Assembly: GCF_006345805.1 (NCBI RefSeq)
Contig: NC_042998.1
Location: 189,968,001-190,032,000 of the forward strand
Direction of reading: 5' to 3'
Length of the DNA: 64,000 nucleotides
DNA from: Octopus sinensis
Lineage: Eukaryota
In this document: positions 1-64,000 of the stretch, in pieces
Numbering within the stretch: position 1 is the stretch's first letter
Layout of the letters: every line of letters starts with the position of its first letter
Translations under genes and position numbers: made by a program
The notes under the pieces: generated by a model
What the model was told of the DNA's origin: nothing
The model's database searches: none
What the model saw: only the letters and a program-made list of their open reading frames with translations

Positions 1-3000
1 ACCTTACTCTGCGTCTCTTTAGTCGAAACAACCTCACGACTGGACTGTTCGAATTTGCCACAACGTCTTAAGAATAGATACGTTAATTTTGAGATTCTTG
101 ATATTCTGCGTGCAGATGCAGATGCACGCATCAGCTAATAATTTATTTGCTGATTTCTACAAACAAGAGCTCATGCGGCTGCAGAGTAGCTTCGACTAGG
201 GAAACACACATGGAGGTCAGAATGCTGCGGTGTCTCGAAGCCCCGTTACATCGAAGAATCATGTGTGTTATGAATGCACATCGCCTAAAGGATAGAGGCG
301 TCCTTCTGAGCATATTAGAGAATATTTTAGAAGCTATTATTAAAGATTTGGCTAAAATACATTTTTCTTAAATTCCTTCATGGCACATCAAAACCAATAT
401 TCTACTTTGTGCAGAAAACAACCGAGAAAAAGTGATTTTATAAATCAGAATATTTCAATTGCGATGCGTTGTTATAGTTTTCAGTCCTTAGTTTCTTCTG
501 TATCTATATTCTAATGTTTACAATATTTGTTTTTACCATTAAATAGTATTCGAAGAATAACTCCCATTAAAAGAATAAATGGAGCTGAAAGAAAGAAAGA
601 AAGAAAGAAACAAACAAACAAACAAAAACACACGCATTAAAACAATAATTCGCGCTGTGAGAATAAACTGCGTTCAAAAATAATTCACATTGTAGGGAGA
701 AAATGACTAAAAAGAATATTCGTTTAAAAGAATAAAATACGTTAAGAAATTAGCGTTAAAAAATATATATTGCGTTGAAAGAATATTCTGCAGTCACAGA
801 AAAAAATTGCTTTGAAAGAATATATAAAATACTGCTTTCAGATATAGAATAAATCTTCTGTATCTGCATTGTAAGAAATTATGAGAGAAAATTCTTATTT
901 CGTCATAATTATATTATTTATCATTAGCACTGTCGAAAAGGGGAATTAAAATTGCACTCACTGCATTCAATGTATAATGCTTCCATATTTATCTTTCGGA
1001 GATTTTTTTTTACTCACATTTCTTACGACCTCTTACAGCTAAATAGATTATATCATCATATATTGTCTTATTTATAGTTAAATTTAGCATAAAATCTTTC
1101 AAGATGTATACATTTCTGGAGCCGAAATACTTCTATCGAAATATTTCTTATTCAGGTACTGAAATTATTGTCGTTGTTGTTTTGGTTGAAATCCAAATCG
1201 AAATTTGGGCTTCAACCATATTCAAACCACGACCATTGTGTCTATTATTCAGACAACATAAATAGATCCTTATGATTAAGATGTGTCCTTTCTTTTTAAG
1301 GATTCTAGGAGATTTGTGTGCTACTTCTAGCAGTTATCTCGTTCACATTGAGTCCTTTTCGTTGGCTCCTTGAATAATCGAAGTACTTCATAAATGCAGA
1401 ATAGTCTTAAACTGACACAATAAAACTACTCATGTCTATCAACGATAACTGAATTGCGTAACATTTTACTCTTTAACAAGTAGTCTGATTAATACAGAAT
1501 TCTAGTGCTTCTATGAATTATATTTAAGAGTTTCCTGTAAGTAGCATTTGTAAACCGTAATTAGTCAATTCCTATAAAAGAGTATAATTTCGTCTTAATG
1601 GTCCGCAACATTTTGAAGAAGAAGCAGTTGAAAATTTACTACAAGTTCAATACAGTGTATCGGCAGATGAAATGTGCGTCAATATATAAAATATCTAAGT
1701 CGATTTGAGGAAAAGAAACTAACCACGGGGATACAAAGTAATATAATTTACGTTCTAATTATAAAAACGTTTTGAACAATGCTCCTTCCTCAATAAAAAA
1801 GCAGGGCAAAAAGGAACGGAGGTTAGATAGAAATAGGTTTGCTGCTTTATCGTGTACGTAACTTGATGAATGAAATATTACTCGTGGCTAGTAAATCAGA
1901 AATAGATAACCCTGTTCTTCTCTAAAAACAACAGAGAGTGATTTGAAGACAGTATGTGTTTCTATATTTCCATTTAAAGATTTCAAAATAAATGAGTGAT
2001 TTAAATGATGATCGTTTCTTGACTTCAAAACAGATCAATCCAAACTTTGTGAGTAAACTGGGAAGACGGAAGCTTTGCAGATGTCCGCTGGATGTATTTG
2101 AGTTCTTGGGTGGTTGACGTAATGCATCTTCCAGTTTAACACCATCAACTGTCTCTTGAATATTTTTAACTGAGTCCACTCTGTTTCACGTATTCGTTCC
2201 AAGTTCCTTCTTTTTCCTATTAATATGGAAGGCCGTTCAGAAACATCATAAGTGTTTCTCTTTTGTGACTAAGCTTTAAAATAGTATAAAGATACTTCTT
2301 TCAGAAAGTAACAAAAATTACAGTACACATTTAACGCCCAGTACTTCGCTGTTGCATGCCTTTGTGTTGTGAGACCCTTCTTAGTTACAAATCCAAACCA
2401 AAGACGAAACCTCCACACGTTGCTTGACAGGCTAGAATATTAGATAAAACAAATCACACGCGACATCTTAAATATTATTTTGGATAATGTAGTTTCAGTT
2501 ATAGAGAGTCCGAAAAAAGTATGGTATTGAACATCTGGACATTTTAAATATCTTTGATTATAGATTTTCTTTATTAAGCTCAACATCTCTGTAAATACTT
2601 TCTGAAATAACTATTTCTAATTTAGGCAAAATCCAGTAATTTTTAGGTGTGAGTGTAGTCGATATGATATACTCTTGTACTTACTTGCACTGTATTTTAT
2701 CGATCCCAGATGGATTTGAAATTAGAATGTAATGAACCGGAAGAAATCCTGCAAGGCATTTTAACCGAGACCCAAATGATTCTAACAGCTTGTTTAGTAT
2801 AACAGAAAAAGGTACTGCACAAATGGAGTTTTGGAAAGTTCTGTGAATAAAAGACTGCATAATGTTTGGTGTGATGTTTATATTAATAATAGTGGGATAA
2901 GATACTGAATAAGGGTTATATGTCGATGAGAAGTGTGTAAAATGCTTCAGTAAGGTAACATTTACGAAATAAATAGGTTCTCTGCACGGCATATATTTGG

Positions 3001-3872
3001 ACTGACAGTACCAGAAAGATTCTCGATTCCAATATATTTGAAGAATAATGAGTATTTTTAGGAAACATATTTTTGATGAAAATATTAAGCTTCAGAGTTG
3101 ATGTTTCCATCTATGTATAAAAGAACTGGTTCTTTAAATGGGAATATTTCAAGGCGAAAAGAAAGGATTAATCTTGGCGATATTTGATCTACGGAAAATA
3201 GCTACGATATTGAAAAGTTGTTTACTGTGTAAAATCACCAAACTTTTAAGCTCTGTACAAATATGGAGCAACTTGGAAAATTATAGACACACTCCAATAA
3301 TATCAAATGACATTCATGCTCGCTGATTTTTTTTTTTTTTAGTTAATATCAGTTGGAGGCTAATGTTCATTGTCTTCAAATTCTAACTTGGTGGTTTTAA
3401 GGCAGTTAAGTAAAATTATTAGAATCAAGAATTATCAGAAGGATGAAAAAATAAAAATCATAGACATGGTGAAGTTTTAGAAGAACTGATCCTGCTGAGA
3501 TTTTAACATTGGTTCTTCACAAAAGATTTTCATGAATTTCACGTGCCTTTAATATATTTCAACTCACTATATCTTCAATGACTAAGAAGAATAAAAAGCA
3601 ATCATCTAAAATAGTTGGTCTTTGTAAATTAAATAATCAATACTGCCTTTTCTTTTAATTTTCAATATTTTTGCTTTTCGAAATACCGTGGAAACTTGGA
3701 TTAAAATCCCCTCTATTAATATAGCAATTTGATAACTAATATAATTTTCAAAGTGCATTCTACAATTCAATATATATCGAGTCGAAAATTTATATCATAC
3801 AATAGTACGCAGATAATTGTTACAAACATACATACACATATATGCATGCATACACACACATACATACATACA

Positions 3873-3903
<31 letters not shown>

Positions 3904-6204
3904 CACACACACATACATGCATACATACACACATATATGATACACTACTAGACAGATAATTAGCTATCTATCTATAGCACACTGTATATATATATATACA
4001 AACATTATATTATATTACATGAAGCATGTTTTTTTTCGCAGATATCAATTTAGTATGTTTGTAATAGTATACAACGAAATAGGATAAAGGATTTATAAGT
4101 TATTTATAAAATTTTATTGATATTATTTTCAATTTTCTCATATGCTAAAACAATATTTTATTTTCAAATCAAAAATATACTTACTTTTAGTCATTTATAA
4201 CTTCCCGAAGTTTGGTACAATTCAATAATATTGTTTGTTTGTTTTAAAATTAGTGGGATACGACACTATAAAATGTTAAATTCCCTTCATTTACCATTCT
4301 GACTTCCCCTCAGTGCTAGTATAGCGATAATATAACATTGACTTTTGTATAATGGAAGGGAGGGTTGTCATGCCATCTAGTTTACTCTCCGCCACATAGT
4401 CCTTGAGTGTTTTTAAAGGAAATCCTTCAGTTACAAACAATCTGATTCTATCCCTACTCAAATATTTTCTCTGAAGATATCCACACTGAGTATTACCTGT
4501 ATCAGTATCAACGGTCACTCTTTTACCTCTGAATTTCAGCCATGCCATCTTACCGCTTTTACTCTTCTGCCACTTCTACAATAGCTTCTGCTCCTCCGAG
4601 CTAGTTCGTAGCATACTATTTTCACCCAAGCCTATCTATCTCAACGTTTCTCCACCACTCGATGCTTATTCTGTATCTAATTTCCAAAGCCGCGCACTAA
4701 CCCTAATCCAGTTCATCCGCACTAGGTCTTCAGCCCTCTGAAATTCCTTTTTCCATAGGTGTCAATCTTTAGCCTTCCAGTTTGAACATCTGCCACATAA
4801 ATGTGACCAGTCACAGAGATCTTGCATAAGTCATGAGATCTTGCATAGTACTTCCTTCTATGACTAGCCTACAAAAGAGAGTAAAATATGCGTAAATTTA
4901 ATTGAATCTGCTTGCTTATTATTCGTTAGCCGTATAAAATAACTTTGAATCCCTAGAGTTACTGATTTATTTTTAAGGTTGGTTCATTCAGGTAAACAGA
5001 ACTTATTAGAGCAGTAGAATTAGTTAAAAAGCAACAGCAAGCAGATGTTTAAGAATTTCTTAATAGTTACATGGGTTTCAAGTTAGGCCCAACAGTGCAG
5101 CAAATAGGCACGTATATTTTAATCTGAGGTTAACCTGAGGTTTACCTACAACTTATGAGTGAAGTTAGGTTGACAGAAACTGTGTGGAAGTCATTTAGAT
5201 GGACTGTACTAGTTTGAGATAGCAGAGTTTTATTTTTCTGAGGGTCGGTTTAACGACCCCACCCGGCTTGTGTGTCTATAAAAGAATCCAATGTGTTGCA
5301 AGCATCCAGACAAGACCTCCGGTCTGAGGGTAACATCCCTCCTCTCTTCTTTTTCCCATTAGTCTTTCAAGCCATGCTGTCCTTCATCTTCTGACTAAAC
5401 CATATACGAAAATACAAAATACAGTAGAGATTTAGCGGAAATTTAAGATATAGAAATATTATAAGAAATATACAGTAATTGTATTGACAGATGTTGACTT
5501 ACTACAAAAATGACGCTCGTTAATCTGTATCGAAGAAGCTGAAAAGAAAGCAAATATTGATGAAATAAATAGATAAACAAATAAAAAATATTCTCTTTTG
5601 GAATCCTCTTTTCATATTTGTAGGATTTATAGGTGAGAATATAATAAAATATCTGGGAGGGATTTAAAAAATTAACCCGTATTCAAATAACACAAAGAAA
5701 TTCTATATTTAATGAGTTTCAGGAAAGCAGGCATGCACAGACATACATACATACACACACACACGTGCGTGTGTGTATTAAATAAATATGTATATGTATA
5801 TATGTGTGTGGATATGTATGTATGTATGTATGTAAATGAATTCATCAATTCTTTTCTTTTGTCAAGCATGAAATATATAAAACAAAATAAAACAAAATAA
5901 AATAAAATATAGTGAAAAGTTTTTGTCTGCTTTCGAGCAATTCCAACTTGAATCTCTCTTGAGGAATCCTTTTGGAAGCTAGATGTGTCTTTTCTTCCCT
6001 TGATTTCTTCTATTCTATTTGATGGCTCTTATTTAGTCCCACCTTCTAATTCAATTTCATCGATATTTCAACTATCTGAAAGAGTAAGAGACATTAAGAG
6101 CATTCCCAAAAGTCACTGAACTCTGATTCAGCTCTTTTACATGCTAATCACAAAATCTTTTGATTTGATTTGTTGCTATGGTTCATTGGTTACACGTAAC
6201 TACG

Positions 6205-6290
6205 TCTTCTTCTCCTTCTTCTCCTTCTCCTTCTTCTTCTCCTTCTTCTTCTTCTCCTTCTTCTTCTCCTTCTTCTTCTTTTTCTTCTTT
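6205..6290. repeat. (TTC/TCC)n compound microsatellite
   Basis: Direct reading. Confidence 0.95.
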
Positions 6291-7385
6291 CTCACTGTTC
6301 CCTCAACATCTATACACATTTCCTCTGCGTCCATTCATCAACTGCTTTCTTCTTCAATGCACTTTTTCTGTTTTCATTGTCGTGACTACTCTCTTCTAAG
6401 CAGCTTCCTACATAAAAAACGCATAAAACACACATAAATGCACAAATATACACATATTGCTTCTCCATAAATAAGACAGCTATTGTCAAATCAATGAAGC
6501 ACTCAGAGCTAGGCTTGTTGTATTTCCCCATAAATCGACTAGCAATATTGTTTGGCTAGGATATCAATCGCTAGAAACTCAAGAGATCAAGTAGCTGTCT
6601 CCTCCCTCCTCTTCTTTTTATTTTCTTATTCTTCTCCTCCTTCTTCTATTTATAATTCCCTCTTTTCTCTCTTCAATCTTTGATTCACTTTGGATCTTTG
6701 AGCAGACAATAGATCTCCGTCTTTAAGAAATTAATATTCTCAATATATGGAACTAACTTTTTCCAAAGACTCTAATACATAGTTGAAAAATACTATATAT
6801 TTCTTTAAATTACTATTTTCAAAAACTTGATTTATCATTACAGATCACATGAGTTTGAGATCTCTGACACTAATTTAACCAATTTCATAGAAATAATTTC
6901 CGTACATTTTGAACACAAAATGATGACGACATTATATTACAAAAAAAAAAAATGTTTCTCAGGATTTCTTACAGATACACGTAGACAGACATACACGTGC
7001 ATGCATGCATACGCACATTCAACCACATAGACACACGCACACATACACAAAGACACACAAAACCGTCCGCTCACCGACGCTTATGTACACATGTACATAC
7101 AAAGAGGCACGCACAAAGAGACACGCGAAATCACATACATATAAATAGATAGGCGTTGGTTTCTGTTTAGGTATATGTGAGTTTCTGCCTGCTTACTGTG
7201 TCTGTGCACATTTACATATGGATAAGAGAGAAGATTAATATTACATGCCTGTCTATTTCTCCCTCGAAATACTACTTTCTTTGCGCCTGCGCTCGCGCAA
7301 ACACGCACACGTATGGAAAATATGAATGTATATGCGTTTGTGATTATATACATATATATATACATATATGTATAAATATATACTG

Positions 7386-7427
<42 letters not shown>

Positions 7428-7469
7428 TATATATATTATATATATATATATATGCATATATATATATAT

Positions 7470-7502
<33 letters not shown>

Positions 7503-7591
7503 CATAAAATAATAATAATAATGATGAAATTATTGTATACAGTGCTCAGGTGCACCACAACTTGTCAATATGTATACATACATATATGTAT

Positions 7592-7644
<53 letters not shown>

Positions 7645-8072
7645 TGTATTATATATATATTTCGCTTTAGCATTGCGATACTAATAGCCTGGTGTAGAAA
7701 CTCAATATATGTATGCTTCTGAACGAGGCGTTAGTCGAGTATAGAGCAGTAATTGAAAAAAAACCATGACTGACGAATAAACGATTATCTTGTGAACTTC
7801 ATTAACTTACAACTGTTTCCGATAGATTTATCGGAGCATCAAACACGAAGTACAATTTATTTGAGAAAACAGTTACATTCACTTTACCAAATATGTTTGA
7901 GGATTCGATGAAGGTATAAGGTGTTATATGCACTCAACTATGAGTCCACTGCATCTCATAGTAGAAACAGCTTGAAGCTAATGAAGTTTATAAGATAATC
8001 GTTTATTCGTTTCTCTGTCATCCCTTTTTCCTGTGTTTTATGAACCATTATACACACACACAGCCAGACACA

Positions 8073-8108
<36 letters not shown>

Positions 8109-8137
8109 ACACACACACAACACACACACACACACAT

Positions 8138-8173
<36 letters not shown>

Positions 8174-8228
8174 CAGAGAGAGAGAAAGAACAAAGTGTAT
8201 GTACGCCGCTATATATGTATATGTATAT

Positions 8229-8388
8229 AAAATACAAAATGGGACAAGAACGCAAAACATCCAGATAGACGATACAAAGAAAACAAGGACGAGTCATTCT
8301 TCGAATCGTCTAACTGGCTGTTTTGTTGTCCCTTTTTGTATCGCCTAGCTGTCCGGATATTTTGCGTTCTTGTCCCATATTGTATTTT
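8229..8388. repeat. Inverted repeat, about 60-bp arms, between (TA)-rich runs
   Basis: aaaatacaaaatgggacaagaacgcaaaacatcc vs ggatattttgcgttcttgtcccatattgtatttt. Confidence 0.85.
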
Positions 8389-8420
8389 ATATATATATAT
8401 ATAGCGGCGTAATACACTTT

Positions 8421-8422
<2 letters not shown>

Positions 8423-8508
<86 letters not shown>
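8423..8508. repeat. (TC)n microsatellite
   Basis: Uninterrupted TC run. Confidence 0.98.
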
Positions 8509-8510
<2 letters not shown>

Positions 8511-9037
8511 ATCTTTTAATTAGTCATGATTTCGCCTGTTATCATCATCGTTAGTATATCGTTAGCATTGATGATTACAGTCTTGTCAAAGGTAAGGTCA
8601 CCTTGGAATCTTCGAGACTAAAATTGATTGAAACTTGGAAGATGCATGCACTAAGTCTGATCTTGGAGATGCACAATGATAATAATGATGATGATTTGCG
8701 TGTGTGTGTGTGTTGTACGTGGGTGTTGTGTGTGTGAGTGTACGTATGTATATATTTTCTTATATTACATCTCTTCAGTGGCACCTGAATTTCATCAATT
8801 AATGACGGCCACCCAACAACGCTCCTAGTTCTCTGGCGAATTCTGTGAACCTGTCATTATATGAAAACCTTGTAATATTTTACTTACTGAGAAATTGCTT
8901 CAATATTCAATTGAAATGTTGTGTATTAGCCTTGCATCAGCTCTGATGGAGCAAATAAGTTTTCCAATCTTGACCATCTGGTTTGTGTTTATCCTTATAT
9001 ATATATATGCGTGTGTGTGTATGTGTATGTGTGTGTA

Positions 9038-9320
9038 TGGAGGGCAGCGGACTCACGGTCATAGGATCGCGGTTTCGATTCCCAGACCGGGCGTTGTGTT
9101 TATTGAGCGAACACACATAAAGCTCCTCGAGGCTCCGGCAGGGGGTAGTGGCGATCCCTGCTGTACTCTTTCACCACAATTTTCTCTCACTCTTTCTTCT
9201 GTCGGCCTGCTCGCTTAGCCAGCGGGGTGGCGTCATTTGAAGGCTAAAACAATGAGAAGCGCATTGTGACCAACAGCGATGTGTACCAACATCTGATAGC
9301 CTGGTCGGTCACGGTGATAT
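9038..9320 (+). mobile_element. tRNA-derived SINE family C
   Basis: ggtttcgattcccagaccgggcgttgtg head shared with 27780-28095; 3' part shared with 18118-18378. Confidence 0.82.
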
Positions 9321-9330
9321 GTATATATAC

Positions 9331-9399
<69 letters not shown>

Positions 9400-9633
9400 G
9401 AATATATATATATCTTATGAACTTCATTGCTTACTCCTGTTTCCAATAGTTTTATCGAAGCATCAGACATAAAAAGCTCGACTCTGCCAGCAGAGTAGTG
9501 AAAATGCTAAAACTGATGATTCAATATTCCACATAAAATATGTATGTTATATATAAAGTTAAGTTCATTGATTATTTTCTCCTTCAAATCGTATGGTCTT
9601 GTAACCATGCTGGAACCCAGCAGAGGATCCTTC

Positions 9634-9691
<58 letters not shown>

Positions 9692-9694
<3 letters not shown>

Positions 9695-10057
9695 GAGCAA
9701 AACGCGCCCCGTCCAATAGACGGTGCTGAGTTGTCAAACATTTAAACCAAATTTTCTCAAAACAACTTGTCCGACCGTCCCATAGGCCTCCCCTTTGAGA
9801 AACACTGATTTAACCTAAATTTGAGACACCAGCAAAAGACAAATTTCGACTGATGTACTTGAGCGTACAAATGCACATTCCCACGGCTTTATCGATCGCA
9901 TTCTCACCTGGAATCGATTTTTGTAATTTTTTCAAGACTTATACACGCCCTGATACCGTCGGCGTCTACATATCAAATTTGAGCGCAATCAGATGGAGGA
10001 TGCCCGAGATCCTAGAAGACACACACACACAGACAGAACGGATTTTATATAATAGAT
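9692..10057 (+). mobile_element. Non-autonomous Helitron/HINE-like element
   Basis: Starts tacgagc with subterminal hairpin ccgtc-caata-gacgg; ends (ac)n-agacaga...ttttatataatagat; no TSD. Same architecture as 62229-62624. Confidence 0.6.
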
Positions 10058-10731
10058 CTGTATTTATATGTCATTCTGTGTACACATATTTTCCCTTCAG
10101 GTATGAACCTGATAAAGTACCAGTTTGAGTTTTCGGGTTAATGTAATCGAGTAGACTCCTCCCCCAAAATTTCAGACTTTGTGCCCACAGTAGAAAGGAT
10201 TATTATTGTTATTGTTGCTGTTATTTACATTTGTCAGGTACAGAGGTGTTATAAAACTCTCTGAAAAATTTTGAATTATTATCAAGTCTTATAAAGTCTT
10301 TAGAATGTTGGCACATCTATTAAAATATGGATGGCAGATAGAAGACCTCTTTTAAACTTCCACATTTTTCTTGAATTTTATTGTATTCACGATCTTTTGG
10401 CGTATCATTTTCTCTATTAGAGGAATAGCAAGAGAGGTGCCGACTTTAGGTAAAAGAAAATGCAGGAACATTAGTTAATTATGATTTTAGTCAATATATT
10501 CCCCTCTCAGATTCACACACTTATTGCAGTGGTCCTTCAGTTTTTCTAAGCCCTGTAAAAGAACTCGGAAGGTTGGACCTCCAGCAAAGCCTTTCGCGAT
10601 ACCCTTAACGCCTTTAGGGTACGATAAAGTAAGTAGCAGTTAAGCACTGGGATCAATGTAATCGACTAAATTCTCCCCTAAAACTGCTGGCCTTATGCAA
10701 AAATTTGAAACCACCACCATCATCATCATTA

Positions 10732-10768
<37 letters not shown>

Positions 10769-10769
<1 letters not shown>

Positions 10770-10930
10770 TGAGTGAGGGAGCAGTGCATGCCATCAAAGT
10801 GACACTGGGGTAAAATATACGAAGCCCAGTATACCCATCATGATTATCCGTCTGATAAGAGTACACCGGGCACATGCATCACAACCATATGAGTGCGACA
10901 TAGTGAACTCGTATCAAGATAAACAGCGCA

Positions 10931-10931
<1 letters not shown>
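10769..10931 (-). mobile_element. Short retroposon 3'-end fragment embedded in (ATT)n
   Basis: 163-bp unique segment with (ATT)n on both sides; the left run reads as a (TAA)n tail on the - strand. Confidence 0.5.
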
Positions 10932-10967
<36 letters not shown>

Positions 10968-11133
10968 GGCATTTCGTCCGTACTTACGCTCTGAGTTCAA
11001 GTTCCACGAAGGTTGACTTTGCCTTTCACCCTTTCGGGGTCGATAAATTAAGTACCAGTGAAACACTTGGATTGATGTAATCGACTAGTCCCCTCCCACA
11101 AAATTTCATGCCTTTTGCTTTTGGTAGAAAGGA
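10968..11133 (+). mobile_element. SINE family B variant, 5'-truncated
   Basis: Core ctttcggggtcgataaattaagtaccag and tail gtagaaagga(tta)n. Confidence 0.82.
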
Positions 11134-11136
11134 TTA

Positions 11137-11182
<46 letters not shown>

Positions 11183-12341
11183 GGTTAGTCCCATTTCCAT
11201 CGTAATTGTTCCCAATCTCCGATTTACTACAATATTCTTATTGGAAATAGAATTATCTTTTATTTGCAATATACTCCTTATGCTCTTTAATTTCGTTCAT
11301 TATTACTTCATTGTTTATATTTAATATTAATCAACAAAATTTATTAATCACTATAGTGTTGCCTCTAACGTCATTAAATCAACGCTGACAAACCTGCAGT
11401 AGAAACAAAATCCTCCTCTTCCTTCTCCTACCATTCATCATCATCAACGTCGTCATTGCCGTCACGATCGTCGTCATAGCTATCAACATTGTCGTCATTG
11501 CTATAGTCTGCCACCATTTAATACAACAATATTTTTCTTTGTTTTACCATTGGAAAAAGCCAAAATTAATGCAATAAGTGAATAAAAACAAAAAATTATT
11601 TATGAGTATTATTTGTTAGCAATTATCTCTCTAAATTGGGATTCATTTTCATTTTATTTAAAATTGTTTTGCGTATTTTATTTTTCAGATTCGACATAAA
11701 GCCTTTTGCAAAATTCTGTTTCGTTGCATTTCTTTTATGATTCTTCAATATTTTCACTCTTCTGTCACCTGAAAATTGTCGACTGCTTAAAAATACAGAA
11801 ATACCGAAGGAGTGAAAATTCTAAAATAATTCTTCCAGTGACGAACACAAGACAAAGAACAAGTCACTTTAAACATAAAGCAAACCACAAAGTAAAATAA
11901 ATTTAAAACAACAGCAGAGCAAAATTAATTAATTGATTGAATAATTAATGAAAGAAAATTTATTTTATTATATTTCTAAGATTTCGGGTTATTTTAAGAA
12001 AATGGGTTTGTTTCGTCCTTTCTGGTGTTTTATTTTATTGTTATGTAATTTTATTGTTGTATTGCATTGTATTTTTCTTTTTTTTCTTTCTTTCTTTCTC
12101 TCTCTCTCTCTCTTAGCAAATTCTGTCACTCGTTTGTGATTCTGGGAAATATAACACGAAGTAAGAATTCAAAAATTATCTTCTTTCTGGAAGTCAGGAT
12201 AAATTATTGATTCCTGTCGAGAACATGTTTGTACAAAGGAAAGACTGAAATCGTTTCATGTTCATACCTTACTCAAAGCTGTTTGCAGTATAAGAAGAAT
12301 CAACTGACTTCATATATATATATATTTTTATATACATACAT

Positions 12342-12408
<67 letters not shown>

Positions 12409-12418
12409 ATGTGTGTGT

Positions 12419-13026
12419 GATTGTATAAATTAGAAATATTGCAATACAATAGTATTATTTTCCTGTTAAATAAAGCACCGTAAAGGTAGAATTATAAATA
12501 CGAAATAGTGAAGCTTTACATAGCTTCGTATGGTTATCGACTGCTATTTCCAGCAAACATTGGTGCCTTGTTGTGCCACTATTTCCTATTCATAATTCTA
12601 CCTTTACAGTGCTTTATTTAGCTGGAAAATAATACTATTGTATTGCAATAATATTAATAATTTTTATATAAAACTTTTTCACTGATCTCGGTTCTGTTTA
12701 TGGCTAAGCGTGCAACCAATTATACTGGCATTGATGTAGCGGATATTTTAAATTTCGTATTCGGCGAACCTAGCTGAAGAAGACTAACCTGATTTACGAT
12801 AACAAACATATTCTGGGAAGTCGGAAACCCGAGTACTAGGTTATCCATTCTAGGCTGTCTATTTAACCGGCGTTCTTCCTAGAGGAAAGATGAATTTTTT
12901 TATGTTCTCTGCCAGTACATATCTTTGCCTGTATACATTCAGTGAAGCTTTGCATAATCTTGTACGGTTATCGACTACTATTTCCTGAAAACATTGGTGA
13001 TTTGTTGTGCCACTATTTCATATATA

Positions 13027-13100
<74 letters not shown>

Positions 13101-13704
13101 ATGTGTGTGTGATTGTATAAATTAGAAATATTGCAATACAATAGTATTATTTTCCTGTTAAATAAAGCACCGTAAAGGTAGAATTATAAATACGAAATAG
13201 TGAAGCTTTACATAGCTTCGTATGGTTATCGACTGCTATTTCCAGCAAACATTGGTGCCTTGTTGTGCCACTATTTCCTATTCATAATTCTACCTTTACA
13301 GTGCTTTATTTAGCTGGAAAATAATACTATTGTATTGCAATAATATTAATAATTTTTATATAAAACTTTTTCACTGATCTCGGTTCTGTTTATGGCTAAG
13401 CGTGCAACCAATTATACTGGCATTGATGTAGCGGATATTTTAAATTTCGTATTCGGCGAACCTAGCTGAAGAGACTAACCTGATTTACGATAACAAACAT
13501 ATTCTGGGAAGTCGGAAACCCGAGTACTAGGTTATCCATTCTAGGCTGTCTATTTAACCGGCGTTCTTCCTAGAGGAAAGATGAATTTTTTTATGTTCTC
13601 TGCCAGTACATATCTTTGCCTGTATACATTCAGTGAAGCTTTGCATAATCTTGTACGGTTATCGACTACTATTTCCTGAAAACATTGGTGATTTGTTGTG
13701 CCAC

Positions 13705-13711
<7 letters not shown>
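12419..13711. repeat. Tandem duplication of about 600 bp (12419-13020 and 13111-13711)
   Basis: Offset 692/691; only a 1-nt indel seen in the unique part; junctions in (TA)n(TG)n. Confidence 0.95.
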
Positions 13712-13751
<40 letters not shown>

Positions 13752-14436
13752 AACAGGTTCCTGAACTTGAGTAAATTATATTTCTAACATTAGCGTAATT
13801 CTACGCTACTATCCCCCACGATACAACAACACTTCACTAACGACCACTAGAATACTACACCATCAGCAATAACTTGGGAACAACCGAAACAAACTACAGA
13901 ATTATCAATAATTATAGTCGTGAACAGAAGTGCAGGAAAAAAAGTAGCCGTTAGTGCCGTAAACTTGTAATGTTTAATGCAATAGTGTTGTAATGTTTAA
14001 TTCTGTAAAGTTGTGGCGGTTAGTGATATAAAGTTGAAACTTTAATCCCGATTTATACCGTAACCAAATAGTATAAATCGTTTCTCTTCTATTTATACCT
14101 CTATTATCTTTTAATGCCTTCGTTATCAGTTTTCATATGAATATGTTTCATTATATTAATTCTTATCTAACACGATCTCTCCATTCGTTACTATATTTAG
14201 GCAGATTTTAATCCATGCATTTTTTTCTTTATCAAAATATGCCTTTATCTAAACCGCGACATTTTTCTTTCCCAATGTGTCATTATCTAAACCACTGCTT
14301 CACAAATCAAGGCGGCGAATTATATATACGTGTGTATGTGTGTGGTGCGGTGTATGCGCTTGTGTGTGTGTGGGTGTATGTTTATACATATATATATGAG
14401 CGTACCTCTGTATGTGCGTGCGTGTGAGTGTATGTA

Positions 14437-14471
<35 letters not shown>

Positions 14472-15059
14472 TTACACACCATAACTTTTAATGCATACTT
14501 TTGCTTTCCTGGGTAATATCAGAAAAAAAGCACACATACAATAATTAATATTCAACTTTTATCACATTTCTTGGTGCTTACATAAAATAATGAAACGAAT
14601 ACTAATTTTCAAAACAAAAATAATTATTACCTAAAGACATAATTAAATTTTTAAAAATTCCTCTTTAGTAACTCCTTCCATAACCATTGTCATTTACTCC
14701 CTCTCCTCTACATCGTACACTGCTTTCCTAGTTCTTTCCTTCTCCTGCGTGTGTGTGTGTGTAATCTTTTCCTCATTACCTGTCACCATGCCTAGTATGT
14801 GCACACATCCTACACCTTTTATGTTAACTCACTCTATCTCTTTTACTCCCTCCCTTCCCTCTCTATACGACGTAAAGCATGACTGGAGAAACCAACCAAC
14901 CAATATTTATATCGGTAATTATACGTACATACATACATACATACATACATACATACATACATAACATACATACATACATACATACATACATACATACATA
15001 CATACATACATACTACATACATACATACATACTACATACATACATACGTACATTCATAC

Positions 15060-15381
15060 TGTTATAATGTAAGATCCACGTCCACTTGTATGTTATTGTC
15101 GGCCCTGTAGTATTCTTGTCACCACTATTATTTTATGGCGTTATTTCGCGTTTTATCTTTGACTCGCCTATCGTGCTATCGCTGCTAGCTCCGCAAGATA
15201 ATGACTTCTACCTTCACGGTAACTCGAACTCGTATATGACACGTACTGACACTAACTCCAACTGAGAACTCGTACAACGACCATACTACTATTGACTTCC
15301 TACAACGACTGACTGTCTGAATTTATAGGGCCTCATACCACTTTGTCACATGGGAGGGAGAGTACCATTTTCACTACAACA
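15060..15381 (-). mobile_element. Solo LTR (BEL/Pao- or Gypsy-like)
   Basis: TGTTATAA...CTACAACA termini (TG..CA, TGTT/AACA inverted ends); 5-bp flanks catac/cttac (4/5 match); TATAAA on - strand. Confidence 0.62.
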
Positions 15382-16115
15382 CTTACAAACTTACATATAT
15401 ACATACATATATATATGTGTGTGTTTGTGTGTGCATGTATGTATTCGTATATATAATATATATATATATATATATAGTATTACACACCATAACTTTTAAT
15501 GCATACTTTTGCTTTCCTGGGTAATATCAGAAAAAAAGCACACATACAATAATTAATATTCAACTTTTATCACATTTCTTGGTGCTTACATAAAATAATG
15601 AAACGAATACTAATTTTCAAAACAAAAATAATTATTACCTAAAGACATAATTAAATTTTTAAAAATTCCTCTTTAGTAAACTCCTTCCATAACCATTGTC
15701 ATTTACTCCCTCTCCTCTACATCGTACACTGCTTTCCTAGTTCTTTCCTTCTCCTGCGTCTGTGTGTGTGTAATCTTTTCCTCATTACCTGTCACCATGC
15801 CTAGTATGTGCACACATCCTACACCTTTTATGTTAACTCACTCTATCTCTTTTACTCCCTCCCTTCCCTCTCTATACGACGTAAAGCATGACTGGAGAAA
15901 CCAACCAACCAATATTTATATCGGTAATTATACGTACATACATACATACATACATACATACATACATACATAATACATACATACATACATACATACATAC
16001 ATACATACATACATAATACATACATACATACATACATACATACATACATACATACATACATACATACATACATACATACGTACGTACATACATACATACA
16101 TACGTACATTCATAC

Positions 16116-16438
16116 TGTTATAATGTAAGATCCACGTCCACTTGTATGTTATTGTCGGCCCTGTAGTATTCTTGTCACCACTATTATTTTATGGCGTTAT
16201 TTCGCGTTTTATCTTTGACTCGCCTATCGTGCTATCGCTGCTAGCTCCGCAAGATAATGACTTCTACCTTCACGGTAACTCGAACTCGTATATGACACGT
16301 AACTGACACTAACTCCAACTGAGAACTCGTACAACGACCATACTACTATTGACTTCCTACAACGACTGACTGTCTGAATTTATAGGGCCTCATACCACTT
16401 TGTCACATGGGAGGGAGAGTACCATTTTCACTACAACA
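16116..16438 (-). mobile_element. Second copy of the solo LTR, produced by the local duplication
   Basis: Identical to 15060-15381 except a 1-nt insertion; same catac/cttac flanks. Confidence 0.62.
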
Positions 16439-16504
16439 CTTACAAACTTACATATATACATACATATATATATGTGTGTGTTTGTGTGTGCATGTATGTA
16501 TTCG

Positions 16505-16537
<33 letters not shown>

Positions 16538-17113
16538 TATATATATATAAAAAATTCTCAACATAGCAGTTTTGCACGGAGAACAATAACATGGCAAATT
16601 ACCTTATCATATAGAATGAAATGATTGTGGATTAAAAATGGTTAAATACATCGTCTGTGAGTATGAAATCCCTCATCTTACCACTGGAAATGTAAATCTT
16701 CACTATGGATTAATTCACCTTTTCTGTGAAGCTAATAAGTCTTTAATAACCTGTGATAAGTCTGTGCATCATCCTCTTCATATCTCTGAAAATTTAAATC
16801 TACACTATGGATTGATTCATCTTCTCTTCGAAACCAATAAGTTTTTTTTTTTTTAAATCTGTGATAAGACTGTGCATCATCATTAAGGAACTTTGGAAAA
16901 CTGTTTACAACCTATATCTGCCTCTAATGGAACTATCTCCAATATCTCATGAGTATAACCTCACCCACTAAGATGTCTAGAGAACTCAAATGTATTTTAG
17001 CTGATGAGTACGGGACACTTTTATCTGCTGCAATTTTTGCAACTTGTAATAAAGCCTGTCTTTGTATGAAACAATTGTACTAAAAACCAATCCATTCTTG
17101 TTGCTTCTTTCTC

Positions 17114-17178
<65 letters not shown>

Positions 17179-17507
17179 TGTATGTATGTATGTATGTATG
17201 TATGTATGTATGTATGTATGTATAGAGTGTTAGGTGTGGTGTACAGAAATTGAATATTGAAGGAGAAAGTCGTCAGAATTTTGGGAAAAAAATCTTTTTA
17301 TTTCTCCATTATTATTAGCGCTTTCATTCGTTTCTCGAACTTGTCAAATAGAATTTTGTGAATGTACAAACAATTTGTTCATTTATATAAAACAGGTTCT
17401 TTTTGGGGAATCTGTTTACAAGAAGCGAACATTTTTTTGGGTGGGGGAGCGGGAGTTTCCATGACAACGGAGACAGATAGATAGAAATATAGGTAGATAG
17501 ATAGGCT

Positions 17508-17577
<70 letters not shown>
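17508..17577. repeat. (GATA)n microsatellite
   Basis: Direct reading. Confidence 0.97.
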
Positions 17578-17754
17578 GGGAGAGATAGAAGGGGTATTCC
17601 TATTCACTATTCATTTATGTATTTAGTCATTTACCATTGCATTGGAACGGGTTTCTTAAAAAAATAATAAATAAATAAATTTGTGTGTAACTATTTCGAG
17701 GTATTTTAATAATCTTTTGGCGGAAAGTGCTAGACGATTACATCGCCCCCTTTT

Positions 17755-17872
17755 CGTAACCGGTACTTATTTCATCGACCTCGGCGGAATTTGACCTCAG
17801 AGCATAGCGACAGGTGAAATATCGCTAAGCATTTCACTCGGTGTACTTACGATACTGCCAGCTCACCGCCTT
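17755..17872 (-). mobile_element. SINE family B fragment
   Basis: ggtacttatttcatcgacctcggcggaatttga...ctgccagctcaccgcc. Confidence 0.75.
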
Positions 17873-18117
17873 GAGATATTTTAATAAGCTCACCAAGGCA
17901 GAGTCAAGAAAAGCATAGCCATCTATTAACAGTGTGTGCAGATACTCATGTACTTACTAGAGAATATTCGTATTTGTCGTTTGATTCACCTGAAGAAAAT
18001 GGCTTTTTTTAGATGCTGTAATTGATTTGTTTTTCAATAAAAAAAAACACGTCTGAAACAGGTGTAATGAACCTCAGCCCATTTGTGTTATTATATGTGT
18101 GCGTATTATATACATAT

Positions 18118-18376
18118 AGGCGCGTGGTTTAGTGGTTAGGTTAATGCACTTATAATCGCTTGATCGTGGGTTCGATCCTCTGACTAGGCAGCGCATTGTG
18201 TTCTTGACCAAAACACTTCCTTTCGTGTTGCTCCGGACCCCTTCGATTAGTGGGGAATGCTGACCTGCTCGCCTAGCCAGTGGGGTGGCTTCACGTGAAG
18301 GCTAAAACAGTGTAAAAGTACATTGTGACCAGCGATGTGTAATAACATCTGATAGTCTAAGCGGCCACGTGATCAT

Positions 18377-18378
<2 letters not shown>
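18118..18378 (+). mobile_element. tRNA-derived SINE family C-related
   Basis: tggtttagtggtta (A box), ggttcgatcc (B box), gtgttcttgaccaaaacactt; same tail as 9038-9320. Confidence 0.8.
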
Positions 18379-18415
<37 letters not shown>

Positions 18416-20661
18416 GGAAAGGTGGTATTATTTGTTTATCATTACATATGTTTCATTACTAATAGGAGTTACGTAGGTATTCATGTAGGAAAACATGCAA
18501 GGCATCTCCTATTAGTAATTCTTCAGACTGAGAACTATTCTGCAAAAGTATTTTACAGATTTTTTTTCTATTTTCAACTCTGGTATAAAATATAGCGTCT
18601 ATGAATATACGATCTTATACTTTGGACTAGTGGAATATGCAGATGTGCTTCATGAAGACTCAGCTTGGATTATAGCCCTGTCTACATACTTTATGCGTGT
18701 GTGTATGTATGTGTGGAGAGAGGGAGAGAGGGAGCAGGAAAAAGAAAGAGCGAGATAGAACGCAAATTCATAAAATCTTTAAAGTATCTGATACGAAATT
18801 GATTATTTCTGATATGAGGTAAAATCCTGCTGAGGTCAGCCTTGCCTTTTGTCCTTTCAGTGTCAACAAATAAGTAACTGTACTTAGTTGTAGATTCGCC
18901 GAATTGATAGAGCGTCCAGTAAGATGCCTTGCGGTATCGGATCCGTCTGTTTGCGTTCCGATGGTAACAACATTTGCGAACGACAACACTGAGCTATGTC
19001 TTTTCGCCCAAGCTTTTCCTTGGACAACATCGGTGTTGTACAGAGTGGAGATTTTTAGACTGGGGATTTTCTTGTCTCCGATAAAAAAAAGACAATCCAG
19101 TCATGGCCTGCACCTTGGGCAGTAATTTCCAGTTCCAGATATTAGGACTGAGTGAAACAAAAAACAAAGGCCGAAATAACACGACTCTACTGGAAGCAAC
19201 CCTGATACACGCAACCTGAATATCTACGAACGCTCATCGAGCAACAATTGTTGTTATTTATTGTTAGATCAGTCCTCAATCAGACTTATAGTCAAAGGTA
19301 TTGCAGCTGTGACTATCCAATTATATTTTTAGACAGTGTATCTAATATTGCATTATCCGACGAACTGTTCTTTCTATAAGTTGCTAGGATGAGATATGAA
19401 GAGTTTTTAGTTGTTACTGTATCTAACCTACCGAGCGACCGGATAGAGGCTCTCAAGTTTTTTAAATGAAGAATCTACACTACTCACTCTTTAAGACAAT
19501 GGAACCGAAACAACCTTATGTCATCACATCAGTTCTATTCCTCAAATATGTTCTGATTAGAAACAACTGTGTTCAAAGAAACGTCTTGCACGAGAACAGA
19601 AATGTGTTACGCTAGTACAGGAACATTCAGTACAATAACAATATTATTTTCTCTGTGACACAAAGAACAAAAAGCTTATCACGATAAAATGGAAAAACTG
19701 TTCTTAGGAAAAACGAAATAACTTAAAACACAGAAATTGAAAATAGATTCAAGTGTAAGAAAAATACAGAAATGGAGACCAGAAAGCATGAAAACCATCA
19801 AGTTTTTAATAGAACTGTAAAAGAAACATTTTCGGCGCAAATTACAAAATAGAGACAAAATATATTCTTCCATTTTAAAATGGAACAACACACAAGACAA
19901 TACAGTCCTAGAAATACGATAAGGGGAGATAACCATGGGTGAAATGTATTTAATCGTGAATTTTTCTCTAACCACGATATTCTTGCAGATATTAACCTTC
20001 AAATGTTCAGCCAGACCATCAACCGCATCAGTCTCGCCCCAATGGACTGGTCATAGATCTAACTTCCTCGTAAACGATAGGAAAAAAAATATCAAAGAAA
20101 GAATATAACGTGTCTCGAATTTCTAACATAACAATTTGAAGGAGGAAGCAATTAATTAACTTGACTTCATATATAACAAACATATTTTATCGATCAAGGA
20201 ATAATATAAGGAGAAGTCAATCCCTTGCAATTCGTTCTCAAAATGTAAAATAAAGTACAGAATGTAAAACAAATATAGGTAACAGCAAGAGATTTTCGTT
20301 CAGAGTTCTGCAGATTTTGTTACACCACCGGCCTGTCTTCATTTATATTTAATGCAATTAATACATTTATAATTAATAATTAAGAAAAGAACGTTATTGA
20401 TCAAAAATTACAACGAGAGTCGTTGACCGTCGTTTCTCATATTATCTGCTTCAGTAAAACTATAGGCCTATTGCTTTCCTGCATCACTGAATCTAATGAC
20501 AGCGTTATGAACTTTGACCTTCTGGTGTCAATCAAGTTGAATAGATTATATAGCGAGCGGTAAAAGGGAAACTGCAACCAAATCAGCAAGTAGTACAGAA
20601 GATGCAGTACAGTAGATACCTACCTACCTACCAACCAACCTACCTACCTACCTGTATACTT

Positions 20662-20699
<38 letters not shown>

Positions 20700-20700
<1 letters not shown>

Positions 20701-21260
20701 TACATGGTGGCTGCCCCCTCGTTATCGAGTATGGCCATTGCACGAAGCTTAATCAATGTTGTTATCGTGCAATGCCTGTGCAAGAAGATTTTTTTAAAGT
20801 GAGGAAAGGCTGTGCACTGAGTCAATCCCACTCACTAAGCAAAAGCAGCCATAATCCGAAAAGAAGAACAAGTCAACATCATCGGTAACCACTGAGCCGC
20901 AGGTTTTATGTCGGAGTTATCCCAGTTACCTGAGTCACCTTCTCCTAGAAGGATGCCCTAACAAAGGCTAGGAGTCCTTCACTCCCAATGGTTTAATCGC
21001 GCGATCGGGTATTCAGTCCGATTATTTCTTTGTCCCCGCGCATGATACAGCCTTAAGACATTTATTGGGTGACCGTTGACTCTCAAGAGTTCCTCCGCCC
21101 TTTGACAGGCTTTGTTTTTCATCCCGCAGGGTGTCCAATAAACACCCTTCTCACCAAGCAAGCTTCGTGGGGTTGCCGGTTTAGTCGCCGACGACCCGAC
21201 CATACAACAGGTTGTACTGGGTTACATGTTACCAGTAGCACTCGAAAGTGACCTGACATA
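20700..21260 (-). mobile_element. GC-richer repeat fragment, possibly 5' region of an RTE-type LINE
   Basis: Contains ccttctcctagaaggatgccctaacaaaggct, resembling recalled RTE 5'UTR motifs in reverse; bounded by (CATA)n/(CA)n; no recognisable ORF. Confidence 0.35.
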
Positions 21261-22136
21261 AACATACATACATACATACATACATACATACATACATACA
21301 TACATAATAGATTATGCATTGACTTGATATATGTATATGGCCCGCTGAAATCTGTTCATGAATCCTTAGAAATTTGCAGTCTAGCGTTCATGATACCGTT
21401 ATTCTTCTCTCTCCGACATTTGTTTGGTTTCACCTTGAATTTCGCTGCACACTATGGCTTCTATACACAACAGCACATTCGGACAACGGAGGCACCCCAG
21501 AGATCGATCACAAGAGAAAATATAATGATAAATGTCATGACTATTGGTATCGCCTGAAAAAAGTTCAAACTTCATTCTTTCCAGCGCCGCTTTGAACATC
21601 CACAGGTCATTTAAGGTTTGGCCCCCCCAAAGCCATAATATGCTCCTGACAAAAAGGCAAATCCACAGCAGATAACATACATTGCGACGGAAATGATCCT
21701 GCCTCATCAGCATTGTTCCAAAGTAAATCAAGGAAGAAATGGAAATCGTAACAAATTCCTCGGAAAGAAACACCAGACAAACTACCAACACCAAGATACA
21801 TCTCGGCATACAACAACTATGTTGGCATAATTTAAAAGACTACTAAATTAGACGTGTTCCAGAGCAATAATAGCCAAAAATTATATGAGTTCTCTCCCAC
21901 TCTTTGTATGTGTGTGAGTGTGTGAATGTGTGTGTATATGCATATACATGTGTGTAAATATAAATGTATAAATAAATGTATTTGTATGCTTATACAGCTC
22001 GTGTATGCATATATGCATACGTACAAATATATATTAAAATGCGCACACACACACACACTCACATAAAAACTACAAAGACATATATATATATATTTGTTTT
22101 GCAAGATTTTTGATGTGAAATCATGTGTTGAAACAG

Positions 22137-22312
22137 ATATTGTTGTATTTTGGAATGGTCATTTTGCCAGTTTAGCCAATAACTCTGGCCGAAATAAGAT
22201 TAAGATTAATGTAAGAAATAAATAACACTGAAGCAAAGTAACACCAAATATATAGTGCGTGTGTTTTTATTGGCTAAACTGGCAAAATGACCATTCCTAA
22301 ATACAACAATAT
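22137..22312. repeat. Inverted repeat, 46-bp arms, 84-bp spacer
   Basis: 22137-22182 vs 22267-22312, with 1 mismatch. Confidence 0.92.
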
Positions 22313-22476
22313 ATATACAATTACATGTATACACATACATACATACATACTTATATATATACATGCATATATACATACACACATACATATATACATACAC
22401 ACACACACATACATATATACATACACACACACACATACATATATACATACACACACACACACATATATATATACAT

Positions 22477-22557
<81 letters not shown>

Positions 22558-22832
22558 GAAAAGAAAATGGGGATAAGGAAGTTATTGTTTATTAGAAACA
22601 AATTGGTCATTTTCGCTTCTTACGGTTTATGGTTTGTATTATTATTAATATGCTCAGGTGAAGGGTTTACAGGTTGATTAGAATGTGAATAGGGATAAAA
22701 TAAATGTATAAAACTAGAATAAATTAAACAGAGATGATGAGGAAAGATAAATATAAATAAACTTTATAGTTAATAAAATAAAACATTCACTTATAAGGTA
22801 TAAATAAAATTGTAAAAATTCATATGTGTATG

Positions 22833-22889
<57 letters not shown>

Positions 22890-23088
22890 GCACACGCATG
22901 TTTACAAATATGTGTATACACGCATACATAAAAACATGCATAGATACGAATGCACACTCATACACACGCATATGTATATACACATACACATATACATGCA
23001 TTCTTCGTATCCATCACCCGTAAAAAGGAAGTTAATATAGATCCGTATTAGTTATTCAATGCCCATTGGTTAGTGAAAATTTGAATTA

Positions 23089-23324
23089 CAATAATCCCTC
23101 GACTATCGCGGGTGTTACGTTCCAAAACCTCCCACAGAAATAATTAAAATCTAAAAAGATATAAATGCTTATCAGCCGCAGAAACCCGCGATATACTGAG
23201 GAGTCACCGATATAAATTGACATATATTAGCCAGAAAAATCCGCGATGTACTGAGTGCGTGATAGGTGAACCGCGATGTAGTCGGTGCGCGATAAGTGGA
23301 CCGCGATATGGCGAAGAATTACTG
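23089..23324. mobile_element. Tc1/pogo(Tigger)-like MITE, TA TSD
   Basis: TA|CAATAATCCCTCGACTATCGCGG ... CCGCGATATGGCGAAGAATTACTG|TA, with repeated ccgcgat subterminal motifs. Confidence 0.72.
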
Positions 23325-23859
23325 TAGTGTGTTTAGACCATAGCGTTTCAAGGAAAGTATAACTATTCTTAACGGCTATTGTAAAATGCAAAATGTGCAT
23401 ATACATATGTGTGTGTATGAGTGTGCATGCGTATTTATGCGAGTATGTGTATGTATGTGTGCATGCGTGTATACGCGTAATATGTTTAAACATGTTCATG
23501 TATATGTATAAGTATAAGCGCGTATCTCTGTGTGCATGTGAGCGTATGGGCATATATGTGTATGTAGATACACATATATGAAATTTTACAATTTTATTTA
23601 TACCTTATAAATGAATATTAACATTTAATTTGTAATTAAATTATTTACATTAGTTGAAACGGCTGTAAGAAGTGAAAATGAACAATTTGTTAAAATAAAC
23701 GATTATTAACTTCCCTATCTTCTACGTATTGAACCAGTATTTCCTTGGATGCAACCATCCATTCCGTTAATTAAATTTATATATATGTGTTTGTGCGTGC
23801 GTGTGTGCGTGTGTGTGTGTGTGCGTGTGTGTGTGTGTGTGTGTTTGTGTGGGGGTTTG

Positions 23860-24060
23860 TAGGGAGAGAATTCACAAAAACAAAAAAACAGAAGGCGAAG
23901 ACAGGTGGAGACAACATACAGATGTATTAGTTAACGCTCGGGAAGTGAAAAAAGTCTTTAACGTTTCGAGCCTACGCTCTTCCACAGAAAGGAACACAGA
24001 GAAAAAAAAAACAAGGAGAGAAAATAAAGAATGTGTAGTGGCTACCGATCTCTCATGGGG
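23860..24060 (-). mobile_element. Penelope-like element terminal (pLTR) remnant with degenerate minimal hammerhead at 23956-23991
   Basis: Reverse strand reads CUUU CUGUGGA A GAGC-GUAG-GCUC GAAACGU U AAAG: minimal HHR layout with palindromic ACGU stem III, typical of PLE pLTRs. Core A6 is replaced by U. Confidence 0.6.
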
Positions 24061-24061
24061 A

Positions 24062-24094
<33 letters not shown>

Positions 24095-24298
24095 CAATGA
24101 TAAATCTCAGAGCGAGTTATAAACAGTAGCGGTAACACATCGTGTTGAATATTTGCCATTTGAATATGGCTAACCCATAAGGGTGGATGCTACTGTAGTT
24201 TGTAGCCCCAGGAAGATATCTCCTCCAGTTGGCTATAGACACACTATCTGTGTCCTGTCAGTATTTGTGAAGGGGAGTCATCCTCCCCGTCTTCGACA

Positions 24299-24359
24299 CA
24301 TGATACACACGTACCCGAGTTTCAAGGTGTTTACCTTTCATCAGCGTGTGACAATCATG
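24299..24359 (-). ncRNA. Type I hammerhead ribozyme, copy 1
   Basis: Reverse complement reads CAUGAU-UGU-CACACG CUGAUGA AAGGU-AAAC-ACCUU GAAA C-UCGG-G UA^ CGUGUG-U-AUCAUG. All conserved core nucleotides and stems I-III are present. Confidence 0.92.
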
Positions 24360-24842
24360 GTTGTCGACGAGAAGTCAGATCCCTTCACAAATACATATAC
24401 TTTTTCCAGTGTCGATTTGACACTGATAATGAAAAAGTGAAATCAAACAATGATAAATCTCAGAGCGAGTTATAAACAGTAGCGGTAACACATCGTGTTG
24501 CATATTTGCCATTTGAATATGGCTAACCCATAAGGATGGATGCTATCATGTGTTGAAGACGGGGAGGATGACTCCCCTTCACAAATACTGACAGGACACA
24601 GATAGTGTGTCTATAGCCAACTGGAGGAGATATCTTCCTGGGGCTACAAACTACAGTAGCATCCACCCTTATGGGTTAGCCATATTCAAATGGCAAATAT
24701 GCAACACGATGTGTTACCGCTACTGTTTATAACTCGCTCTGAGATTTATCATTGTTTGATTTCACTTTTTCATTATCAGTGTCAAATCGACACTGGAAAA
24801 AGTATATGTATTTGTGAAGGGATCTGACTTCTCGTCGACAAC

Positions 24843-24903
24843 CATGATTGTCACACGCTGACGAAAGGTAAACACCTTGAAACTCGGGTACGTGTGTATC
24901 ATG
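24843..24903 (+). ncRNA. Type I hammerhead ribozyme, copy 2 (CUGACGA variant); predicted cleavage after 24890
   Basis: catgat tgt cacacg CTGACGA aaggt aaac acctt GAAA ctcggg TA cgtgtg t atcatg. Position 7 of CUGANGA is variable, so the T>C change is tolerated. Confidence 0.92.
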
Positions 24904-25195
24904 TGTTGAAGACGGGGAGGATGACTCCCCTTCACAAATACTGACAGGACACAGATAGTGTGTCTATAGCCAACTGGGGGAGATATCTTCCTGGGGCTAC
25001 AAACTACAGTAGCATCCACCCTTATGGGTTAGCCATATTCAAATGGCAAATATTCAACACGATGTGTTACCGCTACTGTTTATAACTCGCTCTGAGATTT
25101 ATCATTGTTTGATTTCACTTTTTCATTATCAGTGTCAAATCGACACTGGAAAAAGTATATGTATTTGTGAAGGGATCTGACTTCTCGTCGACAAC

Positions 25196-25256
25196 CATGA
25201 TTGTCACACGCTGATGAAAGGTAAACACCTTGAAACTCGGGTACGTGTGTATCATG
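25196..25256 (+). ncRNA. Type I hammerhead ribozyme, copy 3; predicted cleavage after 25243
   Basis: CTGATGA at 25211-25217, stem II AAGGT/ACCTT, GAAA, stem III A-U and C-G closing UCGG, GUA at 25241-25243, stem I CACACG/CGTGTG plus CATGAT/ATCATG. Confidence 0.93.
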
Positions 25257-25959
25257 TGTTGAAGACGGGGAGGATGACTCCCCTTCACAAATACTGACAG
25301 GACACAGATAGTGTGTCTATAGCCAACTGGAGGAGATATCTTCCTGGGGCTACAAACTACAGTAGCATCCACCCTTATGGGTTAGCCATATTCAAATGGC
25401 AAATATGCAACACTATATATATATATAAGCAAATAAGAAAATGGAGAGGATAATCAATTGACAAACATCAGCCTGTAAACATTCATTTGGATCTATTTAT
25501 TAATTAATCATATGTATTAGTAATGGAAAAAAATAAAATAAACAAATATACAAGGAAATAAATATATAAATAAAAATAGATAAATGAATAAGAATAAATG
25601 AGTGAAAAAATACTAAACTCTTACAGCTAGGGTTGTCCAATTTGCCAAGTTTTCCACATCATACCAGTAATATACAGGGATTGTACAAAGGTTGAGCAAA
25701 CATTGGACAGGGATTAGACAATGATTGAGGCCCAAAGCTTCATCAGAGAGAACATAATGTTAGGAATCTAACATGTGAGGGAGAATGGTAAAATAAGAAA
25801 ATAAAATAATAACATAATAGAAATAGTAAAGAATAGTAAAAACGTCAATTCCAAGGTGATATCTATAAACGTAAAAGGGCTGATAGAAAAAAAGAAAGAA
25901 TGAAAGAATAAAAGAATAGAGTCGTACAAGATTTAGATAAATATATACTTACATATAAG

Positions 25960-26340
25960 AGACCTTTGTAATTTCGGCTGGTTATACCCGAGATTGTTCT
26001 AATCTGGTCAGCCCCAAGGAAAAACTAAGCTAAGAGCATTAGATTCCTTGGAAGAAAGCAGCGAATGTATACGAAAACAAGGACGAAAAAATGGAGAAAG
26101 TTACACAAATACAAATAACAGGACATAACAACAGGTATCTTTCGACTGAGGACGAATTAAATTAAGCTGGCGTGTGTGGAAGTAAAGCCTTACGCCAGGG
26201 ATACAAGATTTCACAGACACAGGGAAGAATACAGATGTTGCCCGAACAGCGACCGAACCAAGAAAGAAAGGTCAGGCTTGGCCGAACACCGGTCACGTGG
26301 GAAGAGAAGAGGTAGAGGTAGAGGCAGAGGGACAGAAGAA
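25960..26340. repeat. Dispersed repeat fragment sharing gaaaacaaggacg with 8229-8388; family unresolved
   Basis: Shared 13-mer and purine-rich composition only. Confidence 0.35.
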
Positions 26341-27779
26341 ATAAGGAGATATATGTGTGTGTATGTGTAATGGATGTAGGCTTTTGACATAAGTTAAACT
26401 ATTTCGCGATACAATAGCCCGAGTGAACCACATAAATGTAAATGAGAAATGGATATTGAATCTATGTTATATCTCTGGGCCTGTATATTGAGTTTCTGGA
26501 ACATGAGGCACGAAGAAAAGTAGTATGATCCTCATGTTCCTTAACAAACAACCGGGCGAGAAAAATACGAATGAACCTTTATTTCCCTGTATAAGTCCGC
26601 GACTATGGCGACTAAAACGTCGGGTCTACGACTCATATTAAATACCATTGTTTTACACGAACTTCCAAAGTTATGTATCACTGAATTTGAACCACCAAGA
26701 CATTATCGATCAAAAATATGATGTATTGCTATCATACACAAATAAAATGCTGAACAAGGAAAGCACATTTACGTGCTAATTAGACATGCACGCGCTTCCA
26801 AGCGCGCACACACGCACACACACGTACGCGCACTCACGCATATATAAATGTGCCTATGTATAAACACACGTATGCATGAGTATGTATGTGCACGCACGCA
26901 TATTTATATGTGCATTATTTTTAAAGAGAGAGGGAGAGAGAATGACACACATTCACACCTTCTTACGTAGATATGTGCATTTATGAGTGCGTGCTAGTAT
27001 GCAAATATGCACTTTGATCGTTGACATAAAAGGATACAGTATAGCGTAAGCACATAGATCTACAGAAGACCACTCCCATGTAAAGAGTGGTGTATGTCAT
27101 TTTAGCGTTTTGGTGCAAAAGGAAAATTAATTCTCGTCTATACACTGTTAACAATAAACACTACAATATTTCTTAAAAACATCTCAGTCACTTAACATCA
27201 TTTTCTCCGTACACAGTACACTGCACCTTGTGACCGCCCATTGTCTTTGTTAGCCCAAGTTCAGCTCCGCAACCGATATGCCGCGCACACTGGTGCTAGG
27301 TATGCTGCAGTGTAACCTGAATATAATTTTTTTCCTTATACGTTTAGTTATATTTTAGTTCAGGTGTGCCGCCGAATTTTGAAAAGTCTACAAGTATACC
27401 GCAAATGAAAAAAAGGGCTGCGAATCAATGGCTGAGATAATTTTAGTTCCTGCTTTGTCTTTCCTCCTAATCTCTGTTTAACTATTATCTAGTTATGGCG
27501 TTGGGGCCATTAGGGAAAACCACTTTACTGTGCTGAGATTACGGACGAACCTCAGTGAAATCATTCCGTCCGTTAGAATCAAGGACTAAATATCCCTCTA
27601 ATCACAACACTCCGTTTTAAAGTGGATAATGTAGTTCTTGATACCGAATTTCTAAAATCAAACGTAATTTTCTCACGCTACCCAGAGGAAAAGTAATTAA
27701 GATAAACTTAACAATACGTTTGAAAGAAAACTTTTTATAAACCACTGTTTATGCTTTGGGATCAATATTCTTTCAGCAT

Positions 27780-28095
27780 TTCGTCTTTTTTTTCGCCCTT
27801 TTCAAGCCTAGCCAGGCTCATGGGCCCGTTTTCCCAGTTTCTGTGGCGTATGTGTTCTCCCCAGCTGGACGGGACGCCAGTCCATCGCAGCGTTACTCAA
27901 GAAACAGGAAGAGAGAGTGAGAGAAAGTTGTGGCGAAAGAGTACAACAGGAGTCACCACTACTCCCTTCTGGAGCCTCGTGGAGCTTTTAGGTGTTTTCG
28001 CTCAATAAACACACATAACGCCCGGTCTGGGAATCGAAACCGCGATCCTCTGACCGCGAGTCCGCTGCCCTAACCACCCTAACCATTGCGCCTCC
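27780..28095 (-). mobile_element. tRNA-derived SINE family C
   Basis: Reverse complement of the 9038 head, with a different 3' half. Confidence 0.82.
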
Positions 28096-30197
28096 ACATT
28101 TCGTCCTTTAGAAGCATATATAACCTTCAGTCTATTTTATTTATTTCCCTAATTCTTACATGAAAAGAAATATTTTTATAATTTTTATTATTGTCTCTAA
28201 TTACGCATTTCATTTCAGTCATATTTTTTCTTTTTCTTTTTAGCTTTGAGTTATAAAGTAATAGAAAGAGTTTTAAAGCCAAATAAATGCAGATAAAATT
28301 ATGATATTCCAGGTCAGAAGTGAGTTCTCATAAAAGCCTAATCGGAAAGAAAACCTATAACTTATATAATTTATTTGGATATTTACTTTCTTTGCTCAAT
28401 TTGTCCATTGTGTAAATATTTTAATAGGAATTGTTTTTCATCTTTTGATATCATTTTAAAACTATATTTAGAATTGTGCTCCTCTGCATCAATTATTTAC
28501 CAGCTAAGTATGTAAAATCACTGAGAAATCTTGAATATAACTAATGTGCCATTATCTAATATCTGTAATAAAACTTGTTTCTTAATGCCTTTTGACCTCA
28601 CTGCGAAAGACAGAGCGTGTTTCACACTAAGCGAAATAACTCATCGCTATGGTCTCCATTAGAAGCTATATTCTCTGAAAGAATTCAATTTTTATTACAG
28701 TTCTTATACTGCTTTAGGAAATTATATAAGTGCCCCATTACTATTTTATGTGAAATTAAATAATTTAATCAATAGTCTATATTTTTCATAAAATTCAAGA
28801 AATTAAATGTCAAATATTGTCTGAAATTAAAATCTTTTTCGCCTCTTTCTCTATATTTTTTTTCTTGCCAAACTTTTCGAAACACAGCAAAATTAATTTA
28901 CTTAATATGTTCTGAGCTCAATTCCCGCAGAAGCCAACATTACTGTTTCTTTTTTCTGGGATTGAGAAAATAGTATAACACTACTTATTTTTGTATCCTA
29001 ATATTCCCAACAGAATCAAGTTGAGAAAATACAAGAACAGCAAAGAATAGCGGAAATTTATTCTATGTCTACAACCGCATACTTCGATGTTCAGTAATAA
29101 CAGTGATTTCTTACCTAGGCACATGAGTATATGGTTTGAAGAGGGTGTAGGTGATTAGACCGATCTCAAAACTTGACTGGTACTTTACTTTATCAACCCC
29201 GAAAGGATAAAAGCAAAACTAATCTCTGCAGGTTTTAAACTCAAATCGTAAAACGATGTAAGTAGATAACGCCAGGTATTGCGTCCAATATTCTAACAAC
29301 AATGTTTAAGAATAATATTGAGCAAATTAAAACGGTTTCTAATAACGGAACAAATATATAAATGATATATTTATACTCTTAGTAGCTAATCTTAACATTA
29401 TGATGTCTAGAAGCAATATGTTCCCAATGAAAATAGCATTGTAAAGATAACTCAGATACGCTATCCATGTTAAAAGCAATTTCTAGATTAGTGTTATCGC
29501 ATTTAATTTAGAAAAAATTAAAAGCTAAGATTAAATAGCATTCAGGAAAAAACAATATTACTCAATGACTTGTATTACTTTCATTATTTCAGCGAGCACG
29601 AATACCTATTGCTAGGCCCCAAACAACCATAATGGCGAAACGTGCGTAGGAACTATAATATAAACTTGTGTTTATTTACTTCTGCTACATTTGCACTGAA
29701 GCTCATATCTAGTAATACTACCAAAAATAGAAGTTGCTTAACTATACAGGAAGCAGACTGGTTTATGATAATATAAGTGGAGCTCTAAACAAAACAGTAA
29801 CAGTCGCACGTTATACGTATATGTATATATATATATACGTGTACACATATGTGTGTACGTATATACGTATTTGTGTGTGTAAACATAAACGTTTACATCG
29901 TTCAGTATTATCCGCTATTTAATACATATTGGTCATTGGATATGATGATATATAAGACTAAATGATTTCAAGCAATTTGAAAAAGTCAAGAGAAATATTT
30001 CGTCGAACTCAAGTTTTGCTTAATAATGCTTAAAACATTAGATATATGTGCGTTTTCAATTATTCATTCTCGATGTTACTGTTAAAGGTTCAACACATGA
30101 TCTCAGATCAAGTCATTTGTCAAGTACATCTGCGAATAGCTGTAGTAGCGCGTGAAGTTTAATCAATTTTATTATTGCTTGCTTTAAAAGTGACAGA

Positions 30198-30270
30198 GGG
30201 CTTGTGACGCAATGGATAACGCGCCTGACTACGGATTAGGAAATTCCCGGTTCCAATCCTGGCAAACTCG
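30198..30270 (+). tRNA. tRNA-Arg(ACG)-like gene, probably pseudogene
   Basis: 73 nt closely resembling metazoan tRNA-Arg ACG; anticodon ACG at 30231-30233; T8 run at 30272-30279. Mismatches at C4.A69, A10.C25 and C51.T63, and T-loop TTCCAAT (C57). Confidence 0.8.
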
Positions 30271-30319
30271 ATTTTTTTTCTCTCCCTTTCTTTCTTTTCG
30301 CGTGTGGTTTAGAAGTTAT

Positions 30320-30664
30320 AGACGCATACACTCAAGTATGGTTAAGAAGCTTGCATTGCAACCACGTAGTTTTGGGTTCAGTCCTACTGCACGTCACTTT
30401 TAGCAAGTGTCTTTTACAATATGACCAATGCTATGTAAATGAACTTGGTTGACAGAAACCGTGTGGAAGTCCGTCGTATGTGTGTATTTGTGCTAGTCCA
30501 CCACCACCATTTAACAACCGGTGTTTGTTTGTGTACGTCCCCGCAAAAGGGAATGTGTACCTCGGCAAAAGGGACTGATAGAATATGTATCAAACTAGAG
30601 CCTTGAAGGCGGTGCTTTAGCCTGGCCGTAGTCTAATGACAGACACAAGTTAAAAGACAAAAGC
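30320..30664 (+). mobile_element. SINE family A, diverged, just downstream of the tRNA
   Basis: gggttcagtcctactgc...gcaagtgtctt...acgtccccg...cggcaaaag...gatagaat motifs. Confidence 0.75.
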
Positions 30665-31099
30665 TAAAAGGTGGTGAATTGGCAGGGTCAATTAAGCTTC
30701 GGAAAATGCTTGCAGTATTTGTTCCAGCTCATTACGCTACGAGTTCTACTTCTGCTGGTGTCAACTTTGCCTCCTATCCCTCCGGAGTCGATAAAATAAA
30801 GAACCTACATCAGAAACCATATTTCTTTTCAGAGACATATATAGCAAAACACTTATTTGCACTCAAGTGAGTGACAGAGAACCCTCGCTTGGATAGGGCG
30901 TAAAATGGATCGACTATCAACTGCAGAGTGACACAACACTACAGTCTGGTTGCCTCTCTGACAATGTTATTGTACCGCTACACAGTATTTCATTGATCCT
31001 GAGAGTATGCGACAGAATAGAAAATTGTGTTAAACATTGATATAATGAACAAGAAGGTGGACTGAAAGTATTTAAACCACAAAAGAAATAGAATATCCC

Positions 31100-31508
31100 A
31101 GATCTTTTTCGTTTGAACGGCAGTTTTTTCTAGCGGTGTCATATGAAATTGTCACCCATAATTATGACCCTAGTATCGATCTATTGCATTTCAATCTGTT
31201 TTAGGGTTAGGGTTAGGGATGGGTATTTTTTTTCTTCACAAATGTAAATAAACCCAATCTGTTTCTTAAACGAGGGACATATTCATACGGCACAGAATGT
31301 TTTCACCTCAATAGACATCATTGATTGGGTGAAATTGCAGAAATTGAAGAAAGAAAAAAACGATTATCTTACAAACTATAGAATCCTCTCAATAAAGCCA
31401 AAATAAAAAGATGTTTTATAAACACATTCTACCAGTTTACGAAGTTTAAAATTCTTTTAGTTACGTGGAAATTATTTTTAAAAACTGCCAGTCAAACCGA
31501 AAAGATCC
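31100..31508 (+). mobile_element. MITE family X copy 1 (TIR about 28 bp, 8-bp TSD, internal TTAGGG)
   Basis: agatctttttcgtttgaacggcagtttt ... aaaactgccagtcaaaccgaaaagatcc; flanks aatatccc/aatattcc (7/8). Confidence 0.88.
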
Positions 31509-32427
31509 AATATTCCCTGTAAAACATTTTAAAATTAAATTTTTTATACTGTTACGATTTTTAAATTTTCTTAGAGATTTGAAATAATACTATAAGGCAA
31601 CGAGTGGTAAAAACAGTAGAGCGACAGAGTGTTTAGTTATATCCCTTTTTGTCCTGAGTTCGAATCCCCAGTGGTCGACTTTTACCCTTTTGTTCTCGGA
31701 GCTCAATAAAATATGCACCAGCAGACCCCTGGAGTCGGCTCAATATGTTACTTTGGCTTCCAGCGATCATTCATTTGGTTTCATATCCTAAAACAGATCT
31801 TATATTTTTACCTAAGCCCGTGTTAGAACACATATTTTCCTTCGTATATGATCATTTTCAACGTTTTACATGAAGTTATTGATGTAAAACATTTATATAC
31901 AAATACAGATTTAGCTTGTGCAAACATCTTTAAATATTTCAATTAATCTGTAGCCTGGTTTAATACCTCACCTCGTGGTGTTTCGTATTTTTTTTTGTTT
32001 GCAGAATTCAACCAGGTGTAAGCATCTCTCATCTCAGGATAATTACTTCCCTTTCTTCCAACATTCCTAGATATACAAATGACGAGATGGGCATGGCTGA
32101 AACGCCTTTCATAATAAGCGTATTGGATCGGGACTGACTTAGGGACTAAAGAAACAATCAGTGCAATACTGATTTCTATCGTAGATACAAGACAATGCAT
32201 TTAATGGGAGAGAAATCAATTAAATCGACATCAGTATGTGACGGGTATTTTACTTTATCGATTATCGACCCCTGAACAATGAAAGGCGAAGTTGATATTT
32301 GAACTTGTAGCATAAAGGGTTATAACTAAACACCGTTGTACGTTTGGTTCGACAGTGTGAATTCTACTAATTAAATGTCGAAGATGTAAGATATTACAAT
32401 TTTTATAACTAGTACTAAGAAACATAT

Positions 32428-32845
32428 AGATCTTTTCGGTTTGAACGGCAGTTTTTCTAGCGGTGTCATATGAAATTGTCGCCCATAATTATGATCCTAG
32501 TATCGATCTATTGCATTTCAATCTGTCTTAGGGTTAGGGTTAGTTAGGGTTAGGGTGTGGGGAAGGGTATCTTTTTTTCTTCACAAATGTAAATAAACCC
32601 AATCTGTTTCTTAAACGAGGAACATATTCATACGGCACAGAATGTTTTCACCTCAATAGACGTCATTGATTGGTTGAAATTGAAGAAAAAAAAAACAACG
32701 AATATCTTATAAACTATAGGATTTTCTCAATAAAGCTATGAGAAAAAGATGTTTTATAAACACATTCTACCAGTATACGAAGTTTAAAAGTGTTTAGTTA
32801 CGTGGAAATTATTTTTAAAAGCTGCCGTTCAAACCGAAAATATAC
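32428..32845 (+). mobile_element. MITE family X copy 2
   Basis: Same TIRs and internal sequence as 31100-31508; right terminus and TSD are degenerate. Confidence 0.88.
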
Positions 32846-34148
32846 AAATGCATTTACAGTTGCTTAGGTAAACCCAAAGTACATTTCTGTAACTTTTAAG
32901 AAATATTGTAAATGACCTATTATGCAAAACGGAATGGCGTGTGAAAATTCACATAAAAATCTGCTCACTTGAACTTAAGATAATATAAAAGTAACAATCT
33001 TCTTGAATTTAAGTCCAAGACAATAACCATAAGAGAAGTATTTGCATTTGCTATACCTTAAATGTCGGTTATAAGAAAACAAAACACATAACGGTAAAAA
33101 TTAGCAAAATAAACAGAAGAGAACAATAGCAAATAAGAAACAAGATAGCATATAGAAGGGGAAAAAAAAACCTAAAAATGTCACCAAAGGGTGTGATTAA
33201 TCAAGAGATGAAGTGAGATTTCTTATCGATTACAATTCGTTGATGAGAACTTTTGTGAACACCTGCCATTTGACTGGCGGACTCTTATTCTTCATTTTCC
33301 TTTACACTGGCAACATTCTTTCCTATCGCCGACTTTTCCAACTCACTTCAACTGATAACAGTCTTAATCAAAGCTTACAATGCCGTCAAGCTATATAAAA
33401 CGAAACAATTTTAATATATCCTACATCTCTATGCCATTCATCTGTGGCATTATCACTTAGACGACTCCGTACCAGAACTGTACCCACCACTCATACCTCC
33501 ACTCGCTGTTTATCATTTCATGATTATTTAGTTACAATATGCCTCGCAAAAAAAGTAAATAAAATAAAATAAAATAAAACATGTCTTTTTTTTTATTTCT
33601 TTTTCCTTTCCTCTTCTTCATCGTATTTTCCATCTCACTGTAATTTGAAAATTTGTTTTTTCTTTTCTTCTCTTTTTTTTTTTTTGAATAGTAAAAATCT
33701 TTAGATTACCAAAATGTATTTAAATGAACATTGTAACTAAAGTGTTTTCTAACAACAATAGCAACAACAACAACAATAACAACAGCAGAATCTCATTCAT
33801 AAAGGATCTCTTTATTTAATGAAAGGTTGAACTAATTTTATTATCCTTCACCCTTCTTTCCGTTTATTTCGGTTTTTGTGACAGTTGCATCCGCCGCCAG
33901 TAAACTGGTCTTCGATTAGATTAGGTGAACTGCGTCAGTATCCATTATTTATATCGACTCACTTATTCATTTACTAATATAATGTTGGACAGTAGGGTAT
34001 TGGAAAGACAGAAGCGACCGAGCGCCAGTCATCATCATGCTTTGTTCTACTTAGTCGTATTCTCTTTTACATTCTGAGTTCAAATCCTACCAAAGTTAAC
34101 TTCCTCTTTCACCCCTTGCAATCAATGAATATAGGGAGTAATCTTCGA

Positions 34149-34581
34149 GGATCTTTTCGGTTTGAACGGCAGTTTTTAACATAATTTCTAGGTAACTAAA
34201 AAACTTTAAACTTCGTATACTGGTAGAATGTGTTTATAAAACATCTTTTTCTCTTGGCTTTATTGAGAAAATTCTATAGTTTGTCAGATATTTGTTGTTT
34301 TTTTTTCTTCAATTTCTGCAATTTCAACCAATCAGTGACGTCTATTGAGTTAAAAAGTATTTTGTGCCGTATGAATATGTCCCTCGTTTAAGAAACAGAT
34401 TGGGTTTATTTACATTTGTGAAGAAAAAAAGATACCCTTGCCCCACCCCTAACCCTAAGCCTAACTAACCCTAACCCTAAAAGAGATTGAAATGCAATAG
34501 ATCGATTCTAGGGTCATAATTATGGGTGACAATTTCATATGACACCGCTAGAAAAAACTGCCGTTCAAACCGAAAGGATCC
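34149..34581 (-). mobile_element. MITE family X copy 3 (inverted), perfect 8-bp TSD
   Basis: GGATCTTTTCGGTTTGAACGGCAG...CTGCCGTTCAAACCGAAAGGATCC; atcttcga at both 34141-34148 and 34582-34589. Confidence 0.92.
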
Positions 34582-34861
34582 ATCTTCGAAGCTCCACTAT
34601 ACAGTCTTGGTCAAAATAGGTGATCTGGTGCTATACATGGAAATTGATATTCTGCTGGAAATACCAGTTAAATTAGCAATACTCTGATCTTGTTTCTGAA
34701 TTTTAAAAAATACAGAAAAGTTAACGGTAATGGTTTTAACAGACAAGAAATAATTGATAACATGTCTCCTAAAATGAACATCTGCAAATACTTCAATAAA
34801 TAAATGTTATTTGTATTACAGATTGTCCCAAAAGAATATCCTCAGAATATTTTCTGTACAT

Positions 34862-35210
34862 AGGCGCGAATGTGGCTGTGTGGTAAGAAGTTTGTTACCC
34901 AGCCACATAGTTCCGGGTTCAGTCTCACTGTATGCACTTTGGTCTTCTGCTATAGCCTCAGGTCGATCAAAGCCTTGTGAGTGCATTTCATAGACGGGTG
35001 TGCGTGTGTCTGTGTTTGTCCCCCACTGCAGCTTCACAACCGGTGTTGTTTTTTTACGTCCTTGTAACCTAGCGGTTCGGCAAAAGAGACCGATAGAATA
35101 AATACTAAGCCCCAAAAAGTCATGGGATCGATTAATTCGACTAAAATTCATCAAGGCGTGGCGTCAACATGGCTGCAGTCAAAGGACTGAAACAAGTAAA
35201 TAATAAAAAA
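34862..35210 (+). mobile_element. SINE family A
   Basis: Aligns by eye end to end with 58613-59019. Confidence 0.85.
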
Positions 35211-35518
35211 TATATAACGTTAGGATATTCTTAGCATTTAAGATGTATTAATATGATATACAGAAGCTACTTACTTATACGAGTTTTGGTTACCCGTATA
35301 ATACTAGCTCTTCCTCCTATCTACTTTCCATTCTCTTTACTAATTTTAAAAAAATGAACGTTTATTGCTTAAAATCTAATACGCGTGGAGTATATGTGCG
35401 TACAAGTATATATAAATATATACGCGCTGGTGTGTGTGTATATATATATATATATATAATAGAAATATTAACATTACTAAGTCTCTCTAAAGGAGATTAC
35501 AGCAGCGTTACTGGATAT

Positions 35519-35627
35519 TAATAGTTATCGCCATATAGCTAGCTAGAGGCGACGGCCTCTTGGAGCTAATCAGCGACAGCTTTAGTCTTATTTATAGACT
35601 GTCATATTAGTATGGCGATAACTATTA
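35519..35627. repeat. Mini inverted-repeat element, 17-bp perfect arms
   Basis: taatagttatcgccata (35519-35535) / tatggcgataactatta (35611-35627). Confidence 0.8.
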
Positions 35628-35635
35628 TATATATA

Positions 35636-35687
<52 letters not shown>

Positions 35688-37835
35688 TCGTATGTATGAG
35701 ACTGATTACTCGTATCATCACAGCTCTCTATATTCTGAGTTCAAATCCAGTTGAAGTCAATTTAACTTTTCGATATCAATGAATAAAATACCTTTCTAAG
35801 GTGGTTGACTTTTACTTGAAGAAGACTTGACCACTTCTCTTAACCTTAAAATTATTCTGTTCACTAGTCCAGAAAAATCTCAACACACTCTTTCACTCAA
35901 GGCCATCTCTAAGCATTTCCCTTTAAAACACAAAACACTTGCTTTTCTCAATCTTATTTTCCAAAATTCTTGACATTTGGATTTTATTTAATTTTCCTTA
36001 TTTTTTATTTAATCATTTAAAAAAAATTCCTAATGGTTTTTAAGACTTAAATTCATTGCTTCCATATATTGTTAAGCTATATGTTTCTTTTATTCATCCA
36101 ATTTTTTCTAAATCTTTTGTATCACATTTATCTTTATATATTAATTGTTGTATAATAGTCGTTCTTATTTAGCTCTGATTTTTTTTTTCGTTCATATTTT
36201 TTGTTATTTACCTAATTTTACTTCTCTCACCTGTGCGTTCCCCCATTAGGCATCCTCTAACGTTATTTCATTTGAAATTCTACTTCATGGAAGTTTGCCT
36301 AGCACATGATTTAACCCCCTCCTTCACTACTTTTTAATCCTCTCCCTCTCCTCATCTCTCTTCTCAGCCTCATCCCGTTCCTTCCCTCCCTGCACTTCTT
36401 CCATCTTGTTACTCCATATCTTTATTTAACTTCCAACTTATTACATATTTACAACTTAACATTCTCTTATGATACGAGAAGCATTTGTAGGCAGGTGAGT
36501 ATGTGAATATTTATGTGTATGTATGTATGTATACATGCATATATGCGTGTATGCAAATTTGCACACGAGTCCATATGTATATGTGTTTGTATGGAAGTGT
36601 TTGCCTCAGTATATATCCGAGTGTAAATGTGTCTGTATGTCTATGTATGTATATAAGTAAGTCTGTGGATGTGCTTGTATATGTGTGCATCTATATTTAT
36701 GTTTACGTATGCATGCTTACATATTTATATGTATGTGTCCCAGTATTTGCCTATATCCGTGTTTGTGTCGGTATATACGTACATATGTTTGCGTCTGCAT
36801 AGTTGCGTTTGTAATCTAATGACACCGGTTCGAGTTTCAGTAAATATATTTTCTGTATTTCTTCTTTCGTTTCTTCACTTTTTTTCACAGCAAAAATTAT
36901 CTTAATTATACCTTCTGACATAAATCATCGTTAATTTTGATTAGATGATTGTTCATTACATTCAATATCACAATCTACGAGTACATTAATTATAATTTTT
37001 AATGTTTCATTTAACTTAATATTCACACGGATAATGCATATTGTAATTTCTGTGATTTAAACTTCTCCATACGCCTCTAAGTTAAACCACAACCTACACT
37101 ATCTTCATACCTCTCTGACCATCAATAGACTACTGAAGAGAATCAAAATATTTTTTGATGAATCTTAAACAGAAGGAGATATATTTCTTCTACCAATGTT
37201 AATTTTTTTTAACCTCACTGTGTTGTTCAGCACATCGGTCCGTATATGTCCACCGTTTTCTGTTTTTATTTTTAATTACAGTTTTTATGGTTTCTTTACA
37301 TATCAGACGAGAAAAGTTGACGCTCAGTTCTTTATTTCTTGGAAGAAAACAAGTTGTGAGTGCTCTCCCATATATCAGATCATACACGCATGTACACACA
37401 TGTATATATACACAGACACGGTTATGTTTTTATTGCGTTGCCCATATTTTATTGGTCTGGAAGGGATAAAAAGGCAAAATTGAACTTAGTGAAATCTGAG
37501 CTCAGAAGGAAAAGAGGCTGAACACTTACGGCAAGGCATTTGCTTGGCCGAATTTTAAGGAAGTTAGATATATTCTAAGGAAGGTGAAATAAAAGTACCG
37601 CTGCGACAAGTTTTACGAGTGTGAAATGAAATGGCTACTAGTAGGAATTCGAACCACATGAAAATTAATTTATATGAAGTTTCTACCTTCTTACACGTTC
37701 ACCGAAAATCAAGTTAAACTTTATGTGCGAAAGAAGGTGCCGGTGCTGATCAGAATTAGAAACAAGCATGGTTTTAATTCGATTCAGATATCGATCTTTA
37801 AGTTTACCATAATGGTATACTAATTGAGGAAGAGG

Positions 37836-38075
37836 TAAGGCGGTAAGCTGACAGAATCGTTAGCACGCCGGCCGAAATGCTTAGCGGTATTTCGTCTGCC
37901 GTTACGTTCTGAGTTCAAATTACGCCGAGGTCGACTTTGCCTTTCATCCTTTCGGGGTCGATTAAATAAGTACCAGTTACGCACTGGGGTCGATATAATC
38001 GACTTAATCCGTTTGTCTGTCCTTGTTTGCCCTCTCTATGTTTTAGCCCCTTGTGGGTAGTAAAGAAATAGGTAT
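37836..38075 (+). mobile_element. SINE family B (Meta-domain-like core), full length with long TSD
   Basis: Core gcctttcatcctttcggggtcgat..aagtaccag; 22-bp direct repeat ggtatactaattgaggaagagg at 37814-37835 and 38071-38092. Confidence 0.92.
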
Positions 38076-39154
38076 ACTAATTGAGGAAGAGGCATATAAA
38101 AATTGAATTGACATGTATACTTTAGTGGCGGGATTAAAGGCAAAGAGGGAAAATTTTAACTCAGAAGGTAGAATAACAAAATATTGCAGCATGCCTGAAT
38201 AAAGAACGGGATGGCCATAGCTGAAATGCTCGTGATCAAAGGCCTGGTCTATCAGAGAAGACCTGGGGCTAAAAGATAACAAAAATATTATAGAATAATG
38301 GATAGTTCATAGAATTTGCGATCTTAAATAATTAACTGCCATTTAAAGTTATTGGCTTGTGGGTACGTAATTTATCTTATATAAATTATAGGTGATATAG
38401 TTAATTCCACTCGGGAAAATCTCGGAAAACATGAATGACATTGGTTATTTCTTTTCGTTTCTTATTGTAATTAAACGATGCGTATATAATACCAATTTTC
38501 ATTCGAACATCAGTAAATACTTGATTTATTGCATTCAAATTAATTTAATTTTATGTTAGATATAAAATGGTCATGCTACCTCGTATGACATTCTTAATAA
38601 ACTCATCTGCAATAATTTATTTATTATCTGAAACAAAACAAAAAAAAACATATCCCTCAGAAATAGAATTTACAAAAAAAAAACATTAATAATAAGGATA
38701 ATAAATTATAAAATAAATAAATAACAAGCGTTGACAAAGTTGAACATTTCACTAATCACGAAGATATATAGAGTTTTGCTAGCGTTGTTGTTTAATCCCA
38801 GGTCAGTACTGATCGAGCAAACTTATTCTCGAAGGCTTTCCCGCTTTGAGAACTCCTGCCTTTATTTTTCGAACATAATGTAACTACGGTTGCATTATCT
38901 AATATGTACTGCCATTTTTAAGAAGGCATGGTGAGAATAGAAGGACATTTGGCAGCAATAACACGTGGGTTAAATGACCATGCAGGGTTTCCATCCTTCG
39001 CTCAGATTTATATATTTATTTATTTAGAGTAATGAAAGAATGGGAAACAAATCTTGTGCTGGATCAGACGTTAGTATATCGTTTATATTTCCCCTTTAAA
39101 AATCAGTAATCTTATAACTAGTAATGAAATCACCTAACAGAATTACACAAACAA

Positions 39155-39777
39155 GGAGCACTCCGTCGGTTACGACGACGAGGTTCCCAGCTGATACGAC
39201 CGATGGAACAGCTTGCTCGTGAAATTGACGTACAAGTGGCTGAGCTCTCCAGAGACACGTGTGCCCTTAACGTAGCTTTCAGGGATATTCAACGTGAAAC
39301 AGAGTGTGACAAGGCTGGCCCTTTGAAATCCAGGTACTACTCATTTCTGCCTGCTGAGTGGACTGGAGCAACGTGAAATAAAGTGTCTTGCTCAAGGACA
39401 CAACGCGTCGCCGGGAATTGAGGTCATGACCTTACGATCGGGAGACGAATGCCCTAACCATTAAGCCACGTGCCTTCACATGACTGGAGTACTTCGTCGG
39501 TTACGATGACGAGGGTCCCAGCTGATACGATCAACGGAACAGCTTGCTCGTGAAACTAACGTGCTAGTGGCTGAGCAATCCACAGACACTTGTACCCCTA
39601 ACATAGTTCTCAGGGGGATTCAGCTTGACACAAAGTGTGACAAGGCCGGCCCTTTGAAATACAGGCACTACTCATTTTTGCCAGCTGAGTGGACTGGAAC
39701 AACGTGTCACCGGGAATTGAAATCACGACCTTCCGATCGTGAGCCGAATGCCCTAACCATTAAGCCACGCGCCTTCA
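39155..39777 (-). mobile_element. Two adjacent same-strand copies of a tRNA-derived SINE (39155-39478, 39486-39777)
   Basis: Direct repeat of about 300 bp, moderately diverged, each with a tRNA-like head at its right end. Confidence 0.85.
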
Positions 39778-40004
39778 CACTCAGACAAAATGGGACTAAA
39801 TCCCAGTATGACCTCAGCTTTAAAGCTGAAACAGTTTAAAGAATTTAAAGAATTATGGAATTGATTATCGATATCCGTTGCTAAAATAAATTTTATTCAT
39901 CGTATACTTCTTCTCTCTCTCTTTCTCTCTGTTTATATAAAGATATATATATATATATACATATATTTGTATATGTGTGTAGGTATGTATATATTCATGC
40001 ATAA

Positions 40005-40053
<49 letters not shown>

Positions 40054-40464
40054 TAAGCATCTAGTTGCCTAGCCACATACCAAGAATTTAGAAATAGCAG
40101 TCAAAGACCGCCTATTCCTATTTCTACAAATATATAACATTTACTTGTAACTCACATATGCAAAAAGAAGGAAAAATAACAAAAACAAACAGTCTTCGGT
40201 TAGTTGTGGACACGTTTCTGGGTTAGAATTATCAAGAACTCATTCTCGACTTCAGTACAACATTCCATTAAGTTATAGATTTGCAAATGCTATTTACCTA
40301 CCTCTTGCATCCCAATCCCGCGTCATCGGAGATAGCAGAAGATAGTCAGCACAAACCAAATCCATATAGACGAATGAATTTGTATTTTCCCTTCAAAATT
40401 ACCATGTGTGTTACAAATAATAGTATGTATGTATGTATGTATGTATGTATGTATGTATGTATGC

Positions 40465-40518
<54 letters not shown>

Positions 40519-40521
<3 letters not shown>

Positions 40522-40780
40522 GGCGCATAGCCTAGTGGTTAGGGTGTTGCACTCACGATTGCACCGAGTGGTACGTTGTGCTTTTGAGCAAAGCACTTCA
40601 TCTCGCGTTGCTCTGCGGCCACTTGAACACCTGACGCGTGGACACCGTCGATCTGACGGAGAAAGTGAGCTAATGCGCAGCACGAACGTTTGATCACCAT
40701 AAACAAATCATTTCCGTAGATTGTTCGGCAAGAACTGAATGCTTATACATCGTCTTCGACGCGAGAGTTCGTCATTGATA
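40519..40780 (+). mobile_element. tRNA-derived SINE family C-related
   Basis: gggcgcatagcctagtggttaggg head; ttgagcaaagcactt core. Confidence 0.75.
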
Positions 40781-40834
40781 CATGTTTGTTTGTGTGTGTG
40801 TGTGCAGACAACACAGGAAGATACTTTTACAATG

Positions 40835-40892
<58 letters not shown>

Positions 40893-41203
40893 ACGGCGGT
40901 GCATCAGCATGGCCGCAGCTCTGAGCTGAAACTAGAAAAAAAAAAATATATATATATATATATATTTTTATAGAGAGAGAGAGAGAGAGAGAGATAAATA
41001 TATGCATATATACATGAATACATATGTATATGTACACATCTATACATTCATATATATATGTAAACATATATGCATATAAGTATACAGATATACATTCATA
41101 TATGTATAAATATATATATATGTAAAGATGTATATATGTGTATGTATATATACTTGTATGCATGTATATATATATTATATATTTGAATATATGTATATGT
41201 ATG

Positions 41204-41325
<122 letters not shown>

Positions 41326-41336
41326 GTATGTATGTA

Positions 41337-41706
41337 CTCTTTTATTCTTTTATATGTTTCAGTCTAACTGCGGCCATGCTGGAGGACCACCTTTAGTCAA
41401 ACAAATCGATCCTGTAGTTTATTATTTGTAAGCCTAATATTTATTCTATCGGTCTGTTTTGCCGAACCGGGGACGCAGACACACCAAGCATCGATTGCCA
41501 AGCAATGGTGGGGGAACAAACACAATCACACAAATACACACATACATACATATGTATATATATATACTACGGGCTTCTCTCAGTTTCCGTCTACGAAATC
41601 CACTCACAAGGCTCTGGTCGGCCTGTGGCAATAGCAGAAGACACTTGCCCAAGGTGCCACGCAGAACCATGTGCAAGCTACTTACCACACACCCACTCTT
41701 GCACCT
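41337..41706 (-). mobile_element. SINE family A
   Basis: Reverse-complement match to 58613-59019. Confidence 0.85.
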
Positions 41707-42063
41707 ATAATATATATGTACATAATTCAGGATAAAATCATTAGAAAGTTTTCATCAAGTAGCCAGCATGTAATATAAACCATATAGCTAACAATTAACA
41801 CTCATATATAATTATGAATATAATTATAGTAAACGTTGCTGATAAACAACACCAACATCCTAGAAATAAACGCCAAATAGCTATAAAAGCCACATCTTAC
41901 ACTGTCATAACAAAGTGTAGAGCTATTTGGCATCTATATCTAGCATGTTGGTGTTGCCCATCAGCACCTTTAACTATAATTATATTTATAATCATATATA
42001 TTATATATATATATCCCCACCACCGTACATGTCTCTACGAGAGATTTAGAAATTTAGTATTTC

Positions 42064-42101
<38 letters not shown>

Positions 42102-42183
42102 TATATATATATTATATATATATTATATATATATTATATATATACATATTCATATATACATATATATACATATATATATATAC

Positions 42184-42215
<32 letters not shown>

Positions 42216-42324
42216 ATATATACATACACATACATATTTATATATACATATATACATATATATACATTTATATATATAAATATATACATATATATATATA
42301 TACATATATACCTATATACGCACG

Positions 42325-42360
<36 letters not shown>

Positions 42361-42559
42361 ATATATATATATATATATGGCTAGGCAACCTGTTGCCCGC
42401 CTCTTTTATTTATATACAAAATATATATTGAACTTTTATAGAAGTTCCTACCGTTAATGGTTATATTTACATGCCGAAATCTACCAGTAAATAATTGTTT
42501 TTTTAAACCATTAAAGCTATTATTTACTCTTATTATAATATATATATATATATAATATA

Positions 42560-42634
<75 letters not shown>

Positions 42635-42638
<4 letters not shown>

Positions 42639-42999
42639 GAAGGTTTGAAAATGCAATTTTAAAGTCACTTGACCCGTTTCACTTTTTTCGAAAAAGTTTG
42701 TCAAAAGTAAAACGTAAAGCTTTGTAAAAGCTTTGTTGTGTTTAGTACTGGTTGTCACAAAATATTACAATACATACATACATTCGTTGATAATAATAAG
42801 AAAATATTTAACTGTTCTAAAAAATTTCTTATTATTATCAAAGAATGTATATATGTATTGTAATATTATGTGGCAACCAGTACTTAACACAACAAACCTT
42901 TTACAAAGCTTTACATTTTACTTTCGTTAATCTTTTTCTAAAAAATGAAACCGGTCAAGTGAATAATATCTTTAAAATTGCATTTTCAAACCTTCTTCC
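42635..42999. repeat. Fold-back inverted repeat, about 150-bp arms, 57-bp spacer
   Basis: 42635-42785 is the imperfect reverse complement of 42843-42999 (substitutions plus a 7-bp indel); TA flanks. Confidence 0.9.
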
Positions 43000-43045
43000 A
43001 TATATATTTCCACTCGTGCGGCACCTTACAATTTCACTTTGTTAC

Positions 43046-43114
<69 letters not shown>

Positions 43115-43172
43115 GTCAATATATACTTATATATACACACACACATCACATATATATATAAGCTTGCTACTT

Positions 43173-43203
<31 letters not shown>

Positions 43204-43341
43204 AAGTAGTGAGCTTATTTGGTTTTTATTTACCTAACTTCAACCTGTGCAGACAATACTGGACAGACCAGATGTCTCAACTTAAGTACCTAATTCAACT
43301 GAATCTTAATTATATGCATATATGTAATATATATAGCTCTA

Positions 43342-44319
43342 ATTTTAAGTGGTGTCCTCCAGGGAACTGTTCTGGAGGCATTACTGTTCATAATAGCCTC
43401 AGACATGCCTAGGGTCACTAGGACAACTACTGTCACTAAGTATGTTGATGATACAAAATTATCACTGGCAATAAAAAATTGCCAGTGAATTCGATTTACA
43501 AATGGGCTAAAATAAACAACATGCAGTTTAATGCTGGAAAATATCCATCATTGCACTATCAACTCATGAATACACTACAGCCTGCATATACAGGACCCGA
43601 AGGCACTACAATCCCAGAGTCACAGGCAGTGAAAGACTCGGGGATCAGTATGTGCTAATGAAGCATTATTTTATATATGCACATTACCAAGATGGTAGCA
43701 AAGTGCAGACAGCTGGCAGGATGGATACTGAGGTCCTCCAAGACACGAGATCAAGAAACTATGTTGAGCCTATGAAGAAATTTTTATTCTCTGCCGCCTG
43801 GACTACTGCTCCCAGTTATGTTCACCACATAGTGCCAAACTAACATCGGAGCTTGAAGCAGTCCAACGCCACATTGAAACAGAGCAACGGATGAGCTACA
43901 GGGATAGGCGGAGAAAACTCCAACTTTACTCCCTGGAGCGGCAGTGCGAGAGATATACAAGAATCGACATCTGGAAAACTCTAGAAGGTCCAGTACCTAA
44001 TTTTGGCCTTGAGTGTTATACAAATGCCAGAACAGCCCACCATTGTGTTGTACCAAAGCTACCATCTCCTCCATCTAAACTCAGGACCAGGTACTGCAAT
44101 AGTCTGGTTTTCAAAGGTTTACAGTTTTTCAATACCCTACCGCAAAATTTTAGAAATCTGCATAAGATGGAAGTAGATATCTTCAAAAAGGAACTAAACA
44201 TCCACCTTTCAACAATACTGTATGAGCCAACAGCCCATTATGAGATGCAGATGAGGGCAGCGGAATCAAACTCCCTTATACACCAAACGGGCCAACAGCT
44301 GGGACAAACGCACATATAA
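43342..44319 (+). mobile_element. 5'-truncated CR1/L2-type LINE ORF2 relic (RT C-terminal half and downstream domain), stops/frameshifts
   Basis: In-frame SGVLQGTVLEALLF...KYVDDTK (YVDD at 43441-43452), then WAKINNMQFNAGK, VKDSGI, DYCSQL, LEAVQR. ORF 43891-44319 YRDRRRKLQLYSLERQCERY...IWKTLEGPVPN matches the CR1-clade C-terminal pattern. Confidence 0.88.
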
Positions 44320-44623
44320 GGGTGGCGATCTGAAACACCCCAAACTGAGAAAATCAGAAAGACTACGGTGGTGAAATTTTTACTTTAATTTAAATATTTT
44401 AATTGGATTTTTATATTTTATATTTTATACTTTTTTATATATTTTTTAATTAATTTTATTTCTATGTATTGGCTTATGATTTTCACTGTTTGATTTGCCT
44501 AATAGTGGTTTTATCTCTAATTTAATATAATATATATTTATACTATAAAATAAGATTTAATCCTAAATCTAATTTTTCCCGGTAAGTTTGGATTTACTCC
44601 CTAATATTATTATTATATATGTA

Positions 44624-44656
<33 letters not shown>

Positions 44657-44827
44657 ATATATATATACATATGCTTATATTTATGTATATATATGCATAT
44701 ATATATGTATATATATGCATGGATATATATGCATACATATATATGTATGTATATATGTATGTATGCATGGATATATATGCATACATATATATGTATGTAT
44801 ATATGTATCTATGTATGTATGTATGTA

Positions 44828-44887
<60 letters not shown>

Positions 44888-47800
44888 TATATATTTACTT
44901 GCTGTGATAGACAGGTAGGTTGTAATATACTACTAAAGATATTCTGTCTACATTATGATACTGAAGCTATTTTCATCACTGAGTTCATTTAAATCAGATT
45001 TATATTTTACACAGCAATTGTAGCACTGTCAGACAATAGGTGTTACAGTTCAGACTTCGACATCTGTCAAAGATAACTTACTATTTCATTATTATGGCGA
45101 ATATAATGGAACGTGGATCTAAAATGTCACACTAACTCCTACCTTCGGTTAAATGTCACGAAATAATAGAATTCCTGACACCCCGGCTATACTCGTAGAC
45201 TAGAGTACCTTATTGTATATATATATGTACGTCTAGCTGGGAAGATGATGTGATAGAGGTCAGTCATTCTCTAAATAGTGTCCACTCGACAATCCGGTGC
45301 ATCAAGCTGCAGCCAAGATTGAGTTGATTTTTTCTCCCACCTCCCTTCATATGTTATAAGTTCTCTTATATTGAACAGAAAAAGAGTGCAATTCAAATGT
45401 CCAGCAGAAAGAAGATGGAAGTGCTAGAGGAAGGCTTGACCTCTTCTTTAGCTTAATACATTATATTATAAAGTGCGAACATTCATAAATGAAATGGATA
45501 AATATATTGGAAGATTATATTGCATTTCCGTATTGAGTAGAGAGCTGGAATCTCAGCATTTTGGCTGCATGTCACTTTTGAAAGTGAAATGCGGTGATAA
45601 AATATTTCATTTACGAAGAATGTTCCCAGATAATCAATTATCTTCCACTGATAATTACATTAACAGCATCTTTGATGATCATATAGAAGACAACATAGCA
45701 TAATATAAGTGAAGATAAGGAAAAATTGGTAAAACCAATCGCCGAGCCGAAGAATAAAACTAACGTCTTCTGCACTGTAGTGGGCAGTATAGGATAGAAT
45801 TAAAACAGACCAACAAGCAAATAAAACTATCACAAAATTATAGCACTAATTAAATATGAAATAAATAAATAAATGAATAAGTTTTAATTAGAAAAATCAC
45901 CAAGGATATTTATTCTCTTGTGGCTCAGTTTGTTAATTAAGGAAACGATTTCGATTTTTCTTAAATGCGTTTGATGAGAAACATTATGGGCAAAATAACA
46001 GAAGACTTCGATTTAAAAGAAGAGCAAATCAGAAGCAAATAGAAAATTATAAAAGAAAATTCTAAATTTATGACAGTAAAGAAAGGAATTCAAAATACTA
46101 ACGTCACTGAATATGACTATAACTCATCTTTAACTTCAATCTTGCCTATTTGGAGATAATTTTCTAATCAATAATCCCTACAAGTAAAAACAAAACAAGA
46201 ATATAAACACTGAAAGAATCAGGAGAAAAGTAGAAGGAAATTATAATTAAAAAAAGCCAGATAGACTTAATGGAAAATTAAATGAATTAAAAGCAACACA
46301 GAAGAAAGAAAAATCGAAAGCTGGAGGTTAAAAGGATCATATTTGAAAACAGAGCTACACCTGACACATATAGACACAGATATATACACTTTTACACACT
46401 CAAATGTGTATGTATATGTGTATATAGATAGACTGAAAGAGAGAGAGAGAGGGGGGGAGACGCACACGCACATTTGTATATACGTAAATTAAAACGCGTA
46501 CATTCATATTAAAAGACATAAATAATCTTTAAAATTAAGACATGAAAAGACATTTTATACACGCTTACACACTTATGCATATATACCCGTATATAAAACG
46601 CAATGTATATATAATTTTGTGTATGTGTATGTATATCTAAAATCCGACTAAAATTTCTGATATCTAAAATTGATACAAATTATATTAAATAGGATTGTTA
46701 TGGTATCATTTACTTCAATAAAATTAAATTAATTATGCACCAGCTATAATACTAAACTATTATTGTTTAACAACATCTTCAAACTTTTCATTATAAAGTG
46801 GATATTTATTATTTCCCAATTATTGAAAGTTCTTCATTTGATACAAACAAAATTAAAACTAATAAAATTATAATTAGGAGAAAAAAGAAGAGAGTGAAAA
46901 TATTCTGTGTATGAATTTTGAACAGTTAAAAATATTTTCAAGCTCATTAAGAAATCAACAAACGCCTATAAGAAAAACATTAGAGAACTGCGGTTGTGGT
47001 GCCACCAGAAATGACTTTGTACTCTAAAAAAAAATAACTTTTCATCATAAACAAATTCGAAAAAGTATAGGTTTTAGCAATTACGCTTTTACCCTTTAAC
47101 TGGTTCCAGAACCTTCAGGCGAAAGCTATGTTGGGGACACCGACGACGCCATCAAATTAATTGATTCTTACGAAATTATTAATTAAAATTTTAGCTATAT
47201 ATTTACTTAAAAGACTAAAATAATGATGGAACAAATAGAATAATTGTGTTTTTTGACGAAAAAGACGATTAGAAGAATAAATACTTTCTTTTGTTAACAT
47301 TCAATTGGTATTTCAGCTTTAATTTTTACAATATTTTCTCTAGGGTTATTTTGTTGTTTTAGACTCTGTTTTTCTAGTTAGTATTTCAATAATGATGCTT
47401 TACTAATACATAATTATCTAATGCTCTTATAGAGTTGAATAATTATATTCATCATCTGCAGTCTTTTGTATCAACGTTGATAAGGTTCATTTGCTTGAAT
47501 AGCCCATTAGTTCAATAGTGCACCGTGCAAGCTGCAGTTGAATGCTATACTGCATACTCTTCTACTATTTTAAATGGTTTTAGCCATCTGGCTGAAACAC
47601 TGATGGGGCGCCACCATAAAAGTTATTATATATAAGTCATGGATCTCCGTCGGGTGCAACGATGACTATTCAGTTGCCCGATCAACTAAATTTATTGTTC
47701 ATTGAATTAACGTTTAAATGGATTAAAATTCTACTGATTCGAGAACTGTACTCTTAGATAATTGCCACCCACGAAAAATTAATGTGTGATAAGTGCGGAC

Positions 47801-49574
47801 TTTTGAATAAGGCCTTCCACCTAAGTTTTTGTCTACTAAATTTCACTTACAAGGGCTGGGTCGGTTCGAGGTTATAATAAATGAAAGTTGCCTAAGATGC
47901 CATTTAGCGAGAAACAACCTAAGGACCCGTTATTCGCAAACACACTTCTTAAGGAACATATATAAGCACATATATAAATAAGTGTATACATATATGTAGA
48001 TGAACGGATGTGAAATATATCAATTTATATTCACGTTCATATAGGTAAACATTCACATGTAATTCAGATAAATTCTAAGGTACTAAATAATGTACATAGA
48101 AAAATTCTGAATTAAATTAAATTTGCTAGTTGCTGGGGAAAGAAAAACACACTAATGACAGTTGTTAGTGAGTCTCAGAAAGAATGATATATAATTTCAA
48201 GAAATTAGAATTGATTTTACAGAAAATTGAATTTTCATGTTTAGGAGGAAAATCTGATCTTTGTTAACCGACAACGGGACGGATACTGGTGTGTTTCTGT
48301 CTAAGAATAGTCTTGTCAAGCGGAAAAAAGAGTTATAGAGAGTTTGAACAGAACATTTTGCATAATTGTAAAAAATTGAGACAAGGCAAATAGTTCAAGT
48401 GGGCTAAAAGCATTGATTTAAGTATTTCAGGTAGGTGATGACATATTGAATAATACGAGCAAAAGATTGTAAATGAAATTAGATTTGGTTTTCTTTATCC
48501 AATGTGGAAGCATCTTTCAATTCATTGGGAAGGCTTTGCATGCGTTATCTAGCACATCACCACTTTCCTGAATCGTCTAATTTCATACAATTAGCACACC
48601 TGAGAAAATTTTCCAAATAATCTATAAATAGGGAACAGTGGTATATTGGGATAGATTCATTCAACTATGCATTCTTCGCAAAAAAAAAAAATCACTTTTG
48701 AGTGCGATTTAGACATCAACATCAATTTTTCTTTTTTTTTTTTGGATTGATTAGGATTTATTGTGATAACAATAATAGTTCTAACATTGATAGAGTGCCA
48801 CAAATTTTATAGGATGATTTGGTCGACTTAATGGAGCCCAGTATTTGTCTGGTAGATTTGGTTTCGGTGGGATTTTTATTCACAATATAAAACATCATAA
48901 CTAATACTATGGGCTATTTTGACCAACTTCTGCGACTCCACCACTTCGCAGCCTTATTTATTTATTTATTTCGAAATTTATTTTAAACGACGGCGTTAAA
49001 CAAGAGAGCCACGACAGATGTAGGACATACATTTAATACCCTATAATAGAATGTACTAGATTGAGGGGAAAATATATGAATAATTTTGCTGTTCAATTTC
49101 GTGGTTACTTCCATGAATTGACAATATTAAGTATTTTGTGTTCTACTTAGGGTTTTTTTTTCAAGACTCTGATTGGAATATAAAGTGCTTCCATCCTCCT
49201 CTTTGTCCAGGTATTACCAAGATGTAGGTTTCTTTCCTATTACGCATATCCCTAAAATTACTGGCATTTGTTTAATCATTTTAGTATGACAAAAGATTAA
49301 GTTCACTAAGTTAGAATTTAAAAGTGACACCACAAGTTAATACCGTAGCATCTGCTACAATTCGAATATTCAAACCGTATTACTAAGAGTTTGAAATTCA
49401 CTCTCTACTTTCTAAGTTTTAATCCCACTGAGATGAATTTATTCTTTCTTTTCACAAGAATATATAAATACATGTACGAGGCTTGCTTTTGGATTAACTC
49501 TTAAGTGATTATAACTTGATTAAATGTATTGCTTTGAAGCAATGCTATGCATGAATATTCTTCCAAACATACAG

Positions 49575-49754
49575 GTAGCAACTGGAGAAATCGTTAGCAC
49601 AACGGATGAAATGCTTAGTGGCATTTCATCTGTCTTCACGTTCTGAGTTCAAATTCCACCGGAGTCGACAAAATACGTACGATCAAAACGCAGGGGTATC
49701 TAATCTCAACTTAGCCCCCAAACACCCGCTGGCCTTGTGCCAAAATTTGAAACC
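49575..49754 (+). mobile_element. SINE family B fragment
   Basis: aatcgttagcac...gaaatgcttag...ttctgagttcaaattcc. Confidence 0.75.
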
Positions 49755-52700
49755 GATATTTGCCAATGAGCAAAATCAATTGAACATCCTACATAACATC
49801 TTGCAATTATATCCCTTTATGTTTTGAGTTCTTATTATGCATGGTTTGACTTTTTGCATCCCTCTGTAGTCTATAAATAAACAACGAACGAAAGGGAAGG
49901 TTTTAATCAGCTATACCCGCTCTTTTATAAATCTGACGCTTTGTAGTATCATGATAAGAATTCAATATTTTCAAGAACAATGATTTTTCTTAGGACTTCT
50001 TGTGACTTGAAAAATTTAAATTTCTTTAATGGTTATTACCATTTATGCCTATTTTTAATTATTACGTGTTTTTCGTTAATTATTTCAAGCCTTTAATTTA
50101 CCTAAAGTATGTTAAAATCTTATACCAATTGTACAGATTCCTAAACATAAGCACTAAATTATCAAGGGAACGTACTATTGTAATGCACATCTTGTATTCT
50201 GTGATTGATGACTACATGTCGCTAAAAATGAACTCCAAGTTAAATTATTCTATGAATGATGTTCTGTCTACCTCTCACTGACTATAACAACTTTATCTTG
50301 TTTATTTTAAATCATTACCGTTTCTCCAAATTGCTCTTTAGATTCAAATGTTTCGTTTGATTACCATTTTTTGTTTGCATGTTCTTTTCTTTTCATATTA
50401 GGATTCTTTCTTGAAGCATTTCTTTATCCAATGAAAATCTGTGGAGGAGGTTTCTAATAAACAACCTATACGAAATACAACAGACAAGACGTTTTCAAAT
50501 ATTTTTGTGCTCCAAGAAAATGTTGTTCTTTTTTTTTTTATTGCTGAACATAGAAATTGATTGAAAGTGTTAACTGTGGTAATGTATAAATTAAAGTTAT
50601 TTTAGAAAATAAAGTTGACTTCAGCAATGCAGTCAGAATAATTTGGCAGATATTCATGTCCTTCAGTATAAAGAAAGTGTCTGGATTTTAAAATTGTTCA
50701 TAAAGCTTTCTTGAGTTCGGAATTGGATGAAGGATTCATAATTTTTTTACTTAAAGATACATTTCGGTTGTAAAATGATATGCCAATTGGTAACAATTCA
50801 AAAATAAATAAATAATGGCTTCTAATTTTGACACAAGGCTAACAAATTTAGACTTCTTCGGCCTTCCTAGAAACTACCTTCTTACACTGTATCCCAAAAT
50901 GACGAGAAGCCAACGGTTAAAGTTGCTACAGATATCACTAACCGTGCGCCTCGTATTTATCTTCCCCTTGTACTGCAGTGCCAGATTATGCACAGATGTG
51001 TGAAACGCCACTTCAACTGGTCTCCTCTCCATGTCCTCGTTCTCATAAACCAGAGAATACCTCTATATGTTCTGTATTGGTCAGTGGTGTGTATATTTTA
51101 CCATACATAAGCTAGGGGTCTTGAAATTTACGCTCTGTGGATATAAGGAAACGCTACTGAATATAGGTAATTAAGAGGTCAAAACAGTAGACTTATTCCT
51201 GAAATGCTACTACTAAACCTCGTTTGTCTGAAGCTGACGGCTACCTAATATTCCACTCTATCCGATACCTCTATTGTTTTTTCGACACTAGCAAAGAATG
51301 CATTTCTTTGATGGTGGTGCTTTTGTTAATGACACATGAGTTTAACTTTCCATTTATGAAATTGTGACTGAATTTATAAGTGTATCTGTTTGCTTCATAG
51401 CCACTTTTATAGTTTATATCTGTTGTTTCATCCACTTTCAAAACTTTTGGGGGCGAATTTGCTGCTGTTCCATTTGTGGCTAGTACCTTCTGCTCTGCCG
51501 TAAAGGTGGTCATATTCAATCTCCAATAAACAAACGGAAATTTATGTTTACAAAACTTTCTATTCATTAAAAACATGTAAAGATAAGCCATTTCCCGAAC
51601 CCAGGATAATGGGATAGACATTTTTATGTTTCGAAACCATTTATTTGTGAATCCCTCTACCTCTCATAAATTAATCCTAAATGCAAACATCTTCTAAGGG
51701 GAGTCCTTTGAAAGTACATGAGTCCTCAGAATAAAAAAAAAGCAACAACTTCAGCAACAACACCAATAGGAATGCTATAGGAAGCATGTGACAATTCTAT
51801 GTACAATAACCATAAGAAACTGGACCAATAGCAACAGTAGCAATATACTCAATGTGGATGGCACTGTACTGTCATCAATATTATTAATATTATTATTGTT
51901 GTAAATTGTGTTACTGAAACGAAAACGAAAAGCAAGAAACAAACTCAAAAACAAATATAAATAGATTAATACCAAAGGCTTTTAATCCATGGAGCGGCAG
52001 GAAAGAGTGACAAAGACTTGATTTAATGAAACTACTCTAAAAAGGGACAATCCCTTTATGTCAACAGAACAGAAATACGGGGCACTCTCATTGAATTGAT
52101 TTGCCCGTCCTACGGAGGAACTGTTCTAGGCTGCGGCTCTGTTTATATTACTCAATTGACCCTTACAAACTAACTGACGATGTATCTTATAATAGATTTC
52201 TTCTTGCGGTGATAAAAATCTGAATAAGCTGTCGGTTTTCATCATAATATTAATACGACTATAGGAAGAGGAGAGGAAAACAACCTCAGCACCAAACTGA
52301 CGATTAGCTCGAATCAGTCGTATGACAAATAGGATTACGCTTAAAACCGAAACGCTCATAAATTATTTCTTCGCGTGATTCTCATCTCCTACTTGAATCT
52401 TCAACGGTATTTAACCACATTGTCTCCAATTTGTTTTTGAAGAAGACACTCACAGACACCCGCAATCATAACAAACCACTTGCACACACACACACGCGCA
52501 CACACACACACACACACAAGTAATCAGAAACACTCGTTTAAACATATATAAAATCCTACACTTTGACACATTTCTCTAAATTCATCATATAAAAATTCAG
52601 CTACATCTATAAGATGGCTGAAAACACATATACGCACATTCTGAGCAAAGCAGGCACTCACTCGTAAAAGCACGCATACACACATAAACATTCAAAGATC

Positions 52701-52937
52701 TGCATACACATTCTGTCAAATTTATAAAAGTATAAATACTGAATTGTGGACATCTACAATTGTTTATGCTTAGCTGTGAAAGGGTAGTATTCTAAAAACA
52801 TATAAACATATACCTTTATCATCCGCTCCCAATACACAATACATTACATGTGTGTATGTGTGTGTGAGTGTCTGTGTGTATAACTGATATATATATATAT
52901 ATATATATAATTTTTTTGCTGTAGTTACAGCTCATAG

Positions 52938-53147
52938 CTGCGGCCATGCTAATGCACCGCCGTTATATATATATATATATATACGACAGGCTTCTTTCGG
53001 TTTTTGCCTACCAAATCCACTCACGTAACTTTGGTCGGCCCGAGGCTATGGTAGAAGACACTTGCCCAAGGTGCTACGCATTGGGACTGAACTTGTAACC
53101 ATGTGGCTGGTAAACAAGCTACTTACCACACAGCCACTCCTGCGCCT
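52938..53147 (-). mobile_element. SINE family A, internally deleted
   Basis: Head matches 58613-58770; a 3' piece (ctgcggccatgct) lies beyond a (TA)n run. Confidence 0.8.
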
Positions 53148-53319
53148 GTAAAATATAGTCGGAAAAATATATATAATATTTTTAATCGACTTAAGTTACA
53201 AAATGAGTTAAAGGCCGAGAGATCTGTGCATGAACTTATGAATCCTATTTATAAAATTACATACATGTGCGTGCGTGAGTGTGTTGGTAATTATGATTAA
53301 ATATTTATTTATCAGTACA

Positions 53320-54905
53320 CTCGGAAATCGAGATGATCGACACTACCTCGAAGCAGTGATAGGAGCAAAGATTAACCAGGAGGAATCGGTGGGCTTGAAG
53401 CTCAGCATCAGAGAGACAGGTACTTGCTGACCGACAGCGCCATAGGGTGCAGGAACGAAGGGCTGGTTAAATTTCTCGGGGGTCTTATTTGGTCCGGTAC
53501 GCCAGGTAGACAAAAACTTTGAAGAGGTAACGAGCAGAGTGGTCAGGCTCACCCAGTAATGAGCAGGAAGGAAGCTGTTCCTGGGGGGTCTGGCAGAGGT
53601 GGTGAATGTGTGCATCTCTTCTGTCGTCTACTACTGTCTGATAGTCGTCCCTTGCCCTGTTTCATGGTTGATCAAGCTGGGGCGCATACTCTTCCGCTTT
53701 CTGTGGAAGGGACGTGTTTCGGTCTATGTGCTGTCAACAGCCGCAAAATGTAAGACTGAGCATATCGTGATATAATTATGTGCAGAAATGCTCTGAGACT
53801 GCGAAATCTCCAGCGTTTCCTTGATGCTGAGCAGTTGTGGTCGTTGTTTATCAGACAGAATTTTTCCGCAGCTTGTCTCATTAACGGAGCTACAGTCATG
53901 GCTTAAGCGTAGACCGAGGCAAGGCTCTTGTCACCTGGAGTGTCGGCAAGCCCTCACAGTTCTCTGCCAGTTGGGCTGTGTGGTCAGTGGAAGATTCACA
54001 TTGGAGTTCTATTGGGTGTTAGTGGCATGCAAGAGCAATGATGTCCCCAGGAATACTCTGGGTGTTCTGGAAGATCAATTAATTGGGGTTTTTTTTTCTG
54101 GAGGACTTTCAGACCGGGCTCTATGAATAAGTTCCAGAAATCTCTGGCTTCGTAGTGCTATCGCAGGATTCTGCCAATTCTAGATAAGCTCTACAAGCAC
54201 AGAAGTACAGTCAGACGGATCTGTACGAGACGTGCGCAGGGCGATGAAACATTTCTGTCCACACTCTCCCAGTGTCCGGGCATTGCTGATTTATGAAGCG
54301 TTGTCGAACGGCTGCAGTCGCGTGTAGGACATATCCGGTTATTGGATGACTCCATCGTGAAGATAGGCTCGCCACTTTCTTTTGGCAGTTTTCCTCTATC
54401 TGGTAGCTATAGCGAAAAAGCTAGTGTGGTGGATGAGCTTGAAAAGACTAAAGACAGATACTTTCCTCTTTGGTCAAGGCCACATCGATGTTTGCAAGTT
54501 TCAATTGAAAAGAAAAGTGAAGGTAGAGAGGAAACTGCTGCTCCTCAGGATTTTGGTTGAAAGGTGAGTGAATGTGGTGAGGATGGCCCGTGTGAATGGG
54601 CCTACTCTGAACATGCGCCTGTAAGCCGGGGAGAGTGGAGAGGAGAGGAGAGAGGTGCATGCAAGGAGTAGAAAGAGGTGGCAACTAAGTAACCCGCACA
54701 TCCTTGAAATAATTGTGTGGGGTTCCTTGATTGGCCCTGGGTAGTACTCTACCCTTTCGGGGAATTTTATTGTTAAAATTTTGTTATAGGTTTTATTGTA
54801 TACACGTGTTTTTGAGTTAAATCCTAATTGTCCTTTGTTATGTATCGTTTTTTTTTTGTTTTGTTTTGTTTTGTTTTATGCTCGGCCCTTGAAACCAATA
54901 AAGAA
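53320..54905 (+). mobile_element. 5'-truncated Tx1/L1-clade LINE relic (post-RT region, zinc-knuckle remnant, 3'UTR)
   Basis: EAVIGAKINQEESVGL; GRKLFLGGLAEVVNVCISSVVYY...PCP...ILFRFLWKG (53686-53712); decayed CxxC..ET..CP at about 54222-54278; AATAAA at 54897-54902 followed by (TTA)-rich tail; GC-rich relative to flanks. Confidence 0.78.
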
Positions 54906-54940
54906 CATTATCATTATTAATATTATTATTATCATTATCA

Positions 54941-55312
54941 AGGCAGCGAGCTGGCAAAATCGTTAGAAAGCCGGACAAAATGCTTAGCGACATTTTGTCC
55001 GTCTTCTCGTTCTGAGTTCAAATTCCGCTGAGGTTAACTTTCCCTTTCATCCTTTCAGGGTCGATGACATAAGTACCAGTTGAGCATTGGGGGTCAATGT
55101 AATCTACTAGCTTCCACTCCTAAAATGTCAGGCCTTGTTCTTATAGTAGAAAGGATTATTATTATCGTTATATTCCAAATTCCGCCGAGGTCGACTTTGC
55201 CTTTCATTCGTTTGGGGTCGATAAATTAAGTACCAGTGAAACACTGGGTTCCATCTAATCGACTAGTCCTTCCTCAAAAATTTCAGGCTAAGTGACTTCT
55301 GTAGAAAAGATT
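54941..55312 (+). mobile_element. SINE family B variant, full copy (54941-55163) plus truncated copy (55176-55312)
   Basis: Same head and core as 37836; alternative 3' end ...gtagaaagga(tta)n. Confidence 0.85.
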
Positions 55313-55523
55313 ATTATTATTATTATTATTTAGTCTGCCTTTACGTTCTGAGTTCAGCAATGTGGCTGCGGAAACAAATTTCAGACCTTGAGTTTGTGAA
55401 ACTTTAAGTAATGCATCACTAATCAAGCTTCTATTGAATACGTGTAAGATCCGCACTACATATCGAGTATTTTTATCCTTTCGCTCGTACGCCTATTTGC
55501 GTCTGTATACGCACGCACACACA

Positions 55524-55554
<31 letters not shown>

Positions 55555-55555
55555 C

Positions 55556-55591
<36 letters not shown>

Positions 55592-55599
55592 GTTAATCC

Positions 55600-55800
55600 A
55601 AACATGAAAGCACAAAGAGAAAACGCGAAGACGTGGAACACGTATAGTGTTATTGGACGCTCAGGAAAGGAAAGAAGGAAGGGAGGAGGATTTAGCCTTT
55701 CGAGTGGAGCTCTTCGTCAGAAACATATAAAAAGGAAAGATCCGAGGAAGGGAAGACGGATGAAAAACATCGCCAACGATACTCACGCGGTCACATATAG
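55600..55800 (-). mobile_element. Penelope-like terminal remnant with decayed minimal hammerhead at 55690-55724
   Basis: Reverse strand reads GUUU CUGACGA A GAG-CUCCA-CUC GAAA GGC U AAAU. CUGACGA is intact but the ACGU palindrome is broken. Same layout and similar flanks as 23860-24060. Confidence 0.55.
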
Positions 55801-55809
55801 AATAACCAT

Positions 55810-55852
<43 letters not shown>

Positions 55853-56309
55853 TGTACGTATACATGTTTAGAACTCGGGCTTACACTAAAACACCCGGCT
55901 GCCAGTATATAAGTAAATAAATAAATAAATAAATCATAATTTTTTTTGTTTGTTCCTTTATTTAAATGTTTTGTCGGAGACGACAGAATACGTGACAACA
56001 ATAAAATAAACAAATTTCTGTCCTGTGTAGGAGAATATTTTGTTTATAGGAAAGCAAAGTGACACATAAAGTGTGCAGACAAATAGAGACGACGAGGAAT
56101 GTTGCAGTATCACGTTTTGTCCAATGATTTATGGAACTATGAAACAAGCACCGGTGAGTTATTATCTTCCAGAATGCTCTTCGTCGCATCGATTCTTTCA
56201 GCAATATGTCAGCGGAAACTGACAAATGTTTTGCAGGAATTAACATTTCGCTTCAGGCAGACATCTCCTTCCTATATCTATTTATCTACACACATGCATA
56301 CATACATAC

Positions 56310-56340
<31 letters not shown>

Positions 56341-56384
56341 ATATATATATAATATATATATAATGTAGTATGTATGTATGTATG

Positions 56385-56416
<32 letters not shown>

Positions 56417-56627
56417 TGTATGTATGTATGTAGTATGTATGTATGTATGTATGTATGTATGTATGTAGGTGCATTTGCGTATATATGTATGTATGTATAT
56501 ATGTGTGTATATATGTATGTATGTATATATGTGTATTTGCGTATATATATGTATGTATGTATATATGTGTGTATTTGCGTATATATATATATGTATGTAT
56601 GTATATATGTGTGTATTTGCGTATATA

Positions 56628-56660
<33 letters not shown>

Positions 56661-56738
56661 GAGTGTGTGTGTATTTTTGCGTATATACATATGTGTGTGT
56701 GTATTTGCGTATATATATATATATGTGTGTGTATTTGC

Positions 56739-56771
<33 letters not shown>

Positions 56772-56825
56772 ACGCAAATACACACAGACGCGCGCAAATA
56801 CACGCTTGCACACACACACACACAT
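56310..56825. repeat. Compound (TA)n/(TATG)n array with minisatellite core gtgtatttgcgta
   Basis: Core recurs about 7 times in 56469-56740, with an inverted copy at 56771-56783. Confidence 0.9.
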
Positions 56826-57116
56826 GCAATCCGATCATCAGTTGATGTTCCAGGGAGGGTGGTATTGGTGTGTGTTAGTGTTGGTGCTGGTGTTGATACT
56901 GGTGTTGGTGGGGGATGCTGTGGCTACTGTTGCTGCTGCTGTTGCTGCTGCTGATACACCAAATGTTCAATCGTTCTCAGGTCATGAGGAACGCTCCGCA
57001 CTTAGGCAATTTTTCCAACCATTTAGATAACTTTCAGCCCGTCCGAACAAATCAGTCGCTAACTTGTATGCATATATATCTACGCGCCCATGTGCTGTGT
57101 ATATGTGTTTGTACAG

Positions 57117-57186
<70 letters not shown>

Positions 57187-57279
57187 GAGGGAGATAAATT
57201 GAATATTAATTTAATTAATATCATTTAAAACCAGTAGCCTAGCGTATATAAAAAATCTGAAAAATCAGAAAAAAATTCA

Positions 57280-57433
57280 ATACATGTGTATATTTAGAGC
57301 TAAACCACTATGTGGATAACCATACGCTAGAAGAAGATCACATAAGATCTAACTACGTCGCTAGATCATATATGATCTTCTTCTAGCGTACGGTTATCCA
57401 CATAGTGGTTTAGCCCTAAATATACACATGTAT
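57280..57433. repeat. Near-perfect palindrome, 72-bp arms, 10-nt loop
   Basis: 57280-57351 vs 57362-57433, with about 4 mismatches. Confidence 0.93.
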
Positions 57434-57477
57434 ATATATATATATGTGTGTGTTGTGTGTGTGTGTGTGTGTGCATA

Positions 57478-57600
57478 TAGGGATGGCTGTATGGCAAGAA
57501 GCTTGCTTACCAACCACTTGGCTCTCGGTTCAGTCCTACTCCGTGGCACCTTGGGTAAGTGTCTTCTACTATAGCTCCGAGCCGATCAACGATTTGGTAC
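57478..57600 (+). mobile_element. SINE family A 5' fragment
   Basis: ggctgtatggcaagaagcttgcttaccaaccac...ggttcagtcctact...gtcttctactatagc. Confidence 0.75.
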
Positions 57601-58612
57601 TCTGACAAAAGTATGTCTGCATATTCCATACGACATTGAGTTTACCACGAGAAAAACAATGATTAGTAATTCAAACAATAGTAACCTTGAGACTTGTTGA
57701 TATCACTGGAAACTAACGACGCTTTTATTCAAGTAGTATATCTGATGGTATAAGAGGATTGCATAGAATAAAATGTCTCTTTTGGCACATTTATTGGTTC
57801 CGGTTTCATGAGGTATATGAATCTTAGTGACTCGTCTTCCACCGTTACAGAGTTTTAGTACATCTGTCGTAGAAGCATATTTTACAGTTACAATCTGTGG
57901 TGAGGAACAGCATTGAGCTGAAAAATACTGGGAAAAAGTGTTGAATAGTTGGTAGCTTTCTAACAACAGTTACTGTGCGGTATGTCAGATACTGTCTAGG
58001 TTGATCTAGTATCTGTTGAATGATCGTGGCATAGATACCTACACAGTATCAGTTTGGAGACGGAAGATAGAACGTTAGCAGTCATTCTTCTTTTCCATAA
58101 TTCTGTGAGAGGCTAGCTTAAATTTCCAATAACATCGGTCTTTTCCATCAGCCGTTTCAATTTGCATCATCTTTCAAGAGACAGGTTTCGTGTGTTTACA
58201 GGTGTACTAAGTAATTGTTTTAGTGTCATGGAAAGAAGTCTGACCAAGAATTTTGTTCTTTTGGTTTAAAAATCTTATCTTTAAAGGATTAGTACGCGGC
58301 TTGAGAGTCCATCAAACATTTTTAAAAAATCTATTCTTTCGTTATTTAAAATTTAAATTTCTTTACTTCTAAAATATGTAGCTATTATGCCCTATGAATA
58401 GAAATATTTCTTTTTGTTTTTGTTTTTTATAAAAGTTGATGTGTATTTAAAACTTTTAAAAAATTACTGCTCGATTTCAGAGCATTAAACCTCACTATTT
58501 TACATATTTCATCAAATTAGAAAATAAAACGATGAAAGAAAAAAGGATGTTTTGTACGTTCCACTGTAAAATGAAAGCATGTACTAAACTTTCGAAGATG
58601 ACATTTAGACAT

Positions 58613-59019
58613 AGGCATAGGAGTGGCTGTGTGGTAAATAGCTTGCTTACGAACCACATGGTTCCGGGTTCAGTCCCACTGAATGGCACTTTGCGCAAGT
58701 GTCCTCTACTATAGCCTCGGGCCGACCAAAGCCTTGTGAGTAGATTTGGTAGACGGAAATTGAAAGCCCGTCGTATATATGTATATATATATATATATGT
58801 ATGTATTATGTATGTATATGTGTGTGTTTATGTGTCTGTGTTTGACAACCGGATGCTGTGTGTTTACGTCCCCGTAACTTGCGGTTCGGCAAAAGAGACC
58901 GATAGAATAAGTACTAGGCTTCCAAAGAATAAGTCCTGGAGTCGATTTGCTCGACTAAAGGCGGTGCGCCAACATGGCAGCTGTCAAATGACTGAAACAA
59001 ATAAAAGAGAAAGAGAAAG
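58613..59019 (+). mobile_element. tRNA-derived SINE family A, full length
   Basis: A-box-like tggctgtgtgg, B-box-like ggttcagtcc, central (TA/TG)n, 3' aaatgactgaaacaa with purine-rich tail. Homologous copies occur elsewhere in the window. Confidence 0.88.
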
Positions 59020-59338
59020 ACATACACTTAATTAGCATATATCTCTTACAAGTAGTTCAACACGACCTGCTAGAAATAGCAGCAAATTCATATCCTTTTA
59101 TTCTAAAATGTAACACATCGTTTAATGTAATCCTAAATCCCCATAAAAACATAATATAAACGTATGTCAGCTTCGTCAGCATCAACCTTTGTTTAAACAG
59201 CAATAACAATAATAGTGCTTTTGTCAACTACAGCAATAGTACTGCGACAAACAAGGGGAACTCTTTAACATTGCTTGACAGCAACCAGATATAAACCTAC
59301 TGTCTTAAAAGCGAAGAGAAACATACTAGATCTAGATA

Positions 59339-59754
59339 CCTATTTCTTTACTACCCACAAGGGGCTATACATAGAGGGGACAAACAAGGACAGGCAAACG
59401 GATTAAGTCGATTGCGTCGACCCCAGTGCGTAACTGGTACTTAATTCATCGACCCCGAAAGGATGAAAGGCAAAGTCGACCTCGGCGGAATTTGAACTCA
59501 CAACGTAACGGCAGACGAAATACATATTTCTTTACTACCTACAAGGGGCTAAACATAGAGGGAACAAACAAGGACAGACAACGGGATTAAGTTGATTACA
59601 TCGACCCCAGTGCGTAACTGGTACTTAATTTATCGACCCCGAAAGGATGAAAGGCAAAGTCGACCTTGGTGGAATTTGAACTCAGAACGTAACGGCAGAC
59701 GAAATACGGTTACGCATTTCGCCCGGCGTGCTAACGTTTCTGCCAGATCGCCGC
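59339..59754 (-). mobile_element. SINE family B head-to-tail dimer (full monomer 59524-59754 plus 5'-truncated monomer 59339-59523)
   Basis: Two copies of the family B body offset by about 185 bp. Confidence 0.9.
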
Positions 59755-60919
59755 ATTATCTAGATCTTTCTAGATCTAGATACCGGTAATAAAAAAAAAA
59801 GGGACGGAACAGTTACATATGAAACATCTTTGATCATTGATCTACTCAATGAGGACTACCTAAGAGTTAAACAACTACAACACAAAAACAAAATGCACAA
59901 TAATAACCACAACAACGATAGAAACAATAACAATTAACTCTACAGTTTGATGATTTATATATTTATAAATTGTCTGTCCGAAGTTTATTGACGAATTATT
60001 CTCTAAAGACCCATTGAAATTAGAGAAAGAATGTGCGATCACATTTTGTTTTGTTTATCTTTCCACCACGACCAGCACCACAATCAACATCAGCCCGACT
60101 TGTTAACATTGTCTCTCTAACCAATATCAATTATACTACTGACATTAATATCTGCATCGTTATAAAATACGACAAAAGACAGGAAATCGGAAGTTTACAC
60201 ACTGTCATGATTTGGAGTGGCTTGTAGAGAGAAGCATCCGATCTATATTAGATATATTTCCGGAATGAACGCCTAAACACCGTCGAAGGGAGATATGGCT
60301 TGATGATCTATTGAACAATGGCCTGTTCAATGTTGAAATATCGACAGTGGCGAACAATGGTGGAAGGAAACGTAAATATTGCAAGCGAAAAGAATAACAC
60401 ACAGAAACAGTGTTGAGTTAAAAACCTGTCGTCCATGTTTGTGCGCGTGTGAAGAGCGCGTGTTTGCTTGTGCATGAGAGCGGTGTCTGCGCGTGTGTGT
60501 CTATATGTTGAGATGCATATATATGTGCACTCTATACGTGTGCTTGAGTCTATGCGTGTTTGTGCTTGTTTGTGCGTGCGCCTGTATGATAAACCTGTAT
60601 ATGCGTGCTACCGTATGGCACATGTATTTTCTCTGTTTCAGACAAATTTGCTTCTACATCGTCTCATACGTTAACTATTTTTACGAGCCTCACATAGTCA
60701 CGAGCCCCTTTAATGAGAAATTATCAATAAAAGAAAAATACTGATAACGGATAAAAAAAGAAAACTTTTAGAACTTTTTACGTATAATGCCTCCAGACGA
60801 ACTGTACGGCATAAACGTTTGAAAATTATACATACATGCAAACACACGTACGCGCACCCCGTACACACACATGCATACACATACACATATTTGTATATAT
60901 GTCTACAAAGACTAAGAAA

Positions 60920-60972
<53 letters not shown>

Positions 60973-61063
60973 TAGATATATATACATATACATATGTACA
61001 TACATGTATATATTTGTAAATATGTGTGTGTTTGTGTATGCATATTTATATGTGTGTGTGTGT

Positions 61064-61109
<46 letters not shown>

Positions 61110-61165
61110 CATATGTACATACATGTATATATTTGTATATATGTGTGTGTTTGTGTATACATATT

Positions 61166-61207
<42 letters not shown>

Positions 61208-61252
61208 TAAATATATACACATAAATATATATACACATAAATATATATACAC

Positions 61253-61298
<46 letters not shown>

Positions 61299-62228
61299 GC
61301 GCTCACGCACACACACACACACACACAGAATATGAATGAGAGAGAGAGAGATGGATGAATACTATAAACAGATTCTCCAAATGAATTTTTAAATATGTCC
61401 TCACTCTGTCTTCAACTAAATGTTGGCATAGTTATAAAGATATTAGACACACTTAACTGTTTAATTAGAAGAGAGAAATTGATAAGATCTCTTCCCTATT
61501 TCTACCTTCATCGAAAATTAAGAACTTGTAGGAAGAAACGAGGGACGGAATTCATTTCATTCCTTAAATTTAATACACAGTGATATCAATCCTTTCTTTA
61601 TCTGAACAGACGGTCATTTTCTGTTATTCCGGCGTTTGTAATGATCATTAAGGAAATTCAATGACAATTATTTGCTCAAGTAGGACGTCACCTTTCTTCT
61701 ACTGTCTTTTCTCGTGGGCAACACTACATGTTGCTCAACAGAAGTAGAATTATAAATAATTTGAAATTGCATAAAGAAATTATAACCAAGAAAAATTTTT
61801 CAGATTTACTTTTAAAAGGTAAAGCTACCAACTGTTAAACTGATACGTAATGGTTATTTTACGTACCAGGACGTTCAGAGATCATTCATTCTAAAGTCTG
61901 GTAGAAGCACTTAAACTTTCCTTCGCTGATGAGTTTTAATGATACTGAAATATGTTCGGAGTTTTTACCATACTGTAAAAGTCAGGTTCATTCCACACAG
62001 CGTTCTGTTTTTAATTAATTTAAATTCCAGGAGTGTTTCTTTTAATTTTTTTTTACACAGAATAGATATTATGTTAATGATTTGTCACTATGAATTTTAA
62101 TAAATTAATTTTTCTTACCTCACTAAATTCAGTATATTAGTATCCAGTTTGCTATTGATTTTCTTATACTGACAGTTTTTAACTAGGCAGTATGATTGAT
62201 TTAGTGACTCCAGTATAAGATTAGTGTT

Positions 62229-62624
62229 TACTAGCAGTATCGCCCGGTGTTGCTCGGGTTTGTTTCGACCCTTTAGAATTGGAATTTTTTAAAGTAAAAA
62301 TTTTGCATTATGTAGCTTATTATTCTCTTTAAGTGAACATTTTTCTGGTTGAAATACACCCAAAAATGGCGACACAGCAATAAAAAAAAATCGTAAAAAT
62401 AGGGATTTTCATAGAAAAAAAAGCACCTTTTTGATGTAAATAATTTTTGGTCTTAACATGGTTCGATTTGAATTTTTTCTTCTACGGAAGGAAGAGCAAG
62501 CCTTCTTCTATTATACTTTCAATTTTGGTCAACTTGTGCCGCAGAGTCTCAGAGGCGACAGTGTTAGTTAAAGGCTACCAAACCTGCCATACACAGACAA
62601 CTTCAGCTTTATATAGAGAGAGAT
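62229..62624 (+). mobile_element. Non-autonomous Helitron/HINE-like element
   Basis: Starts tactagcagtatcgcccggtgttgctcggg; ends acacagac...cagctttatatagagagagat before a T-run. Confidence 0.65.
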
Positions 62625-63129
62625 TTTAACGTTGCGAGCGAAATGACAGCTAAAATCAACTCCTATGAGATTTTTACTCATAATCTACAAGAACGAAATT
62701 AAATACTGTAAACAATGCTTTATGACAGTCTATCATCTTACACCCTACTGTCTGTAAATATATAACGATAATTTTTATAACTTTATAGATGAGTTTGGTC
62801 TTTGGCAGTAAGGGAAGAACTCTCGAATTGCTTTGGTCTTATTGGGTCACGTCAGTGAATCATAATAAATGTTATTTAGACCCAGCTCAGCCCTGCGTGC
62901 AAGCAAAGGCTTACTAGCTCTAACAACCCAGTCTTTTAAGAATCAATCAATCTCCTTATCCAATATGATATGTCTACTCAGCAGAATGTTATGTGAATGT
63001 TGTTTGGCTGCCATTTCTAGTATGTTAAATGACTATGTAGACGCCCCTTTCTTAGCTTGTCAGAGTCAATGCAGGAAACATGCCTACTAATATGATATAA
63101 TATAAACATGGTCTATGGTATTCTATACT

Positions 63130-63150
63130 GTCTGTCTATCTATCTATCTA

Positions 63151-63211
<61 letters not shown>

Positions 63212-63216
63212 GTCTG

Positions 63217-63251
<35 letters not shown>

Positions 63252-63264
63252 GTCTATCTATCTG

Positions 63265-63299
<35 letters not shown>

Positions 63300-63485
63300 G
63301 TCTATCTATCTATCTATCATATATATACACAAATACATGCATATACATACATGCATACATGCACACACACAAAAAAACACGCACACACATACATGCATAC
63401 ATGCATACATGCATACATACATACATACTACATACATACATACATACATACATACATACATACATACATACATACATACATACGT
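63130..63485. repeat. (TCTA/TCTG)n followed by (CATA)n microsatellites
   Basis: Direct reading. Confidence 0.97.
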
Positions 63486-64000
63486 AGTCTGATATTACGT
63501 GATATACATGTAATCCAGCCAAATGTAGGATAGCCATTACACATTTCTTCTTTCCAGTAGGAATCAAAACAAAAATCATGCAATTCTCAAGTGGGTGGTC
63601 TTTTAGAAAAATCTATCTTACAGTGCAAAATGGGTGAGAAACAAAACAATATAATAGACAGCAAAGAGTAATGTTAATGGAAGTGAAAGTATGGATAGGA
63701 TAAGACACACAAATTGTAGAAGAAATAAAAATGACAGGATCGAAATAAGAGAATGATATACACAAAATACAGGGAGGAAATGGAATGTTGTTAAAGGAAA
63801 AATTAAACTGAACACCAGGAAAAAAAAATCAACTAAACTCTCATAAAACAGAATTTATAGTAATGTGTTTGAACTTGAGACTGTCAAATTGTATCGAACA
63901 ACCAACTCCGTCATTAACAAAAGCTCTCTACGGATATGCAATGAAAGATGGCGGTGTTTGTTAAGTATGACTAGAGTCCATTAGCTTGACTGACCGCAAT

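What the first reader, a model, noticed from the sequence alone, without database searches (positions are those of the whole stretch)
24093..25413. 353-bp tandem repeat with intact hammerhead ribozymes: a candidate self-cleaving, circRNA-producing retrozyme
Seen: three HHR-containing units with a complete type I hammerhead (stem I CACACG/CGUGUG extended by CAUGAU/AUCAUG across a UGU/U bulge; CUGAUGA or CUGACGA; stem II AAGGU/ACCUU; GAAA; 2-bp stem III; GUA site). Two + strand copies are exactly 353 nt apart, so cleavage after 24890 and 25243 would release a precise monomer (24891-25243). Copies are almost identical, implying a young insertion. Established: short tandem repeats with type I HHRs (non-LTR retrozymes; newt satellite 2, Schistosoma Sm-alpha) yield monomeric and circular RNAs and are thought to be mobilised by Penelope-like RTs. 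Inference: this is an active family of that kind in a cephalopod-like genome. I cannot check whether this family is already described.
Basis: partly seen in the sequence, partly recalled or inferred. Interest (0 to 1): 0.93.

Follow-up and report, generated by a model that had tools for sequence, protein, structure and literature searches.

The report
Hammerhead-ribozyme tandem repeat (animal retrozyme)
A 1.3-kb block of 353-bp repeats, each carrying an intact-looking self-cleaving hammerhead ribozyme, is a new example of the already described animal "retrozyme" mobile elements, and its head-to-head layout inside a (TA)n tract looks like a Penelope-type retrotransposon insertion.

Summary
Window 24093-25413 consists of 353-nt units that are about 99% identical. 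There are three complete type I hammerhead motifs, with predicted cleavage after 24890 and 25243 on the + strand and after 24312 on the - strand. An explicit descriptor finds only these three sites in 64 kb (about 0.02 expected by chance). A covariance model built only from validated coral, mussel and axolotl retrozyme ribozymes ranks them as its top three hits (24.0, 24.0 and 20.2 bits). Rfam reports no hammerhead, but it also missed a textbook-core control, so that negative carries little weight. The unit meets every sequence-level criterion for a non-LTR retrozyme: 353 nt, 41.9% GC, non-coding, and a very stable predicted circle (z about -8.6). A 1.28-unit inverted, 5'-truncated copy abuts a 2.46-unit direct array, and both 3' ends run into one (TA)n microsatellite. 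That is the published insertion signature of Penelope-like elements. Self-cleavage, circular RNA, copy number, family activity and the cephalopod origin could not be tested, because the public collections searched lack this organism. One deviation is an A10.1-U11.1 pair where G-C is usual. Verdict: a new member of a known kind, of modest interest.

The parts
24065..24092 (.). Left half of the target (TA)n microsatellite, about 14 units
   Evidence: Sequence; TRF row 24065-24093. The boundary with the repeat is ambiguous by 1-2 nt.
24093..24545 (-). Inverted, 5'-truncated array of 1.28 units. Read on the - strand it runs unit 120-353, then 1-219, and its 3' end abuts the left (TA)n.
   Evidence: BLAST of the unit; inverted repeat I1, 453 nt, 99% complementary; register map.
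24306..24350 (-). Hammerhead copy M (CUGAUGA); predicted cleavage after the - strand base at 24312
   Evidence: Descriptor; model R1 at 24.0 bits, E about 1e-4.
24544..24545 (.). Head-to-head junction where the 5' ends of the two arrays meet, with a 2-nt TA overlap shared by both alignments
   Evidence: The BLAST and the repeat finder coordinates overlap by 2 nt; sequence.
24544..25413 (+). Direct array of 2.46 units (unit 7-353, 1-353, 1-170). Its 3' end abuts the right (TA)n, and its 5' end lies 6 nt downstream of a ribozyme cleavage site.
   Evidence: TRF period 353, 99% matches; register map.
24852..24896 (+). Hammerhead copy P1 (CUGACGA, with C at the free core position N7); predicted cleavage after 24890
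   Evidence: Descriptor; model R1 at 20.2 bits.
25205..25249 (+). Hammerhead copy P2 (CUGAUGA); predicted cleavage after 25243
   Evidence: Descriptor; model R1 at 24.0 bits.
24891..25243 (+). Predicted 353-nt monomer released by double cleavage, which is the candidate circular RNA
   Evidence: Cleavage-site spacing. Circular MFE -127.9 kcal/mol against -81.2 +/- 5.4 for shuffles, z about -8.6.
25161..25294 (+). Long hairpin arm: helix I continues into a 41-bp interrupted helix (unit 271-320 paired with 1-51), with the ribozyme at its tip
   Evidence: Pair list and arm z = -7.6. The same hairpin caused the spurious weak MIR9481 hits.
25414..25427 (.). Right half of the target (TA)n microsatellite, 7 units
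   Evidence: Sequence.

Best explanation
This is one insertion of a non-autonomous, non-coding retroelement of the animal non-LTR retrozyme kind. Its 353-nt unit carries a canonical metazoan type I hammerhead at the tip of a long hairpin. Proposed cycle (inferred from the family, not shown here): a multimeric + polarity transcript is cut after GUA in each unit. Cutting probably happens during transcription or through a two-ribozyme (double hammerhead) fold in which the self-complementary ACUCGGGU boxes of neighbouring units form an 8-bp helix III. The released 353-nt RNA, with 5'-OH and 2',3'-cyclic phosphate ends, refolds into a very stable branched rod that sequesters the catalytic core, and a host RtcB-type tRNA ligase circularises it. 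A Penelope-like element's reverse transcriptase and GIY-YIG endonuclease then copy circular or multimeric RNA into DNA at a nicked (TA)n tract, which yields tandem units with no fixed ends. At this locus both target strands seem to have primed synthesis (twin-priming-like). The result is two arrays whose 3' ends face outward into (TA)n and whose truncated 5' ends were joined in the middle at a 2-nt microhomology.
For: Ribozyme: a descriptor hit at exactly three sites against 0.02 expected. A model trained only on validated coral, mussel and axolotl retrozyme hammerheads puts these sites at ranks 1-3 of 128 kb searched, at 24.0, 24.0 and 20.2 bits, full length, with no non-canonical pairs. Control loci sharing the same 19 core bases score 13 bits or less, apart from one real-looking hammerhead at 18. 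The architecture fits the published definition: helix I of 6 bp, helix II of 4-5 bp, helix III of 1-2 bp with a small palindromic loop (PMC4209133). It closely parallels the active mussel ribozyme, whose helix III box is ACGCGCGU where this one is ACUCGGGU. The only inter-copy change in the core is at N7, the one free position. Retrozyme features: two consecutive complete units, which is the operational criterion of the 2026 preprint; unit 353 nt and GC 41.9% against published ranges of about 170-400 nt and under 45-50%; short ORFs only, with no homologues or Pfam domains; circular-fold z about -8.6. Dimer option: the double hammerhead is the MFE of a 501-nt dimer-spanning transcript, P about 0.61. 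Integration: an inverted 5'-truncated copy next to a partial tandem, and a (TA)n target, are described as typical of Penelope-like elements (PMC8557442). (TA)n covers only 3-4% of the window.
Against: No RNA or cleavage data exist. A10.1-U11.1 replaces the G10.1-C11.1 pair described as highly conserved. Rfam's hammerhead models give no hit even at E <= 10, although they also fail on a textbook-core control. Equilibrium folding never forms the 2-bp helix III. It prefers CUGA/UCGG pairing (P 0.57-0.97), and the double hammerhead disappears when the whole 873-nt array is folded. No second genomic copy was seen, so mobility as a family and covariation are untested. No Penelope-like RT, endonuclease or minimal hammerhead lies in the window. 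The PLE link rests on one locus, and (TA)n tracts are common here. Target-site duplications cannot be read inside a microsatellite.
Confidence: 0.72

Rival explanations
1. A local satellite with a relic ribozyme. On this reading the block arose by DNA-level events only: unequal crossing-over for the tandem part, and a fold-back or template-switch inverted duplication at a break in the fragile (TA)n tract. The hammerhead is inherited but no longer used, and nothing is currently transcribed, cleaved or mobilised.
For: The inverted arm differs from the matching direct segment by 4 of 453 nt, about the same as direct units differ from one another, so a DNA duplication of a pre-existing array fits equally well. 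The T164 variant is shared by one direct unit and one inverted unit. There is no other copy in 64 kb. The inactive fold is thermodynamically preferred, and the A10.1-U11.1 pair is atypical.
Against: All three cores are intact and the only core change is at the neutral N7 position. Both outer ends fall in the same (TA)n tract while the 5' ends meet centrally, which target-primed synthesis explains directly and DNA rearrangement explains only with extra assumptions. The units are about 99% identical, so the locus is young. The extreme fold stability (z about -8.6) is hard to explain without selection on an RNA.
Confidence: 0.17
2. A fragment of an autonomous Penelope-like element. On this reading the repeats are pseudo-LTR sequence from a larger, mostly deleted or 5'-truncated PLE insertion, and not a separate non-autonomous family.
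For: PLE pseudo-LTRs carry type I hammerheads, PLE insertions are heavily 5'-truncated, they form tandem and inverted structures, and they favour microsatellites. The 2026 preprint finds retrozymes to be sister to PLE pseudo-LTRs.
Against: There is no RT or GIY-YIG coding sequence in or next to the block, and no Pfam hit in any ORF of the window. The period is a clean 353 nt across 2.46 and 1.28 units with nothing else between. The ribozyme is the canonical form with a 6-bp helix I, internal loop and capped helix III, not the minimal PLE variant.
Confidence: 0.08
3. A chance or non-catalytic look-alike inside a hairpin-forming repeat of another kind, or an assembly artefact that created the palindromic layout.
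For: Rfam gives no hammerhead hit. The PLE paper notes that such structures trouble assemblers.
Against: The chance expectation is 0.02 or less per window. The independent model gives E about 1e-4 at all three sites. The Rfam negative is explained by the failed control. The arrays differ at several positions, which a simple assembly collapse or duplication would not produce.
Confidence: 0.03

Closest known systems
Mytilus galloprovincialis non-LTR retrozyme (clone Mg353; Cervera & de la Pena 2020, PMC7229834)
   Same: A mollusc element with tandem repeats of about 350-390 bp (the cloned unit is also 353 nt), low GC and no coding capacity. Its type I hammerhead has a 6-bp helix I and a 2-bp helix III closed by a 4-nt loop, forming an 8-nt self-complementary box (ACGCGCGU there, ACUCGGGU here). 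Its loops also lack most of the archetypal loop 1 / loop 2 contact nucleotides.
   Different: There is no detectable sequence homology. The mussel ribozyme has G10.1-C11.1 and a GUC site, whereas this one has A10.1-U11.1 and GUA. The predicted circle here is far more stable relative to shuffles (z -8.6 against -1.1). The mussel element is shown to cleave (kobs about 0.1 per min) and to accumulate as circular RNA, and nothing of that kind is shown here.
Newt satellite 2 and axolotl retrozymes (Ax330, Ax353)
   Same: Tandem units of 330-353 nt, a weak helix III, efficient cleavage only as dimeric ribozymes, and a GUA site in Ax353. Here a double-hammerhead fold is the predicted MFE of a dimer-spanning transcript.
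   Different: Those are vertebrate elements with a higher GC content (51-58% in the cloned units) and up to about 120,000 copies. They are unrelated in sequence to this unit.
Hammerheads in the pseudo-LTRs of Penelope-like elements (PLEs)
   Same: Type I topology, a palindromic helix III and proposed dimeric action. The insertion architecture also matches: a partial tandem, an adjacent inverted 5'-truncated copy and a (TA)n or other microsatellite target.
   Different: PLE ribozymes in animals are minimal variants, and the elements are 3-4 kb long and encode RT plus a GIY-YIG endonuclease. Here the ribozyme is canonical and the unit is 353 nt and non-coding.
Schistosoma Sm-alpha SINE-like repeat
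   Same: A repeat of about 330 nt with a type I hammerhead, found in tandem and dispersed copies (my own knowledge of the family; referred to).
   Different: Sm-alpha is described as carrying a pol III promoter. Here only a box A-like 10/11 match is present (24967-24977), and there is no box B within 2 mismatches.

Membership tests
Hammerhead ribozyme, canonical metazoan type I | Invariant core CUGANGA / GAAA / A15.1-U16.1 / H17 (not G), with helix I open | tested here: met
   All three copies have it; N7 is U or C and H17 is A.
Hammerhead ribozyme, canonical metazoan type I | Helix I of about 6 bp up to an internal loop; helix II of about 4 bp with a capping loop; helix III of 1-2 bp with a small palindromic loop (PMC4209133) | tested here: met
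   Helix I is 6 bp followed by a UGU/U loop. Helix II is 5 bp with loop AAAC. Helix III is 2 bp with loop UCGG, and ACUCGGGU is self-complementary if G.U pairs are counted.
Hammerhead ribozyme, canonical metazoan type I | G10.1-C11.1 pair at the base of helix II | tested here: not met
   The pair is A10.1-U11.1 in all copies, whereas G-C is described as highly conserved. It keeps the purine-pyrimidine orientation. Its effect on rate is unknown.
Hammerhead ribozyme, canonical metazoan type I | Match to a curated covariance model (Rfam Hammerhead_1 / HH9 and related models) | tested here: inconclusive
   There is no hit at gathering score or at E <= 10, even on 91 nt. A control with a textbook core (L003) also gets no Hammerhead_1 hit and only 16.3 bits against Hammerhead_3.
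Hammerhead ribozyme, canonical metazoan type I | Match to a profile of experimentally active retrozyme hammerheads | tested here: met
   Model R1 (coral, mussel and axolotl only) gives 24.0, 24.0 and 20.2 bits, the top three hits of the window with filters off. Specificity control.
Hammerhead ribozyme, canonical metazoan type I | Site-specific self-cleavage | not testable with these tools
   This needs in vitro transcription of monomer and dimer templates.
Hammerhead ribozyme, canonical metazoan type I | Covariation in helices I and II across family members | not testable with these tools
   No other copies could be retrieved. A control shows that the organism is absent from the collections.
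Animal non-LTR retrozyme | Tandem repeat with at least two consecutive units that each carry a complete type I hammerhead | tested here: met
   Units P1 and P2; criterion as stated.
Animal non-LTR retrozyme | Unit of about 150-450 nt and low GC (under 45-50%) | tested here: met
   The unit is 353 nt with 41.9% GC; published ranges.
Animal non-LTR retrozyme | No LTR, PBS or PPT, and no protein-coding capacity | tested here: met
   The longest ORFs are 85, 45 and 41 aa, with no homologues and no Pfam domain. The block contains nothing but the unit.
Animal non-LTR retrozyme | Monomer predicted to form a stable, highly self-paired circle | tested here: met
   MFE -127.9 kcal/mol, z about -8.6 to -9.4, 63% of bases paired. 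This is stronger than the validated references, which give z -1.1 to -3.2.
Animal non-LTR retrozyme | Expressed as unit-length linear and circular RNA | not testable with these tools
   No transcriptome of the source organism is available here.
Animal non-LTR retrozyme | Multi-copy dispersed family that co-occurs with hammerhead-bearing Penelope-like elements | not testable with these tools
   There is one locus only in the window, and no PLE in the window.
Autonomous Penelope-like element | An ORF encoding a PLE reverse transcriptase with or without a GIY-YIG endonuclease | tested here: not met
   There is no such ORF or domain in the block or the window.
SINE with internal pol III promoter (Sm-alpha type) | Box A and box B at tRNA-like spacing | tested here: not met
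   There is a box A-like 10/11 match at unit 77-87 but no box B within 2 mismatches. ARAGORN finds no tRNA in the block.

The most novel reading that the evidence does not exclude
This is a previously undescribed, lineage-specific retrozyme family (possibly cephalopod). This locus preserves a nearly undecayed twin-primed integration product inside a (TA)n tract, which would be direct structural evidence that retrozyme RNA is integrated by the Penelope-like RT and GIY-YIG machinery. The review literature still treats that link as unresolved at the level of sequence motifs. In addition, read-through across the head-to-head arrays would give about 450 bp of near-perfect double-stranded RNA, so such insertions could act as built-in triggers of small-RNA silencing of their own family. 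The unusually stable rod (z about -8.6) with a 41-bp helix clamping the ribozyme may be a stronger on/off switch than in known retrozymes.
Probability: 0.2. Interest if true: 0.55.

Novelty: new member of a known kind. Interest (0 to 1): 0.33.

Why it matters
Retrozymes are a recently recognised route to abundant small circular RNAs in animals, and their mobilising machinery is still inferred rather than demonstrated. A young, almost undecayed insertion shows both 3' ends in one (TA)n tract and an inverted 5'-truncated partner. It is therefore a useful natural specimen for the proposed Penelope-like, target-primed integration of circular or multimeric RNA. If the family is confirmed in cephalopods, it would extend the known host range. 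It would also add a compact 353-nt self-processing unit with a very stable scaffold that could be used for circular RNA expression. Beyond that, it is an ordinary member of a class known since 2020, with roots in the newt satellite 2 work of 1987.

Tried and rejected
(1) Rfam at gathering score on the whole window, at E <= 10 on 1.7 kb, and on 91 nt gave no hammerhead. I rejected this as evidence against the motif after a control hammerhead with a textbook core (L003) was also missed.

(2) The weak MIR9481, SNORA29 and other Rfam hits were rejected. They lie far below gathering scores and simply reflect the long hairpin around the ribozyme.

(3) I used the unit's small ORFs as handles to pull other copies, with three exact-match look-ups and one homology search. 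All were empty. A control with a LINE-like ORF from the same window found only one 67%-identical protein on a 707-nt metagenome contig. The collections therefore lack this organism, and the emptiness says nothing about copy number.

(4) Exact 26-nt core scans of the metagenome, viral and prokaryote-genome collections gave 0 hits. A degenerate pattern gave 25 loci at about the chance rate, none related to this unit.

(5) Literature string searches for the ribozyme sequence and for the window's SINE-like repeat found nothing relevant. No held paper links hammerheads or retrozymes with cephalopods.

(6) A four-sequence training alignment was dropped because MAFFT shifted axolotl Ax330 out of register. 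I used three sequences instead of editing published data.

(7) I first read the double hammerhead as 'the' fold of multimers. I withdrew that after folding the whole array, where its probability is about 0.

(8) The strand-asymmetry test for RNA-level selection was inconclusive. Both polarities are strongly structured (z -9.4 and -6.6) and have similar G.U counts.

(9) A pol III promoter was rejected, because only a box A-like match is present.

(10) A scan for minimal PLE-type hammerheads and a Pfam scan of non-repetitive ORFs found no nearby autonomous element.
Full report
**What is there**

Window 24093-25413 is built entirely from one 353-nt unit. TRF reports a period of 353, 2.5 copies and 99% matches at 24544-25413. 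BLAST of the unit against the window and the repeat finder show another 453 nt of the same unit in reverse orientation at 24093-24545.

I number the unit from the predicted cleavage site, so position 1 is C24891. In that register:
- The + array runs unit 7-353, 1-353, 1-170 (2.46 units).
- The - array, read on its own strand, runs 120-353, 1-219 (1.28 units).
- The two 5' ends meet at 24544/24545 and share a TA dinucleotide.
- The two 3' ends face outward, and each runs straight into a (TA)n tract: about 14 units on the left (24065-24092) and 7 on the right (25414-25427).

Only five unit positions vary among the five full or partial copies: 17, 88, 129, 164 and 325. There is no further copy anywhere in the 64 kb.

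**Is the hammerhead real?**

It comprises helix I CACACG/CGUGUG, continued after a UGU/U internal loop by CAUGAU/AUCAUG; core CUGAUGA (CUGACGA in one copy); helix II AAGGU/ACCUU with loop AAAC; GAAA; helix III AC/GU closed by UCGG; and cleavage triplet GUA followed by C1.1, which pairs with G2.1.

- **Descriptor.** An explicit descriptor run on both strands finds these three sites and nothing else. Simulated sequences of the same composition give 0.02 hits per window with relaxed limits and none with limits matching this motif.
- **Rfam.** Rfam gives no hammerhead hit at gathering score, at E <= 10 on 1.7 kb, or on the 91-nt motif alone. I tested what that negative is worth. A pattern scan turned up an unrelated metagenomic locus (L003) with a textbook type I core (G10.1-C11.1, 4-bp helix II, the same helix III). 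Rfam gave it no Hammerhead_1 hit and only 16.3 bits against Hammerhead_3, whose gathering score is 48.5. As run here, the Rfam models are therefore insensitive to short-helix-III type I hammerheads.
- **Independent model.** I took the sequences of experimentally active retrozymes from the supplement of Cervera & de la Pena 2020. From the coral, mussel and axolotl Ax353 ribozymes only, I built a covariance model. With filters off over the whole window, its three best hits are exactly the three sites: 24.0, 24.0 and 20.2 bits, E about 1e-4 to 2e-3, full length, no non-canonical pairs.
- **Specificity control.** Twenty-five control loci contain the same 19 core bases by construction. Only L003 reaches 18.1 bits, and the rest score 13.1 or less.

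The motif is therefore a genuine member of the hammerhead pattern class at sequence and structure level. The one departure is A10.1-U11.1, where G10.1-C11.1 is described as highly conserved. The only inter-copy substitution in the core falls on N7, the single unconstrained core position. That is one event, so it is weak evidence.

**Is it a retrozyme?**

The literature defines animal non-LTR retrozymes as short tandem repeats (about 150-450 bp) of low GC. They have a type I hammerhead in each unit, lack LTR, PBS and PPT, have no coding capacity, and are expressed as highly self-paired circular RNAs of about 170-400 nt (PMC7229834; PMC7761336). A 2026 preprint detects them with TRF plus a descriptor and calls them active when at least two consecutive units have complete ribozymes.

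This locus passes each sequence-level test:
- The unit is 353 nt with 41.9% GC, against 34.1% for the window.
- Two consecutive units carry complete ribozymes.
- The only ORFs are 85, 45 and 41 aa, with no homologue among 5.8 billion clustered proteins and no Pfam domain.
- The predicted circle has an MFE of -127.9 kcal/mol, against -81 +/- 5 for dinucleotide shuffles (z -8.6 to -9.4).

Benchmarked the same way, the validated coral, mussel and axolotl units give z between -1.1 and -3.2, so this unit is unusually strongly structured. Both parts contribute. The ribozyme arm is a 41-bp interrupted helix continuing helix I (z -7.6), and the central branched domain gives z -4.9.

The unit shows no sequence similarity to the reference elements. 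That is expected, since these families are reported to be species-specific.

**How it probably works**

*Shown here:* the anatomy and the predicted folds. *Inferred from the family:* transcription, cleavage, ligation and retrotransposition.

- Helix III is only 2 bp. In equilibrium folding it never forms, and CUGA instead pairs with UCGG (P 0.57-0.97), most strongly in the processed monomer at P about 0.96.
- The box ACUCGGGU is self-complementary. In a 501-nt transcript spanning two ribozymes, the unconstrained MFE is a classic double hammerhead with an 8-bp helix III and both cores open (P about 0.61).
- That result depends on context. It vanishes when the full 873-nt array is folded at equilibrium, so it indicates capacity and not behaviour.
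- This matches the published logic for metazoan type I hammerheads: poor cleavage as monomers, activity as dimers in tandem transcripts, and protection of the monomeric circle (axolotl data).
- By analogy with published assays, circularisation would be done by an RtcB-type ligase rather than by the ribozyme.

**Integration footprint**

[quoted passage not shown] The locus has exactly this layout.

(TA)n covers only 3-4% of the window, so a random hit is unlikely but not negligible. Having both 3' ends outward, the 5' ends joined centrally and a 2-nt microhomology matches twin priming as known from LINE-1 inversions (my own knowledge). The absence of fixed unit ends (3' ends at unit 170 and 219) fits a circular or multimeric template.

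The + array starts 6 nt from a cleavage site, which may hint at a ribozyme-cut 5' end. With one case in two the chance probability is a few per cent, so I give it little weight. No PLE coding sequence, minimal hammerhead or RT domain lies in the window, so any helper acts in trans.

**Rivals**

- **DNA-level origin.** Unequal crossing-over plus a fold-back duplication at a fragile (TA)n cannot be excluded. The inverted arm differs from the matching direct segment by 4 of 453 nt, like the direct units differ among themselves, and one variant (T164) is shared across orientations.
- **Truncated PLE pseudo-LTR.** This is unlikely given the clean 353-nt period, the canonical (not minimal) ribozyme and the absence of coding remnants.
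- **Chance or artefact.** This is effectively excluded for the motif. The palindromic layout should still be confirmed with long reads.

**What could not be tested**

- **Other copies, and hence covariation, copy number and family activity.** Exact and degenerate DNA scans of three collections and four protein-handle look-ups found nothing related. A control ORF from the same window shows that the organism is essentially absent from those collections.
- **The cephalopod attribution.** It rests on my recollection that the window's abundant SINE-like repeat resembles an octopus SINE. String searches did not confirm it.
- **Prior description.** No held paper reports hammerheads or retrozymes in cephalopods. 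Repbase and Dfam could not be consulted, so I cannot say whether the family is already catalogued.

**Verdict**

The element is a new member of a known kind. Its most useful feature is the young, PLE-like head-to-head insertion in a (TA)n tract.

Noticed in passing
window 61920-61962 (+): A solitary, imperfect hammerhead-like motif is the fourth hit of the retrozyme-trained model (17.6 bits, E about 0.01). CUGAUGA and GAAA are present, but helix II has a U.U mismatch, there is an extra U before G12, and helix III is 1 bp. It is not repeated and has no partner nearby. It is probably chance or a decayed relic.
   Followed up: partly
L003 1606-1646 (+) (JGI metagenome contig Ga0126342_10093962): An unrelated, textbook-core type I hammerhead (CUGAUGA-GUGC-GUGA-GCAC-GAAAC-UCGG-GUA) that is not in a tandem repeat. 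Rfam release 15, as run here, gives it no Hammerhead_1 hit and only 16.3 bits against Hammerhead_3. This suggests that genome scans relying on Rfam under-detect short-helix-III type I hammerheads.
   Followed up: partly
window 31100-31510, 32426-32847 (+) and 34149-34583 (-): Three copies (87-89% identical) of a 415-bp element with terminal inverted repeats of about 28 bp (GATCTTTTCGGTTTGAACGGCAGTTTTT...) and an internal (TTAGGG)n tract of variable length. It is a MITE-like family that carries a telomere-type microsatellite.
   Followed up: partly
window 59336-59760; also 37833-38075, 10963-11086, 54940-55264, 49573-49669: An abundant SINE-like interspersed repeat, here also as a 184-bp tandem dimer (92% identical). 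From memory it resembles an octopus SINE. This is the only hint to the organism, and it was not confirmed by any tool.
   Followed up: partly
window 12326-13741 and 14385-16530: Two local tandem duplications with long periods (about 690 bp at 99% identity and about 1007 bp at 94%), both bounded by AT or ATAC microsatellites. This suggests microsatellite-mediated unequal exchange in this region.
   Followed up: no
window 30198-30270 (+): A tRNA-Arg(ACG) gene or tRNA-derived sequence (Rfam tRNA 35.6 bits; also called by ARAGORN). It is the only Rfam gathering-level hit in the window.
   Followed up: no
window 43891-44319 (+): A 142-aa ORF that I read by eye as the C-terminal tail of a LINE ORF2. 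It has no Pfam hit. Its only relative in the 5.8-billion-protein collection is 67% identical, on a 707-nt ENA metagenome contig (ERZ23499275).
   Followed up: partly
window 24967-24977 and 25320-25330 (+): A pol III box A-like sequence, TAGCCAACTGG (10 of 11 matches to TRGCNNAGTGG), lies inside each unit, with no recognisable box B. It is probably not a promoter, but it is worth checking if transcription start sites become available.
   Followed up: partly
window 24093-25109: The head-to-head arrays form a 453-nt, 99% complementary inverted repeat with a 111-nt spacer. A read-through transcript would fold into a long double-stranded RNA, a potential small-RNA precursor.
   Followed up: no
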